Source: Octopus vulgaris | Taxonomy: Eukaryota | Assembly: GCA_951406725.2 (NCBI GenBank) | Contig: OX597824.1 | Coordinates: 57,350,001 to 57,414,000, forward strand | Direction of reading: 5' to 3' | DNA: 64,000 nucleotides | Part shown: one piece after another, positions 1 to 64,000 of the stretch | Position numbering within the stretch: the stretch's first letter is position 1 | Layout: each line of letters begins with the position of its first letter | Translations under genes and position numbers: made by a program | The notes under the pieces: model-generated | Database searches by the model: none | Seen by the model: the letters and a program-made list of their open reading frames with translations, nothing else | What the model was told of the DNA's origin: nothing

Positions 1-837
1 GTGGTAGCCACCGCAGAGGCAGGCAAGGTGACTTAGTTCTAGTGCAGCGGTTTCTGTTTCTGTGCTCTTATGTATGATAGTGTACATCCCAGACCAAGAG
101 CCTGTAAGACTGTTGGTGCTCTGAGTGTATGTGTTTCTTGTGTTCTCAAAACTGATTGGTAGAGATTATGGTTTTAAGATGTAGTAGTGTTCTGAAATGT
201 TGTAAATGTTTCTCTTTGTCTGGTGGTAATTATCACTGTAGGGTCAGGATTTGTGAGGGTTGAAGCTTGCTGGAGCAACAAAACGTGCCTCTCGGACATA
301 TATGAAACAAATGAAAAAAAAATGCATGCCATTGACTTATATTTGAGCACGAAAGAAGAATAAACGTATATTAAATAACATGCAAGATGAATTCTTAGTT
401 TATGGATATTATCTCTGTTTCCAGAGAGAGTAGACCAATCAGTTGGTGGAAGTTGGTACTAACTACAGATGAGAAGGTGAGATGCTTTGAAGAATAGAGT
501 ATTTTCCAAAACTGACATACAATAAAGGAAAAGATGGAAGTCAAGAGGATACCCGTTATTAATTTGCTTAAACTTAACGAAAATGAAGTATGACTTTAAC
601 ATTCTTAATCCTGGAGATCTTTTTCAAAACTCTGGAATGCTTTAGTAGATAAGACAGAAATATAAGAACTTCACACAAACTCAGGCGCGATATTTGCCGG
701 TAATAGATGACAAACATGTGCTTCATAGTGCGCGTCTCAACTGATTAAAAAACAAGGTATTTTGTCAACCAAGTGCTCAATAAGACATAAAAAATGAATT
801 AGAGCCATGAAAAGAATATCACCTCAATGGAAGAATC

Positions 838-1031
<194 letters not shown>

Positions 1032-1476
1032 ATTCTAATTACCCATATAGCGAAGATTAAATTTAAAATAAAAAGCAAAGCACCAATGAAAAATATGGCA
1101 AAATCATGCATCCATTTATGCGCGTGTGAGGTTATTGTTGTAACAACAGCAACAACAGCAACAACAACAACAACAGCAGCAGCAAGGTATCCGCCCCGAA
1201 GTGTCCCTAAAACAACAAAATCTAGAATGTATCAAGTTACTCTAACGACAACAGCATGTCGAAGAAAAAGAAGACGAAAGCGAAGGAGATCATCCACGGC
1301 GGAAATCTTTTTTCTCTTCGTATTGACTCATATACACCAACTTAGAGGTGTGTTTAACAACCGGATGTAGAATGAGGATATGTGAGAAGGATATGTCATC
1401 GCTGCACTGGTACCTTAGTATTGTCTTTGCCTACTGCACCCCACCAACTACCACTCATAACATCGATCTATCTTAA

Positions 1477-1510
1477 CTTTCTTTCTTTCTTTCTTTCTTT
1501 CTTTTTTCTT

Positions 1511-1565
<55 letters not shown>
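1477..1565. repeat. (CTTT)n/(CT)n microsatellite
   Basis: Visible runs. Confidence 0.95.
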
Positions 1566-1567
<2 letters not shown>

Positions 1568-2317
1568 TGCGCCTTTTCTATATTTCTGGCTTTTTTCTCT
1601 TCTAATTTGTTTTATATTTATCCGTTTTTTCATAAATTCTCTTTTTGCTCCCTTTTCTTTTTCTTCTTTTTGTTTTCCCTTAAGTTTATTTCTGTCTTTC
1701 TATCCTGCTGTCTACCCATTCCTCTTTCTGCCTGTCTTCCACACGTTCTTTCATTCTCATTCTCTTGCACCAATTGCCTACCTAAAGCCCCTACTCTGCC
1801 AGCACTTCTCTCTATCGTGTACACTACACTCAGCTTATATTTCCTATTGATATTCAATATCCGTCGTAGTAATATATACGGTAATAACGATAACGAGCGT
1901 ATCAAACTATCATTCACTCAAGTTAGACTGCTTTTTCCCAATCTCAGGGTCAGTTGGCCGATATTTGTTTTAGCTGTTTCCCTTTTTCCTTCTACCCCCC
2001 TTCTAGTCCTATGACCTTTACCCTCATACTTCACCACCCTACTTCTAGCTTCGACAACGACGAAGACTTTAAGCTGTTTCCAGCTGTATAGAGAGTTCGA
2101 TAATTGCACCGTAATGACTACGAGGACATATGGTATATTCCCTATTTTTCTGCAAGAGTGTTTTAAACATGTAATATGTTTCGAAATAATTTTTGACTCT
2201 ATATTCATGTATGCAAAGATAAGGGGTACACACACACACAAATTGACTTAAGACATGCAAGCATATACGGAAATAACATACACACATGTTTGGGTGTGTG
2301 TATGTGCGAGAGAGTGA

Positions 2318-2374
<57 letters not shown>

Positions 2375-2890
2375 TGTGTGTGTGTATTCATATATATACA
2401 TTGATAAATATATATCCGCGTGTGTATTTATGAATTGGATTGTTTGATGAATTTCATTATGTTGTCTTCCTTAATAAAACAATAAAAGAGTTTATGTCAT
2501 TCCCACCCGCCCTATTTTTCTGGGTATTTACCACTATCTAAATGATATCCCTCTGAGATATAGCCATAGAGAATTAGGGTTTAGGAGAATATCTAGCAAT
2601 ATTTATTTATGACCAGCGACTAGAATTTAACTGTCAACTCCTAGTGTCTTAATACTAGCTGCATTAAATCTTTTGATGGTGATAAGAGGATAGATAAAGA
2701 CTGTAGCTAAATTACCAATCTCGTGACCCCCACTGTGTCTCCACTTCTACTATTCCAAAATTGTAGCTGCTTCTCTTTAAGCTTATTCTGCTACATTAGT
2801 AGCAGCATGAAATTCTTTCCTTCTCTAGCTCTCATGAAATATTTGCTAAAGATTATAATTGAATATCCTGGCTGTTGAATATTTGTATTT

Positions 2891-2977
2891 TGCAACGGAA
2901 GATGGTGCTGTATTTCAAATTAACGTAATGCTTGCTTTGTTCGATTAAATGGAGCCGCCTGAAACGGCCGTATTGCA
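2891..2977 (+). ncRNA. Degenerate minimal type I hammerhead ribozyme
   Basis: tgcaa-CGGAAGA (CUGANGA mutated)...ggagccgcct-GAAAC-GGCC-GTA-ttgca; stem I tgcaa/ttgca, palindromic stem III; same family as 22671-22753. Confidence 0.55.
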
Positions 2978-3012
2978 TTAATATCTTGAGAGCATTGTTA
3001 CTTATTTACTTA

Positions 3013-3094
3013 CACATACATACATACACACACACACACACGCACACACACACACACACATAAACACACACACACACACACGCACACACACACA

Positions 3095-3158
<64 letters not shown>

Positions 3159-3182
3159 TATATATATAGATATAGATATATA
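3013..3182. repeat. (CA)n/(TA)n microsatellite
   Basis: Visible runs. Confidence 0.97.
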
Positions 3183-4521
3183 GGATATGAGGGGTTTAGT
3201 ACACTGGTGATGTAAACGAATAGGTACGATGAATAAGTGCTATAATTAGTCATTCGTTATGTTCAAAGTTCACAGCTGAGGCTGGAGTTAGGGATCTGTA
3301 TTAGGCTTCCATGTTAGCAGGTATACATTAGAGGAAAAGGACATCAAAAACTAAGACAGAATGAGTATCTCTAGTCATTTATAATAATTTAATTAGGGTA
3401 AGGTGAATTTGAAGTCATACAGCAGTTTCTGGGATATATATATATATAAAACTATATATGTACATATTCATACACACACACACACTCACACACACACACA
3501 TATATATGTATGTATATTGTTCATGATAGAAAATATTCATAAGTTGTTAAAATATAGTTTTCTCTATCGTGCGCGTGTGAACATCAAACACAAGAGTGAG
3601 CTCTCCTTTCCACTTTTTCCTTCTTCGATCCAAAATAATGTTTTTCCCACCCACCGAGAAATTAAGTTTGGAGCAAATGTGTGCGTGTGCGTGTGTGTTT
3701 CTTCCAGCATAATACTGACTTTTCCAAAATTTGGGTTCTTAAAACGTTTCTTATTACTTTCCTTTTTTAAAGTATTTTTATTGCAAATTAAGGTAATTTC
3801 TCCCAACATCAATTAGTGTAAATATAATCAGTAATTCAGCATTAATAATAAAAGGTGCGTTGCTAATTAAGAACATTTCGCAAAAACATATAAGATACAG
3901 GTATTCTTTTTCGGACAAATTCTTCGTTGACCACTGTTATTCTTATCGTAGTTTACAAATCCAAGCATGAACACTTTACTCAACTTTGAAGTTTTTGAGG
4001 CAGGCGCCCCACTTTTCACACACACACACACGTGCGCGCACTTAGATATTAATGTACACAAATACATGACAGGTAATCATAATATTGAAATACGCATGAA
4101 GTAAACAAATGCAGACAAATATACTAATATTACAAATTTTAAAAAAATAATAAAACCATACAAACAATGAAGAGACGGAAGAAACAGTACGATGATACAT
4201 GTGGATTTTATTAGGTATTTCTGTTTATTTAGAAATCGACAATGAACAGGTTAGATCTTAAACTCTAAATTTCATAGGGTTCAATCTTAAAGTTGACACC
4301 GCTCCGCTAAACGCAGAAATGTTTTGTCTCGCTATTGGTTAAAAATATAGGGTTTTTTTTCGATTTTTTCTGTAACTTTTTTCTCCACAACATCATACCT
4401 TTTTTCTCTATAATATCATACCTTCAAATCAATGAGACTGGAAGGCTACATTATGACAGTTGATTTTCAGATTTTTTACTGTCTTTTAAAAAATGCATAT
4501 TTTGCGAATGAAAAAAACTAG

Positions 4522-4608
4522 ATTATTTACATTATCTACATTTGACGTATATTTCTCCTCATCTTGTTTGTTGTTAACCTGGGTTCTCATTCCTAAGGTA
4601 TTTTTCAA

Positions 4609-4662
<54 letters not shown>

Positions 4663-4830
4663 CGAAAAATACCTTTGGAATGAGAACCCAGGTTCGAAAT
4701 TTCCCCCAAGACACCTGATGAAGGCGGGAGGGTATATCAGCCGAAACGTTGTGTTAACAACAAACAAATATCCGTCAAATGTAAATAATGTAAATGATGC
4801 ACATAATCCCTCATCTCTTAAATATAGAAC
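4522..4830. mobile_element. Inverted-repeat unit around (TTA)n, Penelope terminal-repeat-like, carrying a hammerhead
   Basis: 4522-4606 is the reverse complement of 4664-4798 minus the ribozyme segment; unit flanked by direct repeat tgaaaaaaaactag (~4509-4521 and ~4831-4845). Confidence 0.7.
4710..4755 (+). ncRNA. Minimal type I hammerhead ribozyme, core intact
   Basis: gacac-CTGATGA-a-ggc...gcc-GAAAC-GTT-gtgtt; stem I gacac/gtgtt, stem II ggc/gcc, loopless palindromic stem III ACGT. Confidence 0.75.
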
Positions 4831-4847
4831 TGAAAAAAAAACTAGTT

Positions 4848-5845
<998 letters not shown>

Positions 5846-6051
5846 TAACGTGGCTACATACTCACTTTGTCTCTATGATGGAATACTCAGTGTACGGACA
5901 TGCTAGCTTATCACTTGAAACATCCCAGAAGCAGCTGTAAGACCTCAAATTAACCTAATTAAGTTATTATAAATGACTTGAGATACTCGTCCTGAATTGG
6001 TTTTTGATGTCCTTTTCCTCTAATGTACATATACATATATATACATAATAC

Positions 6052-6125
<74 letters not shown>

Positions 6126-6148
6126 ACACACTCACACACACGCACACA
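6052..6148. repeat. (CA)n microsatellite
   Basis: Visible run. Confidence 0.97.
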
Positions 6149-7214
6149 ATCCACCTCGCAATACTTGTACAATGATGTCTTCCTATTTCGTGATAAAGTA
6201 TTTATTGAAATGAACGTCTCTCGTCGTACAGTGTAATAATTCCTTCACCTAATTGAATCAGAGACAATTTCTGTGTGATACAGTGTTTAATAATGTACCA
6301 TGGAAAATTTATTATTCTCCTTAAATGTGAAAGCATTTTAAATTAAAAATTTAGACCGGTGAAATTCCTTTATTTTTTCACTTCACTTCTACACAGCGTT
6401 ACAATTGTTCGATAGTTCTGTATAGATAATGTGGACATTGTAATCATGTTTTACATGGAAACTGCTGTTCGGAGTATTATCTGCCAACCGTTTTTCTGTC
6501 TATATGCAGATGTTATCGAGCAGTTTTGCATTGGTGGGAGTGCAACTGGATTTTTGATTTTATCGAGTTAAAATAGGGCGGATGGGTGTATGTAGAATAT
6601 CATTACTTACTCTCTTATGTCTTAAAGTAAATTTTGTCGGAGCTAGTATGGGATATCCTGAAACAGTGTGGTATATTGTCTTGGTAAATATTCGCAATTT
6701 GTTATCTATACTGCAGAAATTGTGAATATTTATTTCAGTGGCGTATCTGTTGGTGATGACGTGATCTTTTATCGTAAATATTGTTATTTTCTTGTCCAGT
6801 TCAAGCTCTATTTGTTTATGCAGGCTAAAGCTAGTTTTGCGTTTGTATATACGGAGCGTCTCGTTCGCGGAAGTAGCGTAAATACATGTTGACTTATGCA
6901 TTATCAGTATGTCTATCTCTGCTACTGTTGCTACTTAAACTCTAGATTTTTGTTGTCCAAAACCTAATCCTGGCAACGTAATTAATCGATATAAGATATC
7001 TTTGCAAAAGCACTGCTTGCGAGTAGAAAAGGTATTGATCAACATTTAGTCTCAAGCTGCTCACTGTCACTGAATGGTTCCCTTCAATCTCCGATGGTTC
7101 CATACAATATATAGTCGTTGGAATTTCAATATTTGTATAGCATGTAGGTTTTTTTTCTTTTTCTATATTTCCTGTATTCTGGTCTGCAGAATCTAGATTG
7201 CTAGGTTACAGAAA

Positions 7215-7305
7215 AATATTGGTTTCAAATTTTGGCACGAGACCAAATTTCGGTGGAGGGGTAAGTCAATTACATCGACCTTCGTGCTCAACATGAAAGG
7301 CAAAG
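7215..7305 (-). mobile_element. MetaSINE-type SINE 3' fragment
   Basis: Matches the reverse complement of the tail of 27193-27410 (gtcgatgtaattgactt...gtgccaaaatttgaaacc). Confidence 0.7.
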
Positions 7306-7458
7306 GCAAAAATGTTTTGCCTCTCCATACATTTTTGTGGCGTATTTTGGATTCTGTTTGAGATTATCTTTTGTTTCTTGTTAAACTCTTTCTCTTCTTT
7401 TGTCCTAATCCAAATAGTTTACTTCAGCATCGAGAATGCAGTTTCTATTTAACTGTTT

Positions 7459-7521
<63 letters not shown>

Positions 7522-7612
7522 TGTTTATAGATTGGAAAGTTTGATATTTTTTACGTTTCCTTGTAGGTATACTTCTAGTTCTCTCCCCCTCCCCGAGATA
7601 GTGTATATAAGG

Positions 7613-7644
<32 letters not shown>

Positions 7645-8189
7645 GATTGAGTGGACAACCGAAAGAACGACACTCAGCACATTTATTGGGAGTTAATCTT
7701 GCTTGAAAGTCTCGGAGTATCAACAAATTTGAATCACACTTATATATACACAGATACAGACAGACACACACATACACACACACATGCACACACACATATA
7801 TACACATGCACAAACACATACACATATACTCATACATTTGTGTGTGCACATATATGTGTGTGAGTGTGTATACATATGTATACACACACAAACATATATA
7901 CGCACACATTCTTGTTGCTTATCCACAACACACATAACTACAGCAAGTGCGACAAATACATACACTTATATACCGTAATATATCAGATAAACGCAATGTC
8001 CAAAAACGAGGTTTTCCTCAGATGTAACGGTAATTACTGACGCAATGTCTTTATGTTAATGTCTAGCTATCAGTTTTGAACATAATTTCAAAGAAAACAC
8101 TTTGAAGGTTTTGGCATCAAAGTTTTGGAGTTGAACACGTGTTGCAGGTTCGTGTATGTCTGTGTTTATGTTTCTCTCTATTTTGTATA

Positions 8190-8602
8190 ATTAGTGAGGA
8201 TGGAGGAGAAAGTGCTTTCCTCCAAAGAATATATCAAAAGGCGACTCTGACGAAAATGGTGAGGATGAATGGAGCTATGGTAAGCATGCAATTGTACAAT
8301 GGAGAAGCAAGAGTTGTGCAAGTGCTTGTGATCTTGGTGGTGTGTGATTTTTGAATCTGGGGTAGATAATTTATGGAACCTTCTTTGATTTCAGTTAGAG
8401 GGTCTCCTGTATCAGGGGGAATGCATCATCCATATATTCACATATTTTGTAGTGTAGGTACACTTTTAATATCGTTTCTCTCAACTAATGGCTGTTTTCG
8501 CGCTCGATTTTATGTAATACCCCGCACAAATTGTAATCTGCCTGTGTAACGTCTACCTCATTTAACACCCCTCTGTAAATAAATAAATAAATAAATAAAT
8601 AA
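8190..8602 (+). mobile_element. 5'-truncated Tx1/L1-like LINE 3' end (ORF2 C-terminus, 3'UTR, (AAAT)n tail)
   Basis: Decayed VRMEEKVLSSKEYIKR..LTKMVRMNGAMVSMQL followed by a UTR ending in aataaa repeats; similar to 11540-11890; clade assignment is from recollection of Tx1 C-termini. Confidence 0.45.
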
Positions 8603-8605
8603 ATG

Positions 8606-8658
<53 letters not shown>

Positions 8659-8989
8659 GCGGGGAGTATCATAGCCATGTGTTGAAAGGAATTCTTAGAG
8701 GTTTGGATAATTCACCTTTGGAAACATGGGTGGTTCGTTCAACATCCTTAAATAACCCTTATTCAGGGACCTTTTGAGCGGGATGGGTTACTCGACCAGA
8801 AGAAAATTCTAACTAGGCCCCACCTGCAAGGTCATGTGCTGTTTATCTTGATATGAAATCACCATGTCCCACACATATGGTTATGATGCATGTGCCTAGT
8901 GTACCCTTATCAGACGGGTAGTCATGATGGGTATACCGGGTATATTTTACCTCAGTGTCACTTTGATGGCATGCACTACTCTCTCACTC

Positions 8990-8990
<1 letters not shown>
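8659..8990 (+). mobile_element. (TAA)n-flanked non-coding retroposon, 5'-truncated copy
   Basis: Closely matches 57712-58047; (TAA)n on both sides. Confidence 0.85.
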
Positions 8991-9021
<31 letters not shown>

Positions 9022-9055
9022 TACCTATTATTATTATTTTTGTTGTTGTTGTTGT

Positions 9056-9608
9056 TGAGTGAGAGAGCAGTACATGCCATCAAAGTGACACATGGACAAA
9101 CTATACGAAACTCAATATACCCAACATGACTACTCATCTGATAAGGGTACACCAGGCACATGCGTCACAACCATATGTGCTCCACATGCTTATCTAATAT
9201 CAAATTAAACGTATGATCTTATAGATAGGGCCCAGTTACAATTTCTTCAAGTCAAGCTGCTCATCCCGCTCAAACGGTCCTTGAATAAGGGTTGTTTAAG
9301 GATGTTGAACGAAATACCCTTGTTTCTAGAGGTGAATTATTGAAACCTCCAAAGAATTCCTCTCAATACATGGCTATGATGCTCCCCTCACTACTTCTGC
9401 TCGTGATCAGAGATGCACATATCGTCAGCCACTAAGAGACGTGCTCAACTGGTTATGGTCAAACAGCTGACAAGCAAATCTGAGGTATTGACAGAATATT
9501 TGCTGTAGCCCATCTTTTCCACTAAGGCAAAACATGTAAATGATAATATTTCTAATCTGTTAAGATCAGAAGCCATGAGAGTCACTGCCTGGTACTACAT
9601 CGGGAGAT
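9056..9608 (-). mobile_element. (TAA)n-flanked non-coding retroposon, inverted copy
   Basis: Reverse complement of 57501-58047; tail-to-tail with 8659-8990. Confidence 0.85.
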
Positions 9609-10124
9609 TTATTATTAGATGTAAACCCTCTGTCGTCAATAAAGAAATCATCATCATTTCAGAAACTGAAGTTGCTTTAAATTTCATTTTCTAGATCGCT
9701 TAAACGATTAAGGAAGTACAGTGGTGTAGCAATACTGAAAGAAAAATATTCGAATGTATGTTGAGATATGATTTGTTAATATAGCGAGATTTAATTGGTT
9801 GCTGAAAAATTCCATTAGAAAAGCATTAAAGTATTTATTATCTATTGATTACCATGGGTAGAGATATGTGATATTTTCTCTTCACCTGTGGGTGGAAATA
9901 AAATCATGTGAGCGTGGAAAAGAGACTTGTTGTTGAACGCTTAATATTGGCAAACAAATGCATTGTTTCTTTTTTTAAATATCGGACAAGTGTCAAAATT
10001 CGACAAGTGTCAAAATTCATTATGTAAAAAAGAAAAAAATATTCCATCGGCAATATGGCAAATTCAGAAGTGTTCTAATCTGTACATATGTGGTCCTATG
10101 CATTATGTATGCCTTGTACTTCAC

Positions 10125-10610
10125 GATATGGCTCTCTGTAATTTTAATGCAAGGAGAACAAATTGCTGGAGCGCGAATGGTTGGAGCATTAGTCATTCCA
10201 AAACCAAGGCAAGACAAGTTCTGGTAAACATAATTCAGGACAGTAGGCACAGCTCACAGAGAAGGACCGCGGAATAGTGAAACATAGTGACTAAAACAAC
10301 TGTCCCTGATTAATATTGATAAACGGAAAAAGTGTCTCTGATAAATCATCATTTTTCTTTTTTCCACTTCGGAGCGAGTTTAAGTCTGGAGACAGGTCGA
10401 AGAAAGTTGTAACCGTAACTGTTTGACCTCAACTATGATGCATGGAAGTGGTTCTGTGATGATTTAGGCAGCCTGTACCAAGGATTTTTTTTTTTGTCCT
10501 TTAGTTATACACGACAGGATAACCACCAATGATTATCTGGGTATTTTGAATGACCATGTCCATTCTATCGTAGAAACAATGTTCCTCGGCGGTATCACAG
10601 ACTTTCAGTT
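10125..10610 (+). pseudogene. Tc1-family transposase relic
   Basis: Fragments GEQIAGARMVGA, QGKTSSGKHNSG..LTEKDR, SDKSSF, VWRQ..CLTSTMMHGSGSVMI*AA, DYLGILNDHVHSIVETMF..FQ follow the Tc1 HTH and DDE order. Confidence 0.8.
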
Positions 10611-10837
10611 CCAGCTGCGTCTTCCAGTTCCAGTCGAAATTTGCCTACAAAAGAACATGCAACATCTAGAAAGCTGGTAATTTCTAAATTTCTGTGTTCC
10701 GTACAAAAATTGCATGTCTTTTCATTTCTTGTGCTTGCATTTTATCGGCCATGTGACACCTAAACTTTTAATTGGCTTGCAGAGACTAATATTCTGATAT
10801 GTAAGTGTCCTCAAATACCGCTCGCACTCTGTGTATT

Positions 10838-10915
10838 TATGTATGTATGTATGTATGTATGTATGTATGTATGTATGTATGTATGTATGTATGTATGTAT
10901 GTATGTATGTATGTA
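10838..10915. repeat. (TATG)n microsatellite
   Basis: Visible run. Confidence 0.97.
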
Positions 10916-10980
10916 TAAATGTATGTACACGCATAGATATATAATTTTCTTTCTCTCTTGACTTTTACAATGGATATTTT

Positions 10981-11230
10981 CTTGACACCTTTAGAAATAA
11001 TGTTCTTATCCAGGTACACACGTTCTATATGCCACCTGACAGTTGAGATTTATTGTAGCTGTGTGTATGTGTGTATGCAGGAGTGTTTGTGTATGCGTGG
11101 GGGCGACAGAGATAAGCAGGTAGGTGTGATTTTGATGGTGAGTTGAATGTATGTAATAAGTCGCCCTAGGTGCGGTGGGAAGTCAAGCGAATGGATGTGG
11201 AATAAAGAAAATGGAAACGTGAGATCACAA
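10981..11230. repeat. Unclassified dispersed repeat, copy 1
   Basis: ttgacacctttagaaataatg...gatttattgtag and gcaggtaggtgt...aaaatggaaa blocks shared with 20763-21120. Confidence 0.8.
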
Positions 11231-11539
11231 ATACAATGTGTCTATGTGTACATATGTATGTGTGTTTTTATATGTGAATGTATTATGTATGTGTATGTAT
11301 ATATGAATGTATGTATGTCTTTATTTGCAATACATATATGTTTGTCAGTATCTTAGTGAGGCTCGAAGGAAAAGGGAAAAAGACATCTCTCTGGGTTTGC
11401 AGTTATATAAATTAGTGCACACACACAAACACATACACAGATACACACACAAACACACACACACATATACTTACATGCACAAACATGCATATATGTTTGT
11501 GTGTGTGAATTAATATATGCTTGTGAATGTATTGACAAA

Positions 11540-11890
11540 CCTGTGCTCATGTAGTGGTTCGTGAACCTCTTATTATATCACCCAAGAGGGAAAGCGTGTC
11601 TAGAGACGAAATGGCACATAGCAAAAACGTACGAAAGAAGAAGGATGAAAGTAGCCCGAATTTTGGGCATGTAAGTGCCAAATTAAGCGGAGTTTTAAAA
11701 AAAGGACAAAATAAACTGGGCGACGCAGGAATATGGTTGATGGGATCAAACCCATTCTACGTCCATTCGTTTTTTGTTTCATCTTCATTCGTAATTATAT
11801 ATTTATTCACATCATTCGATAAGTCTCCGACCCCATTTGTTCCTTGTATGGTGCCCTCTTTGTTTAACCCTTGTGGTTCCAATAAAATCA
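11540..11890 (+). mobile_element. 5'-truncated Tx1/L1-like LINE 3' end
   Basis: Decayed KACLETK..YERRRMKVARILGM* then UTR ending cccttgtggttccaataaaa. Confidence 0.45.
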
Positions 11891-12882
11891 TCGTGTACGC
11901 TTCCCTACCGTTTATAATTCTGTAAATATGTCAGTCTGTGTGTGATCTACATGCGATTGTGTGCATTTGTTCATTCAGGAACCTCAAACTGTATGCATTT
12001 GTTTAATGTAATAAACTTTGTAGCTTGCGTATTTTTAATATAAGTAACGCCTAACGTGTCAATTGTATTGCATTTGTGTCTATTTTTTTACGTAGTTTCA
12101 TCTAATTGTTTGAATATCTGTAGGCAATATATTTATCTATTATTTTATTTAATGAAGGGAATCTAAAATACTCAACGCACAAGGTGCTCTACACGAAGCC
12201 ATTGTATACAAGATATACAACACAAGGACATAAAATGAAATAAAACACATCACACCAAACTGATACTAGCATTTTACAAAAAGAGAACGATACAAAACAA
12301 ACTTAGCAACGATGCAATATAAATATATAAACCTGAGAACAAGTTACAAATGAACCATGTAGTTTACAATTTCCACTGTTAAATGAAATTGCAAACTACA
12401 TGAATCTAGCTGTTATATTCACCTCATAAGTGCAAGACTCTTGAAATCTCACTATGCATTGATCGCAAGGATCAGTCGCAACAAACCCCATTACTCACCC
12501 TACTATTTAGCTAGATAAAATATATTTTAAAATACTAAAATCATAAAATACTATACTCATAATACGCTGTTATTATATTATACACACAAACAACATCCAT
12601 CAAAATTACGAGAAAAACATGACTGATGATATTAACTCAATGGATAAAATCAGAGCCTGATGGCGAAAAAGACTGAAGAATAAATCCTGCCAGTAAACTA
12701 TGCAAAAATGTAGCCCACAATAGAAAAATCCAGTACACAGACCAACACCACTTCATATTCTGATAATAAAACTGAAATACTTGAAAAATGGATTTATAAA
12801 CCGGTGAGAATCTGATACGTAAATAAAAAAAAACAAAAAAAAAAAAACTGGAACACAGTCGTATCGTAAATATATTTACATG

Positions 12883-12919
<37 letters not shown>

Positions 12920-13159
12920 CTTTGTTTATGCATACATGTATGCATATATATATTTATATTTGTAGGAATGTTCATACCCGTATATATGTATATACAGAGA
13001 GAGATGGACTTCTTTCCCGTGCTTTACCTCTCCTCCCTTTCTGTCTATATATGTATGTATGTGTGTGCGTATGTGTGTATGTGTGCGCGCGCCTATATAT
13101 ACTTTTTATGCAAGTTCACGTCTCCACTGAGTTTCGCGCGCGAACACACACACACACAA

Positions 13160-13202
<43 letters not shown>

Positions 13203-13344
13203 CAGATATATATATACATGTATATATGTGTATGAAAATTATTGAGCCTCAACAAAACAAAACATGGTACAAGACTTCCGATGAAGGTTCAAGACTTCAA
13301 AGCGTGAAGGCCTTGAAGGCTCAAAACTTCTCATACACCCCTAG

Positions 13345-13489
13345 TATATATATATATACAACAGGCTTCTTTCAGTTTTTGCCTACCAAATCCACTCACA
13401 AGGTTTTCGTCGGCCCGAGTCTATAGTAGAAGAGACCTGCCCATGTGGGACTGAATCCGGAACCATGTGGTTGGGAGGTAAGCTACGTT
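13345..13489 (-). mobile_element. tRNA-derived SINE family A, body (head displaced to 15634-15668)
   Basis: Reverse complement agcttacctcccaaccacatggttccggattcagtcccac...gtgagtggatttggtaggc, matching 41161-41325. Confidence 0.9.
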
Positions 13490-15633
13490 ATTCCATTATA
13501 TTGGCCATAAAGGCCTTACACAGAGAAAGGAAGCTACGGGCTGGACACAGACATAATGTTATGTGAATGAAAAATGAAAATGATGATTAATGGTGGAAAA
13601 AGCGACACCTGCCGATCGTTCTTTCCGAGAACATTGTTCTCTTATATTATTCATGAGGCAACAAACCTCTTGCATTGTTCCCAATATTCAATAACAAAAT
13701 GAGACACGGAGCCTCTTACCTTTTTTGTCCGAACTAGGAACTTTCAAAAACACTAAGGCTTTTCAACCTCTTATCCATATTCCTCCCCAACATCGCTTGT
13801 GACCTCATCCTCTGCCATCACCCACGCCTCATTCCAGCACAAAGCGGGTGCCGTGTCGGCGTCGACCGGCCACATGTGATATTCCTCATTGAGTCCCTCC
13901 AGCCTACGCAACACGGGCAACGTTATGACCTCCACAGCTATCTGCAGAGACCATTCGGGATCCCGTGTGCAGGCTAAAAGTACTCCCTTATGGTGCCTTT
14001 CTAGCACCTTCTCCACCTCTCCGCCTCTGTATGAGAAGATCAATAATAGTCACTTCTACCGTCGGTAGCACAATTTCAACCGACGGTGTTTCTTCCTCTG
14101 CCTGTGGCACAATCCCCACCGACGAGGTTCCGACTCATTCTGGTACTATTTCACCGACTGCCGGCAATGTCCCGTTTCTCTTCCTCTTCCTCTTTTTTTT
14201 CTTCTCATCTGAGTGAGGGTGCGTCTCTTCCGTGACCGGGAGATTCGTCTCCACTCCCTCATCTCTAGGATACTTCGGTGAGCATCCATTGTTGCTCACC
14301 TTCTTTCTCATGTGGTCCTTCTTTGAGGAGTCCTCTACATCCTCGGCTGCCTTCGTTCCCTCTTCTACAGCGGTCTCAACCAACTGCTCCAGGGCGTTAC
14401 TTTGTTCCTGGGGAAGTTTTTCTTTATATGGCCAGGCCCCGGGCATCGATGATACCTGGTGGCGAGCCTCAAGAATCACCGGGTACCTGCACATGGCCAT
14501 TTTCAAAAGATTTGGAAATACCAGATTTTTGGCTGATTGGGTCCAGAGGGTCAAACCACTTTTAACCCCACCCAATCAGCTGCAGGTAAAATTTTTACAT
14601 TGGGGAGCTTGGCTCCGCTGCCACCCAGACCCTGGCAGATAGTGTCCTCTATCCACTCGGGTTCTATTCCGCGTGGCAAACCACAGACTCAAGCCCTCAT
14701 CGACGTCCTTCCACAATACGTGTGAAGAAACAAAATCTCTCTGCCCTCCAATGGCTAGCTAGCAAATTTGCGAGCCTCCTCAGGGGTGTCAAATAGCAAC
14801 AACACCATTGCATATTTGACACCCCTGGAGATGAATTTAATAGTTGGCAGATACTCTGCCAACTCCCTTTCGATAGCAGTTTTTTTCAAATAGGGCGATG
14901 GTGTCGAGCGACTTGGAGTAGGTCCTCAACACCACCGTCCTCTCTTCGAAGTCTTTCAACCACTGTTTGGTTGGTACAATTTCCCACTCCAAAACATTGT
15001 GCTTGTTCTTTGCCATGTTTTTTTTAAAATAAAAAGTCCCAAAACAGTTCATGATTAAAATTGTAAAAAAAAGAAGAAAGAAAAGGAAAGAAATCAAAAG
15101 AAAGTCACAACAAAACGGAAGGAAGAAAAAAGAAAACAGTTCAATAAAAAGAAACTCGCAAAAAATATAGAAGAAAAGAAAGCAACAGTTCAAAAAAACA
15201 CAGCAAGAAATCTTCTAGCCACGCGGTAATCCATGCCAATTTGGTACTCCGATTTGAACCTGGAACGCCACCGCTTGAACACACCTTTCACAAAAATTGG
15301 TAAAAGAAAGTGTATCTTCGATAAATTCTCACAAATTTTGAAAAAAAACAAACTATTCACTAAAAGTGAACAATTTTTTGGCAGCGAGATACGCCCCCAA
15401 ACAAAACTTCTATTCACTCAACTGCAGGCAGACCAGAGTCCAGAATCCAGTGAGGACTTCTTGTTTGTAAAAATATAATTACGGCAAACAACAAACCCCC
15501 ACTGGACCCAAAAAAAACAAAAGTCTTACCTTACAGTTGAACTTTTTTTAATCACTATTTCACCGGCTTCAAACCTGCGTCGTAACTTTAATCAGTGATA
15601 CGAACAACACTGACGACGAAACGTATGCACAGT
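13490..15633 (-). mobile_element. ORF1-only Tx1-like retroelement, copy 1, inserted in a SINE head
   Basis: Homologous to 60571-62754 over 5' leader and ORF; ~280 bp 3'UTR; no RT; flanked by the two halves of a SINE. Confidence 0.8.
13771..15016 (-). pseudogene. Frameshifted ORF1-like protein (putative RRM-like N-terminus, CCHC knuckle, charged linker, conserved C-terminal domain)
   Basis: MAKNKHNVLEWEIVPTKQWLKDFEERTVVLRTYSKS...FISRGVKYA...GLPRGIEPEWIE...YRGGEVEKVLERHHKGV..DPEWSLQIAVEVIT; several stops and frameshifts. Confidence 0.8.
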
Positions 15634-15668
15634 GGGAAGAAATCCTCTTACCACACAGCTACATCTAT
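15634..15668 (-). mobile_element. SINE family A 5' head (A-box) separated from its body
   Basis: Reverse complement tagctgtgtggtaagaggatttcttccc versus family head tggctgtgtggtaagtagcttg. Confidence 0.7.
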
Positions 15669-16048
15669 AACTTTTATTCATTTTTTAATAACTTTTATCG
15701 TTTATTACCGATTATTTATCGTTCTTCTCCTTTAACTTTTATTCATTTTTCTAATTTGTTAATATTGCAGTTGTTTATTTTGATCCTTTTATTTTATCTA
15801 TTTATTATTTTGTTTTTATCTTAATTTATTTTTTTATCTGTTTTATTTACTTCATTTTTATTTCATTTTTAGTTCATTTTTATTTATTTTATTGTTTTAT
15901 TATTTATTTTTATTATACTTTTATATATTTTTATTATACTTTTATATATTTTTATGTTTTATTTTATTCATTTATTTTTGTCACTGATTTGTTCATACAA
16001 TTCTTCCCTTTATAGTTATATTTTACCACTTCCTACTTATTATTTGTA

Positions 16049-17125
16049 CTAGCCGAGGTACCCGGTAATACCTGAGAGTGGGGATATTCCCAGTACCCAT
16101 TATAATGCCTAACTTCTCTCCGACAGAAAATGAAATCAAGACATAGGACAGATAATAGAAGATAGAAGCAAATTCATTTACGAAACAATAATACAAATAC
16201 ATACGTGTGGAATCGGAAAATGGCAATCGTTTGGTAGATGGGTGGAAAGCTGAAAATATATAATCAATGGAAACATTAAGAGGGGAATTGTAAAGGAGTG
16301 CAATAAAATAATAAAAGTTTGAAAAGTAAACAAAACTTATTTAGAGAAAAGAGATTTCATACTTACAATAACGGCTGGAGTGCTGAGGCAACAACGTGGC
16401 GGTCATAAGATTCATAAGATGCTATGAGGAGGAAAAAAATGGATACAAAAATGAGGATTTTCGTCCTTTTTGGGCAAATTCACTTGTAACACTTAATTTA
16501 CTGACTGTGTGTCATAGGTATGACACTGATCGTGAGAATCAAATATCGATTGCAACGGATAGAACCGACAATTGTAAGTGCAGGTGTTAAGAAAATACAT
16601 GTTACATGTTTTAGCACACAACGTTACAACGTTTAGAATCGATAATTTTAAGTGCTGCTCTGAAGAAAATACATGCCAGAGCAACTTGAGAATGCTGAAA
16701 TAATTGATGAACATTTAACCCCACAACAATTTAGGCCAAATTTCATTAATCAGTTGATCAAAACTTATATTACGCTTTGCCTGAGTAATATATGTAGAAA
16801 TTTATTTGTCTGAACCCATCCTTAGTGCATATTCGATCTGTGTATAAAATTCAAAGAAAATTGGTTGAAAACTTTAAAAGTTATGGCAGAAAATAACTTT
16901 CATATCAGAATTTGCATTGAAATGTCATATTGATTTTTGAAAAACCGATGCTAATTAAAAATTATAGATATTTAAAAATTCCAAGTCCGTAAGTGACTAC
17001 ATGGGCATAAGCACCCCACACGTGTCAAGTTTCATCAAGATCGGTCAGATGGTCTCAGTGGAGTTAAAGTAACAATTTCACAAACACACACAGAGTCACA
17101 AACGGACAGAAATTGCCATTTATGT
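16049..17125 (-). mobile_element. Non-autonomous Helitron
   Basis: 3' end ...attaccgggtacctcggCTAG on minus strand, shared with 21507-22357; 5' region with gtctgt-type repeats and gatcttgatgaaacttgacacg. Confidence 0.65.
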
Positions 17126-17144
17126 ATTTACTTTTATTCTTTTA

Positions 17145-17290
17145 CTTGTTCCAGTCATTTGACTGCGGCCATACCAGAGCACCTCCTTTAATTGAGCAAA
17201 TCGACCCCAGGACTTATTATTTGTAAGCCTAGTACTTATTCTATCGGTCTCTTATGCCGAACTGCTAAGTTACAGGGACGTAAACAAAGA
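17145..17290 (-). mobile_element. SINE family A 3' tail segment
   Basis: Reverse complement of 41470-41630. Confidence 0.85.
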
Positions 17291-17406
17291 CACATACACA
17301 TACATACATACACACATACACACATACACACATACATATATACATATATATATGTATATATATATATATATATATGCATATATACATATATGTACATACC
17401 TACATA

Positions 17407-17454
<48 letters not shown>

Positions 17455-17678
17455 GATATGTACATACCTACATATATATGTATAATTGAGTAGTTGAATG
17501 AATTATCTTATTATGGATAATTCGGTTAACCGATACCTGGGTAGCAAATTCACGTCAGAAAAACACGGTTGAAGCTACATGCCTAGAGCAGAGATCACGT
17601 GCTTTCGTGTGGAAATTTGTGGGGTTTTTTAAATACAAATAAATGAAAGAATGGAGTTGAACGACGAATTAACAAAAT

Positions 17679-17776
17679 TGCTTTATTTTCGACATATGTT
17701 TCGAAGGCTGCATATTCCTAATTTCGAAGGAATAAGGGGTGCATTATGCCGCCTTCTCATCAGGAAAAACAAGGAA
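17679..17776 (-). ncRNA. Minimal type I hammerhead ribozyme, minus-strand mirror copy
   Basis: Reverse complement of 17900-17997 with intact core. Confidence 0.85.
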
Positions 17777-17899
17777 CTTATGTCAGCATCAAGATGCACA
17801 AAAGCTTTTAGATGACTGCCCACGCGGAGCCCATAGCGATAATGGGCTCCGTGTGGGCAGTCATCTAAACGTTTTTGTGCATCTTGATGCTGACATAAG

Positions 17900-17997
17900 T
17901 TCCTTGTTTTTCCTGATGAGAAGGCGGCATAATGCACCCCTTATTCCTTCGAAATTAGGAATATGCAGCCTTCGAAACATATGTCGAAAATAAAGGA
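17900..17997 (+). ncRNA. Minimal type I hammerhead ribozyme, core intact
   Basis: ttttc-CTGATGA(17913-19)-gaaggcggcata...tatgcagccttc-GAAAC(17974-78)-ATAT-GTC-gaaaa; predicted cleavage after C17985; stem I extends through ttcctt/aaggaa. Confidence 0.88.
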
Positions 17998-18065
17998 ATT
18001 TTGTTAATTCGTCGTTCAACTCCATTCTTTCATTTATTTGTATTTAAAAAACATACATATATATG

Positions 18066-18113
<48 letters not shown>

Positions 18114-18115
<2 letters not shown>

Positions 18116-18680
18116 CATGCATATATAGGTAAAGAACGTAAAAAAACTAGAACAAAATGAAAAACGTAAAAAACAAAAACAGAAAACGAATTTTTTTCGA
18201 ACAACGAAAGAAGCAAATAGAGAAACGAGATAGGCAACATAAAGAACAATCCCTTCATCAGTTGTCGCCTGTTTTATCAACCTTGCGTTTCGAACGTTGA
18301 GACAAGCCACGACTTCGTTAAAACAGTCGTTCCCGCAAAGCAAATTAAGTGGTTCTGGATTCAGTCCTACTTGGGGAAGTGTCCCCTACTATAGACTCGG
18401 GTCGACGAAAAGAGAGGGACAGAAAGAGAATTTTATTTAATGTGCTTTGCGGGAACTACTGTTTTAACGAAATCGTGTCTTGTCCCAACGTTCGGAACGC
18501 GGAGTAGATAAAACAGGGAACAACAGATGAAGGGATTAATCTTTATGTTGCCTGTCTAGTTTCTCCATTTGTTTCTTTCGTTGTTCGAAGAAAAGTTCGT
18601 TTTCAACATTTTTGTTTTTTATGTTCCCATTTTTCATTTTCTTCACGTTTTTTTAAGTCCTGTACCCATATATGCATGTG
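18114..18680. repeat. Diverged inverted repeat (arms 18114-18349 and 18437-18680) with a SINE A fragment in the spacer
   Basis: Arms are recognisable reverse complements and carry GAAAC..GTH..CTGATGA motifs. Confidence 0.85.
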
Positions 18681-18763
18681 TATATACATATATATGTAGG
18701 TATTGCATATATGTATATATGCATATATATATTATTTATATTATCATATCCATTTCCAAGTAA

Positions 18764-18824
<61 letters not shown>

Positions 18825-18840
18825 CATATATATATACATA

Positions 18841-19138
18841 TCACCGTGACCGACCAGTCTATCACATGCTGTTACACATCGCTGGTCACAATGCACTTCG
18901 CATTGTTTTAGCATTCAAATGACGCCACCCTGCTGGCTAAGCGAGCAGGCCAACAGAAGAAAGGGCGAGAGAAAGTTGTGGCGAAAGTACAGCAGGGATC
19001 GCCACCACCCCCTGCCGGAGCCTCGTGGTGCTTTGGGTGTTTTCGCTCAATAAACACTCACAACGCCCGGTCTGGGAATCGAAACCGCGATCCTACACCG
19101 CGAGTCTGCTGCCCTAACCACTGGGCCATTGCGCCTCC
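18841..19138 (-). mobile_element. tRNA-derived SINE family B
   Basis: Head ggaggcgcaaTGGCCCAGTGGttagggc...GGTTTCGATTCC with Pol III A and B boxes, followed by a non-tRNA body. Confidence 0.85.
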
Positions 19139-19156
19139 ACTTAAAGAATGTGTTAC

Positions 19157-19258
19157 GCTTACTGCACTTAGGTTTCCCAAGCGGTCACCCATCTAAGTAC
19201 TGACTAGGCTCGGTGATCGGACGAGAACCGGTGCTTTCAACGTGATATGGCCGTAAGC
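19157..19258 (-). pseudogene. 5S rRNA: 5S rRNA pseudogene with ~16 nt internal deletion
   Basis: gcttacggccatatcacgttgaaagcaccggttctcgtccgatcaccga[gap]gcctagtcagtacttagatgggtgaccgcttgggaaacctaagtgcagtaagc; box A region missing and no oligo-T terminator. Confidence 0.92.
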
Positions 19259-19267
19259 ATATATATA

Positions 19268-19433
19268 CACGACTGGCTTCTTTCAGTTTCCGTCAACCAA
19301 ATCCACTCACAAGGCTTCCGGTCGGCCCGAGGCTATAGTAGAAGGCACTTGTCCAAGGTGCCACGTAATGGGACTGCACCCGGAATCATGCCGTTGGTAA
19401 GCAAGCTACTTACAACACACCCAGTTGTGCTCC
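19268..19433 (-). mobile_element. SINE family A
   Basis: Reverse complement matches 41161-41325. Confidence 0.9.
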
Positions 19434-20341
19434 TATATAAATTAGTTGTACTATTTATTATTTGTATTAGTCTTTTACCCCCTATTCCTATACCACACAG
19501 CACCATCCACCCACCATCCATCACACACCACTCACCCTCTCCCTCTCACGCACGCACGCACACACACAACTTCTACACACAATATACATATACACACAAC
19601 GCAAACACATACACATACACTCATACACGCTCGTACATACACTTTCACATACACACGCACACATATGAACGCACATATACCTCCACATACACAACATACA
19701 CATACACGCACATACATTCACTTCCACACTCATACAAATACACGCACCTACACACACGCACCCTCTTCAGATTGCTTTCAAACACCTTTATACTGCCCCA
19801 AGTACTACTGACCACCCCATCTATGCACATGTGCAAAAACACACAACCACCCATGGATACACCTGATACGATAGCTGCTGACCTCTCACTACGACATTAA
19901 CAGACACACACAGATCTCTCACATAAATACATGTATACCGTTAATACCTCACTATTCACACACGCTACCGCGCACACACACGCTACTCTACACACACACT
20001 GTATCACACACACGCACCACACGCGCGCGCACACACACACACACACGCACACACACATGCACACACACGCACACAAACACGTACACACGCACAGTTACTG
20101 CCACACACACGTACAACCACACATACACGCACACAGATACCAACCATTCTTCACACCCTCCTGTCTCTGCAAGCACTTTTTCTTTCTCCATCTACTTTCG
20201 CTCATTTCAAAATGTAACTACACATGGACTGTCGGCGATTTTTTCTCCTTCTTCCTCTTCTCTTGGGTGTGTGTGTGTGTGTGTGTCTGTGTGTTCGTAT
20301 GTGCATGTGTGGGGTGTGTGCATGTGCGTGTGAGTATTTCC

Positions 20342-20378
20342 TGTTTCCGAAGCAGAGCCTTGCTCGAAACGTCAAACA
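20342..20378 (+). ncRNA. Degenerate minimal hammerhead motif
   Basis: tgttt-CCGAAGCA-gagc-ctt-gctc-GAAAC-GTC-aaaca; stems I and II perfect, core deviates from CUGANGA. Confidence 0.6.
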
Positions 20379-20762
20379 ACCACTCTTTCTTTCTCTGACC
20401 GTCTTATTAATACTTTGCGTGCACCACGTACTCGCGTTGTTGGTTTCTCTTGATTTTTTCTTTTTTTTGTAATTAATTATACATGTGTGTGTATGTATGC
20501 ATATATGTGTGTTTGAGTACGTGCACATACGCATACACACACACATATATAATAATAACTATATAATAATATATCATCATATATATACTCCGATTTAAAG
20601 CGAGATTTTTTATATAACTAATTGACTGAAAAACGATGAGCTAACCCAGGCCATAATCGACCCCTCCTCATATATATATACAGATACATAATATTAAACA
20701 ACTACATATACATTATACACATAGTGTAAGACAAACTAACCTCCTACTATGGTTACATCTTG

Positions 20763-21120
20763 TTTGACACCTTTAGAAATAATGTCCTGATCCATGTACA
20801 CACGTTCCATATGCCGCGTGACGGTTTAAGATTTATTGTAGTTATATGTGTTCTCTGGTGTGTTTATGTTTGTTTCTCTACGTTCGTGTATATATCTATG
20901 TAATTCCTTTCTCAACGTTTGAGTGTATGTGTGTGTGCGTGTGCACGCGCTACGTGCGTGCGGGTGTGTGTGTGTGTTTGCATGTGTGTGCGCATGGGTA
21001 AGTGTGTGTTTAGGTGCGAAAGCGATAAACGCAGGTAGGTGTACTTCTGAATGTATGTAATAAGTCAGTGTAAGTCAAATGAAGGGATATTGAATAAGAA
21101 AATGGAAAATGAGATCGCGT
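20763..21120. repeat. Unclassified dispersed repeat, copy 2
   Basis: Shared blocks with 10981-11230. Confidence 0.8.
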
Positions 21121-21266
21121 GATATAATGTATGATTCTGACAATGATATATATGCATGTACAGATGCATGTATACGTGTATACATGTACGAATGTGTGTA
21201 TAAATATTTTCGGGCATATAATTTCTTTTTATGCCTATGTGTGTGTTTGTGTGTGTGCGCGTGTGT

Positions 21267-21500
21267 GGAGGCGCGTAGCTTAGTTGTTATGGCGTTAGAC
21301 CCATGATCGTAAGATTGAGACTTCGATTCCTGGACCAGGCGATGCGTTGTATTCTTGAGCAAATCACTTCATTTCACGTTGCGGGCAAAAATGAGTAATT
21401 TTGTTACGGACCGGCGTCTCATCCAGGTGGGAAATATATACGCCATGGAAACTGGGAAACCAGCCCTTATGAGCCTGGCATGGCTCAAGAAGGAAATATT
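21267..21500 (+). mobile_element. V-SINE-type tRNA-derived SINE
   Basis: tRNA-like head followed by acggaccggcgtctcatccagg...atggaaactgggaaac, resembling the V domain. Confidence 0.7.
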
Positions 21501-21506
21501 TATATA

Positions 21507-22357
21507 TCTACTGTATATGTAGGAAATTTCGTCTGTGGGTGTGTTTGTGGAGTTGTCAGGTAACTCCTCCTACATCGTTTTATCGATTTTGATGAAACTT
21601 GACACGTGAGTAGAATTCATATCTGGAAACCTCATGGCATACGCAGATTGTTGAAAACAATTGATAATAGGGCCCCTGGAAGGGATCCTTATATATATAT
21701 AGCCAAGGAAAATACCCCATTCATTTTCCTAAATTATTTGGTAAAAATGAAATTGAGTATGCGTATCTCTTAGTATTTGGACTGTTAGAGTTATTTTCGC
21801 AATTTGTTCAGTACAACCCTGAACAAATAAATAATATTTTTCTAAACAATAGATCCACTTATTTCGGTTAATGACTTATTCACGAATATACCAACACTAG
21901 CGCCCCTGATGGTAATATTCTCTGGGAATGCACAAAAGCACTTTTCTGAGTTACTTACTTTGAATTATTATTATCTCATATCTAATTAACCTGTTATTAC
22001 GTAACATGCTTCACGATTTTAACATACATACCTTATTATTATTTCCTCCAATGTTCTATATACTATGGGAACGCATTAAACCCCTTTTCGGGGCTAATAT
22101 ATTTGAATTCTTACTATCGGGTAACTAATTTCATGTTATTGCATAACTGACTTCACAATTTGGGTATTCATAACTTATTGGGAATTCCTTAAAACAAGAT
22201 TTTGCGTAAGTCAGTTCGGTATTCTCTGTAAATGCACAAAAATCGTTTTAAGGGGTACATACTTTGTATTGTTATTATTGGATTAGCGAAACATTTAAGA
22301 GAACGGAACCAATGGATAAGCCCTGCTTTCCCGAGAATTACCGGGTACATCAGCTAG
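21507..22357 (+). mobile_element. Non-autonomous Helitron
   Basis: A|TC start, subterminal hairpin cccg...cggg, CTAG|T end, no TSD; related to 16049-17125. Confidence 0.75.
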
Positions 22358-22369
22358 TATATATATATC

Positions 22370-22545
22370 GGCGCAGAAGTGGTTATGTAATAAGATGCTT
22401 ACTTCCCCACATACTTCACCACATGGTTCTGGGTTCAGTCCCACTGCGTGGCACCTTAGGTAACTGTCTTCTACAATAGCCTCGGGTCGTCCAAATCCTT
22501 ATGAGTGGGTTTGGTAGACGGAAATTGAAAGAAGCCCATCATATA
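22370..22545 (+). mobile_element. SINE family A
   Basis: ggcgcagaagtgg...gggttcagtcccactgcgtggcacc...gaaagaagccc. Confidence 0.9.
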
Positions 22546-22670
22546 TATATAATTAAGATTCAGCTGGATTAGGTACTTAAATTGACGCACCAAGCCAGTT
22601 TGGTATAATCCGTACAGCTCGTTAGGTGAATAAATCGCAAACAAATAACAAGAATGTCCTGGTAACAATG

Positions 22671-22753
22671 CATTACGGCCGTTTCAAGCGGCTCCATTTA
22701 ATCGATGAATGAGAACATTACATCAATTTGAAAGAAACCGCTCTCCTCGGATG
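22671..22753 (-). ncRNA. Degenerate minimal hammerhead ribozyme
   Basis: cat-CCGAGGA-gagcggtttc...ggagccgctt-GAAAC-GGCC-GTA-atg on minus strand; one core substitution. Confidence 0.65.
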
Positions 22754-23559
22754 ACTTAACATTAGAGGGATAAAAAAAGTAATTTTAATCGTGTTTGTTA
22801 AACATTTTATTGTATCCATCGGTTCTAGGGAAGTGTATATTCACTAGGTGCAAGAATCTTCTACCTATACTTGTCTTAACATTAAGAGAGATAGGAGAGG
22901 TTAAACCATAAAAGTTTCTGAGACCTATTCTTACGACTCGATGATAGAGAAGGTGGGGGGCGGGTTGTAGAAAAGTTTATCAGTAAAGTCGCTATCCAGT
23001 AGGGCCTTCTAATATGGGCAGCCTTTTCGTTGGATCGCATGTCCTTCTTCTTCTAAAGTACGTTGTAGTGGGAGCTAATACGTCGATGACGTTTAAGATA
23101 AGCTGCTGGTCACATGTGTAATGTTTTCTGAAGTAAAGTGACGTAATCGATAATTACAGTTGTCTTTTGGTAAATTGAGGACTTCACTGTCTCATTTGTT
23201 CATTAGATATTTCGCAGCTATATCTTGGACTTGGATTACAAAAATATAACCTTTTAAGATGTGTAACTATACCATGTTCTTGATTCCAAGAGGGGCTACA
23301 CTTCATGTCAACATCATGAACATATGCATACGTATGTATATGTATGTACGTATACGTATGTGCATGTATGTAAATGTATGTACAAGTCTACATATATGGA
23401 TGTACTTATAAGTATTTATGCATATGTACATATGGATGCATGTATATGTATGTGTGTGTGTCGCGCGCGCGCGTTTATATTCATATAAATGTATGTGCAT
23501 GTATGTATTTAGGCATATGTATATATATGTGCACACGCATTCACATACATATATATATA

Positions 23560-25134
23560 CTAGCATTATGACCCTTCGTTGCCGGGTCATAGTGCTAGTG
23601 CATGTATATATGTGTATATACATGTGTACATATTACATGTACATCTATATATATACATCTACACATAAAATACAAAATACAAAGTTATATCTTGATATCG
23701 CTAGTGATAACAATACTCAAAATATATAACAAACTGGAATTGTAGGCCCGTCTCTTGCAATTTCGATCAATTGTATCTTGTCCTCCCTCTTGTATAGAAG
23801 TGTGGCTACAATCCAGCCTACCTCTACTTCTGGGGGGACATTTTAAATTTTTATCCGGGATGTCCTACGTCCCAGATATAAAGGTAAAAATAATATATTT
23901 CCACTTTGCAAGGTCCGAGTCGAGTACTCCCTTCTAGGTTGACTCGAACCTTGCTTCTATTGTGGCGAATTTACCGCCTCTGGTTAGATATCTTTCATAG
24001 TCGCACCCAGACACTTTTCGATGGTGCTTTCCTCCAGGTGTTCAAATCTTTTTTTCCTCTACATTGCATACTTCATAGACAATAGTCTTTTCTTTAATTT
24101 AATTTTTTATTTCGTTTGGTGATGTTATCCTAGATTCACCGTCTTTGTCGGTGATCAATCCGAAATAGGTTTGTATTTCTTCCATTTTAATTTTAATGAA
24201 ATCGCGCCCGCCGACGGCTGCAGCGAAATTCATTTTTGGACTTTCTTCTATCGAAGGCATTCTAACAAAAATGCTTCCGTATAAACGGGGGAAATATTGT
24301 CAATTTCCCCAAACAGGGCTACAATTCAATTTTTAAACAATAACCAAAACTCCTTCTCCCAAAAGGGGAGGGTTATGGTTTACAGTTATTTAACAAATGC
24401 AACACAACAACGTTTCCCTTACGAGGAACCAACAAACGTGATAACAATAGTTAAACAGTAGTAATAATAACAAACCTTACGGTGAATCAAAAAGCAGTAC
24501 GCAGTTGAAGCTATAGTCCTTTATGTATAAGAAATAAACCAACAGCAGTACTCAGTAGAAGCGGCTGTTCGATAAAACAGACATTACATACAGCCAAACT
24601 TCATATAGATAATGCTAGCTAATTAGCAGATAATCTAATGTAAAAGCCGTGGTAAACGGTATGTGCACAGCTCCATCTGGACTATTCCATTTCTGCACAC
24701 TAATTTTATTTTTGATTTATTCCCCTTCATGTGAAACCAAGTCACTCATGCAATTTTATAGCAATTGCTATTTTTACTTTTGTTATGTTACGATTATATT
24801 ATACTTTAGTTTGATTTTAATTATTACTTACTACATATAATTCAATTGTTATTATTATCTCTAATTTTTATTGTTAAAGTGAAAGTATCTGACATAAAAT
24901 AGAGAGATGTTTTTGTTTCACTTTTAACACGTAATACTGAAATAGTGGAGAAGATATGATATTGCTATGGGCTCGTCCTAGGCAAGAAGTTGAACATTGT
25001 TTTTGCCTATGAAACTACATGGACCCTAAGTAAGGCATGTGTAAAATTTGAATGAAATTGGTTGTGTAGTTCTTAAGTTTTAGGGAAACACACAGACAGA
25101 CAGACACACATTCTCAGTTTTATATATATAGAGA
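23560..25134 (-). mobile_element. Helitron-like element interrupted by a Tx1-like ORF1 fragment
   Basis: Minus-strand start tctctatatatataaaactgagaatgtgtgtctgtc; hairpin ctagcattatgaccc..gggtcatagtgctag with CTAG at the other end; pairing of the two ends is inferred. Confidence 0.5.
23735..24185 (-). pseudogene. Distant homolog of the Tx1-like ORF1 (N-terminal half)
   Basis: KEKTIVYEV...YLTRGGKFATIEARF...LYLGRRTSRIKI*NVPPEVEVGWIVATL aligns with EDRTVVLRT...FMSRGVKYATVRLLF...TYYGRRLTKARLCGLPPGIKPEWIEETI. Confidence 0.7.
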
Positions 25135-25139
25135 TATCT

Positions 25140-26050
25140 GTGATGTCCCATAGAACAAGTCAGCTCTGATGTGGTTGTACTTGTTTGCTGTTTTTAATAT
25201 TCCATCAGTTTTCCTTACTTTTAAATGTGGGAATACATTCTAGTTCCTATGTGCCTTTTATATGACTATCAAGACAATCCTTCCAGTGGATCGTATTGCA
25301 AACGGATTAGGCAGCAATATCATATCACATGAGAAAGTAATACGTTACGGAATTCATGGATGATTGTGAGTGGTATTTTCTATACTGGCGTGGCACAGTC
25401 GACACTTTTTTTTACATCCTTATCTCTTTTGTTGACCAGGTATTTAGTACCTGTCTCTTGTCATATCCTCCTTGGTTGGATGTGATATATTTACCACAGG
25501 ACCAAGGGAAGTTACTGCTCTTGTCAGTGTTGTTGGTATTCTCTAACTCTCAGTATATGTAACCATGTACAACTTTCTGGTGTTATGTTGTGAGTATTTC
25601 ACCTTCAACTTACTGTGTAATGAGGACGCTCCAGACATTCTTGGTTCACACAGAGCAGTTATACACTAAGAGTACCTGTTTATGAGTTCTTCATCTAACC
25701 GCAAGATGCTAACATATGATATGCATATTTCTCTCATTACTGTTCAGTTTATGCTAAGTGACAAATGTGACACTCAAAGGCGACTGGAAGGCTTTTGCAT
25801 CTCTGCCAACATGCTTCTGTTTAACACAGATTCCGTTGGCATTACTATTGGTGGAGAAGGTATCAGTCATTCTCAGTGTCCTCCTTCATCAAATATTTAA
25901 GTTCCAGATTTCCTCAGTTGTCCATTCTCTTGGTACCTGAACTGCCGTTGCGAAAGCTTTGTGGGATATGGTTGTTTTGAACGCTGACACAAATCGGGCT
26001 TGCATACATTCAGAAGTATATTGAAATATTCCTGTGTCATTCAGCTCCAC
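25140..26050 (-). mobile_element. Decayed R4/Dong-like (RLE) non-LTR element fragment
   Basis: QETGTKYLVNKRDK..KCRLCHASIENTTH.. and WNI..LVLWD remnants of the zinc finger and RLE region. Confidence 0.6.
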
Positions 26051-26220
26051 TCACAGAAGTATATGTTTGTTAGTATTTATGTACGTACTTATGTATGAGA
26101 GTCTGCAGAGATGAATTCTGGTAGTCTTAAATTATCTAGAGATTGAAATATTAATTCCTGACTTAGGTATCAGGTCACATATTTAGAGTAAGGGGGATAT
26201 TTAGATTGGCTACATTACTT

Positions 26221-26282
<62 letters not shown>

Positions 26283-27192
26283 ACATATGGATGAATGTAA
26301 TAAATGTTAAAATATTTTAAAGGAAGTTTAAGAAAAACAACGAGAAGTTTGCTGATGAGCGACTCAATATTAAGACTAGAGTGAAATTTATTATAAAAAT
26401 CCTGTTGACTGGGGTACACACACACAGATATACATACGCATAACTACACACACATGCGCGCGCGTGCACACATGCACGCACGCACGCACGCACTCAAGCA
26501 CACAAACACATATACATAAAGTTATTATGCGTGATATATAATATAATCAAAACATAACATTTGGTGGTGAGATAAGGAGTTATATATCTAGAAAACAATT
26601 AGAGCTAGTTTTTTTGACCATCATTGGTTTAGTGGTGCCAAATTCCCGGAAACGAGCGATTTTCTCATTTTCTTATTTCATAAGAGTTAAGCAAAGCCTG
26701 GTGACCCACACAGCTAAACCAATTGTGGCTAAAATCTTGATTTATAAAAACGGTGTATGTGAATACACCGAGACATACATATACATACAAGTGTGTGTGT
26801 GCTTACGTGTGTGTGTGTGTGTTTATGAGTGTGTCTATGTTGGATATGTAAATGACACAGTTGAAGAGGAAACTTCAGAAGAAGGCATCAGTTTCATTGG
26901 AATTACCTGGAGTATAATAGGGAAAACAAAATAGGAAGAATAGAGTGGTAAATTATTCTTGTTATTTTCTTGCTGACATCATCCGTTCTAATGCTGACCA
27001 GATCTTCACACGATCTACGACCTTGACATTCCATTCCTGACTCAACCATTTAGTTTACGTTAACCAATCTGTTCTCCGTTTTAAGACAAGAGCGTTATAA
27101 CAGCCATGTCCAGCTACTGTTGCAAGCAAACATAATTCTTTTTACTCTTTCATTGAATTATTATTTATAAATAATATAGTACTATGAAACAG

Positions 27193-27410
27193 GGCGGTAA
27201 GTTGTCAGAATCGTTAGCACGCCGGGCAAAATCGCTCAGTGGCGTTTCGTCCGTCTTTGTGTTCTGAGTTCAAATTCCGCCAAGTTCGACTTTGTCTTTC
27301 AACCCTTTCGAGGTCGATAAAATAAGTATCTGTTGAGTACTAAGGTTGATGTAATCGACTTATCACCTCCCTCCGAATTGCTGGCATTGTGCCAAAATTT
27401 GAAACGAATA
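27193..27410 (+). mobile_element. MetaSINE-type tRNA-derived SINE
   Basis: tRNA-like head, B box gagttcaaattcc, central ctttcaaccctttcgaggtcgataaaataagta domain. Confidence 0.85.
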
Positions 27411-28309
27411 TAGTATTGTGAAACGAGGTACAGTCTGCACAAATTATAAAACGGTGCAGAAATAAATAAACATGGGTTCATATCTTTCTAGTCATTTAAA
27501 ATGTGTACTTGTAAATCATAGATTCGTAGTTCGGAGACCATCTGTTAATTTGTTTCTCTTTTCTATATTAAAATAGTGTTTACGATGTCTAAAACTAAGT
27601 TTGTTTTCGTACACATCACTGCTTAGCGTTTTACCTCTGTATTTTATTTACATTGAAACTCCGATTAGTGTAACTAATCATAGTACGATGACAGGAATAT
27701 AATAATAAAGACATGTCTCTCTTATCAGTTTGCAGCGTCTCCCTTTCTTATATCTGGCGCTGAGAAGAGTTTATCACTTCGAAGTGTATATATATCCACA
27801 AGTTTGGTTGGGGAGCTCTGCGAACTGACTTGCTGTGTTTGCACCTATTTGTGTACACAGCAAGAAATTATAAAATTATAAAATACAGTGAATGGCTTTC
27901 TTACTGGTCCGAAATTGCTTCAAGCTTATTTGAATTGGTAATGAGTTTGTATTTATACACGTTACTGTTTAGCACTTTCGAGAGTGAACAATAAGTCACA
28001 CAGAAACAGAAATAAACTGACCAGGCAGTAGAATAGATGAGATCGGTACAAAAAATTTATTGTATGAAACAGTGTAGAATGTACCTGTTCTGTGTGCCAC
28101 CCCTAAAACCTTTAATCTATAAATTAACTCATTAGAAAATTACAGTATCGTAGCTGTCATTGACAGTGTTGGATTTCGCAGTAATTAAAGTTTCATTGGT
28201 GGCGACGTAAATGGAAACAAAAGGACGTGCAGCGGTTGTTTGCGGTTTTAGCTCTTTTAACCCCCCCCCCCCCCCGATTAGTTTTGCTTACCACTTCTCT
28301 CTATCTCTG

Positions 28310-28368
<59 letters not shown>

Positions 28369-28373
28369 GTCTG

Positions 28374-28468
<95 letters not shown>

Positions 28469-28645
28469 GCCTGTCTGACTGACAGTCGGTCAGTCAGTCA
28501 GTCTGTGTTATACAGTGAATAAACATTATCTCTTGTAGGCTCGCTCTATACAAATGTAGAATTGGTATATAATTTTTATAGGTATAATGAAAAACACACA
28601 CGCGCACACACATGCAAGATGATTCTAAAGATCCTTTAGCGCAAA

Positions 28646-29134
28646 CCCTTAAACGGCAGGAAAAGTTTGCATGGATTTGTGTGCCAAACGGGCAAAAAAC
28701 AGAACGATTTTTCTCCATAAGGATAATTTTTATACGCATTTTCATTTAAAATAAGTGCAAAAACTATGAAAATTTATATTGTCACTATCGGAAAGTGCCA
28801 TTATATATTGTTTTTTTTTTTTTTCATATCCGGTCTGAACATAAATTCATTTCAGATTCCCTCATTGTTGTTGTCAAACGAATGTACAAATGGAGAAAGT
28901 TGGGGTGCTTTTTCCTTCATAAGGTAGTTGAAGCATCACTTTCTTCTGTGTTCTCTCGATCCTCATTATCTATCTCAGCTGAAGTCAGAAAATAATTTTT
29001 TCTCACTGCATAAATTTTCTATTCGCGCTGATTTCTCCCCACGAAAATGGCCGCTAACGCTTAGATGCGTTTGATGATGGCCGTATCCATGTAAAATTTT
29101 TGAAACGTTAAATGATGATGTACTCCGTTTAAGG
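28646..29134. mobile_element. piggyBac-type non-autonomous element
   Basis: TIR cccttaaacgg / ccgtttaagg followed by TTAA on the right side; left TSD degenerate. Confidence 0.45.
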
Positions 29135-30358
29135 TTAACAGACGAGCTCAGTTGCGTTTCCCAAGATACATCTCATCTCTCTCTGTCTGTCTCTTCCTCA
29201 CAACTTTTACCTCTCTACCACATCATTCATCTACTATATTGCATTTATTAAACCCGCTCCATTGACAACCACGGCTCAGGGATCCCGTCATAGCTTGTAT
29301 AGTGTTATGCCGTTCGTACAGGTGCCTATTGAACTAGGTTTACCCAGCCATTTCAACTGAATTATATTATAACATCTATGAGTCTACGAAAATTCTAGAA
29401 TTCTCTCATCTTTTGATAATCACATTTTTCTAAATGATATAAAATTGTAATAAAATAAAGAACGCAAATTTTATATATTTAAAAGTGATTTCTGGACCAC
29501 TCATTTTATGTAGGTATACACACACATACACACACATATACACACACACACATATATATATAGTGTATATGCGCGTATATGCGTGTATATGTATATACAT
29601 ATACATGTATATACATTGTGTGTGCAAGTTTCCATGCGTATGTGTATAGAAAGTGATGATGATAATAGTTTAGCGGCATTCTCATCCCTTCTGGTGGATA
29701 TTTAATTTAAAATGACAAACCATGTGAAATCAAATAACTTAAAGAGGTTTTGTTTTCGTTTGTTTCTTTGTTTAAAGGAAACAATTCTATATTTTTTGTT
29801 ATGTTTTCGTGGGGAAGGATTTTTATAGATTTTTTTAAAGGGAATTTCTGAAGAAACGATCATTTCTTCATTCTCATTTTATTAGCTAGTGCCTATCTTT
29901 CTAATGTATTTATCCGTATTATTATTATTGTTTTTGTTGTCGTTGATAGTTTTGTATTTATTTTTTGTTTTGTAATTTCCTCCTCCCTAAATCATGGTAA
30001 TATTATTAACCTCCGTCTTAAGTTCGGGAGGATGTCTTTTGCTTTGAAGCTCCATTTAATCCCGTAAAACGTAAGGAACACAGACATACACACAAACAAA
30101 CACAGACACACACACAGACACACACACACAAATACACAAACACGCACACACACAATCGCACAATTACACACACGTACACTTACACTCCCCACACACTCAG
30201 AAGTACATGTTCGCATACATATACATGCCCTCAAATATACTCATGTCTCTATACACGGACCCACAAAACCTCGCATAGAGACACATATACAGACTCAAGT
30301 ATACATATCTATATATATTCATACTAAAACAGATGGTGACTCAACAAATACACACATT

Positions 30359-30414
<56 letters not shown>

Positions 30415-31654
30415 CACTCACACACTCATACACACAAACACAGTATTATACACTCACATAAATGCTCGCAAGCGCATACACTTAGATACGTTCTCACATA
30501 TACATATCTCTATACACACACACACACACTCATATACTTATAGACACATATACACTCTCAGACATGCATACCTATATACAGTGAGACACGGCACACATTC
30601 TCAAGCATATTCTCATAAACACATAGACAGATATACGTATAATGAAATTTCTGAATGCAAATATCAGTCTGTGGCAAGAGGTGGTGGTGGTGGTAGTGGT
30701 AGGATATATTGGAGATTGATTTCACAGACCCCACCCTCTCCTATCATGCTATTTTATCTGATGTAGGTCTATAAATTGTCGTAAAACACCCCCGAATAAG
30801 TAAATTAATCCGAACAACGGGAGAAAGAGAACATATCAAAAGCAAAGCCAACTAAAATAACGAAAAGCAAAAAAGAAAAAACAAAAAAAACAAGAGCAAA
30901 AAAAAAGAATGAAAGCTAAACCAACAACTGAGGGGACGTATTGTATTACTGGTTAATCTCCCTATATTTTCATGTCTGATCCCTCTGGAACTGTATTTAT
31001 TTACTATTGCCATTATTTTTGTATTTTCGTGAATGGAACTCCACCTCTTCCACACCGTTAAAACGAGACACTCTCTCTATTGCGCGCGCGCACAGACACT
31101 CTCTCTATCGCGCGCGCGCACATACACACACACGCACACACACCCACATTCACACACGCATACATCACACGCGCAAACATACACGCATGTACACACACGC
31201 GCACGCATACACACGTACATAAATATTTCGTGTTGTTTCAGAGACATTCTAATATAATATAATATTTTTTTTAGACAATGTAAATTTCTGAGTGTGTAGG
31301 ATACATATTGGGTACATTCAGAGTGGACAGTGTGTAAAGTACAATACAGAGCAATGGATTTAGAGATCAACTACGGTTAATATCTGTTAGCCAGAACACA
31401 TACGTTTTATGGTTAAATGTATTAACTTCTGAAGAGATATTTTCTACCTGCAATAGTCATAAACGCACTACTCTTTAGCAGGAACAGACGTACATACAGC
31501 ATGGTGGGAAACACCGTTTTCCTGTCAAAATTTGTCATTACACTGAGTTAAAAAGAAAAGACCTTCACAACCCACTAACCCAAACTCTTTGCTTTCCAAA
31601 TAGGGATAGATATCATGTCGTAGGAAAACCGTACCTCTTCCGTACAATACATAG

Positions 31655-31980
31655 CGTGTTTGGAAGAAGTCCAATATCTCCCTAAGTACCAAAATCTCTC
31701 TTTTCCGTCGCCGAGTGGTTCTGCCTGACCTCCTCTACAGCGCTGAGATTTGGACCATCCTCAAGCGGGACCTGGACAAGCTCAACGTGTTCTAAATGCG
31801 GTGTCTTCGTCAGATCCTTGGTGCTTCTCTATGTGACCGAATCTCAAACAACAGCATCCAAGAACAATGCCAGCAACAGCAGCTGGCCTTTGAAGACCAA
31901 GTCCGGCAGCGTAGGCTACTGTGGTTTGGTCACGAATTCAGGATGAGCACCAGAAGACTACCACACCAACTCGCCAGCTA
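31655..31980 (+). mobile_element. RTE-clade LINE fragment
   Basis: STKISLF..VLPDLLYSAEIWT..LNVF*MRCLRQILG..DRISN...RRLLWFGH.FRM..RLP. Confidence 0.85.
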
Positions 31981-32125
31981 TGGAGTTTACTTTACTTACC
32001 TTTTTTTACTAAATAAGTACCGTATACTAAAGAAAAATAGTTATAAAACCCACTCCGTCCTAGCTGAAAAATACTTTGTGCGTGTGCGTGTGTGTGTGTG
32101 TGCGCGTGTATGAGTGTGTGTTTGT

Positions 32126-32185
<60 letters not shown>

Positions 32186-32657
32186 GGAGAGAGGGAGATT
32201 GAAGAAAATGAAAGAGAAGGGAGATAAAGTGAGTGAGTGAGAGAGAACACTACAACAACAATCTACAACAGTGTGATGTTGATTCGTTAGGTTATTGATA
32301 CGGTCAAATTGTAACCCTCCAGTTACTTCAATACTTTGAAGTAACTGAAGGGTTAACAATATAATTTGGTTGTAGTGTTGTGTTGAAATGATGTGTCAAA
32401 GATATAGTTTGATGGTGGAGGTGATTTACTGAATGAAGTGAAAGACATATAAGATTTGAACCCCCGAAAACTTAGTAAATTATGTGGAAATATTAATTCC
32501 TATTTTTAGTTAATTGGGAGGAGGCAATGATCTCGATATTTCATACTGTAATTGATGTCCATCCTAAATATCTGTTTGAGAATAATTTCAGGGAAAAAAA
32601 CAATAAGCAATGAATGAATTGCTGCAGTATGGAGCAGTGAAGTGTAGTGGTATTTAA

Positions 32658-32867
32658 GCCTTTAGCATTTAAACCGGCCATATCCAGCACCAACATTCTC
32701 CTTGATTTGTGTCCTAACCAGTCAGATCCAGCCTCTCACATCTGTTCTTCAATGTCCTTTTAGAAATAAGCAATCACATCAAAATCCATGAGATAATGTA
32801 TGATTAATGTTAAACAATATGGATATATAAGCATTACATTTGACAGGGTAATCTGAATGTTAAAAGG
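32658..32867. mobile_element. piggyBac-type MITE
   Basis: TTAA TSD on both sides (32654-57 and 32868-71); TIR gcctttagcatt / aatgttaaaagg. Confidence 0.75.
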
Positions 32868-34156
32868 TTAACAGGATTTGGTGTTAAGTGAAGCGTTTAT
32901 TATGGTCGCGTTATGGTTGCTAGTTCCCACAGCACCGAGAATTTTTGTCAAGTTAGGGTTGGAGGTGAAATACAATGAAGACACGTAACTGCTGGTACAT
33001 AGTTGAGAATAATCAAAATAGAGAATGGTTGGTGGCGGTGTGATGGAGTGGCAGTAGGCCAGCGATGGTGAATGATAAAGGTGGGTGGGCGACAGAAATG
33101 GAATAATAGTAGATGAGTAATGCAAAGTAAGTGATGGTATATGAGTGGCGGTGAGTGAGCCAGCAACAAAAAACAAACCTTCTGGGGCAACCGCTTAAGA
33201 AACTCACATCACATTAATTATTTTTATATAACTTCAAATATTGAGTTATCATCGTCAAAGTATCTGTCGTCGTATTGAGAGTTGGGTTGTGTATTATTTT
33301 TATTGGTATAGTTGAGGGTGGAAGCTTGGTAGACTTGCAGTTAGGGGTGGAGGGTTGCCTTTTAATTATAATTTGTTATTTACTGATAATGTGATGTGAC
33401 ACAAAGCCAAAAAGTTGTGTGGTTGATTTTGCCATCTGAACCAATCCGGTGGAGAGCATTGTTTAATCAACCCAGAATAGGTATTGTCTACAAAACTGAT
33501 CCCATGAGATATGTCTATTTAACCGACATCCAAGCCTTGTCTGATGGGAGCCAAAGACTAGGTTCCTACGTAATTCCTCCATCATTTCTTAAATGGCAGT
33601 CACTTTTCATTCAGGTTAAGTACTACGGCATTGTATATTTCTCAGGAGTAGAAGGTCAGTTGGTATTTCTAGCTTCGAGACTGTCTTCTTCAGTTGCTAT
33701 TTTTTTTATTTTTCAAGTTCGTAAGGTAGAGCCAATCGTGAAAAATACCCCTGCTGTCTTCAAGGTATCGTTAACTCGATTCATGTTGCGATTTATTTTA
33801 TTAATATTGTATTTCTGTTTTCTGTAAAGTGTTTTTTAATTTATTTTAAAAATGATCTGTTGTTGTAACGACGATGGCTTCACGCCCAACGAAATAATTT
33901 CGTCGTCTTTTACGACCTACAGGTGAAAAAGCTTGCTTTACCAGTTCCAGTATTGTAATCATGGTGTCTTTAAACTACTTTCTTTCTTCTGGCAATGTCA
34001 CCGCCAATATAAAACAACAACAACAACAACAATATCAAAGACAGCAATAAAAAACAAGAAACAAAAATAATTTTACACAAAATAATGACAAAAGTGTTTT
34101 CCATTTTTTTATTTTGTTTCGTTTACATTGTCAGCTGCATGTTTCGAATTTAATGG

Positions 34157-34192
34157 GTGGTGGTAGTGGTGGTGGTGGTGGTGGTGGTAGTG

Positions 34193-34244
<52 letters not shown>

Positions 34245-34245
34245 A
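34157..34245. repeat. (GGT)n/(AGT)n microsatellite
   Basis: Visible runs. Confidence 0.95.
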
Positions 34246-34528
34246 AGAACAATAACAGCTGCAATAATAATAACAACGAGGACAATAACAATAAAATGCG
34301 CAACAAAGATAGCACTAATATTACCAACGACCACAGTAATTACTGCTACTGCTGCTGCCTCATGCACATCAAAAGAGACATTGAAATACGGAAAAAATGT
34401 GCAACAAAACAGATGCAATCATGCATTATACATACATGCATACTTATCCACACTCCCACTTTCCCACACACCTACATACACACATATATATATATACATA
34501 TATACATATATACACGCATATACACAAA

Positions 34529-35000
34529 TACGAGGTATTATCAGAAAGTTACCGGACTAGGCCTGAAAAAGTACAAGAGTACTCCATTAAGTAACACATT
34601 TCATGTATTATTTATATTCGGGTACTGTCCCCTTTCAAAATAGCTCTGTTGGGGACGTACACGTTGATCTTAGTTTCCACGCACGCAACATTCATACACG
34701 ATGACTTTGATTAGCACATACTGTATACAATAATCATACAAGGTGATCTCAGCTCTCAACTATGCAGTAATTATGCGCAATAATCCCAATCTTCCACGCT
34801 GCCAATGCACCTCTCCTCTTTAAGTAGCGTCTCTTAAGCTTCAATTTCATTTGATCCTAATATGGTGAGGTAAGAAAAAGAGGAGAAAAATAGGTAGGTA
34901 CTGGGGTTTGTAGCGGCCACCGTTTTATTTAATGTTTGAAATTATGTATCTTGAGGCAAGTGCGAACATATGCATTCTCATGATGTAACGCTTAGTAGAT
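34529..35000 (-). mobile_element. mariner-like relic
   Basis: TA-cgaggtattatcagaaagttaccggact TIR-like end; minus-strand LHHENA resembling LHDNA. Confidence 0.45.
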
Positions 35001-35370
35001 GTAGGATCTTCGTCCTACATCTACTATTTCGTTACTGATTGGTTCTAGCATTTCGTTACTGATTGGTTATTCGAATCCCTCATTTCTTGAACTCGAAAAA
35101 AATCATGAAACGCGCTTGCCACTCATAAACCTACGTTTGACCTACATATTATTCATCAAAACACCGACCACAATTTCAAGGTCCTGAGGAAATAGATCTG
35201 TCGAGCTTCAAGTGGCATCTTGATGAAATAATGTTGTTGAATGTGTTAGCGATTATGAAATTTATAGCCATAGTGGTACAGAATTATACATCTTTGCCAA
35301 ATTATTAAACACAAGTAATTAGCGTGAAATCTATTTACAAACTGGCTTAATACTCGTTCCTGTTTTCGTT

Positions 35371-35401
<31 letters not shown>

Positions 35402-36014
35402 CACAATTTAGGTTAGTTGAAATATGTTTGTCACATATTTCAACTGCTAAAGGTAAATACACTGCAGTTACCCTGGAGAAAAATCTCTCTTATGATAAAA
35501 GGGTGTAAAAACACCCAGTTCGTTCAGTGTCACCACCTCTCGGGAATCTCAGACATCGATGTTTCGAGTTGATTGACGCTTGTAAATGAGATGTACTTAA
35601 GAGAGGCAACTCTGAACGTACTAAATAAAGCTTGTAGCTTTATATATAATTCAGCCAACACGTTGACTGATTTGCGCTAGTAGATCGCCCGATCGAGAAA
35701 AATCACGAAGTAATGGCGCAAATCAGTGTTTATGAATAATCACAATTTAGTTTAGTTGCGTATATATATATATATATATATGAGAAAAGTTTAGGTTCTA
35801 TTTCATCCTTTACTTTGGGGGTTCCAAAGTTAGATTTCTAATAAAGATTCTTCATATTAAATTGGTAGCTTATTATTGTAAGTATTTTTAATATGAAAAT
35901 GTTACAAGTATAAGGTGTGTTATGAGCATTTATACAACACGTATCCTATATAAACTCAACAACCAATTAAAGATGGAGAAGAGATGTTAAGAGTTTCATA
36001 ATAATTTAATCCAT

Positions 36015-36116
36015 GCATGCGATCGTTTCGAACGGTAATATTAACATGTAAAAAACATGGAAAAAATTAATTAATTTATGATTAAATTAATTACATATTA
36101 CCGTTCTCCTCAGTGC
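36015..36116 (-). ncRNA. Near-intact minimal hammerhead ribozyme
   Basis: gca-CTGAGGA-gaacggtaatat...atattaccgttc-GAAAC-GATC-GCA-tgc; 12 bp stem II; cleavage triplet reads GCA instead of GUH. Confidence 0.75.
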
Positions 36117-36213
36117 GAAAGAAGAAAACCTCAAAAAGAATATATTGGAAGAATACTATATTCAATTTTAAAAAAGGTAAAATCAGACAGAACTTATGGG
36201 ATGACCTGACATA

Positions 36214-36667
36214 TAATAAATGAAAAATACACATTAAGGACAGGACATCACCAACGGATGATAAATACGTAAATATTCAACGAGAGATAAGTACGGGACA
36301 AAATATCAAAAGATGTCCAACCGCTCCTCAGTTGTTGATTGTGATATTATTCCCTGTTTCGTGCTTTTAACGACAAAACAGTCGTCATCGATTGTTTACT
36401 TCCATATGTCCACTCTTGTGCCGTTTGTTCATTCGAAGCCCTAACCTCCACAAATTTATATTTCTAAAAGTTCTGAATACTGCTATCTTATGAAGTTTTC
36501 CTATCTTGTCGTTAAAAGCATGAAACAAGGAGTAACATCACAGTCGACAACTGAAGAGGGGTTAGACTTCTTTTGATATTTTCCCTGTACTTATCTATCA
36601 TTTTGCGTTTACGTATATTTCACTCATTGGTAATGTCCTGTTCTTAATGTGTATTTTTCATTTATTA
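36214..36667. repeat. Diverged inverted repeat (arms 36214-36381 and 36501-36667)
   Basis: Arms are reverse complements, each with GAAAC-N5-RTA-N16-CTGARGA. Confidence 0.85.
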
Positions 36668-36704
36668 AATAATTGAATGCCACGCAGCCTTTGTCAACAG
36701 TAAG

Positions 36705-36768
<64 letters not shown>

Positions 36769-37235
36769 TACACATGTATGTATATATTTATATATTTATA
36801 GGAGTCAGGTTGAGAAACCAACTAAGGGATAGTACCTATCCAATATACTGCTGGTAGTAGGGTTATTTAAGAACATTACAACAATTTAAGAACATAACAA
36901 CAGGTGTCTTTCGACTAATGCAGACGAATCAAGTTGAGCTGGCGTGTATAACGTGAAATCCTGAAGACAGGAACATAGGAGATTAACATAAGAGATGAAA
37001 GTAGTGAGACAGGAATATGAGAGATACTTCGCGGCCGACAGTCGAGCCAACAAAGAAAGATTATGCTTGGCCAAACAGCGGTCAAGTGGAAGGAAAACAG
37101 AGAGGTAGGGGCGGAGTGATTGAAGAATTAGGGGGGGAGCGAGAAAGAGAGAAAATCAAAGGGACATAGAGAAGATACAAGGGAGATGTGTGTATATATA
37201 TGTATATACATATGTATATATATATGTATATATTT

Positions 37236-37779
37236 AAATATGAGAGAGTGACTACTATGTGGTCTACTCTAGTGCTAAAAATAGATCCACTATGGTATAG
37301 CCACTAAAAAATTGTTTCCAAGGAGAAATAACACAACATTTAACGTGGGGCAAGTGAAAAATAACGAAAAAATAGATTAACCCTGAACAATTGTATCATT
37401 ATTAATGTAATATGCAATTTTACTTACACAACATCCATAAATCATCAGCAGGAGTTTGTCTTAAATACAATTTATTAAATCGCTCGTTATATTTCGACGC
37501 AGCGCCAAAATACACGTGCGGTTCGATCAATTGCATTAGTAGCTATGATTCAAATTCCCCCGCCAAAAGTATGATAAGACTACTGGAAACGAATACCGCC
37601 TAAAATATTTACTGCAGTATAATTAAATTTATAAATGAGGGTGAAAAATTTGATATTAATTAATAATACCATCAATTTAACACCAAGTGGCTTAGCACAT
37701 AAAAACCAGGGATACAATACAAATTTATACATAAATATGAGAGAGTGACCACTATGTGGTCTACTCTAGTGCTAAAAAT
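37236..37779. repeat. Unit of ~500 bp bounded by a 47 bp direct repeat
   Basis: aaatatgagagagtgacYactatgtggtctactctagtgctaaaaat at 37236-37282 and 37733-37779. Confidence 0.85.
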
Positions 37780-37782
37780 GCG

Positions 37783-37883
37783 CTCACAAGGTCTTGGTCG
37801 GCCCAAGGCTATAGTAGTAGACACTTTCTGAAGGTGTCACGCAGTAGGACCGAACCCGGAACCGTAGACCAACCCCTGCGCCT
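37783..37883 (-). mobile_element. SINE family A, partial
   Basis: ctcacaaggtcttggtcggcccaaggctatagtag...gaacccggaacc. Confidence 0.8.
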
Positions 37884-38232
37884 ACGAATTATATGCACAT
37901 TTCGTGCATAATCGTCATTCGGATGAAATATAGTTTGTCAGACGAACGATTATAGATTGAATGTCATATCAGTATCAGGCTGAACATAGCCTCTTTGATC
38001 TAGCCATCCACCCGAGAATACATACATACATGCATACATACATACATACATACATACATACATACATACATAATACATACATACATACATACATACATAC
38101 GTACGTACGTACGTGCATACACACCCCACACACATGCAGACGCATATATCTATTGTAATGTAAGAGTTGCTAAAACAGATTGAAAATTCACTTTATCTAG
38201 TAAAAACATAATCTGGTATAGAACTCAATATA

Positions 38233-38285
<53 letters not shown>

Positions 38286-38288
38286 AAA

Positions 38289-38779
38289 AAGAAAACGGGG
38301 AGGATATAAAATCGACAGACATCAGCCGGTAAACATTCCAGTATTTCTATTTATTCAAATGTATTGGATGAATATACACACATGTATGGTACAAATTAGC
38401 GAGTGGAAAAAACTGGTAACTGCAAAACAAGGGTGTGAATACATATAAGCATATAGAAAGAAATTAGCAATTGAGCAAATTGGCAAAACACTAACTGAGT
38501 GTGCATGTACTAGTCCTTACGGCCGTTTCTGCCAAGAGGCGACGAAATCTTCCAGGCTATCTCCTTCTCTTCAGTGTTAGGCATGGATGAACAGACAAGA
38601 CTTGGATAACAGATGTGCCCCTAGGCTTCTTCAGAGTGTGTAACTGGTTGGGATGGGGCTAATACATATAAAAGTCAGTTAGCTATGTGTGTGTATTCAT
38701 CCAATACCTTTGAATAAATAGACATACTGGAATGTTTACCGGCTGATGTCTGTCAAATTTGTAGCCTCTCTGTTTTCTT
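38289..38779. mobile_element. Small non-coding element with ~90 bp terminal inverted repeats and an internal hammerhead
   Basis: 38289-38383 is the reverse complement of 38685-38779. Confidence 0.75.
38516..38636 (-). ncRNA. Minimal hammerhead ribozyme with long stem II
   Basis: ct-CTGAAGA-a-gcctaggggc...gcctcttggc-a-GAAAC-GGCC-GTA-ag; stem I is short. Confidence 0.6.
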
Positions 38780-39336
38780 ATTTGCCGTATAAATTAAGAG
38801 TAAGCCACTTGTTAGCCCCGCCCATATGTAATACCCAATTGCGAGATTGTCATGCAATAACTAGCACTTGGATATTTAAGAACATAACAACAGGTGTCTT
38901 TCGACTAATACAGACGAATCAAGTTCTGTAAATTGTTCTTAAATTGTTGTTCTTAAGGAAAAGTTAAATAAATGAGAAGTATATGATTATATGTATATTA
39001 AATAAAACCTTATAAACATTGGCAAAAACACACCTTTAGTTCATATAACTAATCGCTATCATTATATATAAGTTAAACCTTTTTCTTTTTATATCTAACA
39101 TTCACTAAAAAAAATATATTTTCCTAGTTTATATGGCTTTATTTAATATACATATAGTTATATACTTCTCATTTATTTAACTTTTCCTTAATTTATCCCT
39201 CCTCTTTCTATAGGCTACCTCTGATGTTATATCATATAACGTTTTTTCAAACAGTATTAATAGCGTTCAGTAAATCACTATACATATCCATAATTTTCTG
39301 TTAAAATGTCTTATTGACGAGTTTCATTTCTTCTCG

Positions 39337-39419
39337 TCCCTGAAGAAAAGATTACATTGTTTCACACCGTTTTATTCCTTTGGAATAATATCAGTGATAT
39401 CTTCGAAATACGTGTCGGA
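39337..39419 (+). ncRNA. Degenerate minimal hammerhead ribozyme
   Basis: tcc-CTGAAGA-aaagat...atcttc-GAAAT-ACGT-GTC-gga. Confidence 0.6.
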
Positions 39420-39614
39420 AGAAAAGTATTTGAATTACACCTGCGTTAAACTCCATTTATTTATATATTATACAAAAAATTTCACGTAAACCTGATGTTT
39501 CTACCTTTAAAAACAAGGAGTTACAACCTCTTTACTTGTGTGATTTTTTGCTACCCTGGTAACTATTTATCTATTTTTTCCGTGTTAATTGTTAACAAGG
39601 GAAAAATACACACA

Positions 39615-39649
<35 letters not shown>

Positions 39650-39650
39650 G

Positions 39651-40924
39651 CTAGCAGTAATACAGGTCGTTGATCGGGTAATTAATTTTACTGTTTCTCG
39701 GAGGCCACATTCAAAGTATTATTATATTTATAATTTACTCCTCCAGTATGTGTGTATTTTTATAAGAGAAGAATATGTAATAACTGAAGTAGAGAAAAGA
39801 TCAATTTCATACAGGAACTTGTGTTTGTTTATTAGATAACAGTAATAAGTTAGTTGTATATGTTATTTTATTTATCAATACAGTAATGGGAATTATATAA
39901 TATTGAAATAAGTGAAAAACGTAATAATTGAAGTAGGAAAAAGATCAATTTCATACATGAATTTCTGTTTGTTTATTATATGATTATAAGAAGTGAGTAG
40001 TATGTATTATTTTACTTATCAATACAGTAATGGCAATTATTTAATACACTTCATTTAAATAGGTAATTTTCTTATTCTTGAATGTAATGATAGTAATGAC
40101 AAATTAAGTTATTGAGGTATTGAAGTTGCATTAAGAGTGAATATTTCTTTATAAACAATATTTTAAAAAAAATTTGTGGTGCATAAGCAAAGATTTGCTT
40201 TTGCTTCCACACGTGATAGTCCTACATAAAGTTGGCCTTCTGAAAAACATGGTTGTTCAAATTGCAACCCGTCAACTTTTAGTGTTTACCCTAAATTTTA
40301 TTAACGCTTGTGTCAAAAGAAACACGGATAGGAAACTATAACTGCTTAAATTGGAATGGAACATCAGATGGTATAGCTGGTATGCGGGGAATGAAAACGA
40401 TACCACAGTCACTGAAAATATTTGTCTCAATGCACTTCGTCAAAAGTTTGTGCACAATTAATCCTGTACCATTGCATAATTTTGGTTGAGAAAAATTACA
40501 CAATAGCATAATAGGAATTTTTCTATTCAGCTGAAGACCATAGTTAGCTGTACCAGGTGGTTCTAGTGAGTTCAAAAATTTGACGGGGTTGTTAACGATA
40601 TCCTGATTATCAACAACACTGTCAATTAAGTTATAAGTGAATACTTCTCCTGGAAGTTCATTCAGTAGCGTATTATTTATGCTATGTACAACAATATTTT
40701 TGGAACCAGGATAGGTCGCTCACAGATCCAATCTGTATTGTTGTAATTATAAAGAAGATTAGGAAAGATTTCATCCGGCAAATCATCGATAGAGTCTGTT
40801 GAATTACATATTGGATTGAGTGTAAGAAATTAGGCAATAGCATAATAGCTTCCCTTAAATCAGATGCTTTCATTTTGCCGGAGAAAGAAAGAGGCAGAAT
40901 TTCGATTTTATATATATATATAGA
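39651..40924 (-). mobile_element. Internally deleted Helitron retaining the PIF1-type helicase C-terminus
   Basis: LNSLEPPG..PIMLLCNFSQPKLCNGT..FIPRIPAIPSDVPFQFKQL*FPIRVSF...PCFSEGQLYVGLSRV; TC start at 40924, CTAG end at 39651; ~140 bp internal tandem duplication at 39775-40045. Confidence 0.88.
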
Positions 40925-41023
40925 AAAAGTATAATAGCTTTCCTTGAACCATTTGGCTTCATTTTAGTGGGCAAATAAACAAACAGAATCTCTCTCTCTC
41001 TCACTCTCTCTTATATATGTATG

Positions 41024-41155
<132 letters not shown>

Positions 41156-41160
41156 TATAG

Positions 41161-41330
41161 GCGCAGGAGTGGCTGTGTGGTAAGTAGCTTGTTTACCAAC
41201 CACATGGTTCCGATTTCAGTCCCACTGCGTGGCACCTTGGGCAAGTGTCTTCTACTATAGCCTCGGGCCGACCAAAGCCTTGTGAGTGGATTTGGTAGGC
41301 GGAAACTGAAAGAAGCCCGTCGTATATATG

Positions 41331-41404
<74 letters not shown>

Positions 41405-41632
41405 TGTTTGTGTTTTGTGTGTCTGTGTTTGTCCCCCTAGCATTGCTTGACAACCGATGCTGGTGTGCTTATGTCCCCGTTACTTAGCGGTTCGGCAAAA
41501 GAGACCGATAGAATAAGTATTGGGCTTACAAAAGAATAAGTCCCGGGGTCGAGTTGCTCGATTAAAGGCGGTGCTCCAGCATGGCCGCAGTCAAATGACT
41601 GAAACAAGTAAACGAGTAAAAGAGAGTAAAGA

Positions 41633-41634
<2 letters not shown>
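41161..41634 (+). mobile_element. Full-length SINE family A (tRNA head, central (TA)n, LINE-like tail)
   Basis: A box tggctgtgtgg, B box-like ttcagtccc, tail ggtgctccagcatggccgcagtcaaatgactgaaacaagtaaa. Confidence 0.92.
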
Positions 41635-41684
<50 letters not shown>

Positions 41685-42355
41685 GTGTGTGTGTGAGTGT
41701 AGATAAATGGATATGTAACTAAACAGATAAACAGATACATAGGTAATACGGGTAGACAAGCACACACATACATACACAAATGACGACTGAAACACATGTA
41801 CACTTCACACACACACACACAAGGACACATGGAAACGCACATCCATACATAACAGACGCACGTACATAGTCACACAAACCCATACACATAGACACACAAA
41901 CCCATACACATAGACACACTCAAATATGCACACAGAAGGAGACAGAGGTACGAACACAAATACACACACACATACAAACACTCAAACGCACATACAAACA
42001 CACAAACATGAACATACAGACACATGAATATGCAGAATACATATATACATACATGCATACATATATATATATATGCATACACATGCATGCATGCGCACAC
42101 ATACATACATACATACATACATACATGCATACATACATATGTGTACACACATGTACCCTGACGCACACACATGTGCACAAACAAACAAAAAGAACGAAGC
42201 TCTGATAACGGACAGAGTCAACGACTATTGAAAAGGTTGCAAAACGAAAATTTTAGAAAAAATAATAAGTAAATGAGTGGCAATCGAACCGGTGTGTGTG
42301 TGTGTGTGTGTGTGTTAAATAATAAGGCACTAAAACAAAATGACTCTTTCCAGAC

Positions 42356-42404
<49 letters not shown>

Positions 42405-42473
42405 CATACATATAACATACATATTTAAATATATGTATATATATGTGTGTGTGCGCGCGTGTGTGTATGTGTG

Positions 42474-42829
42474 AAGATAGAAGCGTAATCCCTCCCCAAT
42501 TATAGCAATCGATGAGTTTTCCGTTCTTTGGAAGCTTGATGATTACGCCCCCACCTCCCGTTGCCAATCCTCTGGGACCCGGCCTGTCATCCAGCATACA
42601 TTTAGGAGGGCCGTCGGATGTTCGACAATGGGATGACCACCGTGTTCCAGCATCTCCGCTGCCACCAAAAGAAAGGTCGTCAATATCGTTTTCTTAAGAT
42701 GGCTGCAAAGGGCGGTGGATGAGAGGCTCCGAGAAGAACAAGCCGGTTTTCGACGCGGACAGTCGTACAATGAACAAATCGTGTTGCGCAACATTATCGA
42801 ACAGAGCGTCAGGGTACATGTGTGTACAC

Positions 42830-42860
<31 letters not shown>

Positions 42861-43832
42861 TGTATGTATGTTTGCGTATGCATGCATGTGTATGCATATA
42901 TATATGTATGCAAAATGGTACATTTTACCCCCTCCCCTATTTCTTATGGCAATCGACTTCGTCATGCGCGGGGCGATGCACCAACCCAGATTTGAGATTC
43001 CGTGGTTTGGTTCGGGGCGCCTGACTGACCTCGACTTCGCCGATGACATCGCACTCCTCGGAACGACGAAGAATGTCATTCGCACAATGACAGAGAGATT
43101 GGAACGGGAGGCGGCCAAGATCGTACTCCGCATAAGTGCAAACAAGACGAAGATCATGAGGATTGGATATGTCGATGAGAACATTAATAGCGTCCCCTTG
43201 ATGACTGGACAACACCAAATCGAGGAAGTTGATGAGTTCACCTATTTGGGCAGCATCGTGGCAAAAGACGGAGACGCCTGAACGCGACGTTGCCTGCCGG
43301 ATTGGGGAGGTCTCGGCTGTCTTCTAAAGATTCAAACCCATCTGGGCAGGCAGGGCAATCTCCATCAAGACCTAAGTGCGCCTCTTCAACAGCATCGTCA
43401 TACCATCGGCAATATACGCTGCAGAAACATGTAGGACATCGGTAAAGATCGCACGAAGTCTGAATATATTTCAGTTATGATGCCTCTGGCAGATACTGCG
43501 AGTATTATGCCATGACCACATCACCAACAACGAGATACATCACCGAACTGATACCCATCCATCCCGTAACGTTGTCACTGAACGCCGCTTACAATTCGCA
43601 GGCCATGTCCTCCGATTACCATTGTTACAGTATGCGAAAACCGCCATTCTGTGGAAGCCAATGCATGGCAAGAGAAAACAAGGGCAGCCAAAAGCGACTT
43701 GGCGCCGCACCTTCATCGATAACCTCAAAGTCATTGACATTTAATGGGATGAAGCTGAAATTGCCGTGGCCGACCGACCACGTTGGAGAAGCCTTGCCGC
43801 CCAATGTGCCGCTGGAGGACTCAAAACTAAGA
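42474..43832 (+). mobile_element. RTE-clade LINE, 5'-truncated, with inverted 5' segment and internal replacement
   Basis: Minus 42474-42666: AEMLEHGG..VPEDWQ..IIKLPK..NWGGITLLS; plus: LREEQAGFR..DLDFADDIALL..EFTYLGSIV..YAAET. Confidence 0.92.
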
Positions 43833-43934
43833 TACATATATATATATAATATCCAAGATTCGAGGTGTAGGAAAAAAGTTAGTTTCAAGCAATCCGTAGT
43901 AAATATTAAAAAACAACTTTCAGGGACAATAGTG

Positions 43935-44975
43935 GTTTATTGAGACGGAAAGTTGTGGATTTTTTCGTATCGAAGTATGATATTATATTTCACGGTAGGC
44001 GACCAGGTTTGCCGGGTATGCGAAATGCACTTAGTGCTGTAGACTACATTTTTAGTTCTACAGTTAATGCCAAGGTTAATCTTACATACCACACAGTTTT
44101 TATTAGTGCATGTGGTATTTTCGAATGGGCACGTCCTACATAACTGTGATCTCATGGAGCTTCTTGGCTTTTCAACTATCTTAATGCTGAGTCTGGTCTC
44201 CTTCAGAGCTTTTCTTGGCCACTACAAACATCACTCCTTGATATTTGTCAGCCCTGTACCATGTGTTTACTTTGCTTTGCCACAAACTCTCTGTATATTA
44301 TACCAGTCTTTACATTTGTATCTTGGGCGGGTACCACTGGCTTCGCTACATATAATGCTAACTTCTTCATATCTCCCCTGTATACACGAATCCTATCTTT
44401 TTGGTCATATCCAGAGAATTGCATGTGGCGCATGAAGTTCTGCAGGTTTCCTTGTTTCATAGGGTTGGCATAGGGTGGACACGTTATTCATTATCCTAAC
44501 TGAATCTGCTATCAGTATTTTGATTTTCGTATTGTGTGACAAAGCTGAATTCTTGTGAACAACATAATTAGAAGCTATGTGCTTCATGTAATAGAAGTGG
44601 AGGCGTTGCACTTTGTTGTTTATAGTTTCTAACCAAATTTCAGTATCAAGTCTATTGTTAGGGTGCCGAGTGGAGTAATCTATAGTTATCTTGATACTTT
44701 ATTGGATGGAGTTAGCTACGTGCTGGATGCTCTCCATTATGCTCTTCTCGGTTTCTACACTACATTTACTAGGGTTTGTCCTGACGAGAATATTGATGTC
44801 ATCTACATACTACAATAAAACAATACAGTCGTGGATTGTTCAGCTAGGGATTATTCAAGTTTTCTGTCAAACCAGGTCGTGAAGAGGCCGGCCACGTCTC
44901 CAGCCATACCGACACCAATGGCTGCACCTTGAACCTGCATGTATAGTTTCTTGTCAAACTTCACTATTTATAATG
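43935..44975 (-). mobile_element. Penelope-like element relic (RT core to GIY-YIG start)
   Basis: FDKKLYMQVQGAAIGVGMAGDVAGLF, YVDDINILV, YYMK..SNYVVHKNSALS..KIKIL, MQFSGYD, CVVC....NCRTKNVVY. Confidence 0.88.
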
Positions 44976-46028
44976 TAAATAATCAGAAATCAATAGCTTT
45001 AGAAACCAAATATAAAGCCAATTTAGTTTCAGCATTTAGTTTCAGCAATTTTTAGCGAGATCAATTTGGGATTTTGATAGATAAACAAAAATATGTGCAT
45101 TTAATACGTATATCTTGTATTCTACGAAAGTAAGTAATAAAGAAGTGGTCAGACCTAATCCTTGCATGGAAAGGTATTTATCAACATGGATGACTGATCA
45201 AACGCAACGATAAAACATGCAAGTTGTTATTCATATCGAAGTCTTATCTACAGATAAGAAAGAAGGCGACATTTAAGCATTTACTGCAAACAATGACTGG
45301 TTTTATAAATATGAAGGATAATTTGAACTAGCTGGTATAATGTAAAAGTGCAAAAAGCTGCGAGTGTTGAGTAGCAAAATTATTCTGAGAATAAAAAAGG
45401 GGGAAAATCGAATAAGTAGATATATTATCAATTATTCTATTTCTGTATATAGACTAAACAGGCCTACTTCCGAAGTACATGTTGGCAAGAAGCTACACTG
45501 TAAAAAAAAAATCATAGGTACCAGGTTTTCCAGTAATTAAAGATCTATTAACGCTATCGTTTAAAGGTAATCCAACTGAACTCTGTAAGACCCGTGATTG
45601 TGCATCTCACGGTAACTCTAAGGCCATATCAAGGGACTGTGAAATATATACTTTCATTCATATGGAAAATAAAGGAAAAAGATTGGGTTACGGATTTACT
45701 GACTGAAAACTAGTTTTGTCGCAACATTTTGTACATAGAAGAGAAAAATACTGCGAGGATAAAAGAATGTCACTCTTTTGTCCTCATTGTAGATATTTCA
45801 CCTTGGTATGTGAAATATTTACGACGTTAATATACAAATGCTAGATTAATGCTTCAATCACCGGATACAGTGTCACTTTTGCAGCTTATAAAAACATATA
45901 AAAAAAAAATTCAGCGCACACCTGAAACAAAGCGACATCGAATGATGAACTCAATACGCGAGCCTAAACAGACATCCAGACATCATGTGCTGCAAATATA
46001 ACTCATGCTCTTGGACTGTTTATCCTTT

Positions 46029-46029
<1 letters not shown>

Positions 46030-46094
<65 letters not shown>

Positions 46095-46194
46095 GTAGTA
46101 GTAGTAGTAGTTATAATAATGATAATAATAAATAATAATAATATTATCATTATTAGTAGTATTATCATTATTATTACTATTATTATCATTATTA

Positions 46195-46291
<97 letters not shown>

Positions 46292-46308
46292 CATTATTAT
46301 TATTATTA
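46030..46308. repeat. (AAT)n followed by (ATT)n, a self-complementary trinucleotide tract
   Basis: Visible runs with a strand switch near 46140. Confidence 0.95.
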
Positions 46309-46310
46309 AA

Positions 46311-46495
46311 GGCGTCGAACTGGCAGAATCGTTAACACGCTCAGTGGTATTTCGCCCGTCGCTCCGTTCTGGGTTCAAATTCCACCAAGGTCCACTTTGC
46401 CTTTCATCCTTTCGGAGTCGATAAAATAAGTACCAGTTGAACAATCATCCTCTTCACCAAAACTGCTGCCCTTATGGCAAAAATTGAAACCATTA
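46311..46495 (+). mobile_element. MetaSINE-type SINE
   Basis: gcctttcatcctttcggagtcgataaaataagtaccagt central domain. Confidence 0.85.
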
Positions 46496-46529
46496 TTATA
46501 ATTATTATTTACGACTTCCTTTCATTATA

Positions 46530-47852
46530 ACTTTATTTCAGCTGCCTTATTACCGGGCATCCTCCGGAAGCCAAGGGTAGCAAGGGCACTCTTGTTTTGC
46601 TATGCATGCTAAAGTTATTCCCACATTTATTCCATTTTAGATGGAGAATGCTTTCCGTAGTATATGGGCTGTACCCATCAAGGTTATCTTTTGTAGTTCA
46701 CGGAGATTGAAGTTACCAGGGAGTTGCTTAACGCACCAATTACTACTGGTATTATAATAGTACTAAGCTTCCACATTATTGTGATTCTATTTTGCAGATC
46801 TTTATAGTGAGAAAGATTTTCGTATTCCTTTCTTGAGACATTTTGATCTTGTGGGACAGACATATCTATTGACAAGCTCCTCTGTAGTCCTTGATCACAA
46901 TATCTTGCGATTGGAGTCAATTTTTGTGTCTGTATTGAGAAATTCCAGAGGATGATGACGCTATCGCCATTTACTACATCCTTTGGATGGGGCCTGTACC
47001 ACTTATCATGGGATTTAACTTTGTAGTATTTACAAGCATTCCACTGGATGCACAGCCCTAGTCTGTCATATCTTATGAGGTCATATCTTCTTTTCAGCGA
47101 AGACTAGGTAGCCAGAAACAACACGATCAATTGTCTCTGGGTATTTTTCGCAAATTTTGCACGAGAGGTCAGATCCATCTTTAAAGACGTTTGCATGGTA
47201 GTTTCTGGTAGGTAAGCTCTGATCTTACGCTGCAATAACAAAACCTTCTGTTTCCTCTTTCAGACACGTCCCTTCTAGCTATTGGTGTGTTAGATTTTGA
47301 TCAATATCTAGCTTGGACAGGCGGTTAAGTTATTTTCCATGCAAGAGTTTACTTTTCCAGTTGTCTTCGATATTATTCATACAAACCTTCTTTGCTTTTT
47401 GTTGATGCTTTTTGCATCAATGATAGGTTTATCACTATTTGGATTTCTTTGGTCTTTCTGATTGTTAATTTCTAAACCAGAAGAAGCAATGGTAGGTCTG
47501 TCAGTATTTGGGAGTCTTTGGTCATTCTTATCGTTAAATTGTAGGCCAATAAACTTTCTAAATTTCTGACTAAGCGTCAGGATTGAAACTTTCTCGGAAT
47601 CTTCATGCTTCAGTGCAGTTCGTGAGAGCACATCACTTGTTTTATTAAGGTGCGTTTCAAGGCCTATTATTGCTGAATTGAAGGATGGGATTGTTCGAGC
47701 TGTATCGAACCTCTTCCTGCCTACATCTGATTTTGGAGGGTGCATTCGATAGCTTGTAAAGATTTTACAGATCTTTCCATTCATTTTCTGCATGTCTGTG
47801 AGACTCCACTTAATGATATCGATGCGATATGTGTTTACTGGTATGGCCAAAT
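46530..47852 (-). mobile_element. R4/Dong-type element, 5'-truncated and decayed
   Basis: AIPV..W..RMHPPKSD, ETEGFVIAA*DQSLPTRNY, IDMSVP..YKDL..MWKL..IPVVIGAL; (TTA)n at its 3' side. Confidence 0.85.
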
Positions 47853-47855
47853 ATT

Positions 47856-47903
<48 letters not shown>

Positions 47904-48999
47904 AACAACAACAACAATTATAATAATAGCAACAACACACATACACATATATGATGTAACGGACAAGGTTTTTATTTTGCAGTTTCAAAGAAGCTTTGCA
48001 GTTCGTAGTAGAAAAAAATCATTGCTGAAGGTCATTATATCATACACACAAAACACCGTAACTCGTGAGTGTGCGTGTTTGTGTGTGTGTAATAGGTCGA
48101 TAACACTTTTACCATACTGTAGACACTTGAATGTTTATATTCAGTATCTCATTGTCCAAACGCACACAATTACACACAAATCCATACGCACGCGCACATA
48201 CACACACATACACACGCGCGCGCACCAAGAAAAAAGCATAGTTATTTTCTTTTCTTTATCGTTTCCAAACTTGCGTATTTCACGTGGTTTCACAAATACT
48301 TGCAAAGTCTCCGTTACATGTCCTTAAAATAACACTTCGCTTTCCCACGAGAGAAATTTAGCATACAAACATGACGAATTGTTGCATATCAGTGGAATGC
48401 ATTAACAATTCCCCATCCTCACCTCTTCTCCTTCCGTTTTGCTCGCTTTCTTATTTAAATTTTTTTTCGTTATTTATTTCCCCTACTCTCTTTTATCTGC
48501 ATTGTGTTGCTGTTGATGTAGCCATAGCAGAACGGTCAAGAGGTTTTCTTTGTAATCCCGAGTCCCCGGATTTGGTTCTAATGCACGGTACGTTGGAAAA
48601 TGCTTTCTAATCTTCGAATGAACTCTTGTTGTTAAAAAAACTGTGAAATCTAGTCTGATGGCGTGCAGTTGACAATAAAAGGACCGGGTTTGTCACATAC
48701 TGCGCCGTACTGGTAATTACTGAGTCACATTGATTCTACCGAGGGGTAGGTAGAAACCAACATAAAGGATTATGGAGGAAAAGATACATCTAAAAGGAGG
48801 AAATGCCATGCTTGGATTACCTTTCATCATGGAACTGCTCGATCGGGATTGGACTGCAGGTTACATCATCATCATCATCATCATCGCCATCTCCACTGTT
48901 GTCGTTATTATCACCATCATCCTCATCACTGTTATCATGATGATATGTCACAAGCTACGTGACCTTGGTATCACTGAAAACTGGGAGAGTGGCTGTCCT

Positions 49000-50070
49000 A
49001 CTTTTTAAAGGACGGAAGTTAGGCAGTTGCAACCAATGGTGCTCTTTCTTGGGAGACATCAATCCGCCGCAGAGTTCCTCAGAGAACTGTTGGGACCACT
49101 ACTGTTTGTAGTGACTCTCTCAGATATGCCGTCAGTCGTACAGTCAGACACTGTCACCAGCTACGCTGATGATAGAAAAGTGTCATCAGGCGCTCAAGAA
49201 CCCTGATGACATAATAAAAGTGACAAAACGATCGGCATATAAATGGACTGATGAAAATAACATGCAATTAAATGTTGATAAGTTTCAAGCACTCCATTTC
49301 GGTCCACAAACAGCCTACAATAGGAATACATAGTACCAGGGGGCAGTGCAATCCCAGAGTTAGAATCGGTGTGTGACTTGGGAATCCACATGAGTAGTGA
49401 TGCAACATTAGATCATTCAGAACCGGAAATAAGGATACCTTGCTACTCTTATGGAGGACCTTCGTCCTCAGGCGTCTGGATTACTGCTCCCAACTGTGGT
49501 TGCCACAGAGCGTCAAACGGGTGGCGGAACTTGGGGCAATCTAGTACCACTACACAGAGAAGATTGACTTGGTGAAACAGATGAGCTACAGGGCGAGTCT
49601 ACAAGAACTGAAGCTCTTACTACCTGGAGAGAAGATGAGAAAGGTATGCAGTGATATACATCAGGAAGATTCTGGAAGGTCTGGTTCCCAACTTTTGAAT
49701 TAAAAGGTATACCAACCACTGAACTGGACGGTACTGCATAATACCAAAGATACCGTCTTCTTCATCTCAGATAAGGAACGAGTAATGCAACAGCTTGGGT
49801 TTCAAGGGACCATAATTGTTGAACATCCTTCTAAGGAACCTACGAGATCTGCAAGTTGTAGATGTGGAAGGGTTCAAAAAGCATCTGGACAAATTTCTGT
49901 CTGAAATCCCACATCACGCCAGAAAGCACGAAGAAGAGCAGCTTCGTTCAACTCGTTTCTTCACTAAAAACAGTACCGGAAGGAGGCCCCAAAACACTGA
50001 AAGGAGGTGCTCTAGCATGGCTCCAGCCTCTGGTCGAAACCAGTAACAAAATAAAAGAAAAAATAATAAA
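49000..50070 (+). mobile_element. CR1-group LINE, 5'-truncated and decayed
   Basis: VPQRT..GPLLFVV.LSDM..SYADD, NMQLNVDKFQ, DLGIHMS, LDYCSQLW, LERR*ERY; 3' tail resembles the SINE A tail. Confidence 0.85.
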
Positions 50071-51001
50071 TCGTTGAATTGCCTTAAGAACAATAACACG
50101 AATACCTTCTCCACTTTTACAACTACCCAATCTTCCTACTTCCTATATTCCTACTACTCCTTGCACTCTCACTACTTCCAGCGCACCCGTAACTCTGTAT
50201 ACTCTCACTACTCCCTAAACTACATCAACATCTATTACAGTTACTTCCATTTTACTGTCCTTATCCTCTCGCACTAATATCATTTCAAACAGCAACAACA
50301 ATAGTAGCAGCAGCGGCACTAAACGACGATGGTTCCTCTGTGGTGTCGTTCGATCTGCATCATTAAAAGAAAGGATACACTCAGTAAAGTAACAATGCTT
50401 GAAAATAAGATTGGATGTTCATGGTAAGAACGCTTTTGATCATAAGTCTGCTTGATTCAAAGATGACTGGCACTAGACAACAGCAGCAATAAAATTTGTA
50501 ATGATAGCATCGAGAACACACATGTATAAACGACATCAGCATCGTCATCAAGTAAGGCGACAACAACAACAGTAAAAACCACAACAAAAACAACATTGTT
50601 AGTTGCAACAACGTCAACATCTACAACAGTAACCACAACGACAACATAAGCAACGAGAACAATGTGAAAAGTGACGTTTAATAAATCACAATTTTTCATG
50701 ATTGATCAGTTGAAGAATTAGGATTGAACGACCGAAGGGAGTAGGGTTGAGAAAGGAGTGGGTGGAAGAAGGTAAGGGAGTTGGGTTGGGTGAGGTGTGA
50801 GAGGAGAGACTGAGCAGATAGAGGGTATAAGACAGTGAGATGAATCTATGAATCGAATAGGGATGGATGAATTGTGAAATGGGGGTGGGGGTCAAGCTGG
50901 AGATATTTAACCATAGAAATGACCACATTGATTAATATATTAGGGAACAATACAATAACAATCAAGATGACAATTTTCATGTAACTGTTACTCCGACTCC
51001 A

Positions 51002-51054
<53 letters not shown>

Positions 51055-51058
<4 letters not shown>

Positions 51059-52565
51059 AAACCGGTGAAATAAAAGAATTAGACCAAAGCCAAACTTACA
51101 AATACTTAGGAATCCATGAACTAGATAAGACACAACACACACAAATGAAAGAGAAAATTAAAAAGGAATATTATAGACGAGTTAGATCAATACTAAAAAC
51201 AGAGCTCAATGCTAAAAACAAGATAATAGGTATTAACACTTTAGCTGTCCCAGTTATAAGTTACAGCTACAATATCCTTAACTGGACACTAAATAAACTG
51301 ACCAAAATAGATAGGAAAACAAGAAGAATAATGACAGGATCTAGGATGCATCACCCAAAATCTGACATAGAAAGACTATATATACAAGTTATAGAAGGTG
51401 GTAGAGGCCTTATACAGCTGGAAAACTACTATAAAATAACCACCATAGGACTACAAAAATATCTACTTCAGAAGGAAGGAAAACTGATACAAATAGGGGC
51501 AAAACACGAGCAAAACAAAAAGCTGTTCTTAGTATTTAAGGAAGCTGACAAATACAAATAAGAAATCATACCACCTAACAAATATGAAGAAGAAGAAGAA
51601 GAAGAAGAAGAAGAAGAAGAAGAAGAAGAAGAAGAAGAAGAAGATACAACAAAAGCTATAAAACAAATGAAATCCAAACTAAAACTAGAACAGCAAAGAA
51701 CCATGATAAAACGATGGCAAGAAAAGCCCTTTCATGGTAAATACTGGACTAAACTAAATGCAAAAGAAATAGACAAAGAAAAATCCCAGCTATGGTTGAG
51801 AAGCTCAGGACTCAAAGCAGAAACAGAGGGATTTTTAATTGCAACACAAGACCAAAGCCTCCCCACCAGAAATTACCAAAAAAACGTATGAAAAGAAATA
51901 TAACAAGTAACTGCAGAATATGTGGAAATGGACAAGAAACAATAAATCATATTATCTCTGGCTGCCCAGTCCTGGCTAAGAAGGACATGACAGAGTTGGA
52001 ACCTACATACACTGGAAGCTATGCCAACATTATGGAATAACAACAGAAAAAAGATGGTATAGGCACACACCAGAAAAGGTCACAGAAAACGAGAAAGCAA
52101 CCATACTCTGGGATATGCCGATACACACAGAGAGAGAAATTAAGGCCAACAGACCAGATATAGTTGTCAGAGATCATGAAGAAAAAAAATGCTTTCTAAT
52201 TGATGTATCAATACCGGCAGATGACAACGTGTCTCTAAAAGAAATGAAGAAACTTTCAAAATACAAAGACCTGGAAATAGAGGTAACCAGACTGTGGAAT
52301 CTAAAAACAGAAACAATTCCTATCATAGTAGGTGCATTAGGCATGATAAAAAAATATTCAGACAAATACATAACAAAAACACCAGGACTTACAAACATAT
52401 ATAACATACAGAAAATTGCACTACTAGGCACTGCACACATCCTACGCAGAACACTTTCAATACAATAACTATCAGAGCATCACAACAAATCACAGCACAT
52501 ACCCAAGGCACACAGAGCTGCGCTCGGTAGTGAAGTGAAAGCACGCTATAAAATTAAAATACGGA
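51055..52565 (+). mobile_element. R4/Dong-type RLE retrotransposon, family D1, 5'-truncated copy
   Basis: ORF pieces with GGRGL, CRIC..ETINHIISGC zinc finger, RPD..IDVS..KY endonuclease; (TAA)n on both sides. Confidence 0.93.
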
Positions 52566-52595
52566 ATAATAATAGTAATAATAATAATAATAATG

Positions 52596-52654
<59 letters not shown>

Positions 52655-52655
<1 letters not shown>

Positions 52656-54228
52656 GATACAAGCGGGGATTGACCAACTGATGGCACTACCAGAAAGACA
52701 ATGACAATGCACGGTGTCCTCCAGCCTAAGGCAAATGTACACATGCTCAACACGAAGACAGGTAAAAGTAAAGGAAAAATGAGAGAAACATCCAACGTTA
52801 AAATTGACCAGCAGAATGTCATAAAGGAGTTAGAACCAGCGGAGAGCTACAAATACCTAGGGGTATTTGAATCAAACATTTAGTGATGAGAGAAAAAATC
52901 AGAAGAGAATATTATCGCAGAGTGAGATCAATACTTAAGACTGAGATGAATGCAAGCATAGGATCGAAACGATCTATACTGTAGCCATACCAGTCATGAC
53001 TTACAGTTTCAATACCATTAACTGGTCATTTACTGAAATACGTAAGCTTGACAGAAAAATACGAAAATTGTTGATAATGCATAGAATGCACCACCCTAAG
53101 GCAGATACAGAACGACTTTACCTGCCAAGAAAAGAGGGTGGCCGTGATCTTTTACAACCGGAATTAACAATGAAGATTGCTACAATTGGCCTAGATACCT
53201 ACCTGAAAAACTCTGATGACTAGATGTTAAAACTGCTCTCAAAGCATGAAAACAAGAAAGCATCATACTCAGTAACAAAACAGGTAAAGGAATTAAGTGA
53301 TTTCCAAATACAACAAATTCCAGAATTAGACATACTAGAAATAAGCACAGAAAAAGCTAAGCGTATGAAAACACATGCTAAAACTGCTGCCTTAGATATT
53401 CTTACTGATAAATGGCAAGAAAAACCTCTCAATGGCAAATACCCAAAGAGAGCTAATACTGCCGATGTTGACAAAGCCCTTACCAATCAATGGTTAATGG
53501 CTTTTGGCTTAGAATCAGAAACAGAATGGTTTATCTATACCTACCCACAAGGAACTACCAGGCAAACATATTAAAGAACGGTAGTAGCCCAAGATGTCGT
53601 GTATGTCAACAGTAAAATGAGATCATTCATCATGTTGCCACCATGTGCAGTCTTCTTGCGCCTACAGAGTATCTCAACAGGCATGATAGAACAGCACAAT
53701 ATATTCACTGGTTCCTGCCCCATGATAAGAACTGGTGGGAACACAAAACCACCTCCAGTGCTTGAAAATGATCACATCTGGAACTTTATTCAAACTGACA
53801 GAAAGATAGATTCGAATAGGCCAGACATTGATATAAATGTTCCAATCAACATAAATGTATATGCCAAGACCTACCAAAAACTGAGCAAGTATAAAGATCT
53901 TGATATAGAAATTGGCAAAATGTGGAACCTCAAAACTAAAACAATTCCTGTTGTCATAGGTGCCCTAGGAATGATAGCAAAAGGGGCTGATTCCTACCTT
54001 GCTCAGATACAAGGAAACCCCAAAATGGCAGTAATTCAAAGGATAGTGCTCATGGGAACTGCCCATATCCTACGTAAAATACTGTCTATGTAATCTCAAA
54101 TTTTAAAACAAACTCAATTTTTAATGGTTTCTTAAACATTCTCTATGTGAACTTCTAACTTGTTGTCTCTTGAGGACTCTGGGTAAGACTTAGAGTCAAC
54201 TTGTATAAATGCAAAGCAAAAGTCTAAC

Positions 54229-54230
<2 letters not shown>
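52655..54230 (+). mobile_element. R4/Dong-type element, family D2, decayed
   Basis: YKYLGV, MHHPKADTERLYLPRKEGGR, NRPD..KLSKYKDL..IPVVIGALG; (TAA)n flanks. Confidence 0.9.
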
Positions 54231-54309
<79 letters not shown>

Positions 54310-54313
<4 letters not shown>

Positions 54314-56590
54314 CTCAGCATCTGAGCAACTTTGGATCCCCATAACAACCGAAGAGGTCACCCAGGCACTGCAAAGACTAAGCAACTGGAAGGCACCTGG
54401 GCATGACAAGATACCCAACTTCTGGTTGAAATATCTAACAGGAATGCACAAAAAGCTGGCTGAAAACTTTAACAACATACTAGCAGAGCCAGAGACAATG
54501 CCAGAATGGCTCACGAAGGGGAAAACCATCTTAATTCCTAAATCAAATGAGACAGCAAAACCAGAAAACTACAGACCAATAACCTGTCTCCCTACAATGT
54601 ACAAGGCATTTACTGCAGTGATATCGCAAAGGTTGAACAAGCACCTGGACGAAAACAACCTGTTTCCAGAAGAGCAGAAAGGATGCCGCAAAGGCTCATA
54701 TGGCTGTAAAGATCAACTAATGATTAATAAAGCCATAACTGAAGACAGCCACAGAAAGAAGAAAAGCCTCAGTATGGCCTGGATCGACTACAAAAAGGCG
54801 TTTGATAGCATCCCCCACACATGGATCCTCGAAACACTAGTCATTAACAAAGTAGCATCAACAATTATAAAATTCATAGGACACTCTATGAATAAATGGC
54901 AAACAGTGCTATAGCTCCAAACAAAAGAGGGACTCATGAAAACCAAAGCCATCCCCATTAGAAGAGGAATATTCCAGGGAGACACGCTCTCTCCACTCCT
55001 TTTCTACTTGGCACTGTCACCTCTATCTGATATGCTAAATAGAACTGGATGCGGATATAAATGTTACGGCAAAACGATCAGCCACCTTTTATATATGGAT
55101 GAGCTAAAACTATACGCTGCAAATGACAAACAGCTGGAAACACTATTAAAGACAATTCATGGATTTACCAAAGAAATAGATATGAAGTTTGGATTAGAAA
55201 AATGCGCCAAAGTAACCCTGAAAAAAGGAAAACTAGTTAAGAGTAGCAACATTACACTAGATAAACCCAATGAAATAAAAGAATTAGACCAAAGCCAAAC
55301 TTACAAGTACTTAAGAATCCATGAACTAGATAAGACACAACACACACAAATGAAAGACAAAATAAAAAAAGAATATTTTAGAAGAGTTAGATCATTACTA
55401 AAAACAGAGCTCAATGCTAAAAACAAGATAATAGGTATTAACACTTTAGCTGTCCCAGTTATAAGTTACAGCTACAATATCCTTAACTGGACACTAAATG
55501 AACTGACCAAAATAGATAGGAAAACAAGAAGAATAATGACAGGATCTAGGATGCATCGCCCAAAATCTGACATAGAAAGACTATATATACAACGTATAGA
55601 AGGTGGTAGAGGCCTTATACAGCTGGAAAACTACTATAAAATAACCACCATAGGACTGCAAAAATATCTACTTCAGAAGGAAGGAAAACTGATACAAATA
55701 GGGGCAAAACACGAGCAAAACAAAAAGCTGTTCTCAGTATTTAAGGAAGCTGACAAATACAAACAAGAAATCATACCACCTAACAAATATGAAGAAACAA
55801 CAAAAGCTATAAAACAAATGAAATCCAAACTAAAACTAAAACAGCAAAGAACCATGATAAAACGATGGCAAGAAAAGCCCTTTCATGGTAAATCCCAGCA
55901 ATGTTTGAGAAGCTCAGGACTCAAAGCAGAGACAGAGGGATTTTTAATTGCAACACAAGACCAAAGCATCCATACCAGAAATTACCAAAAACATGTAATG
56001 AAAAGAAATATAACAAGTAACTGCAGAATATGTGGAGATGGACAAGAAACAATAAATCATGTTATATCTGACTGCCCAGTCCTAGCTAAGAAGGATTATA
56101 TTCACAGACATGACAGAGTTGGAACCTACATACACTGGAAGCTATGCCAACATTATGGAATAACAACAGAAAAAAGATGGTATAGGCACACACCAGAAAA
56201 GGTCACAGAAAACGAGAAAGCAACCATACTCTGGGATATGCCGATTCACACAGAGAGAGAAATTAAGGCCAACAGACCAGATATAGTTGTCAGAGATCAT
56301 GAAGAAAAAAATGCTTTCTAATTGATGTATCAATACCGGCAGATGACAACGTGTCTCTAAAAGAAATGGAGAAACTTTCAAAATACAAAGACCTGGAAAT
56401 AGAGGTAACCAGACTGTGGAATCTAAAAACAGAAACAATTCCTATCATAGTAGGTGCATTAGGCATGATAAAAAAATATTCAGACAAATACATAACAAAA
56501 ACACCAGGACTTACAAACATATATAACATACAGAAAATTGCACTACTAGGCACTGCACACATCCTACGCAGAACACTTTCAATACAGTAA
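54310..56590 (+). pseudogene. Reverse transcriptase-restriction-like endonuclease polyprotein, disrupted
   Basis: WKAPG.D, YRPITCL, IDYKKAFDS, GIFQGDTLSP, YMDE (catalytic DD changed to DE), in-frame stop at 54912, frameshift near 56310. Confidence 0.93.
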
Positions 56591-56684
56591 CCATCAGAGC
56601 ATCACAACAAATCACAGCACATACCCAAGGCACACAGAGCTGCGCTCGGTAGTGAAGTGAAAGCACGCTATAAAAATAAAACTA

Positions 56685-56687
<3 letters not shown>
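54310..56687 (+). mobile_element. R4/Dong-type element, family D1, longer copy with RT and RLE
   Basis: Near-identical to 51055-52565 over the shared part; (TAA)n flanks. Confidence 0.95.
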
Positions 56688-56746
<59 letters not shown>

Positions 56747-56747
<1 letters not shown>

Positions 56748-56950
56748 CCTTTCTACTATAGGTACGAGGCCTGGAATTTTAGGGGGGAGGACTAGTCGAT
56801 TGCATCGCCCCCAGTCTTTCACTGGTACTTATTTCACAGACTCCGAAAGGATGAAAGGCAAAGTCGGACTCGGCGGAATTTGAACTCAGAACATAGCGAC
56901 GGGTGAAATACCGTTAAGCATTTCGTCGAGCGCGCTAACGACTTTGCTAG
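56747..56950 (-). mobile_element. MetaSINE-type SINE
   Basis: Reverse complement of the 27193-27410 type. Confidence 0.85.
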
Positions 56951-56954
56951 ATCC

Positions 56955-57412
56955 TCTGGGACTATGATTTCCAGGCAGACAAAGTGTTAGAGCACCGAAG
57001 GCTGGATATAGTAACCTTTAGGAGGGACAAACAAGAGTACCTAATAATCGACGTAGCAGTGCCAGGAGTTCAATATATCATCATGAAAGAACAAGTTGAT
57101 AAATATAGAGACCTGAGAATTGAGATCGCTAAGATGTGGTAGCTACCAGAGTTGAACATAAAGGTTATCCCTATTGTCATCGGAGCATTGGGTTCAATAC
57201 CACACAATCTGAAAACACATCTGAAAACCTTAGAAATACCATACAATCTAGATGTACCGCAAAAGTCGGCATTACTTGAAACTGCAAGCATTTTGCGTAA
57301 AGTACTGTCTGTCTGAGGTCCTTGTTGTAACTTGAAAAACTGTACAAACTTCCGACAGACACAATATCTTCTATCAACAACCCCACGATATTGTATACTG
57401 TGCAACTTCTAA
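56955..57412 (+). mobile_element. R4/Dong-type 3' fragment, family D3
   Basis: LIIDVAVPG..DKYRDLRIEIAKMW..VIPIVIGALG; ends in (TAA)n. Confidence 0.85.
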
Positions 57413-57500
57413 AATAATAATAATAATAATAATAATATCGGCGAGAAACGGAAGAAAATTTGAAGAAAGAAGGAAAAAACATAATAATAATAATAATAAT

Positions 57501-58047
57501 GCAGTACCAGACAGTGGCTCTTATGGCTTTTGATCTTAACTGATTGGAAGTGTTATCATGTACATTGTTTTGTCTTGGTATAAAAGATGGGCTACAGCAA
57601 ATATTCTGCTCAATACCACAGATTTGCTTGTCAGTTGTTTGACCATAACCAGTTGAGCATGTCCCTTAGTGGCTGACGATATGTGCATCTCTGATCACGA
57701 GCAGAAGTAGTGGGGGAGCATCATAGCCATGTGTTGAGAGGGACTCTTTGGGGTTTGAATAATTCACCTCTGGAAACATGGGTGGTTCTTTCAACATCCT
57801 TAAACAACCCTTATTCAGGGACCTTTTGAGCGGGATGGGCTACTCAACCTGAAGAAAATTCTAACTGGGCCCCACCTGTAAGGTCATGTGCTGTTTATCT
57901 TGATATGAGATCACTATGTCGCGCACATATGGTTGTGATGCATGTGCCTGGTGTACCCTTATCAGACGGGTAGTCATGATGGGTATATTGGGCTTCGTAT
58001 ATTTTACCGCAGTGTCACTTTGATGGCATGCACTGCTCTCTCACTCA
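57501..58047 (+). mobile_element. (TAA)n-flanked non-coding retroposon
   Basis: Third copy of the 8659-8990 / 9056-9608 family, lying between TAA runs. Confidence 0.88.
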
Positions 58048-58061
58048 ATAATAATAATAAT

Positions 58062-59570
58062 GTACTATACTTGATACCACTGACACTGATTCTCAGGAAA
58101 GCAAAAGCTAGGTGTGTATTCAAAAACCGCCAACAAGAACTCAACCATTTGTTATTTATGGACGACCTCAAACTTTATAGTAAAGATGAAGCCCTTGTTG
58201 ACACGGTGTATACCTTCAATGCTGATATCAGAATGGAGTTCGGACTGAGAAAGTGTGGTGTGTTAGTATTGAAGCGAGGTTAGTATTGAAGAGTGGTTAG
58301 TATTGAAGCGAGGCAAAATCAAATATATGGACGGACTAACGAGATTAAGTCAAAATTTAACGATCGGAATAAGATTGAAGCTATCAACATCTGGGTAACT
58401 TCACTAAGACATGGAGCAGGAGTAATCGCATGGACAGTAGACGAACTAAACAACTTAGAAAGACAAGGAAGTTGCTGAGTAGATATGGGATACTCCACCC
58501 AAAAAGTGACAGACTGTATGTACCAAGAGAAAGAGGTGGAAGAGGACTGACAGGATGCGAACATAGCATTAGAGTAGAAGAAAACAACATAGCATGGTAT
58601 ATGAGAATGCCACAGAACCACTATTGTTGGTGGAAGTAAGAAGGTCAAGTTTGTGTAGGATGGAAGATTGCAAAGATAAGGCCTTGTACAAGGACTTGAG
58701 AATGAATGAAACTGAAAATAGGTGGATAAAGAAAAGACTGCATGGACAATTTCATAGGGATGTTGAAGATACGAGAGATAGAAAAAAAGATGGCTATGGA
58801 TGATTAAAAGTGATTTAAAACGGAAATGGATGCTTTAATCTGTGCTGCCCAAGAGCAAGCATTAAGTACAATTTCGATCAAATACAGAATAGACAATATA
58901 TCAGAAAGTGATAAGTGCAGAATTTGTGGATAAAACGGTGAAATCGTATGGTATATTACCAGTCAATCTACGCCACTAGCCCAGAAAGAATATAAGAGAT
59001 GTTATGACAATATAGCAAGTATTGTCCATTGGACACTTTGCAACAAGTATAGACTTGTCAGAGCAAAACAGTTGTACGAACATAAACCCGAAGGCATCAT
59101 CGAAAATGATAATACAAAGATCCTATGGGATTTTATGATTCAGTGCGACCATAAGATAAAGAATAGGAAACCAAACGTAGTGCTAATTCAGAAAGAAACC
59201 AAACGATGCTGGATCATAGATATAACATGCCCAGCTGACAACAAGTTATGCGATAAGGAACAAAGAAAAGTGGATAGATATGACAGGTGAACTTGGGAGG
59301 TTAAGCAGTTGTGATCGCTGAAAAAGGTGGGAGTAGTACTGATAATTGTCGGAGTCCTGGGGCTAGTGAGTAAAAATGTTGAGAACTACATGGAACAAAT
59401 AAGGGCTGCAAAATAAGGGTGGCGCACTTTCAGAAAATAGCACTGCTTGGAACCGCTCGAATACTCCGGTTGGTGCTCGAAAAATGAGGGGTGTTACCTT
59501 AGTTCACTGGTAAAGAACAGCTGGCACCGTAGTACATCTCCTGCGTTAGAAGCTGTGTAAAGACAATAAA
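58062..59570 (+). mobile_element. R4/Dong-type element, family D4, decayed
   Basis: LNHLLFMDDLKLY, RLYVPRERGGRGL, ALICAAQEQAL, KILWDF..RKP..IIDITCP. Confidence 0.88.
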
Positions 59571-59848
59571 TAATCATTATAATGGTTTCAGATTTTGGTA
59601 CAAGGTTAGCAATTTCATGGGAGAGCTAAGTTGATTACATCGATCCTTAAGTATAATTTGAAATTATATAATTACAAATTTTTCGCGAGATTCCTTAACG
59701 ACAATGTAACCTTCATATAACTAAGGTATCTTCAATGTAATGAATAGCTATTGAGTACCCCTCCTTGAGTAATTACTACATCAGAGGATCTGCTAGTTAG
59801 GAAACATATGCAACCTGGCTTTACTCGTTCCACTCTCTCGATTTGGAT

Positions 59849-59880
<32 letters not shown>

Positions 59881-60044
59881 CATACATACATACATACATA
59901 CATACACACACACAGAGCCACACACAGACATATATATATATTCACACATTTTATATGTTTATATGTGTCTGTGTGTATACATATATGTGTGTATGTGTGT
60001 GTATACATAGGGATGGAATGTGTATATGTCTACATAAAGCTTGA

Positions 60045-60245
60045 AATATCAGGAAGTATGAGAGTAGAATATATTTATTTAAGCACTTGACATTCCTAGG
60101 ATTGCGGCCGTTTTGCACCCTTTTTCATGTAGTAATAGTTTCAGTGTGGAACAAATTATGTACTAATTAATAAATGATGCGAAATGGCCGTAATTCTAAG
60201 GATGTCATGTGGTTAAATAAATATATTCATCTTTTATACCTCCTC
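60045..60245. repeat. Diverged inverted repeat containing hammerhead 3' halves
   Basis: aatatatttatttaagcac..gcggccgtttt versus gaaatggccgtaat..gtggttaaataaatatatt. Confidence 0.7.
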
Positions 60246-60450
60246 TTATGGTTTATATACTTTTCATGAAGTAATATCATTGATTAGATTGTCTGTATTT
60301 CAGATGCATCGACACATTGCATTCCACTTCTCTGTATTGGATTAGTACGTGGTCTAATAGCCGAGTCTGTGAGAGGAGCTTTCTGTGGCAGCCACACGAT
60401 TGTCTGCTAATACTACAAATTTATGCTTCTCTCTCTCACTCAATCCCCCC

Positions 60451-60509
<59 letters not shown>

Positions 60510-60533
60510 TACACACAAGTATGGCTGTGTGGA

Positions 60534-60570
60534 GGCGCAGGCGTGAATGTGTGGTAAGAAGCTTGCTTCC
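60534..60570 (+). mobile_element. SINE family A 5' head (target of the adjacent element)
   Basis: ggcgcaggcgtgaatgtgtggtaagaagcttgcttcc versus 41161 ggcgcaggagtggctgtgtggtaagtagcttgtttacc. Confidence 0.85.
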
Positions 60571-62754
60571 ACTGCGCATGTGCGAGTAATTGTGATGTTT
60601 GGCACCAAAGCGGTGAGACGTGCTTTTGAAGCCGTCTCGAACTGAAAAATTTTGAAGCTCCACTGTAAGTAAGATTCTGTTTTTTGGGTCCAGTGGGAAT
60701 TTTTGTTGAGAATTTTTTGTACACGCAGGAAGTCTTACTGGATTCAGAATTCTGGTCTACTTGCATGGAGCGAATATTTTTTCTCGCTTAATTGTGAGAA
60801 TTTTTGTTTGGGGGCGTATTCGTCTTCCTAGTTAGTGGTTTATGTTAAGTGAATATTTTTCTCACTTAATTATGAGAATTGTTGCTTGGAGGAATATCGT
60901 GCCAACTAAAAATTTGTTCACTTTTTGAAGAATTAAAAAATAACTGTGAGAACTGCTGTTTGGGGGAGTGTCTTTGCCTCCGAAGATTGAACGATTTGTA
61001 TACCAGTTTTTGTGGAAGTTGTGTTCCAGTTGTAGCATTCCGGGTTAAACCTGGGCCGGGAGTACCGAATGGCCGGAATATTTTTTTTTCTGTGTTTCTG
61101 AACTATTGACTTTCTTTCTTCTAAACTTTATTTGACTTTCTCTTTTTCGTGAATTGTTTCCTTTTCTCCTTTCCATTTTATTGTGACTTTCTTTTGATTT
61201 CTTTTTTCTTCTCTCGTTTTATTTTGAACATATTTTCGAACTGTTAAAAAAGAAGGGAAACATGGCAATGAAAAAAGACAAAGTATTGGGGTGGGAGATT
61301 GTAACGCCCAAAAAGTGGTTGAAAGACCGTGAAGATAGGACGGTGGTGTTGAGAACCTACTCCAAGTCATTCGACACCATCGCCCTATTCGAAAGACTGC
61401 AATTGAAAAGGAGTTGGCAGAGTATTTGCCAACAATTAAATTCATGTCCAGGGGTGTCAAATACGCAACGGTGCGATTGCTATTTGATACCCTTGAAGAG
61501 GCTCGCAAATTATGAGTCAGCCCTTGGATGTAAAGAAATTTTGTTTCTTCTCACATATTATGGGAGGAGGTTGACGAAAGCTCGGCTCTGCGGGTTGCCA
61601 CCCGGGATAAAACCCGAGTGGATAGAAGAGACTATCCGCCGGGGTCTGGATGGCAGCGGAGCCAAGCTCCTTAATGTGAATTTTTTTCCTGTGGCTGATT
61701 GGCTTGGGTCAAAAGCTATTTTGACCCTTTGGACCCAAAAAGCCAATCTGGTTTTACCAGATTATTTTAAAATGGCCGGGTGCAGGTACCCGGTGATTCT
61801 TGAAGGTTGCCCCCTCCTCAGGTATCATCGGTGCCTGGAGTCTGACCATATAAAGAAAAACTGTCCTCAGGAACAAAGTAAGGTCCTGGAGCAGTTTAGT
61901 GAGACATCTGTAGAAGAGGGAATGAATGCGGTCGAGGAGGCGGAGGACTCCGCAAACAGGGGCCGCAAGAGGAAGAAGGTGAGCAACAATGGGTGCTCAC
62001 CGAAGGATCCTAGGGATGAGGATGGGGAGGCGAATCTCCCGATCACGGAGGAGACGCACCCTCCCTCAGTTGAAAAGAAAAAAGAGGAAGAGGAAGAGAA
62101 ACGGGACATTGCCGGCAGTCGGTGACATATAGCGGAATGTCCCGGAACTATGTCGGTTATGGTTGTGCCACCGGCAGGAGAAGAGATACCGTTGGCGGGA
62201 ACTGTGCCACAAACGGAAGAATTGGATATCCCGCCCCCGGAGGAAGACGAATTATTGATCTTCTTCTATAGAAGCGGAGAGGTTGAAAAGGTGGTGGAAA
62301 AGCACCATAAGGGAGTACCTTTAGCCTTCACACAGGATCCCGAATGGCCTCCGCAGATAGCTGTAGAGGTCATAACGTTTGACGTGACGTTTAGGCTGGA
62401 GGGGCTCAATGAGATATATCGCTTGTACCCGGGCGACGCCGACATGGAACCCGCTTTGTTCTTGAATGAGGCGTGGAGGATGGAGGAGGATACGGGCACA
62501 AAATATGTTGAGGGTGAGTTATAAATTGTGGCACAGTGTGACACAAACATTTGATAATAGGCACTTCGCCTTCTTTCTGAACTCCCGGGTGTCAACGTGG
62601 TCTGCTCTGCAGGCGGCTAGATATTTGACTGGGGTCCGGGAGGAGGAGGAAGGGAAAAGTGGTAGTGTATTTTTGATATTTGATTAACTTTTTGATTTTT
62701 ATGTAAGAAAAGAACCTGTGATTGTAATGCCCCCACAGCCAATTTGATAACATA
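60571..62754 (+). mobile_element. ORF1-only Tx1-like retroelement, copy 2, with 15 bp TSD
   Basis: TSD aagaagcttgcttcc (60556-70) / aagaagctttcttcc (62755-69); ~690 bp leader, ORF, ~230 bp 3'UTR, no RT. Confidence 0.85.
61262..62524 (+). pseudogene. ORF1/gag-like protein with CCHC knuckle and conserved C-terminal domain, frameshifted
   Basis: ORFs 61262-62125 and 62150-62524; YHRCLESDHIKKNC (CX2CX4HX4C with first C changed to Y); RKRKK basic patch; comparison with copy 1 shows compensating frameshifts near 61395-61530. Confidence 0.82.
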
Positions 62755-62769
62755 AAGAAGCTTTCTTCC

Positions 62770-62840
62770 CGGAGGGAGGAGCCCATGCCCTGGACAGAGA
62801 ACGAGGAGTGGCCTTCGCAGGTGACTACGAAGATCATATC
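62770..62840 (+). mobile_element. Short fragment of a related ORF1-family element directly after the TSD
   Basis: EPMPWTENEEWPSQVTTKII aligns with VPLAFTQDPEWPPQIAVEVI. Confidence 0.55.
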
Positions 62841-64000
62841 TTAGCCTTTTTTAGCCTTTTTCATTAATAATTTTTATTCTATTTTCCCACGCAACCTCTC
62901 CACGAGTTTTATTTCTTATAGACGCCCAAAACTATTCTTTACGTTTATAATCTAGTGATGTTTTCTCAACTAACTAAGCAACGTTCTTTCGCCATTTCGT
63001 TTGGATTTTGTATTATTTTGGGATTAATATGTAGCTGTTATTAATATTGTAATTGATATATTATTAGGTGTCTGTTAGTTATAGTTGGGTGTCTTCATGC
63101 TAGTTTCTCCATAAGTTGTGTTTTTTTCTCACTTTTCTTTAGTTCATGAGGCTTTAATGTTTTTTCGGTCTTTTCGTATTTTTCATTGATAAAAAAATTT
63201 GCCATTTTCATTGAGTATGTATTCTATTTCTTTGCACTAAGTCACCACGCGTTAAATTTTATAAACACTTATACTATTTTGCGTTAAAAATTCAGTTACT
63301 TTTTTCCTTCGCAAAGATAAGTTTGACATTTTATCGTTTATCTATTTCATTTGAATTTGGAATCGTTTTGTGTTTGAAATTATAATAATTATTATTATTG
63401 TTGTTATTATTATTGTTGCTGTAATATTATTATTTATTTATAGTTTATTGATAGTAATTTTTTACGTTCGATATTGGATATGGTATCTTTTAATTTTTTA
63501 TATAGGAATTTATATAGGGATTTAAGTAAACTAGTTTTTATTTTAATATCAATTTTATGTTTAACTTTTTTTATCATGTGATATATTAAATCTATAGATA
63601 TTATACATAGATATTAATATAAGTAGTTTATATATTGGATTTGTGTATATTTGAACTATTTCCAATTTTTGATTGTATTATTCATGAATAGTAATAATAT
63701 TGGGTATATTAATTAGACGCTAAAACATATTAATACATTTAAAATCCAGATAGATTAATTGAATCGTTGAACTTAGTAACTTAGTTTGTTTATCAATATA
63801 TTTAGATCTTATTGTCATTATATTTAGATCTTGTTATCATTTTGAGTTTGACCGTTGTTATTATTATTATTGTTATTGATTGGTTTTGTAGAGGACTGGT
63901 GATTGTGATTGTAAATTTCATTGGTTCTAATATTTTTGCACCTTTCTTTAATTCTGGGGCTGAAAAGTTTTCTTAATTTCCATTAACAAATAATTCTCAC

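Follow-up and report, generated by a model that had tools for sequence, protein, structure and literature searches.

HAL1 elements are non-autonomous derivatives of the L1 group that encode only ORF1p and have several origins (PMC5753468). HeT-A of Drosophila also encodes only an ORF1 (Gag); it is targeted, is moved in trans by TART or TAHRE, and forms tandem arrays (PMC5537684). Other retroelements home on mobile elements, at fixed regions and in fixed orientation, as described for Tx1-Mar and SINEU in crocodilians and for Tx1L in Tx1D in Xenopus (PMC4494074). LINEs of the Tx1 clade also bring non-autonomous passengers to the target that they use themselves, and several relatives can be stacked there (PMC4494074). 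Insertion at fixed positions in tRNA-type sequence is described for NeSL-1_TV, LIN15/25_SM and Dada (PMC4640811, PMC8869645). In Octopus vulgaris, 80 L1-Tx1 families are described, 13 of them recently active; the words 'target', 'nested' and 'non-autonomous' are absent from that paper's main text (PMC13282606).

We analysed a 64-kb stretch of O. vulgaris DNA (hereafter, the window), which is microsatellite-rich animal DNA and contains two long copies of an element that encodes only an ORF1 protein and lies in the head of a SINE. The best explanation, to which we assign a probability of roughly 70%, is an Octopus family of ORF1-only non-LTR elements that is sequence-specific for the head of an abundant SINE and borrows its ORF2 from a Tx1-type LINE. 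The element resembles HAL1 in being ORF1-only and non-autonomous. HAL1 is mammalian and L1-derived, and a sequence-specific target is not mentioned in the sections of the source used here (PMC5753468), whereas the octopus element is molluscan and has a type I (RRM + CCHC) ORF1 and a fixed target. The targets of Tx1-Mar/SINEU and Tx1L are described as DNA transposons or LTR elements and their passengers as short non-coding SINEU; in Octopus, by contrast, a passenger with its own ORF1 is found in a SINE head. HeT-A is described as adding to chromosome ends, apparently without nicking, and as having a very long 3'UTR, whereas the octopus element has an internal sequence target with a duplication. 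The elements targeting tRNA genes are, as described, RLE-type LINEs or DDE transposons with true tRNA-gene targets. By analogy, the octopus element could work like HAL1 or HeT-A and choose its target in the manner of Tx1-Mar or Tx1L. The strategy is already known; literature searches did not find the combination of a HAL1-like element with a SINE-head target, or any cephalopod Tx1 element described as ORF1-only or as targeting a SINE. Repeat databases may hold one.

Table 1. Positions of the split SINE, the two element copies and the reference SINEs in the window.
Feature	Position	Strand	Remarks
ORF1-only element, copy 1, 2,147 bp	13487..15633	-	same orientation as SINE; multicopy in three contig runs
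T-rich 5'UTR, copy 1	15017..15633	-	first ~110 nt homologous to copy 2 5' end
ORF1, copy 1, ~415 codons	13771..15016	-	interrupted by several stops and frameshifts; contains RRM-like domains, a CCHC knuckle, a charged linker and a C-terminal part of ~90 aa
3'UTR, copy 1, 283 nt	13488..13770	-	longest stop-free stretch 42 codons; joined to ORF1 end in other copies
3'-terminal 33-nt motif ending AATAA	13488..13520	-	common to copy 2, 22/33
Left duplication copy, copy 1	15633..15647	-	14-17 bp depending on shared TAA/A letters; 13/15 to copy 2 right word
Right duplication copy, copy 1	13472..13486	-	SINE-only contigs clipped at 13486
SINE 5' half (head)	15634..15661	-	A-box-like TAGCTGTGTGG at 15661-15651; ~12 nt further 5' lost or decayed
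SINE 3' half	13345..13472	-	B-box-like GATTCAGTCC at 13457-13448; 11-bp deletion; (TA)n tail; 119/136 to 41.2-kb copy including duplication
Intact (empty) SINE, reference	41159..41330	+	
Intact (empty) SINE	19263..19434	-	
Intact SINE	22369..22547	+	short tandem duplication at target site
SINE head before copy 2, with left duplication copy	60533..60570	+	32/38 to 41.2-kb copy
ORF1-only element, copy 2, 2,185 bp	60571..62755	+	ORF1 61262-62524, frameshifted
Right duplication copy, copy 2	62756..62770	+	13/14 to left copy
Fragment B, 5'-truncated third diverged family member	62773..62860	+	ORF1 C-terminal part; two bases after duplication

An earlier note on this stretch held that copy 1 had inserted into a SINE rather than carrying it. 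All strings quoted there were found on the minus strand. On this strand the SINE head ends with CTTCCC at 15634, the element begins with ACTGTGCAT at 15633 and extends to 13487, its AATAA tail ends at 13488, and a repeated word at 13486-13472 is followed by the 3' half of the SINE, which goes on to 13345. The head (15682-15635) and the rest (13472-13352) were rejoined and aligned with each of the three intact SINEs in the window, with 134/159, 123/159 and 119/158 matching positions. The intact SINEs match each other at 149/171, 142/170 and 132/170 positions, and the identity of the rejoined halves is near this range. One SINE is rebuilt from both halves, which supports insertion into the SINE. 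The copy 1 head, whose first ~12 nt are lost or heavily decayed, agrees with the 41.2-kb copy at 25 of 38 positions.

The target SINE is ~170 nt long, has a (TA)n tail, is present in several copies in the window, and has a summed depth in the millions in public contigs. Its A-box-like and B-box-like motifs are putative calls by pattern, and the B pattern missed the 41.2-kb copy. Neither ARAGORN nor Rfam made a tRNA call on the SINE head, and the 64-kb window contains no tRNA gene. tRNA-derived SINEs of Octopus were reportedly described by Ohshima and Okada in 1994; they are the likely identity of the target. One otherwise intact SINE has a tandem duplication (22390-22425, plus strand) exactly at the target site, which slippage or the scar of an aborted insertion could explain.

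Both copies of the element look full length, since the 5'UTR of copy 1 starts like the 5' end of copy 2. The ORF1 stop is separated from the tail by 283 nt in copy 1 and 231 nt in copy 2, and the 3'UTR of copy 1, given its short stop-free stretches, has no room for ORF2. The element encodes neither RT nor endonuclease, only a broken type I ORF1. Marks of retrotransposition include the AATAA tail, the duplications, the truncated fragment B and a contig depth rising toward the 3' end. The tail is short, without a long poly(A). A DNA transposon or an LTR element was rejected because there are no terminal repeats, transposase, RT or integrase. A splice-donor-like CTGTAAG(G)TAAGA is kept in both 5'UTRs (at about 15530 on the minus strand and 60665 on the plus strand). 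In each of three contig runs, one contig skips 457 nt of the 5'UTR (15148-15606), a deletion variant of the family.

In both copies, stops and frameshifts interrupt ORF1. The nearest protein is XP_029652367 of O. sinensis (P0001; 53% identity, E 1.6e-60). Together with P0002 it makes up the two matches among 199 candidates, both Octopus sinensis gene models, and P0006 is a distant relative in the same species. Of the six HMMER hits, P0004 and P0005 are cadherin/cohesin repeat proteins and were set aside as unrelated. Pfam found no significant domain on ORF1, the best being zf-CCHC on P0001 (E 0.058), and nothing meaningful on the ORF1 pieces of the window. The neighbours of ORF1 in the Atlas are CCHC proteins of eukaryotes (0.92) and double RNA-binding (RRM) domains of the ZCCHC3 type (0.90). 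In a structure model from six sequences (pLDDT 51), residues 103-183 match RRM domains with a best Z of 7.3 (rmsd 2.6 over 73 residues), in a range (Z <8) that is common. One RRM is supported by this fold search, and the N-terminal RRM only by the model and the Atlas. Taken together, these results make the protein a type I ORF1 (RRM and CCHC knuckle), a type that fits Tx1 in non-mammalian animals and is not exclusive to it (PMC5203782). HAL1 proper, the mammalian L1 derivative, was rejected, as there is no type II ORF1: Pfam showed no Transposase_22, and the neighbours are RRM and CCHC proteins instead.

The C-terminal part of ~90 codons is stop-free in both copies (13771-14040, minus strand; 62243-62521, plus strand); it matches no known family and has no Atlas match above 0.78. 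Three RefSeq accessions exist for P0001, and the ORF1 N-terminus is part of P0002, a chimeric gene model. Together with the splice-donor-like motif, these models suggest that some copies may be transcribed or exonised. No longer ORF1-ORF2 relatives were found among 5,677 and 131 candidates, a search that amounts to weak evidence. The window also contains a distant ORF1 relative (23753-24197, minus strand), which matches P0006 at a tblastn E of 3.5e-14 and is truncated on the 3' side. Its surroundings show neither a SINE head nor a SINE tail, and the targeting therefore need not extend to the whole lineage.

Insertion at the same site at 60.6 kb had also been claimed, and both junctions of copy 2 are indeed at the SINE positions of copy 1. 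At the 5' junction (60570/60571), CTTCC is followed by ACTGCGCAT; at the 3' junction (62755/62756), CATAA is followed by AGAAGCTTTCTTCCC. The latter word has seven matches in the window at up to three mismatches, five in SINE heads or these junctions and two unrelated. Two points had been missed. Copy 2 has no SINE 3' half within the window, and its right duplication is followed by fragment B, a 90-bp piece, and then by AT-rich DNA to the window end. Fragment B has a DNA score of 47.5 with copy 2 and 44.5 with copy 1, compared to 34.5 for the best of 500 shuffles, and a tblastn E of 0.005. CTTCC(C) precedes three 5' junctions (copy 1, copy 2, fragment B), and (A)G[A/T]AGC follows two 3' junctions, all at one site of a multicopy SINE. 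Given that 64 kb contain five SINE copies with the target, the rough, post hoc chance is 1e-4 per junction. Copy 2 and fragment B are arranged as a tandem hit, as a regenerated target predicts. A second GGCTGTGTGG is found before the copy 2 SINE head (60523-60532, plus strand), a partial duplication of the head.

Instead, a head derived from a SINE could belong to the element itself, as its 5' end or promoter, and the 3' SINE match would then be a carried tail. The head is present in both full-length copies, copy 2 lacks the SINE 3' half, and some crocodilian Tx1 families are described as carrying U1/U2 heads (PMC4494074). However, copy 1 runs on into a full SINE 3' half, and the two heads are only 26/38 alike. 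Fragment B is 5'-truncated, yet begins at the same site, which marks this site as one that is cut and argues against a head belonging to the element. We consider a carried head improbable.

The copies, whose coding regions the earlier note called diverged, are 78.3% identical over 1,555 columns; in the 5'UTR identity is 74.6% over 134 columns. The outer flanks of the two loci are unrelated: the upstream 1-kb score of 29 was matched by 160 of 200 random window segments. The 3'UTRs were said to differ, and they are at best weakly alike (77/500 random segments as good; 28/1,000 shuffles as good under other scoring), but the last 33 nt are common to both. For this motif none of 100,000 shuffles was as good, and its best match in the whole window is the other copy; unrelated positions reach 20-21/33. 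It lies directly before the duplication in both copies.

In the RRM region, mismatches at codon positions 1/2/3 number 19/24/39 (p 0.005). Over all 337 codons they are 37/62/65 (third-position p 0.053, omega 0.62), and in the C-terminal 87 codons 11/23/11, with no third-position excess. The signal of selection over the whole ORF is weak. As far as this modest signal suggests, the copies diverged partly in active lineages and partly by decay. The 78% identity, the unrelated flanks and the third-position excess in the RRM region together make the copies separate insertions, in agreement with the earlier preference for independent insertions over a segmental duplication. Alternatively, the shared site could reflect one event, an ancestral insertion later duplicated or hitchhiking in the SINE. 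The two copies do lie within 45 kb, while summed depth suggests that tails make up about half a percent of the SINE depth, and the weakness of the whole-ORF signal points the same way. Such an origin is nevertheless very improbable: besides the unrelated flanks and the RRM-region excess, near-unrelated 3'UTRs end in the same motif and duplication, the copy 1 type of 3'UTR is itself multicopy, and fragment B is a further member at the site.

Both SINE halves had been reported with a degenerate duplication, whose poor quality was passed over; the halves are present, but the two words of copy 1 match at only 10/15 positions, against 13/14 in copy 2. At 13-16% pairwise decay, the rate suggested by the coding region, five mismatches in 15 have P = 0.04-0.08. 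The two halves around copy 1 may therefore derive from separate SINE copies; the targeting would still hold in that case. They could have been combined by recombination or gene conversion involving two occupied loci, or by target sequence that travelled with the RNA. The left word is nearer to the right word of copy 2 than to its own partner; it is of the GA type and the right word of the GTAG type, and both types are found among intact copies. Age alone could nonetheless give five mismatches (P 0.04-0.35 over all decay rates tried), and each word is only about three changes from the commoner SINE letters. We hold mixed halves to be unlikely.

Three runs of public contigs were searched at 80% likeness and gave 50,911 (X1), 29,987 (X12) and 25,791 (X13) contigs, most of them on the SINE; a raw-read run (X15) gave 26 reads, with no depth over most of the element. 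All 30 bins of the region have depth in X1, X12 and X13. The ORF1 bins of X1 sum to ~4,000-166,000, compared to 54-80 for two locus-identical contigs, a ratio that is not a copy number. The element family is multicopy, probably with hundreds of members. The ORF1-to-3'UTR joint of the copy 1 type is present in diverged contigs of all three runs, and the ORF1-only structure is therefore a family trait and not a private deletion.

Single X1 contigs skip the element, joining 13473 to 15646, 13476 to 15642, 13476 to 15636, and 13478 to 15644. In X13, 65 SINE contigs have their clip at 13486 and continue as SINE head, so that the duplicated word has its left edge fixed by independent data. The same other letter is carried at 13487, the final base ahead of the duplication, by 37, 39 and 32 contigs of X1, X12 and X13, respectively. 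The summed depth at this base is 58,151, 4,303 and 5,022, and 22 nt inside the element it is 36,690, 2,038 and 1,885; depth thus does not drop at the 3' end of the element. Provided that mismatches are clipped by the aligner, these contigs appear to be junctions of tail and target that stem from other loci. Their count is biased to SINE-linked tails, because the SINE part aids the placement of short contigs, and it speaks for the existence of such junctions, not for the targeted share.

The 5' junction is represented by a handful of contigs, with 2-9 per run carrying other letters at 15615 and 15624; none of these contigs was shown to continue into a SINE except at this locus. Contigs from two differently labelled organisms (X1 and X12) extend across the occupied 5' junction and differ from this locus at 0 and 1 positions, respectively. 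Among the X1, X12 and X13 matches listed there was no empty allele of this locus, and for X13 nothing near-identical; empty SINEs are present in public contigs. In JGI metagenomes the P0001 pattern had 595 matches, none confirmed, and the junction pattern had 0. The observation is confirmed and the earlier reading of it is supported; the evidence consists of two loci with three 5' junctions between them, and of contigs that bear on the matter indirectly.

We propose that the element gives rise to an RNA of ~2.15 kb and to its own RNA-binding ORF1 protein. The ORF2, with APE endonuclease and RT, would be supplied in trans by an autonomous Tx1-type LINE, likely one of the Octopus L1-Tx1 families, and would probably recognise the element via a shared 3' tail. 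Insertion by TPRT could begin with a bottom-strand nick at about TGGT(AA)^GAAGC, made by the endonuclease of the partner. At this point the TAA of the target matches the AATAA(A) of the tail and reverse transcription would be primed, and a cut of the top strand after CTTCCC(A) would leave a duplication of 14-17 bp. Such a duplication regenerates the target site, so that further members can stack in tandem, as copy 2 and fragment B do. Since the insertion falls between the A-box-like and B-box-like motifs, the internal promoter of the SINE should break and that copy would be silenced.

The true target could also be a tRNA gene or a short motif (CTTCCC), with SINEs hit as look-alikes, or the partner could belong to a non-Tx1 clade with a type I ORF1. 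Either possibility agrees with the anatomy and would alter what it means. Non-LTR families and Dada transposons that target tRNA genes exist (PMC4640811, PMC8869645), Kibi and Koshi are described as targeting TC/TTC repeats, and ORF1 types are common to several clades (PMC5203782). A short motif explains less, however, as both junctions are at fixed SINE positions in both copies, and we regard this pair of possibilities as doubtful. A three-tier arrangement in Octopus has about even odds: a Tx1-type LINE specialised on the most abundant SINE, which it cuts between the promoter boxes, would serve several ORF1-only subfamilies with ORF1 under selection, a common tail and target, and the ability to stack.

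If general, the finding would unite ORF1-only passengers (HAL1, HeT-A) with LINEs that target another mobile element, which have been described separately, and would add the SINE head as a type of target. It would offer a natural case for why a passenger keeps ORF1 while borrowing ORF2, and for how APE endonucleases gain new specificity. Very many dispensable target copies are an extreme safe harbour, and each insertion should disable one SINE copy. Annotation of octopus repeats would divide composites of this kind or give them wrong labels. No host function is implied, since both copies are old and no longer intact.

Several other repeats were observed in the window. A MITE-like element with 22-nt inverted arms (86%) lies directly past the tail of the split SINE (13228-13338) and is repeated in public contigs (69 at 13279). 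A 5S rRNA-like copy (19156-19258, minus strand; Rfam RF00001, 45.9 bits) adjoins the tail of an intact SINE and could be a pseudogene or a 5S-headed element. One inverted repeat (17700-17976) has 135-nt arms at 98% identity. At 18096-18698, nested inverted repeats with 158-nt and 90-nt arms surround an 88-nt core that holds a SINE fragment. Several RT-bearing LINE copies lie among (TAA)n tracts at about 50.9-59.5 kb (plus strand) and 46.7-47.9 kb (minus strand), with RVT_1 matches at E 2.9e-15 and 5.6e-11 at 54228-56318; their C-terminal motifs suggest Dong/R4-type elements. A further RT fragment (42637-43281, plus strand; RVT_1 E 1.4e-8), interrupted by a microsatellite, is presumably RTE-like.

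Follow-up and report, generated by a model that had tools for sequence, protein, structure and literature searches.

Head-to-head 3′ ends of a Hydra-like Penelope family in octopus (TA)n repeats, likely formed by two-ended priming and probably inert

We analysed a 64-kb window of the Octopus vulgaris genome (the whole stretch of DNA under study, whose first letter is position 1). On the basis of its sequence, a palindrome in this window consists of two 3′ ends from a Hydra-like Penelope family, set head to head in (TA)n repeats. Its likely origin is two-ended priming, and the locus is probably inert; we give this reading as a whole a probability of about 0.7.

The palindrome and its Penelope family

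The palindrome has the geometry given in the initial annotation: two arms of 211 nt (17624–17834 and 17842–18052) that are 98% complementary, enclose a 7-nt loop and differ at exactly four pairs of positions (17680/17996, 17804/17872, 17806/17870 and 17824/17852). The span 17624–18052 holds for the palindrome but falls short of the true insertion (approximately 17482–18052), as the left arm extends about 140 nt beyond that boundary, making the insertion lopsided between its flanking (TA)n runs. The tailed arm (17482–17844, minus strand) is a Penelope-like 3′ end (pLTR) that reaches from a putative RNA start region (17843–17844) to an outer end that we call A, corresponds to −80 to +281 of the reference (counted, as for all copies, from the C of CUGAUGA) and is 96% identical to an ORF-bearing copy; its tail of about 140 nt (17482–17623, minus strand) is restricted to this left arm. 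The tail-less arm (17842–18052, plus strand) carries the same pLTR from −70 to +138 with 99% identity to the reference copy, and thus ends at +138, where the usual family end, B, is at +124 or +130. The head-to-head joint (17835–17844) consists of the loop and a 3-nt ATG/CAT microhomology (17842–17844), which is also found in another copy (L097) and, with the arms swapped, in L106. The (TA)n-type microsatellite target on both sides (left, 17330–17481; right, 18053–18113) makes any target-site duplication unreadable. The palindrome had been called young, but its age is average for the family: 4 of the 187 sites compared are mismatched between its arms (2.1%), against a sample mean of 108 of 5226 (2.1%).

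A search of the 2.8-Gb genome with the arm returned 1951 first-look candidates, and the best places among the 40 of these that were scored were 97–100% identical. A 26-nt core motif had 717 exact genome matches and its reversed control none, giving this young family at least 717 core copies. The Penelope origin considered in the initial annotation was borne out by longer copies, in which the same arm continues into an ORF for a reverse transcriptase (RT) with a C-terminal GIY-YIG-like endonuclease (EN). Copy L048 has an open frame of 833 amino acids with FxISSFYPS, MGS and YRDD motifs and a C-terminal SIYQC..FYIG. In the Atlas, the ORF halves lie near RT-bearing clusters (0.93–0.96) and a GIY-YIG cluster (0.95; 11% of members). 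Neither RT nor EN was matched when the ORF sequence was searched against Pfam and PDB, and RVT_1 was matched in 1 of 12 protein relatives, below the cut-off. In another copy (L136), the tail sequence runs straight into the 5′ UTR and ORF start, as expected of the tail of a Penelope-like element (PLE). A possible 65-nt intron (CAG|GTATCG ... TATACAG|) lies in this tail/5′ UTR (about 17482–17537, minus strand, in the window; 5417–5481, minus strand, in L136); it recalls the 75-nt intron of Penelope, and end A falls inside it.

The ORF has 6945 protein relatives at E ≤ 0.001, and we took a motif census of the 25 relatives of at least 680 amino acids among the top 50. DKT is present in 23 of the 25 and DKG in none; a CxCX5C-like linker occurs in 23, CxxC..E in 24, CxH in 22 and RW[KR] in 17. 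With the Hydra clade, as described in section 11 of PMC8557442, the octopus family shares DKT instead of DKG, the lack of CCHH in the EN core, CxxC before E, CxH after N, the hammerhead and (TA)n targeting. It differs from that description in having RWL (L136) in place of RWK, an Asn-rich stretch in place of the CxCX5C linker (no Cys at L048 residues 310 to 718) and a unit length of about 3.5 kb as opposed to under 3 kb. Given RWL and the missing linker cysteines, we call the family Hydra-like and not a confirmed Hydra member. The Asn-rich linker that replaces the CxCX5C of relatives is in frame (L048 residues ~430–715; also in L031 and L035). We found no relevant report of this family in octopus in the open literature, and the family list of PMC8557442 may already contain it.

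Outer ends, inner ends and the origin of the two arms

The first 100 of the 717 matches lie at 81 places, and the sequences found there were mapped on real copies; chosen through an exact 26-nt match, this sample is biased to young, intact copies. The outer 3′ ends cluster at two positions. Site B lies at +124 (26 arms) or +130 (23 arms), and site A at +274 to +281 (shown at about +290 on the reference, since this includes TA flank); a TA-type run adjoins 120 of 127 outer ends. The cysteine linker had been credited with directing such targeting, which this family keeps without it; this counts against the linker being required. With the study locus and a duplicate (L083) included, 50 of 82 entries are head to head and 32 are single arms; without these two, 48 of the 80 other loci are head to head. 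Nearly all head-to-head entries (48/50) combine an A end with a B end, the remaining two an A end with a shortened end, and pairs of the A+A, B+B or tail-to-tail kind are absent from the 50. Site B is also where 17 of the 32 single-arm copies, and long ORF-bearing copies, end. Both arms extend upstream of the hammerhead core at 25 of 80 loci, two of them shortened (at +69 and +72), so that the motif lies in both arms at about 30% of the sampled loci; from 23–25 of 80 loci and 717 core matches, we estimate some 170 double-hammerhead palindromes in the genome. L082 and L083 (C1, 18 kb apart), and likewise L116, are identical insertions copied together with their flanks, through segmental or tandem duplication or as assembly duplicates.

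These regularities bear on whether the palindrome is an assembly or amplification chimera, which we consider hardly credible. In contigs of 4 of 24 runs placed on 17480–18056, none spans it, a result that is uninformative with short-read contigs of a high-copy repeat. Against a chimera, the arms differ at four sites, the ends obey the A+B rule seen on many contigs, and in contigs of two independent runs these family ends likewise border (TA)n, with loose ends at 17481, 17633 and 18043.

The two arms of a locus resemble each other more than arms of different loci. Among the 35 pairs that overlap by at least 60 nt, arms differ by 2.1% within a locus and by 5.0% between loci; at 14 common polymorphic sites, alleles agree in 372 of 378 cells within loci (63% between loci), and arms of the same locus have 12 rare variants in common. 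Therefore, both arms come from one source or were homogenised later. On the 5′ side, the tail-less arm extends beyond the tailed one in 26 of 49 pairs (by at least 30 nt in 20 of them, and at most by 1.2 kb), falls short of it in 16 and matches it in 7; 20 of the 49 pairs are not nested in either direction. In L135 and L137, the tail is on the short inverted arm and is missing from the arm with the ORF. The joints of the 49 pairs comprise 25 overlaps of 1–7 nt, 2 longer overlaps, 3 blunt joints and 19 with inserted letters. As junctions and arm lengths vary by locus, the palindrome is evidently rebuilt at each insertion and not propagated as a unit.

The inner ends also pile up. Position −69 is reached by 74 of 130 arms, 46 of which end between −81 and −69, against about 3.5% expected from the downstream stop rate; the mode is −80/−79, about 80 nt upstream of the hammerhead core and within the word TCATT. 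TATAA precedes the stop site by 28 nt and TGACGTCA precedes it by 41 nt. We take TCATT to be Inr-like, TATAA to be a TATA motif and TGACGTCA to be a CRE. Across 20 distinct longer sequences, TCATT is intact in 18, TATAA in 17 and TGACGTCA in 12. We infer from the DNA ends that the RNA starts near −80, that both cDNAs would run off there and that short copies would be such run-offs. A hand tally of copies starting at −79 (100 of 104 listed) gave 40 G, 30 A and 30 T. Of 30 ends examined for a cap-derived G, 13 have G, and the partner arm could supply it in 10; ends directly following a TA run have one G at −79, two G elsewhere and four templated C. At L153 / L112 (G000:C2:174062307), the joint is perfect and has no loop: each arm stops at −79, and a CG that neither arm templates separates the two, the product expected if each cDNA had copied a cap G. 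Cleaved RNA was rejected as the template: a single arm of 141 ends at +72, and the one copy that seems to start at +73 does so within an overlap of 16 nt. With no cluster of ends at the cleavage site, the template RNA was presumably uncleaved.

In the mechanism that we propose, the element endonuclease would cut both strands of the (TA)n target, and each 3′-OH would prime reverse transcription on uncleaved RNA from one source element, at one or the other of two AU-rich sites inside the RNA, which lie about 150 nt from each other (B, +124/+130; A, +274/+281). Both cDNAs would extend to the RNA 5′ end at the Inr-like site, leaving the upstream CRE and TATA motifs uncopied, and their 3′ ends would be joined through a few complementary bases (ATG/CAT at the study locus). 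That a single RNA, or two sister RNAs, serves both primers is an assumption of this scheme. The purified Poseidon PLE behaves in several of these ways in the experiments described in PMC11167929: both target strands are cut and extended, the template RNA is uncleaved, two internal RT start sites bound the tail and hammerhead cleavage is dispensable. Two-ended priming has points against it as well. The allele sharing of arms could also stem from later gene conversion between them, 19 of 49 joints carry inserted letters in place of microhomology, and head-to-head palindromes have been attributed to self-priming, as stated in PMC3846280.

Self-priming within the same family, already raised in the initial annotation as a fold-back product of reverse transcription, is the alternative that bears most directly on the study locus. 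A tailed cDNA would reach −80, its ATG 3′ end would snap onto CAT and it would copy itself to site B; antisense RNA could otherwise prime itself. The 3-nt microhomology, the 7-nt loop and the longer tailed arm suit this course, and a single-cDNA fold-back accounts for the study palindrome as well as two-ended priming does. The one haplotype common to both arms and the presence of both inner ends inside −112 to −55 in 13 of 49 pairs also agree with it, as does the proposal in PMC3846280. Fold-back, however, requires the second arm to lie inside the first, and with 20 of the 49 pairs non-nested it cannot serve as the mechanism for the family; in addition, the study joint is found arm-swapped in L106, and site B behaves as a priming site, ending 17 of 32 single-arm copies and long ORF-bearing copies. 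Two cDNAs, one per cut end, explain all cases, and fold-back only some, including the study locus. We consider fold-back unlikely as the origin of the study palindrome.

Hammerhead motifs and the fate of the locus

Both strands of the palindrome carry CUGAUGA, stem II, GAAAC-AUAU-GUC and an extended stem I, as annotated, with CUGAUGA starting at 17913 (plus) and 17763 (minus) and GAAAC-AUAU-GUC ending at 17985 (plus) and 17691 (minus). In terms of two-ended priming, the hammerhead would be present on both strands because the motif sits within the stretch that is copied twice. The plus-strand type I motif (17908–17990, predicted cleavage after 17985) comprises stem I (17908–17912/17986–17990), the core (17913–17919), stem II (17920–17925/17968–17973), GAAA (17974–17977) and the palindromic helix III ACAUAUGU (17977–17984); the minus-strand motif occupies 17686–17768 (core CUGAUGA 17763–17757, predicted cleavage after 17691), and a private change at 17680 weakens its outer stem I. 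Stem II has 6 bp (GAAGGC/GCCUUC) and a long extension, and stem I has 5 bp, a 2×2 loop and about 6 further pairs. The type I core (CUGANGA, GAAA, NUH and three stems) is complete, with a monomer helix III of 2 bp only. Folded in isolation, the plus-strand motif had z = −3.7 (0 of 200 shuffles as good) and the minus-strand motif z = −2.1 (5 of 200). The ribozyme had been called intact, which stands for the sequence motif; Rfam gave no hammerhead match, either at the gathering score or at E ≤ 10, and its miRNA matches in the region were set aside as hairpin or microsatellite noise. The palindromic helix III is kept in 95 of 109 copies and is predicted to form an intermolecular (dimer) helix at −8.4 kcal/mol. 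Passages of PMC4209133 describe PLE hammerheads as having low, dimer-dependent activity, and cleavage by such motifs in metazoan PLEs is weak in the dimer (PMC4209133) or aided by protein, as stated in PMC11167929.

The expected competition between the ribozyme and its own antisense was upheld in predicted folding. On either strand, the antisense arm would be transcribed ahead of the hammerhead, which lies downstream of its own antisense, and a full RNA constrained to the hammerhead fold is less stable by about 129 kcal/mol (free versus forced, −373.7 versus −244.7 kcal/mol for the plus RNA and −363.7 versus −234.7 kcal/mol for the minus RNA). Even in a modelled RNA that starts at the centre, the pairing probability is 0.10 for stem I, 0.44 for stem II and about 0.01 for helix III. 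Read-through RNA would thus be predicted to fold as a long hairpin that blocks the ribozyme.

These folds weigh on the initial suggestion of a self-processing, viroid-like hairpin (a palindromic retrozyme) that would be transcribed, cleave in both polarities and move as a unit, a reading that the analysis did not bear out and that we regard as highly improbable. Both hammerhead cores are intact in sequence, helix III is palindromic and mostly kept, and the motif lies in each arm at about 30% of sampled loci. Type I hammerheads with a palindromic helix III, and PLE ancestry, are likewise features of non-LTR retrozymes and viroid-like RNAs; retrozymes, however, are defined as tandem in the text of bioRxiv 10.64898/2026.07.22.740005, whereas the octopus family has no head-to-tail arrays (0 of 81 loci) and no fixed monomer, and the polarities at the study locus are reverse complements of a single motif, unlike the two distinct ribozymes of viroid-like RNAs. 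Joints and arm lengths vary by locus, the only identical pairs being the segmental or tandem duplicates (L082/L083, L116); the cleavage site is not a preferred end point of copies (+72 in 1 of 141 arms); and in the models the hammerhead fold is 129 kcal/mol dearer, with stem I at about 0.1 even in centre-started RNA.

Equally in question is whether the PLE-derived palindrome now serves the host, as a source of dsRNA (an siRNA or ADAR substrate) or as a mini-promoter that acts in both directions; this is very unlikely. The claim of a long dsRNA holds in principle for read-through, which would give a 211-bp hairpin of −364 to −374 kcal/mol in the models, and bidirectional pLTR promoters have been suggested (in the discussion of pLTRs in PMC3846280). 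Against host use, neither arm has the CRE and TATA motifs, the level of divergence is the usual one in the family, and no host ORF is evident in the 64-kb window, only repeats and LINE pieces, although small exons could escape. Fly Penelope is described in PMC2377424 as having a TATA-less internal promoter; by analogy, the study arms might retain some promoter activity if the octopus family has one too. We conclude that the study palindrome is probably a dead by-product of insertion.

Further repeats with related features occur in the window. A neighbouring head-to-head pair in (TA)n (18050–18742; core arms 18191–18348 and 18437–18594) is older and belongs to another family, which has 2449 first-look candidates (87–91% identity) and an inverted arm at 1 of the 16 top loci. 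It contains hammerhead-like parts in an odd order (CGCGUC-UUGUCCC, then GAAACGCG, then GGGACAA-CUGAUGA); the putative helix III and stem I pair in 13–17 of 17 rows, but compensatory changes are absent and stem II is weak. The motif may represent a hammerhead that is pseudoknotted or acts in trans, or else the ‘half-core’ type of PMC8557442. Elsewhere, an (ATT)n run within a short inverted repeat (4576–4760) adjoins another hammerhead motif at 4715 (plus), and a frame at 4969–5448 (minus; CNCRSGTEC..IVYKC..YNIGST) resembles the linker and endonuclease of another Hydra-type element. Five more inverted repeats of the window (8661–9387, 36211–36670, 38284–38784, 38953–39191 and 60051–60244; 76–90% identity) are decayed, and we recognised no clear hammerhead in them. 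The window also holds a 5S rRNA-derived piece, probably a SINE head (19156–19258, minus; 45.9 bits), broken non-LTR retrotransposon ORF pieces (51052–56321 and 42543–43281) and a 1.5-kb dispersed inverted pair (13785–15232 and 61059–62514; 79% identity).

Comparison with known elements and implications

Earlier publications describe both inverted pLTRs and hammerhead pairs on opposite strands, and the study locus is ordinary in this respect. Inverted 5′-truncated copies and a one-sided tail of 30–40 bp are typical of EN+ PLEs according to the Fig. 2 legend of PMC8557442, and the relevant passages of PMC3846280 report head-to-head palindromes, TATA and Inr motifs in the pLTR and N-rich inserts. 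The octopus family matches these descriptions in its inverted, 5′-truncated head-to-head copies in a microsatellite target, its tail at one end, its hammerhead and TATA/Inr-like motifs in the pLTR and its N-rich insert between RT and EN; it differs in a tail of about 150 nt as opposed to 30–40 nt (PMC8557442), and the study insertion, unlike those described, contains no ORF. Schistosoma PLEs have dual minimal hammerheads on opposite strands, 100–700 bp apart, and, as far as set out in PMC4209133, resemble the octopus pair in this arrangement, in type I architecture, in a long helix II, in G10.1-C11.1 and in a palindromic helix III.

Poseidon PAc in vitro, as presented in PMC11167929, is alike in its two internal RT starts that bound the tail, its AT-rich target, the cutting and extension of both strands and the use of an uncleaved RNA template; it belongs to another clade, whereas the start sites about 150 nt apart are those of the octopus family, and the sections of that paper considered here do not treat inverted copies. 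We found no relevant report of twin priming in PLEs in the open literature. In LINE-1 twin priming, both target ends prime and the resulting inversion is joined by microhomology, with two pieces that barely overlap; the arms of the octopus family, by contrast, often copy the same 200 nt, giving a palindrome.

A bolder extension is that every insertion of the family is a two-ended event, carried out by a dimeric RT-endonuclease on two sister RNAs paired through hammerhead helix III. We consider this improbable; if true, the hammerhead would be a pairing handle more than a cutter, and the palindromes would be complete double run-offs to the RNA start and a direct record of the PLE integration mechanism. 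For PLEs, the published proposal for the formation of inverted pLTRs and one-sided tails is self-priming (PMC3846280, in the passages cited above), a reading against which the arm geometry of the octopus family argues; the family counts favour two-ended priming. The A+B rule, the shared alleles, the non-nested arms and the run-off at a single site give exact candidate priming and stop sites for this process.

Follow-up and report, generated by a model that had tools for sequence, protein, structure and literature searches.

ORF1-only retroelements at one fixed position of an abundant octopus SINE, and an L1/Tx1-type LINE with the same target as their likely source of insertion enzymes

The window analysed here, a 64-kb stretch of Octopus vulgaris DNA taken as a whole, contains two dead ORF1-only retroelement copies, both at one fixed position of an abundant octopus SINE. 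Their insertion was likely carried out by the endonuclease and reverse transcriptase (RT) of a full-length L1/Tx1-type LINE for which this position is also the target, a reading built on sequence comparison. A first-pass annotation had proposed this in outline, as a non-autonomous ORF1-only family at one SINE position with a target-specific APE-RT partner, and that core proposal withstood three attempts at refutation, described with the family A loci below. Within the window, the 20-nt motif of the SINE head occurs four times, against 0.00 expected.

Copy 1 lies on the forward strand (60534-62840). A SINE head with the A-box part (60534-60570), preceded by a short partial head repeat at about 60520-60533, ends in the 5' target-motif copy AAGAAGCTTGCTTCC (60556-60570), and the element begins at 60571, as had been claimed; by analogy with the young partner family, whose junctions are given below, the last 3-6 bases of this motif are likely part of the element's own 5' end. 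The element, of the family we call A, extends to 62754 and comprises a leader of about 690 bp, ORF1 and a 3' UTR of 230 bp, with no poly(A). Its coding part had been read as an ORF1-like frame of about 420 aa with a CCHC knuckle; a single frame of 421 codons is indeed present (61262-62524), 58% identical to an intact natural copy, but it is broken, with residues 44-87 in another frame, a stop at 62123-62125, and a degenerate knuckle (61823-61864) whose first Cys, intact in relatives, has been lost. A Pfam search of the window ORF gave only a weak CX9C match, and sequence comparison found no match to the partner ORF2 inside the frame, in line with the reported lack of endonuclease and RT. The leaders of many families start with GCGCATG-type palindromes or with GG after CTTCC (window 60571-60584; L019, L044, L052, L221), which we presume to be look-alikes of NRF1 and ETS promoter motifs.

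Towards its 3' end, copy 1 retains a decayed 4-bp hairpin (62728-62740) of a kind common to all families and to the autonomous LINE described below. The 14-of-15 repeat of the motif that follows (62755-62769) had been taken for the target-site duplication (TSD) of this copy. The repeat is real, but behind it come the first 71 bp of a second piece, B (62770-62840), the remainder of B and the SINE body being absent from copy 1. Since the same internal motif and B stand at the same place in ten further loci (L002, L004-L008, L011, L012, L015, L030), the repeat is a fossil motif belonging to a composite subfamily, and its identification as the TSD is ruled out.

Copy 2, on the reverse strand (15662-13359), is 78% identical to copy 1 over 1.55 kb in a self-comparison of the window and is complete at both ends. 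A SINE head remnant (15635-15662), with a diverged 5' motif at 15649-15635, is followed by the diverged element (13489-15634), whose ORF1, starting at 15016, is broken and whose 3' hairpin is intact; a diverged 3' motif (13474-13488) then leads into the SINE body, from the B-box part to the tail (13473-13359). With the head on one side and the body on the other, this copy, originally placed at 13490-15633, does occupy the same SINE position.

We searched the octopus's own genome assembly (2.8 Gb, 227 contigs) for family A, scoring 40 of 2254 first-look candidates, a number that is not a copy number, and fetching 30 loci that were picked by element interior and not by flanks. Three findings could have overturned the proposal: random flanks, chance deletion of ORF2, and a SINE-like head that is part of the element with no body downstream. 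All 28 loci with a 5' end begin on the SINE motif, so the flanks are not random; no ORF2 lies behind family A, the 3' end and SINE body coming a few hundred bases past the ORF; and the SINE body follows, by pattern, at 21 of 25 3' ends. Of the remaining four, two have a partly deleted body (L022, L025) and two stop within B (L008 and L001, the window copy). In most composite loci, the true 3' end and SINE body are found about 500 bp further on. Piece B itself is a short member, about 0.5 kb, of the same superfamily, codes for a stretch resembling the ORF1 C-terminus, and stands alone behind a SINE head at L035 and L039 (91-95% identical). On the simplest reading, B was resident first and A entered at its 5' motif; read-through from A into the downstream B would then have fixed the two as one composite subfamily, which includes the window copy.

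A pattern for occupied 3' junctions gave 93 exact matches (control 0), and an element-type 3' end precedes the motif in 30/30 of the junction loci fetched. These carry many families, from 0.06 to 2.2 kb long; poly(A) was found at none of the 30 3' ends, and the terminal hairpin region is present in all except L041. Mixed tandem arrays of autonomous and ORF1-only units occur at L006, L097, L125, L126, L130, L225 and L227, with a single motif between units and no SINE head there. Long arrays of either ORF1-only units (period about 2 kb) or autonomous units (period 5.4 kb) were also noticed at C1:223.69-223.71, C5:78.74-78.76, C10:101.17-101.19 and C9:2.66-2.68 Mb.

The target SINE is short, of very high copy number, and ends in a simple-repeat tail; a 31-nt empty-site pattern matched exactly 63,270 times (control 0). 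Published SINE families of octopus include OK, OR1 and OR2. Among the first 100 empty sites listed, from the start of contig C1 and counted by hand, the variants were T-TTAC (38), T-TAAC (37), A-TTCC (15), T-TTCC (8) and A-TTAC (2), and setting the 93 occupied sites against some 9,500 empty A-TTCC sites gives an occupancy of about 1%. The description of the SINE as tRNA-derived is weakly upheld by an alignment colinear with genomic tRNAs over about 75 nt (best z 5.6; 35 tRNAs, 7 isotypes), on which the motif starts in the D arm and extends into that of the anticodon; it is not upheld by Rfam, where eight weak matches were returned and no tRNA at E up to 10. As for the suggestion that the parent tRNA might be a target, the insertion-site motif is absent from the same 35 tRNAs, the best having 5 mismatches in 15, which lends it no support. 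The SINE contains stretches that we take to be A-box-like and B-box-like, and insertion moves them up to 5.4 kb apart, so that occupied SINEs would likely have lost Pol III transcription. Such promoter inactivation would reach only about 1% of the copies of one SINE subtype, and at that occupancy it is unlikely that the insertions act as a control mechanism on the SINE population.

The predicted target-specific ORF2 partner was found as an intact APE-RT LINE at the same site. The junction locus L031 carried the C-terminus of an ORF2 (zf-RVT) and led to a young LINE of 5.44 kb, with an ORF1 of about 466 aa containing zf-CCHC and an ORF2 of 1133 aa containing Exo_endo_phos, RVT_1 and zf-RVT, these frames being open in several copies; extension of L031 and L055 in search of the full partner gave only 5'-truncated copies. 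A 3'-end pattern made from element bases alone returned 103 exact matches, and the motif follows directly in the first 30/30 and in 47/50 of the copies examined, the last 20 of which were hand-picked as likely truncated or unpaired. The three without it are L205, L207 and L208; at L205, a 5'-truncated copy appears to have missed the SINE and landed, with a 16-bp duplication, in a tandem repeat of another kind whose sequence is similar to the motif. The best solved relative of the partner ORF2 is human L1 ORF2p (E 4e-67). Its APE endonuclease, RT and C-terminal zinc-binding region are all present, and insertion is sequence-specific with a TSD (47/50 3' ends, and paired ends), all features of the Tx1 clade; by these characters the partner is an L1/Tx1-type LINE. 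Neither the 120 homologues listed nor their clusters contain a named Tx1 reference.

Across 25 partner loci, identity between copies is 0.971 in the element and 0.902 in the adjoining SINE body, and this greater divergence of the bodies marks the SINEs as independent targets. The same data bear on a reading without targeting, in which the insert would travel together with its SINE head and SINE body as a single composite element. In its favour, the duplication seen in the window is a fixed internal feature of a composite, and the end of the 5' motif is borne by the element. Besides the more diverged bodies, however, many unrelated 5' ends and truncation points lie behind the same head, and no head separates the units of tandem arrays, leaving this reading hardly credible. 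Older autonomous subfamilies, with an endonuclease 73-87% identical, use the same site (L234-L236, L238-L240). As the young intact LINE resides in the T-type SINE variant whereas the window family is mostly in the A-type variant, the direct driver of the window copies would be an older relative, of which L031 and L235 are decayed examples.

Exact full-length 5' junctions read TAAC in 51/55 cases, the other four coming from a shorter family whose opening bases are identical. Among 56 copies with paired ends, 40 have AAC at both ends, 15 have a TT-type 3' copy with an AAC 5' copy, and one lacks the 5' motif; an extra base is present in the 5' copy in 16 of the 56. Since the 5' copy is still AAC in 15/15 paired copies with a downstream TT-variant target, its final bases come from the element. 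5'-truncated copies are likewise found behind SINE heads, with duplications of 0-16 bp (L034, L181, L186, L202, L205, L206, L209, L210). A uniform 15-bp TSD was considered and rejected, given this range and the element bases carried by full-length 5' ends.

These junctions also allow for the same system to operate with a loosely specific endonuclease, the site being chosen mainly by pairing of a target-like RNA tail with SINE DNA. Consistent with such pairing, there is no poly(A) and the AATAAA end runs straight into the motif, copies of a sister LINE keep the same few bases past AATAAA in different flanks, and L112 combines an A variant in the 5' copy with a T variant in the 3' copy. Yet L112 is the only informative locus for motif positions 1-6; an A-type 5' copy is found too in five family A loci whose 3' copy is A-type and TA-like; and variants at positions 7-9 are common to both ends in L006, L202 and L224, which indicates a true duplication of target DNA at these three loci. 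We consider tail-guided site choice unlikely, and retain a site-specific endonuclease as the preferred reading.

The 4-bp hairpin lies about 15 nt before the 3' end in an alignment of 34 ends, comprising 29 of the 30 junction loci (L041, in which the hairpin region is absent, was left out), the partner, two young families and both window copies. Of 130 cells, 93% are paired, and 18 double changes are seen, a level reached in 0/500 shuffles, related rows inflating these counts; two of five measures (pairs with a double change, and further pair types) were no better than shuffles. Slid controls gave 4-52% pairing, and RNAalifold independently predicts the same helix. By this alignment, the hairpin covaries and is common to the ORF1-only families and the autonomous LINE. 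Together with the shared target and the arrays, it suggests that the ORF1-only families are mobilised in trans by that LINE.

The ORF1 proteins of the ORF1-only families fall into two groups that are about 25% identical. Identity to the autonomous ORF1 is 24-27% for group I and 34-40% for group II, and the latter clusters with that protein in the tree. For the N-terminal ~200 codons, pairwise dN/dS, a comparison between copies that the first-pass annotation had called for, is 0.09-0.31 in 14/14 between-family group-I pairs and 0.19-0.39 in the five unsaturated group-II pairs; most between-group pairs were saturated, and L152 was left out with its N-terminus out of frame. On these ratios, ORF1 of the ORF1-only families is under purifying selection. 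Intact 413-aa copies were found in a family close to A (n = 4, 98% identical).

Low ratios could also be inherited from autonomous parents, if the ORF1-only copies were repeated recent deletions of complete elements. The affinity of group II to the autonomous ORF1 fits with this, as does a 2.0-2.2 kb family (L131-L134, L152) whose first ~15 bases are those of the autonomous LINE, and the protein searches scored the best 150 candidates. Against repeated deletion, group-I ORF1 was found in 0/13 diverged ORF2-bearing loci, the ORF1s present there being 23-35% identical to group I, which itself stands at 24-27% to the autonomous ORF1; the young ORF1-only copies are not only 98% identical but of one structure; and family A has a match at 63% identity in a protein of Octopus sinensis. 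Recurrent deletion thus seems improbable. The group-I ORF1 of L152, in the 2.0-2.2 kb family, suggests an exchange of 5' ends.

A model of the group-I ORF1 from a 13-row alignment (mean pLDDT 60, mostly 70-90 over residues 11-200) has two alpha-beta domains that match tandem-RRM proteins at E ~1e-4. Both ORF1 types contain zf-CCHC, which in the ORF1-only protein is the sole match at E up to 1, with none to Transposase_22; the partner's ORF1 entered this comparison by alignment. An RRM-like pair with a CCHC knuckle defines a type I ORF1, and group-I ORF1 is accordingly a predicted RNA-binding protein of RRM-RRM-CCHC layout, the same fold being predicted for the relatives of copy 1. In the available text of PMC5203782, type I ORF1 (RRM + CCHC) is tied to the Tx1 clade in animals. 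ORF1 homologue searches returned one and two proteins, all from Octopus; one from Octopus bimaculoides (P0219), with a C2H2-finger annotation, has an ORF1-like stretch, at 29% over a quarter of the query, which may reflect a fused gene model or a capture event. CCHC and ZCCHC3-type clusters in the ESM Atlas, at 0.88-0.93, serve as a lead only. The gag of an LTR retrotransposon or provirus was weighed as an identity for this protein and rejected, there being no terminal repeat in self-comparison and a non-LTR partner; PDB profile matches to nucleocapsid proteins are centred on the knuckle (profile positions ~185-210).

The ORF1-only families and the autonomous LINE thus share one site, one polarity and one 3' end. 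We propose that each element is transcribed from its own leader, from a start a few bases inside the upstream target copy, and that ORF1p would coat the RNA of its own element. The partner ORF2p would bind the conserved 3' hairpin and AATAAA end by stringent-type recognition, nick the bottom strand where AAGWAGCTTG begins and prime reverse transcription there, with a second nick up to ~16 bases downstream. In copies with a full-length 5' end, the final part of the target copy has given way to the element's own first bases, presumably during joining. The motif survives at both ends, which allows later copies to stack in tandem.

HAL1 has an ORF1 derived from that of vertebrate-type L1 (Transposase_22), a poly(A) tail and no fixed target, whereas the Transposase_22-type ORF1, poly(A) (0/30 junction loci) and free target are all absent from the octopus families. 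Of the earlier designation as a HAL1-like family, the solitary ORF1 without ORF2 stands; with a predicted RRM-RRM-CCHC protein of type I, the likeness is by analogy only. At Drosophila telomeres, ORF1-only and complete elements, HeT-A and TART, lie head to tail at a shared destination. The octopus arrays resemble them in this stacking, but HeT-A and TART end up at the chromosome end, whereas the octopus elements lie inside a dispersed SINE that was presumably cut by an endonuclease. ORF1-only LINEs are recorded in the L1 (HAL1), CR1 (Ag-Sponge) and Jockey (HeT-A) clades (PMC5786205). As far as the available part of that account goes, the octopus families are alike in having one ORF1 protein, no ORF2 and a presumed reliance on an autonomous partner, and unlike in their predicted RRM-RRM-CCHC layout, lack of a Transposase_22 match and of poly(A), strict interstitial site specificity, and a deep split of ORF1 into two or more groups about 25% identical.

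Target-specific Tx1-clade LINEs include Tx1 in Tx1D, Keno in U2, Kibi and Koshi in microsatellites, and Tx1-Mar in Mariner-N4_AMi, the last with the passenger SINEU (PMC4494074, available text). In this clade, as in the octopus system, an APE-RT LINE inserts with a TSD at a set position in another repeat, non-autonomous passengers use that target too, and tandem insertions flank a TSD. Its targets in that text are DNA transposons, LTR elements, snRNA and 5S genes, satellites and microsatellites, in contrast to a SINE here, and its passengers are non-coding SINEs whereas those of the octopus encode ORF1. Dada elements similarly insert in the anticodon region of Pol III type-2 units (PMC8869645), but are cut-and-paste DNA transposons in real tRNA genes, with no SINE named in the main text. 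Stringent-type 3' stem-loops are known for L1-clade LINE/SINE pairs and, in the accessible account (PMC3472496), likewise combine a 3' end common to autonomous and non-autonomous elements with compensatory stem changes; the octopus hairpin differs in having 4 bp, and its passengers in coding for protein. A 2026 O. vulgaris annotation reports 13 recently active L1-Tx1 families, their targets not described in the text available (PMC13282606). ORF1-only LINEs, and Tx1 elements that target other transposons, were thus known already. In the literature covered (including PMC4824008, PMC4758252 and PMC8967140, in the texts available, with Repbase, subscription papers and supplements outside this scope), we found no SINE-targeting LINE, no site-specific ORF1-only passengers, and no description of a SINE target with dependent ORF1-only families.

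The system extends retrotransposon target choice to another retrotransposon, the SINE acting as a renewable safe harbour, and accounts for a class of SINE-embedded repeats in octopus genomes. With young intact ORF1-only copies and an intact ORF2 in one genome, it offers a testable setting for the long-standing question of why ORF1-only LINEs keep ORF1 under selection, and the short common 3' hairpin and target-like 5' end make clear predictions on RNA recognition and second-strand joining. More broadly, we see an even chance that this is a three-level parasite community, in which a SINE of more than 60,000 copies would be the sole niche of a Tx1-type LINE, itself carrying an ancient, self-standing ORF1-only radiation without an autonomous parent of its own; the passengers would need only a ~30-nt 3' hairpin tail to recruit ORF2p, would bear some of the target sequence at their own 5' end and restore the site with each insertion, and would have followed the turnover of SINE subfamilies. 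If so, nature would have provided, in the intact ORF2p, a site-specific RNA-to-DNA writer that acts in trans and takes a very short tail as its address.

A sister LINE family, with ORF2 about 60-65% identical, was also observed. Its 3/3 exact-pattern matches (L228/L273, L232/L272, L271) are followed by one common flank, distinct from the SINE site and containing a short palindrome, and L231, also in this family, is flanked by other sequence; ARAGORN and Rfam returned nothing on the sister-LINE loci. This LINE may represent a second target-specific lineage, aimed at a different repeat. In the window, a stretch on the reverse strand (23744-24511) matches L228 at 73% identity over 785 bp; it holds the 5' part of a sister L1/Tx1-type LINE, from the leader to the beginning of ORF1, with no SINE motif seen at its 5' end. 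Two decayed RT-bearing non-LTR copies on the forward strand (51052-52624 and 54228-56747) are 90% identical to each other and not close to the partner LINE, and a repeat of about 0.6-0.9 kb, 87-91% identical, is present in both orientations at 8661-9600 and 57499-58061.
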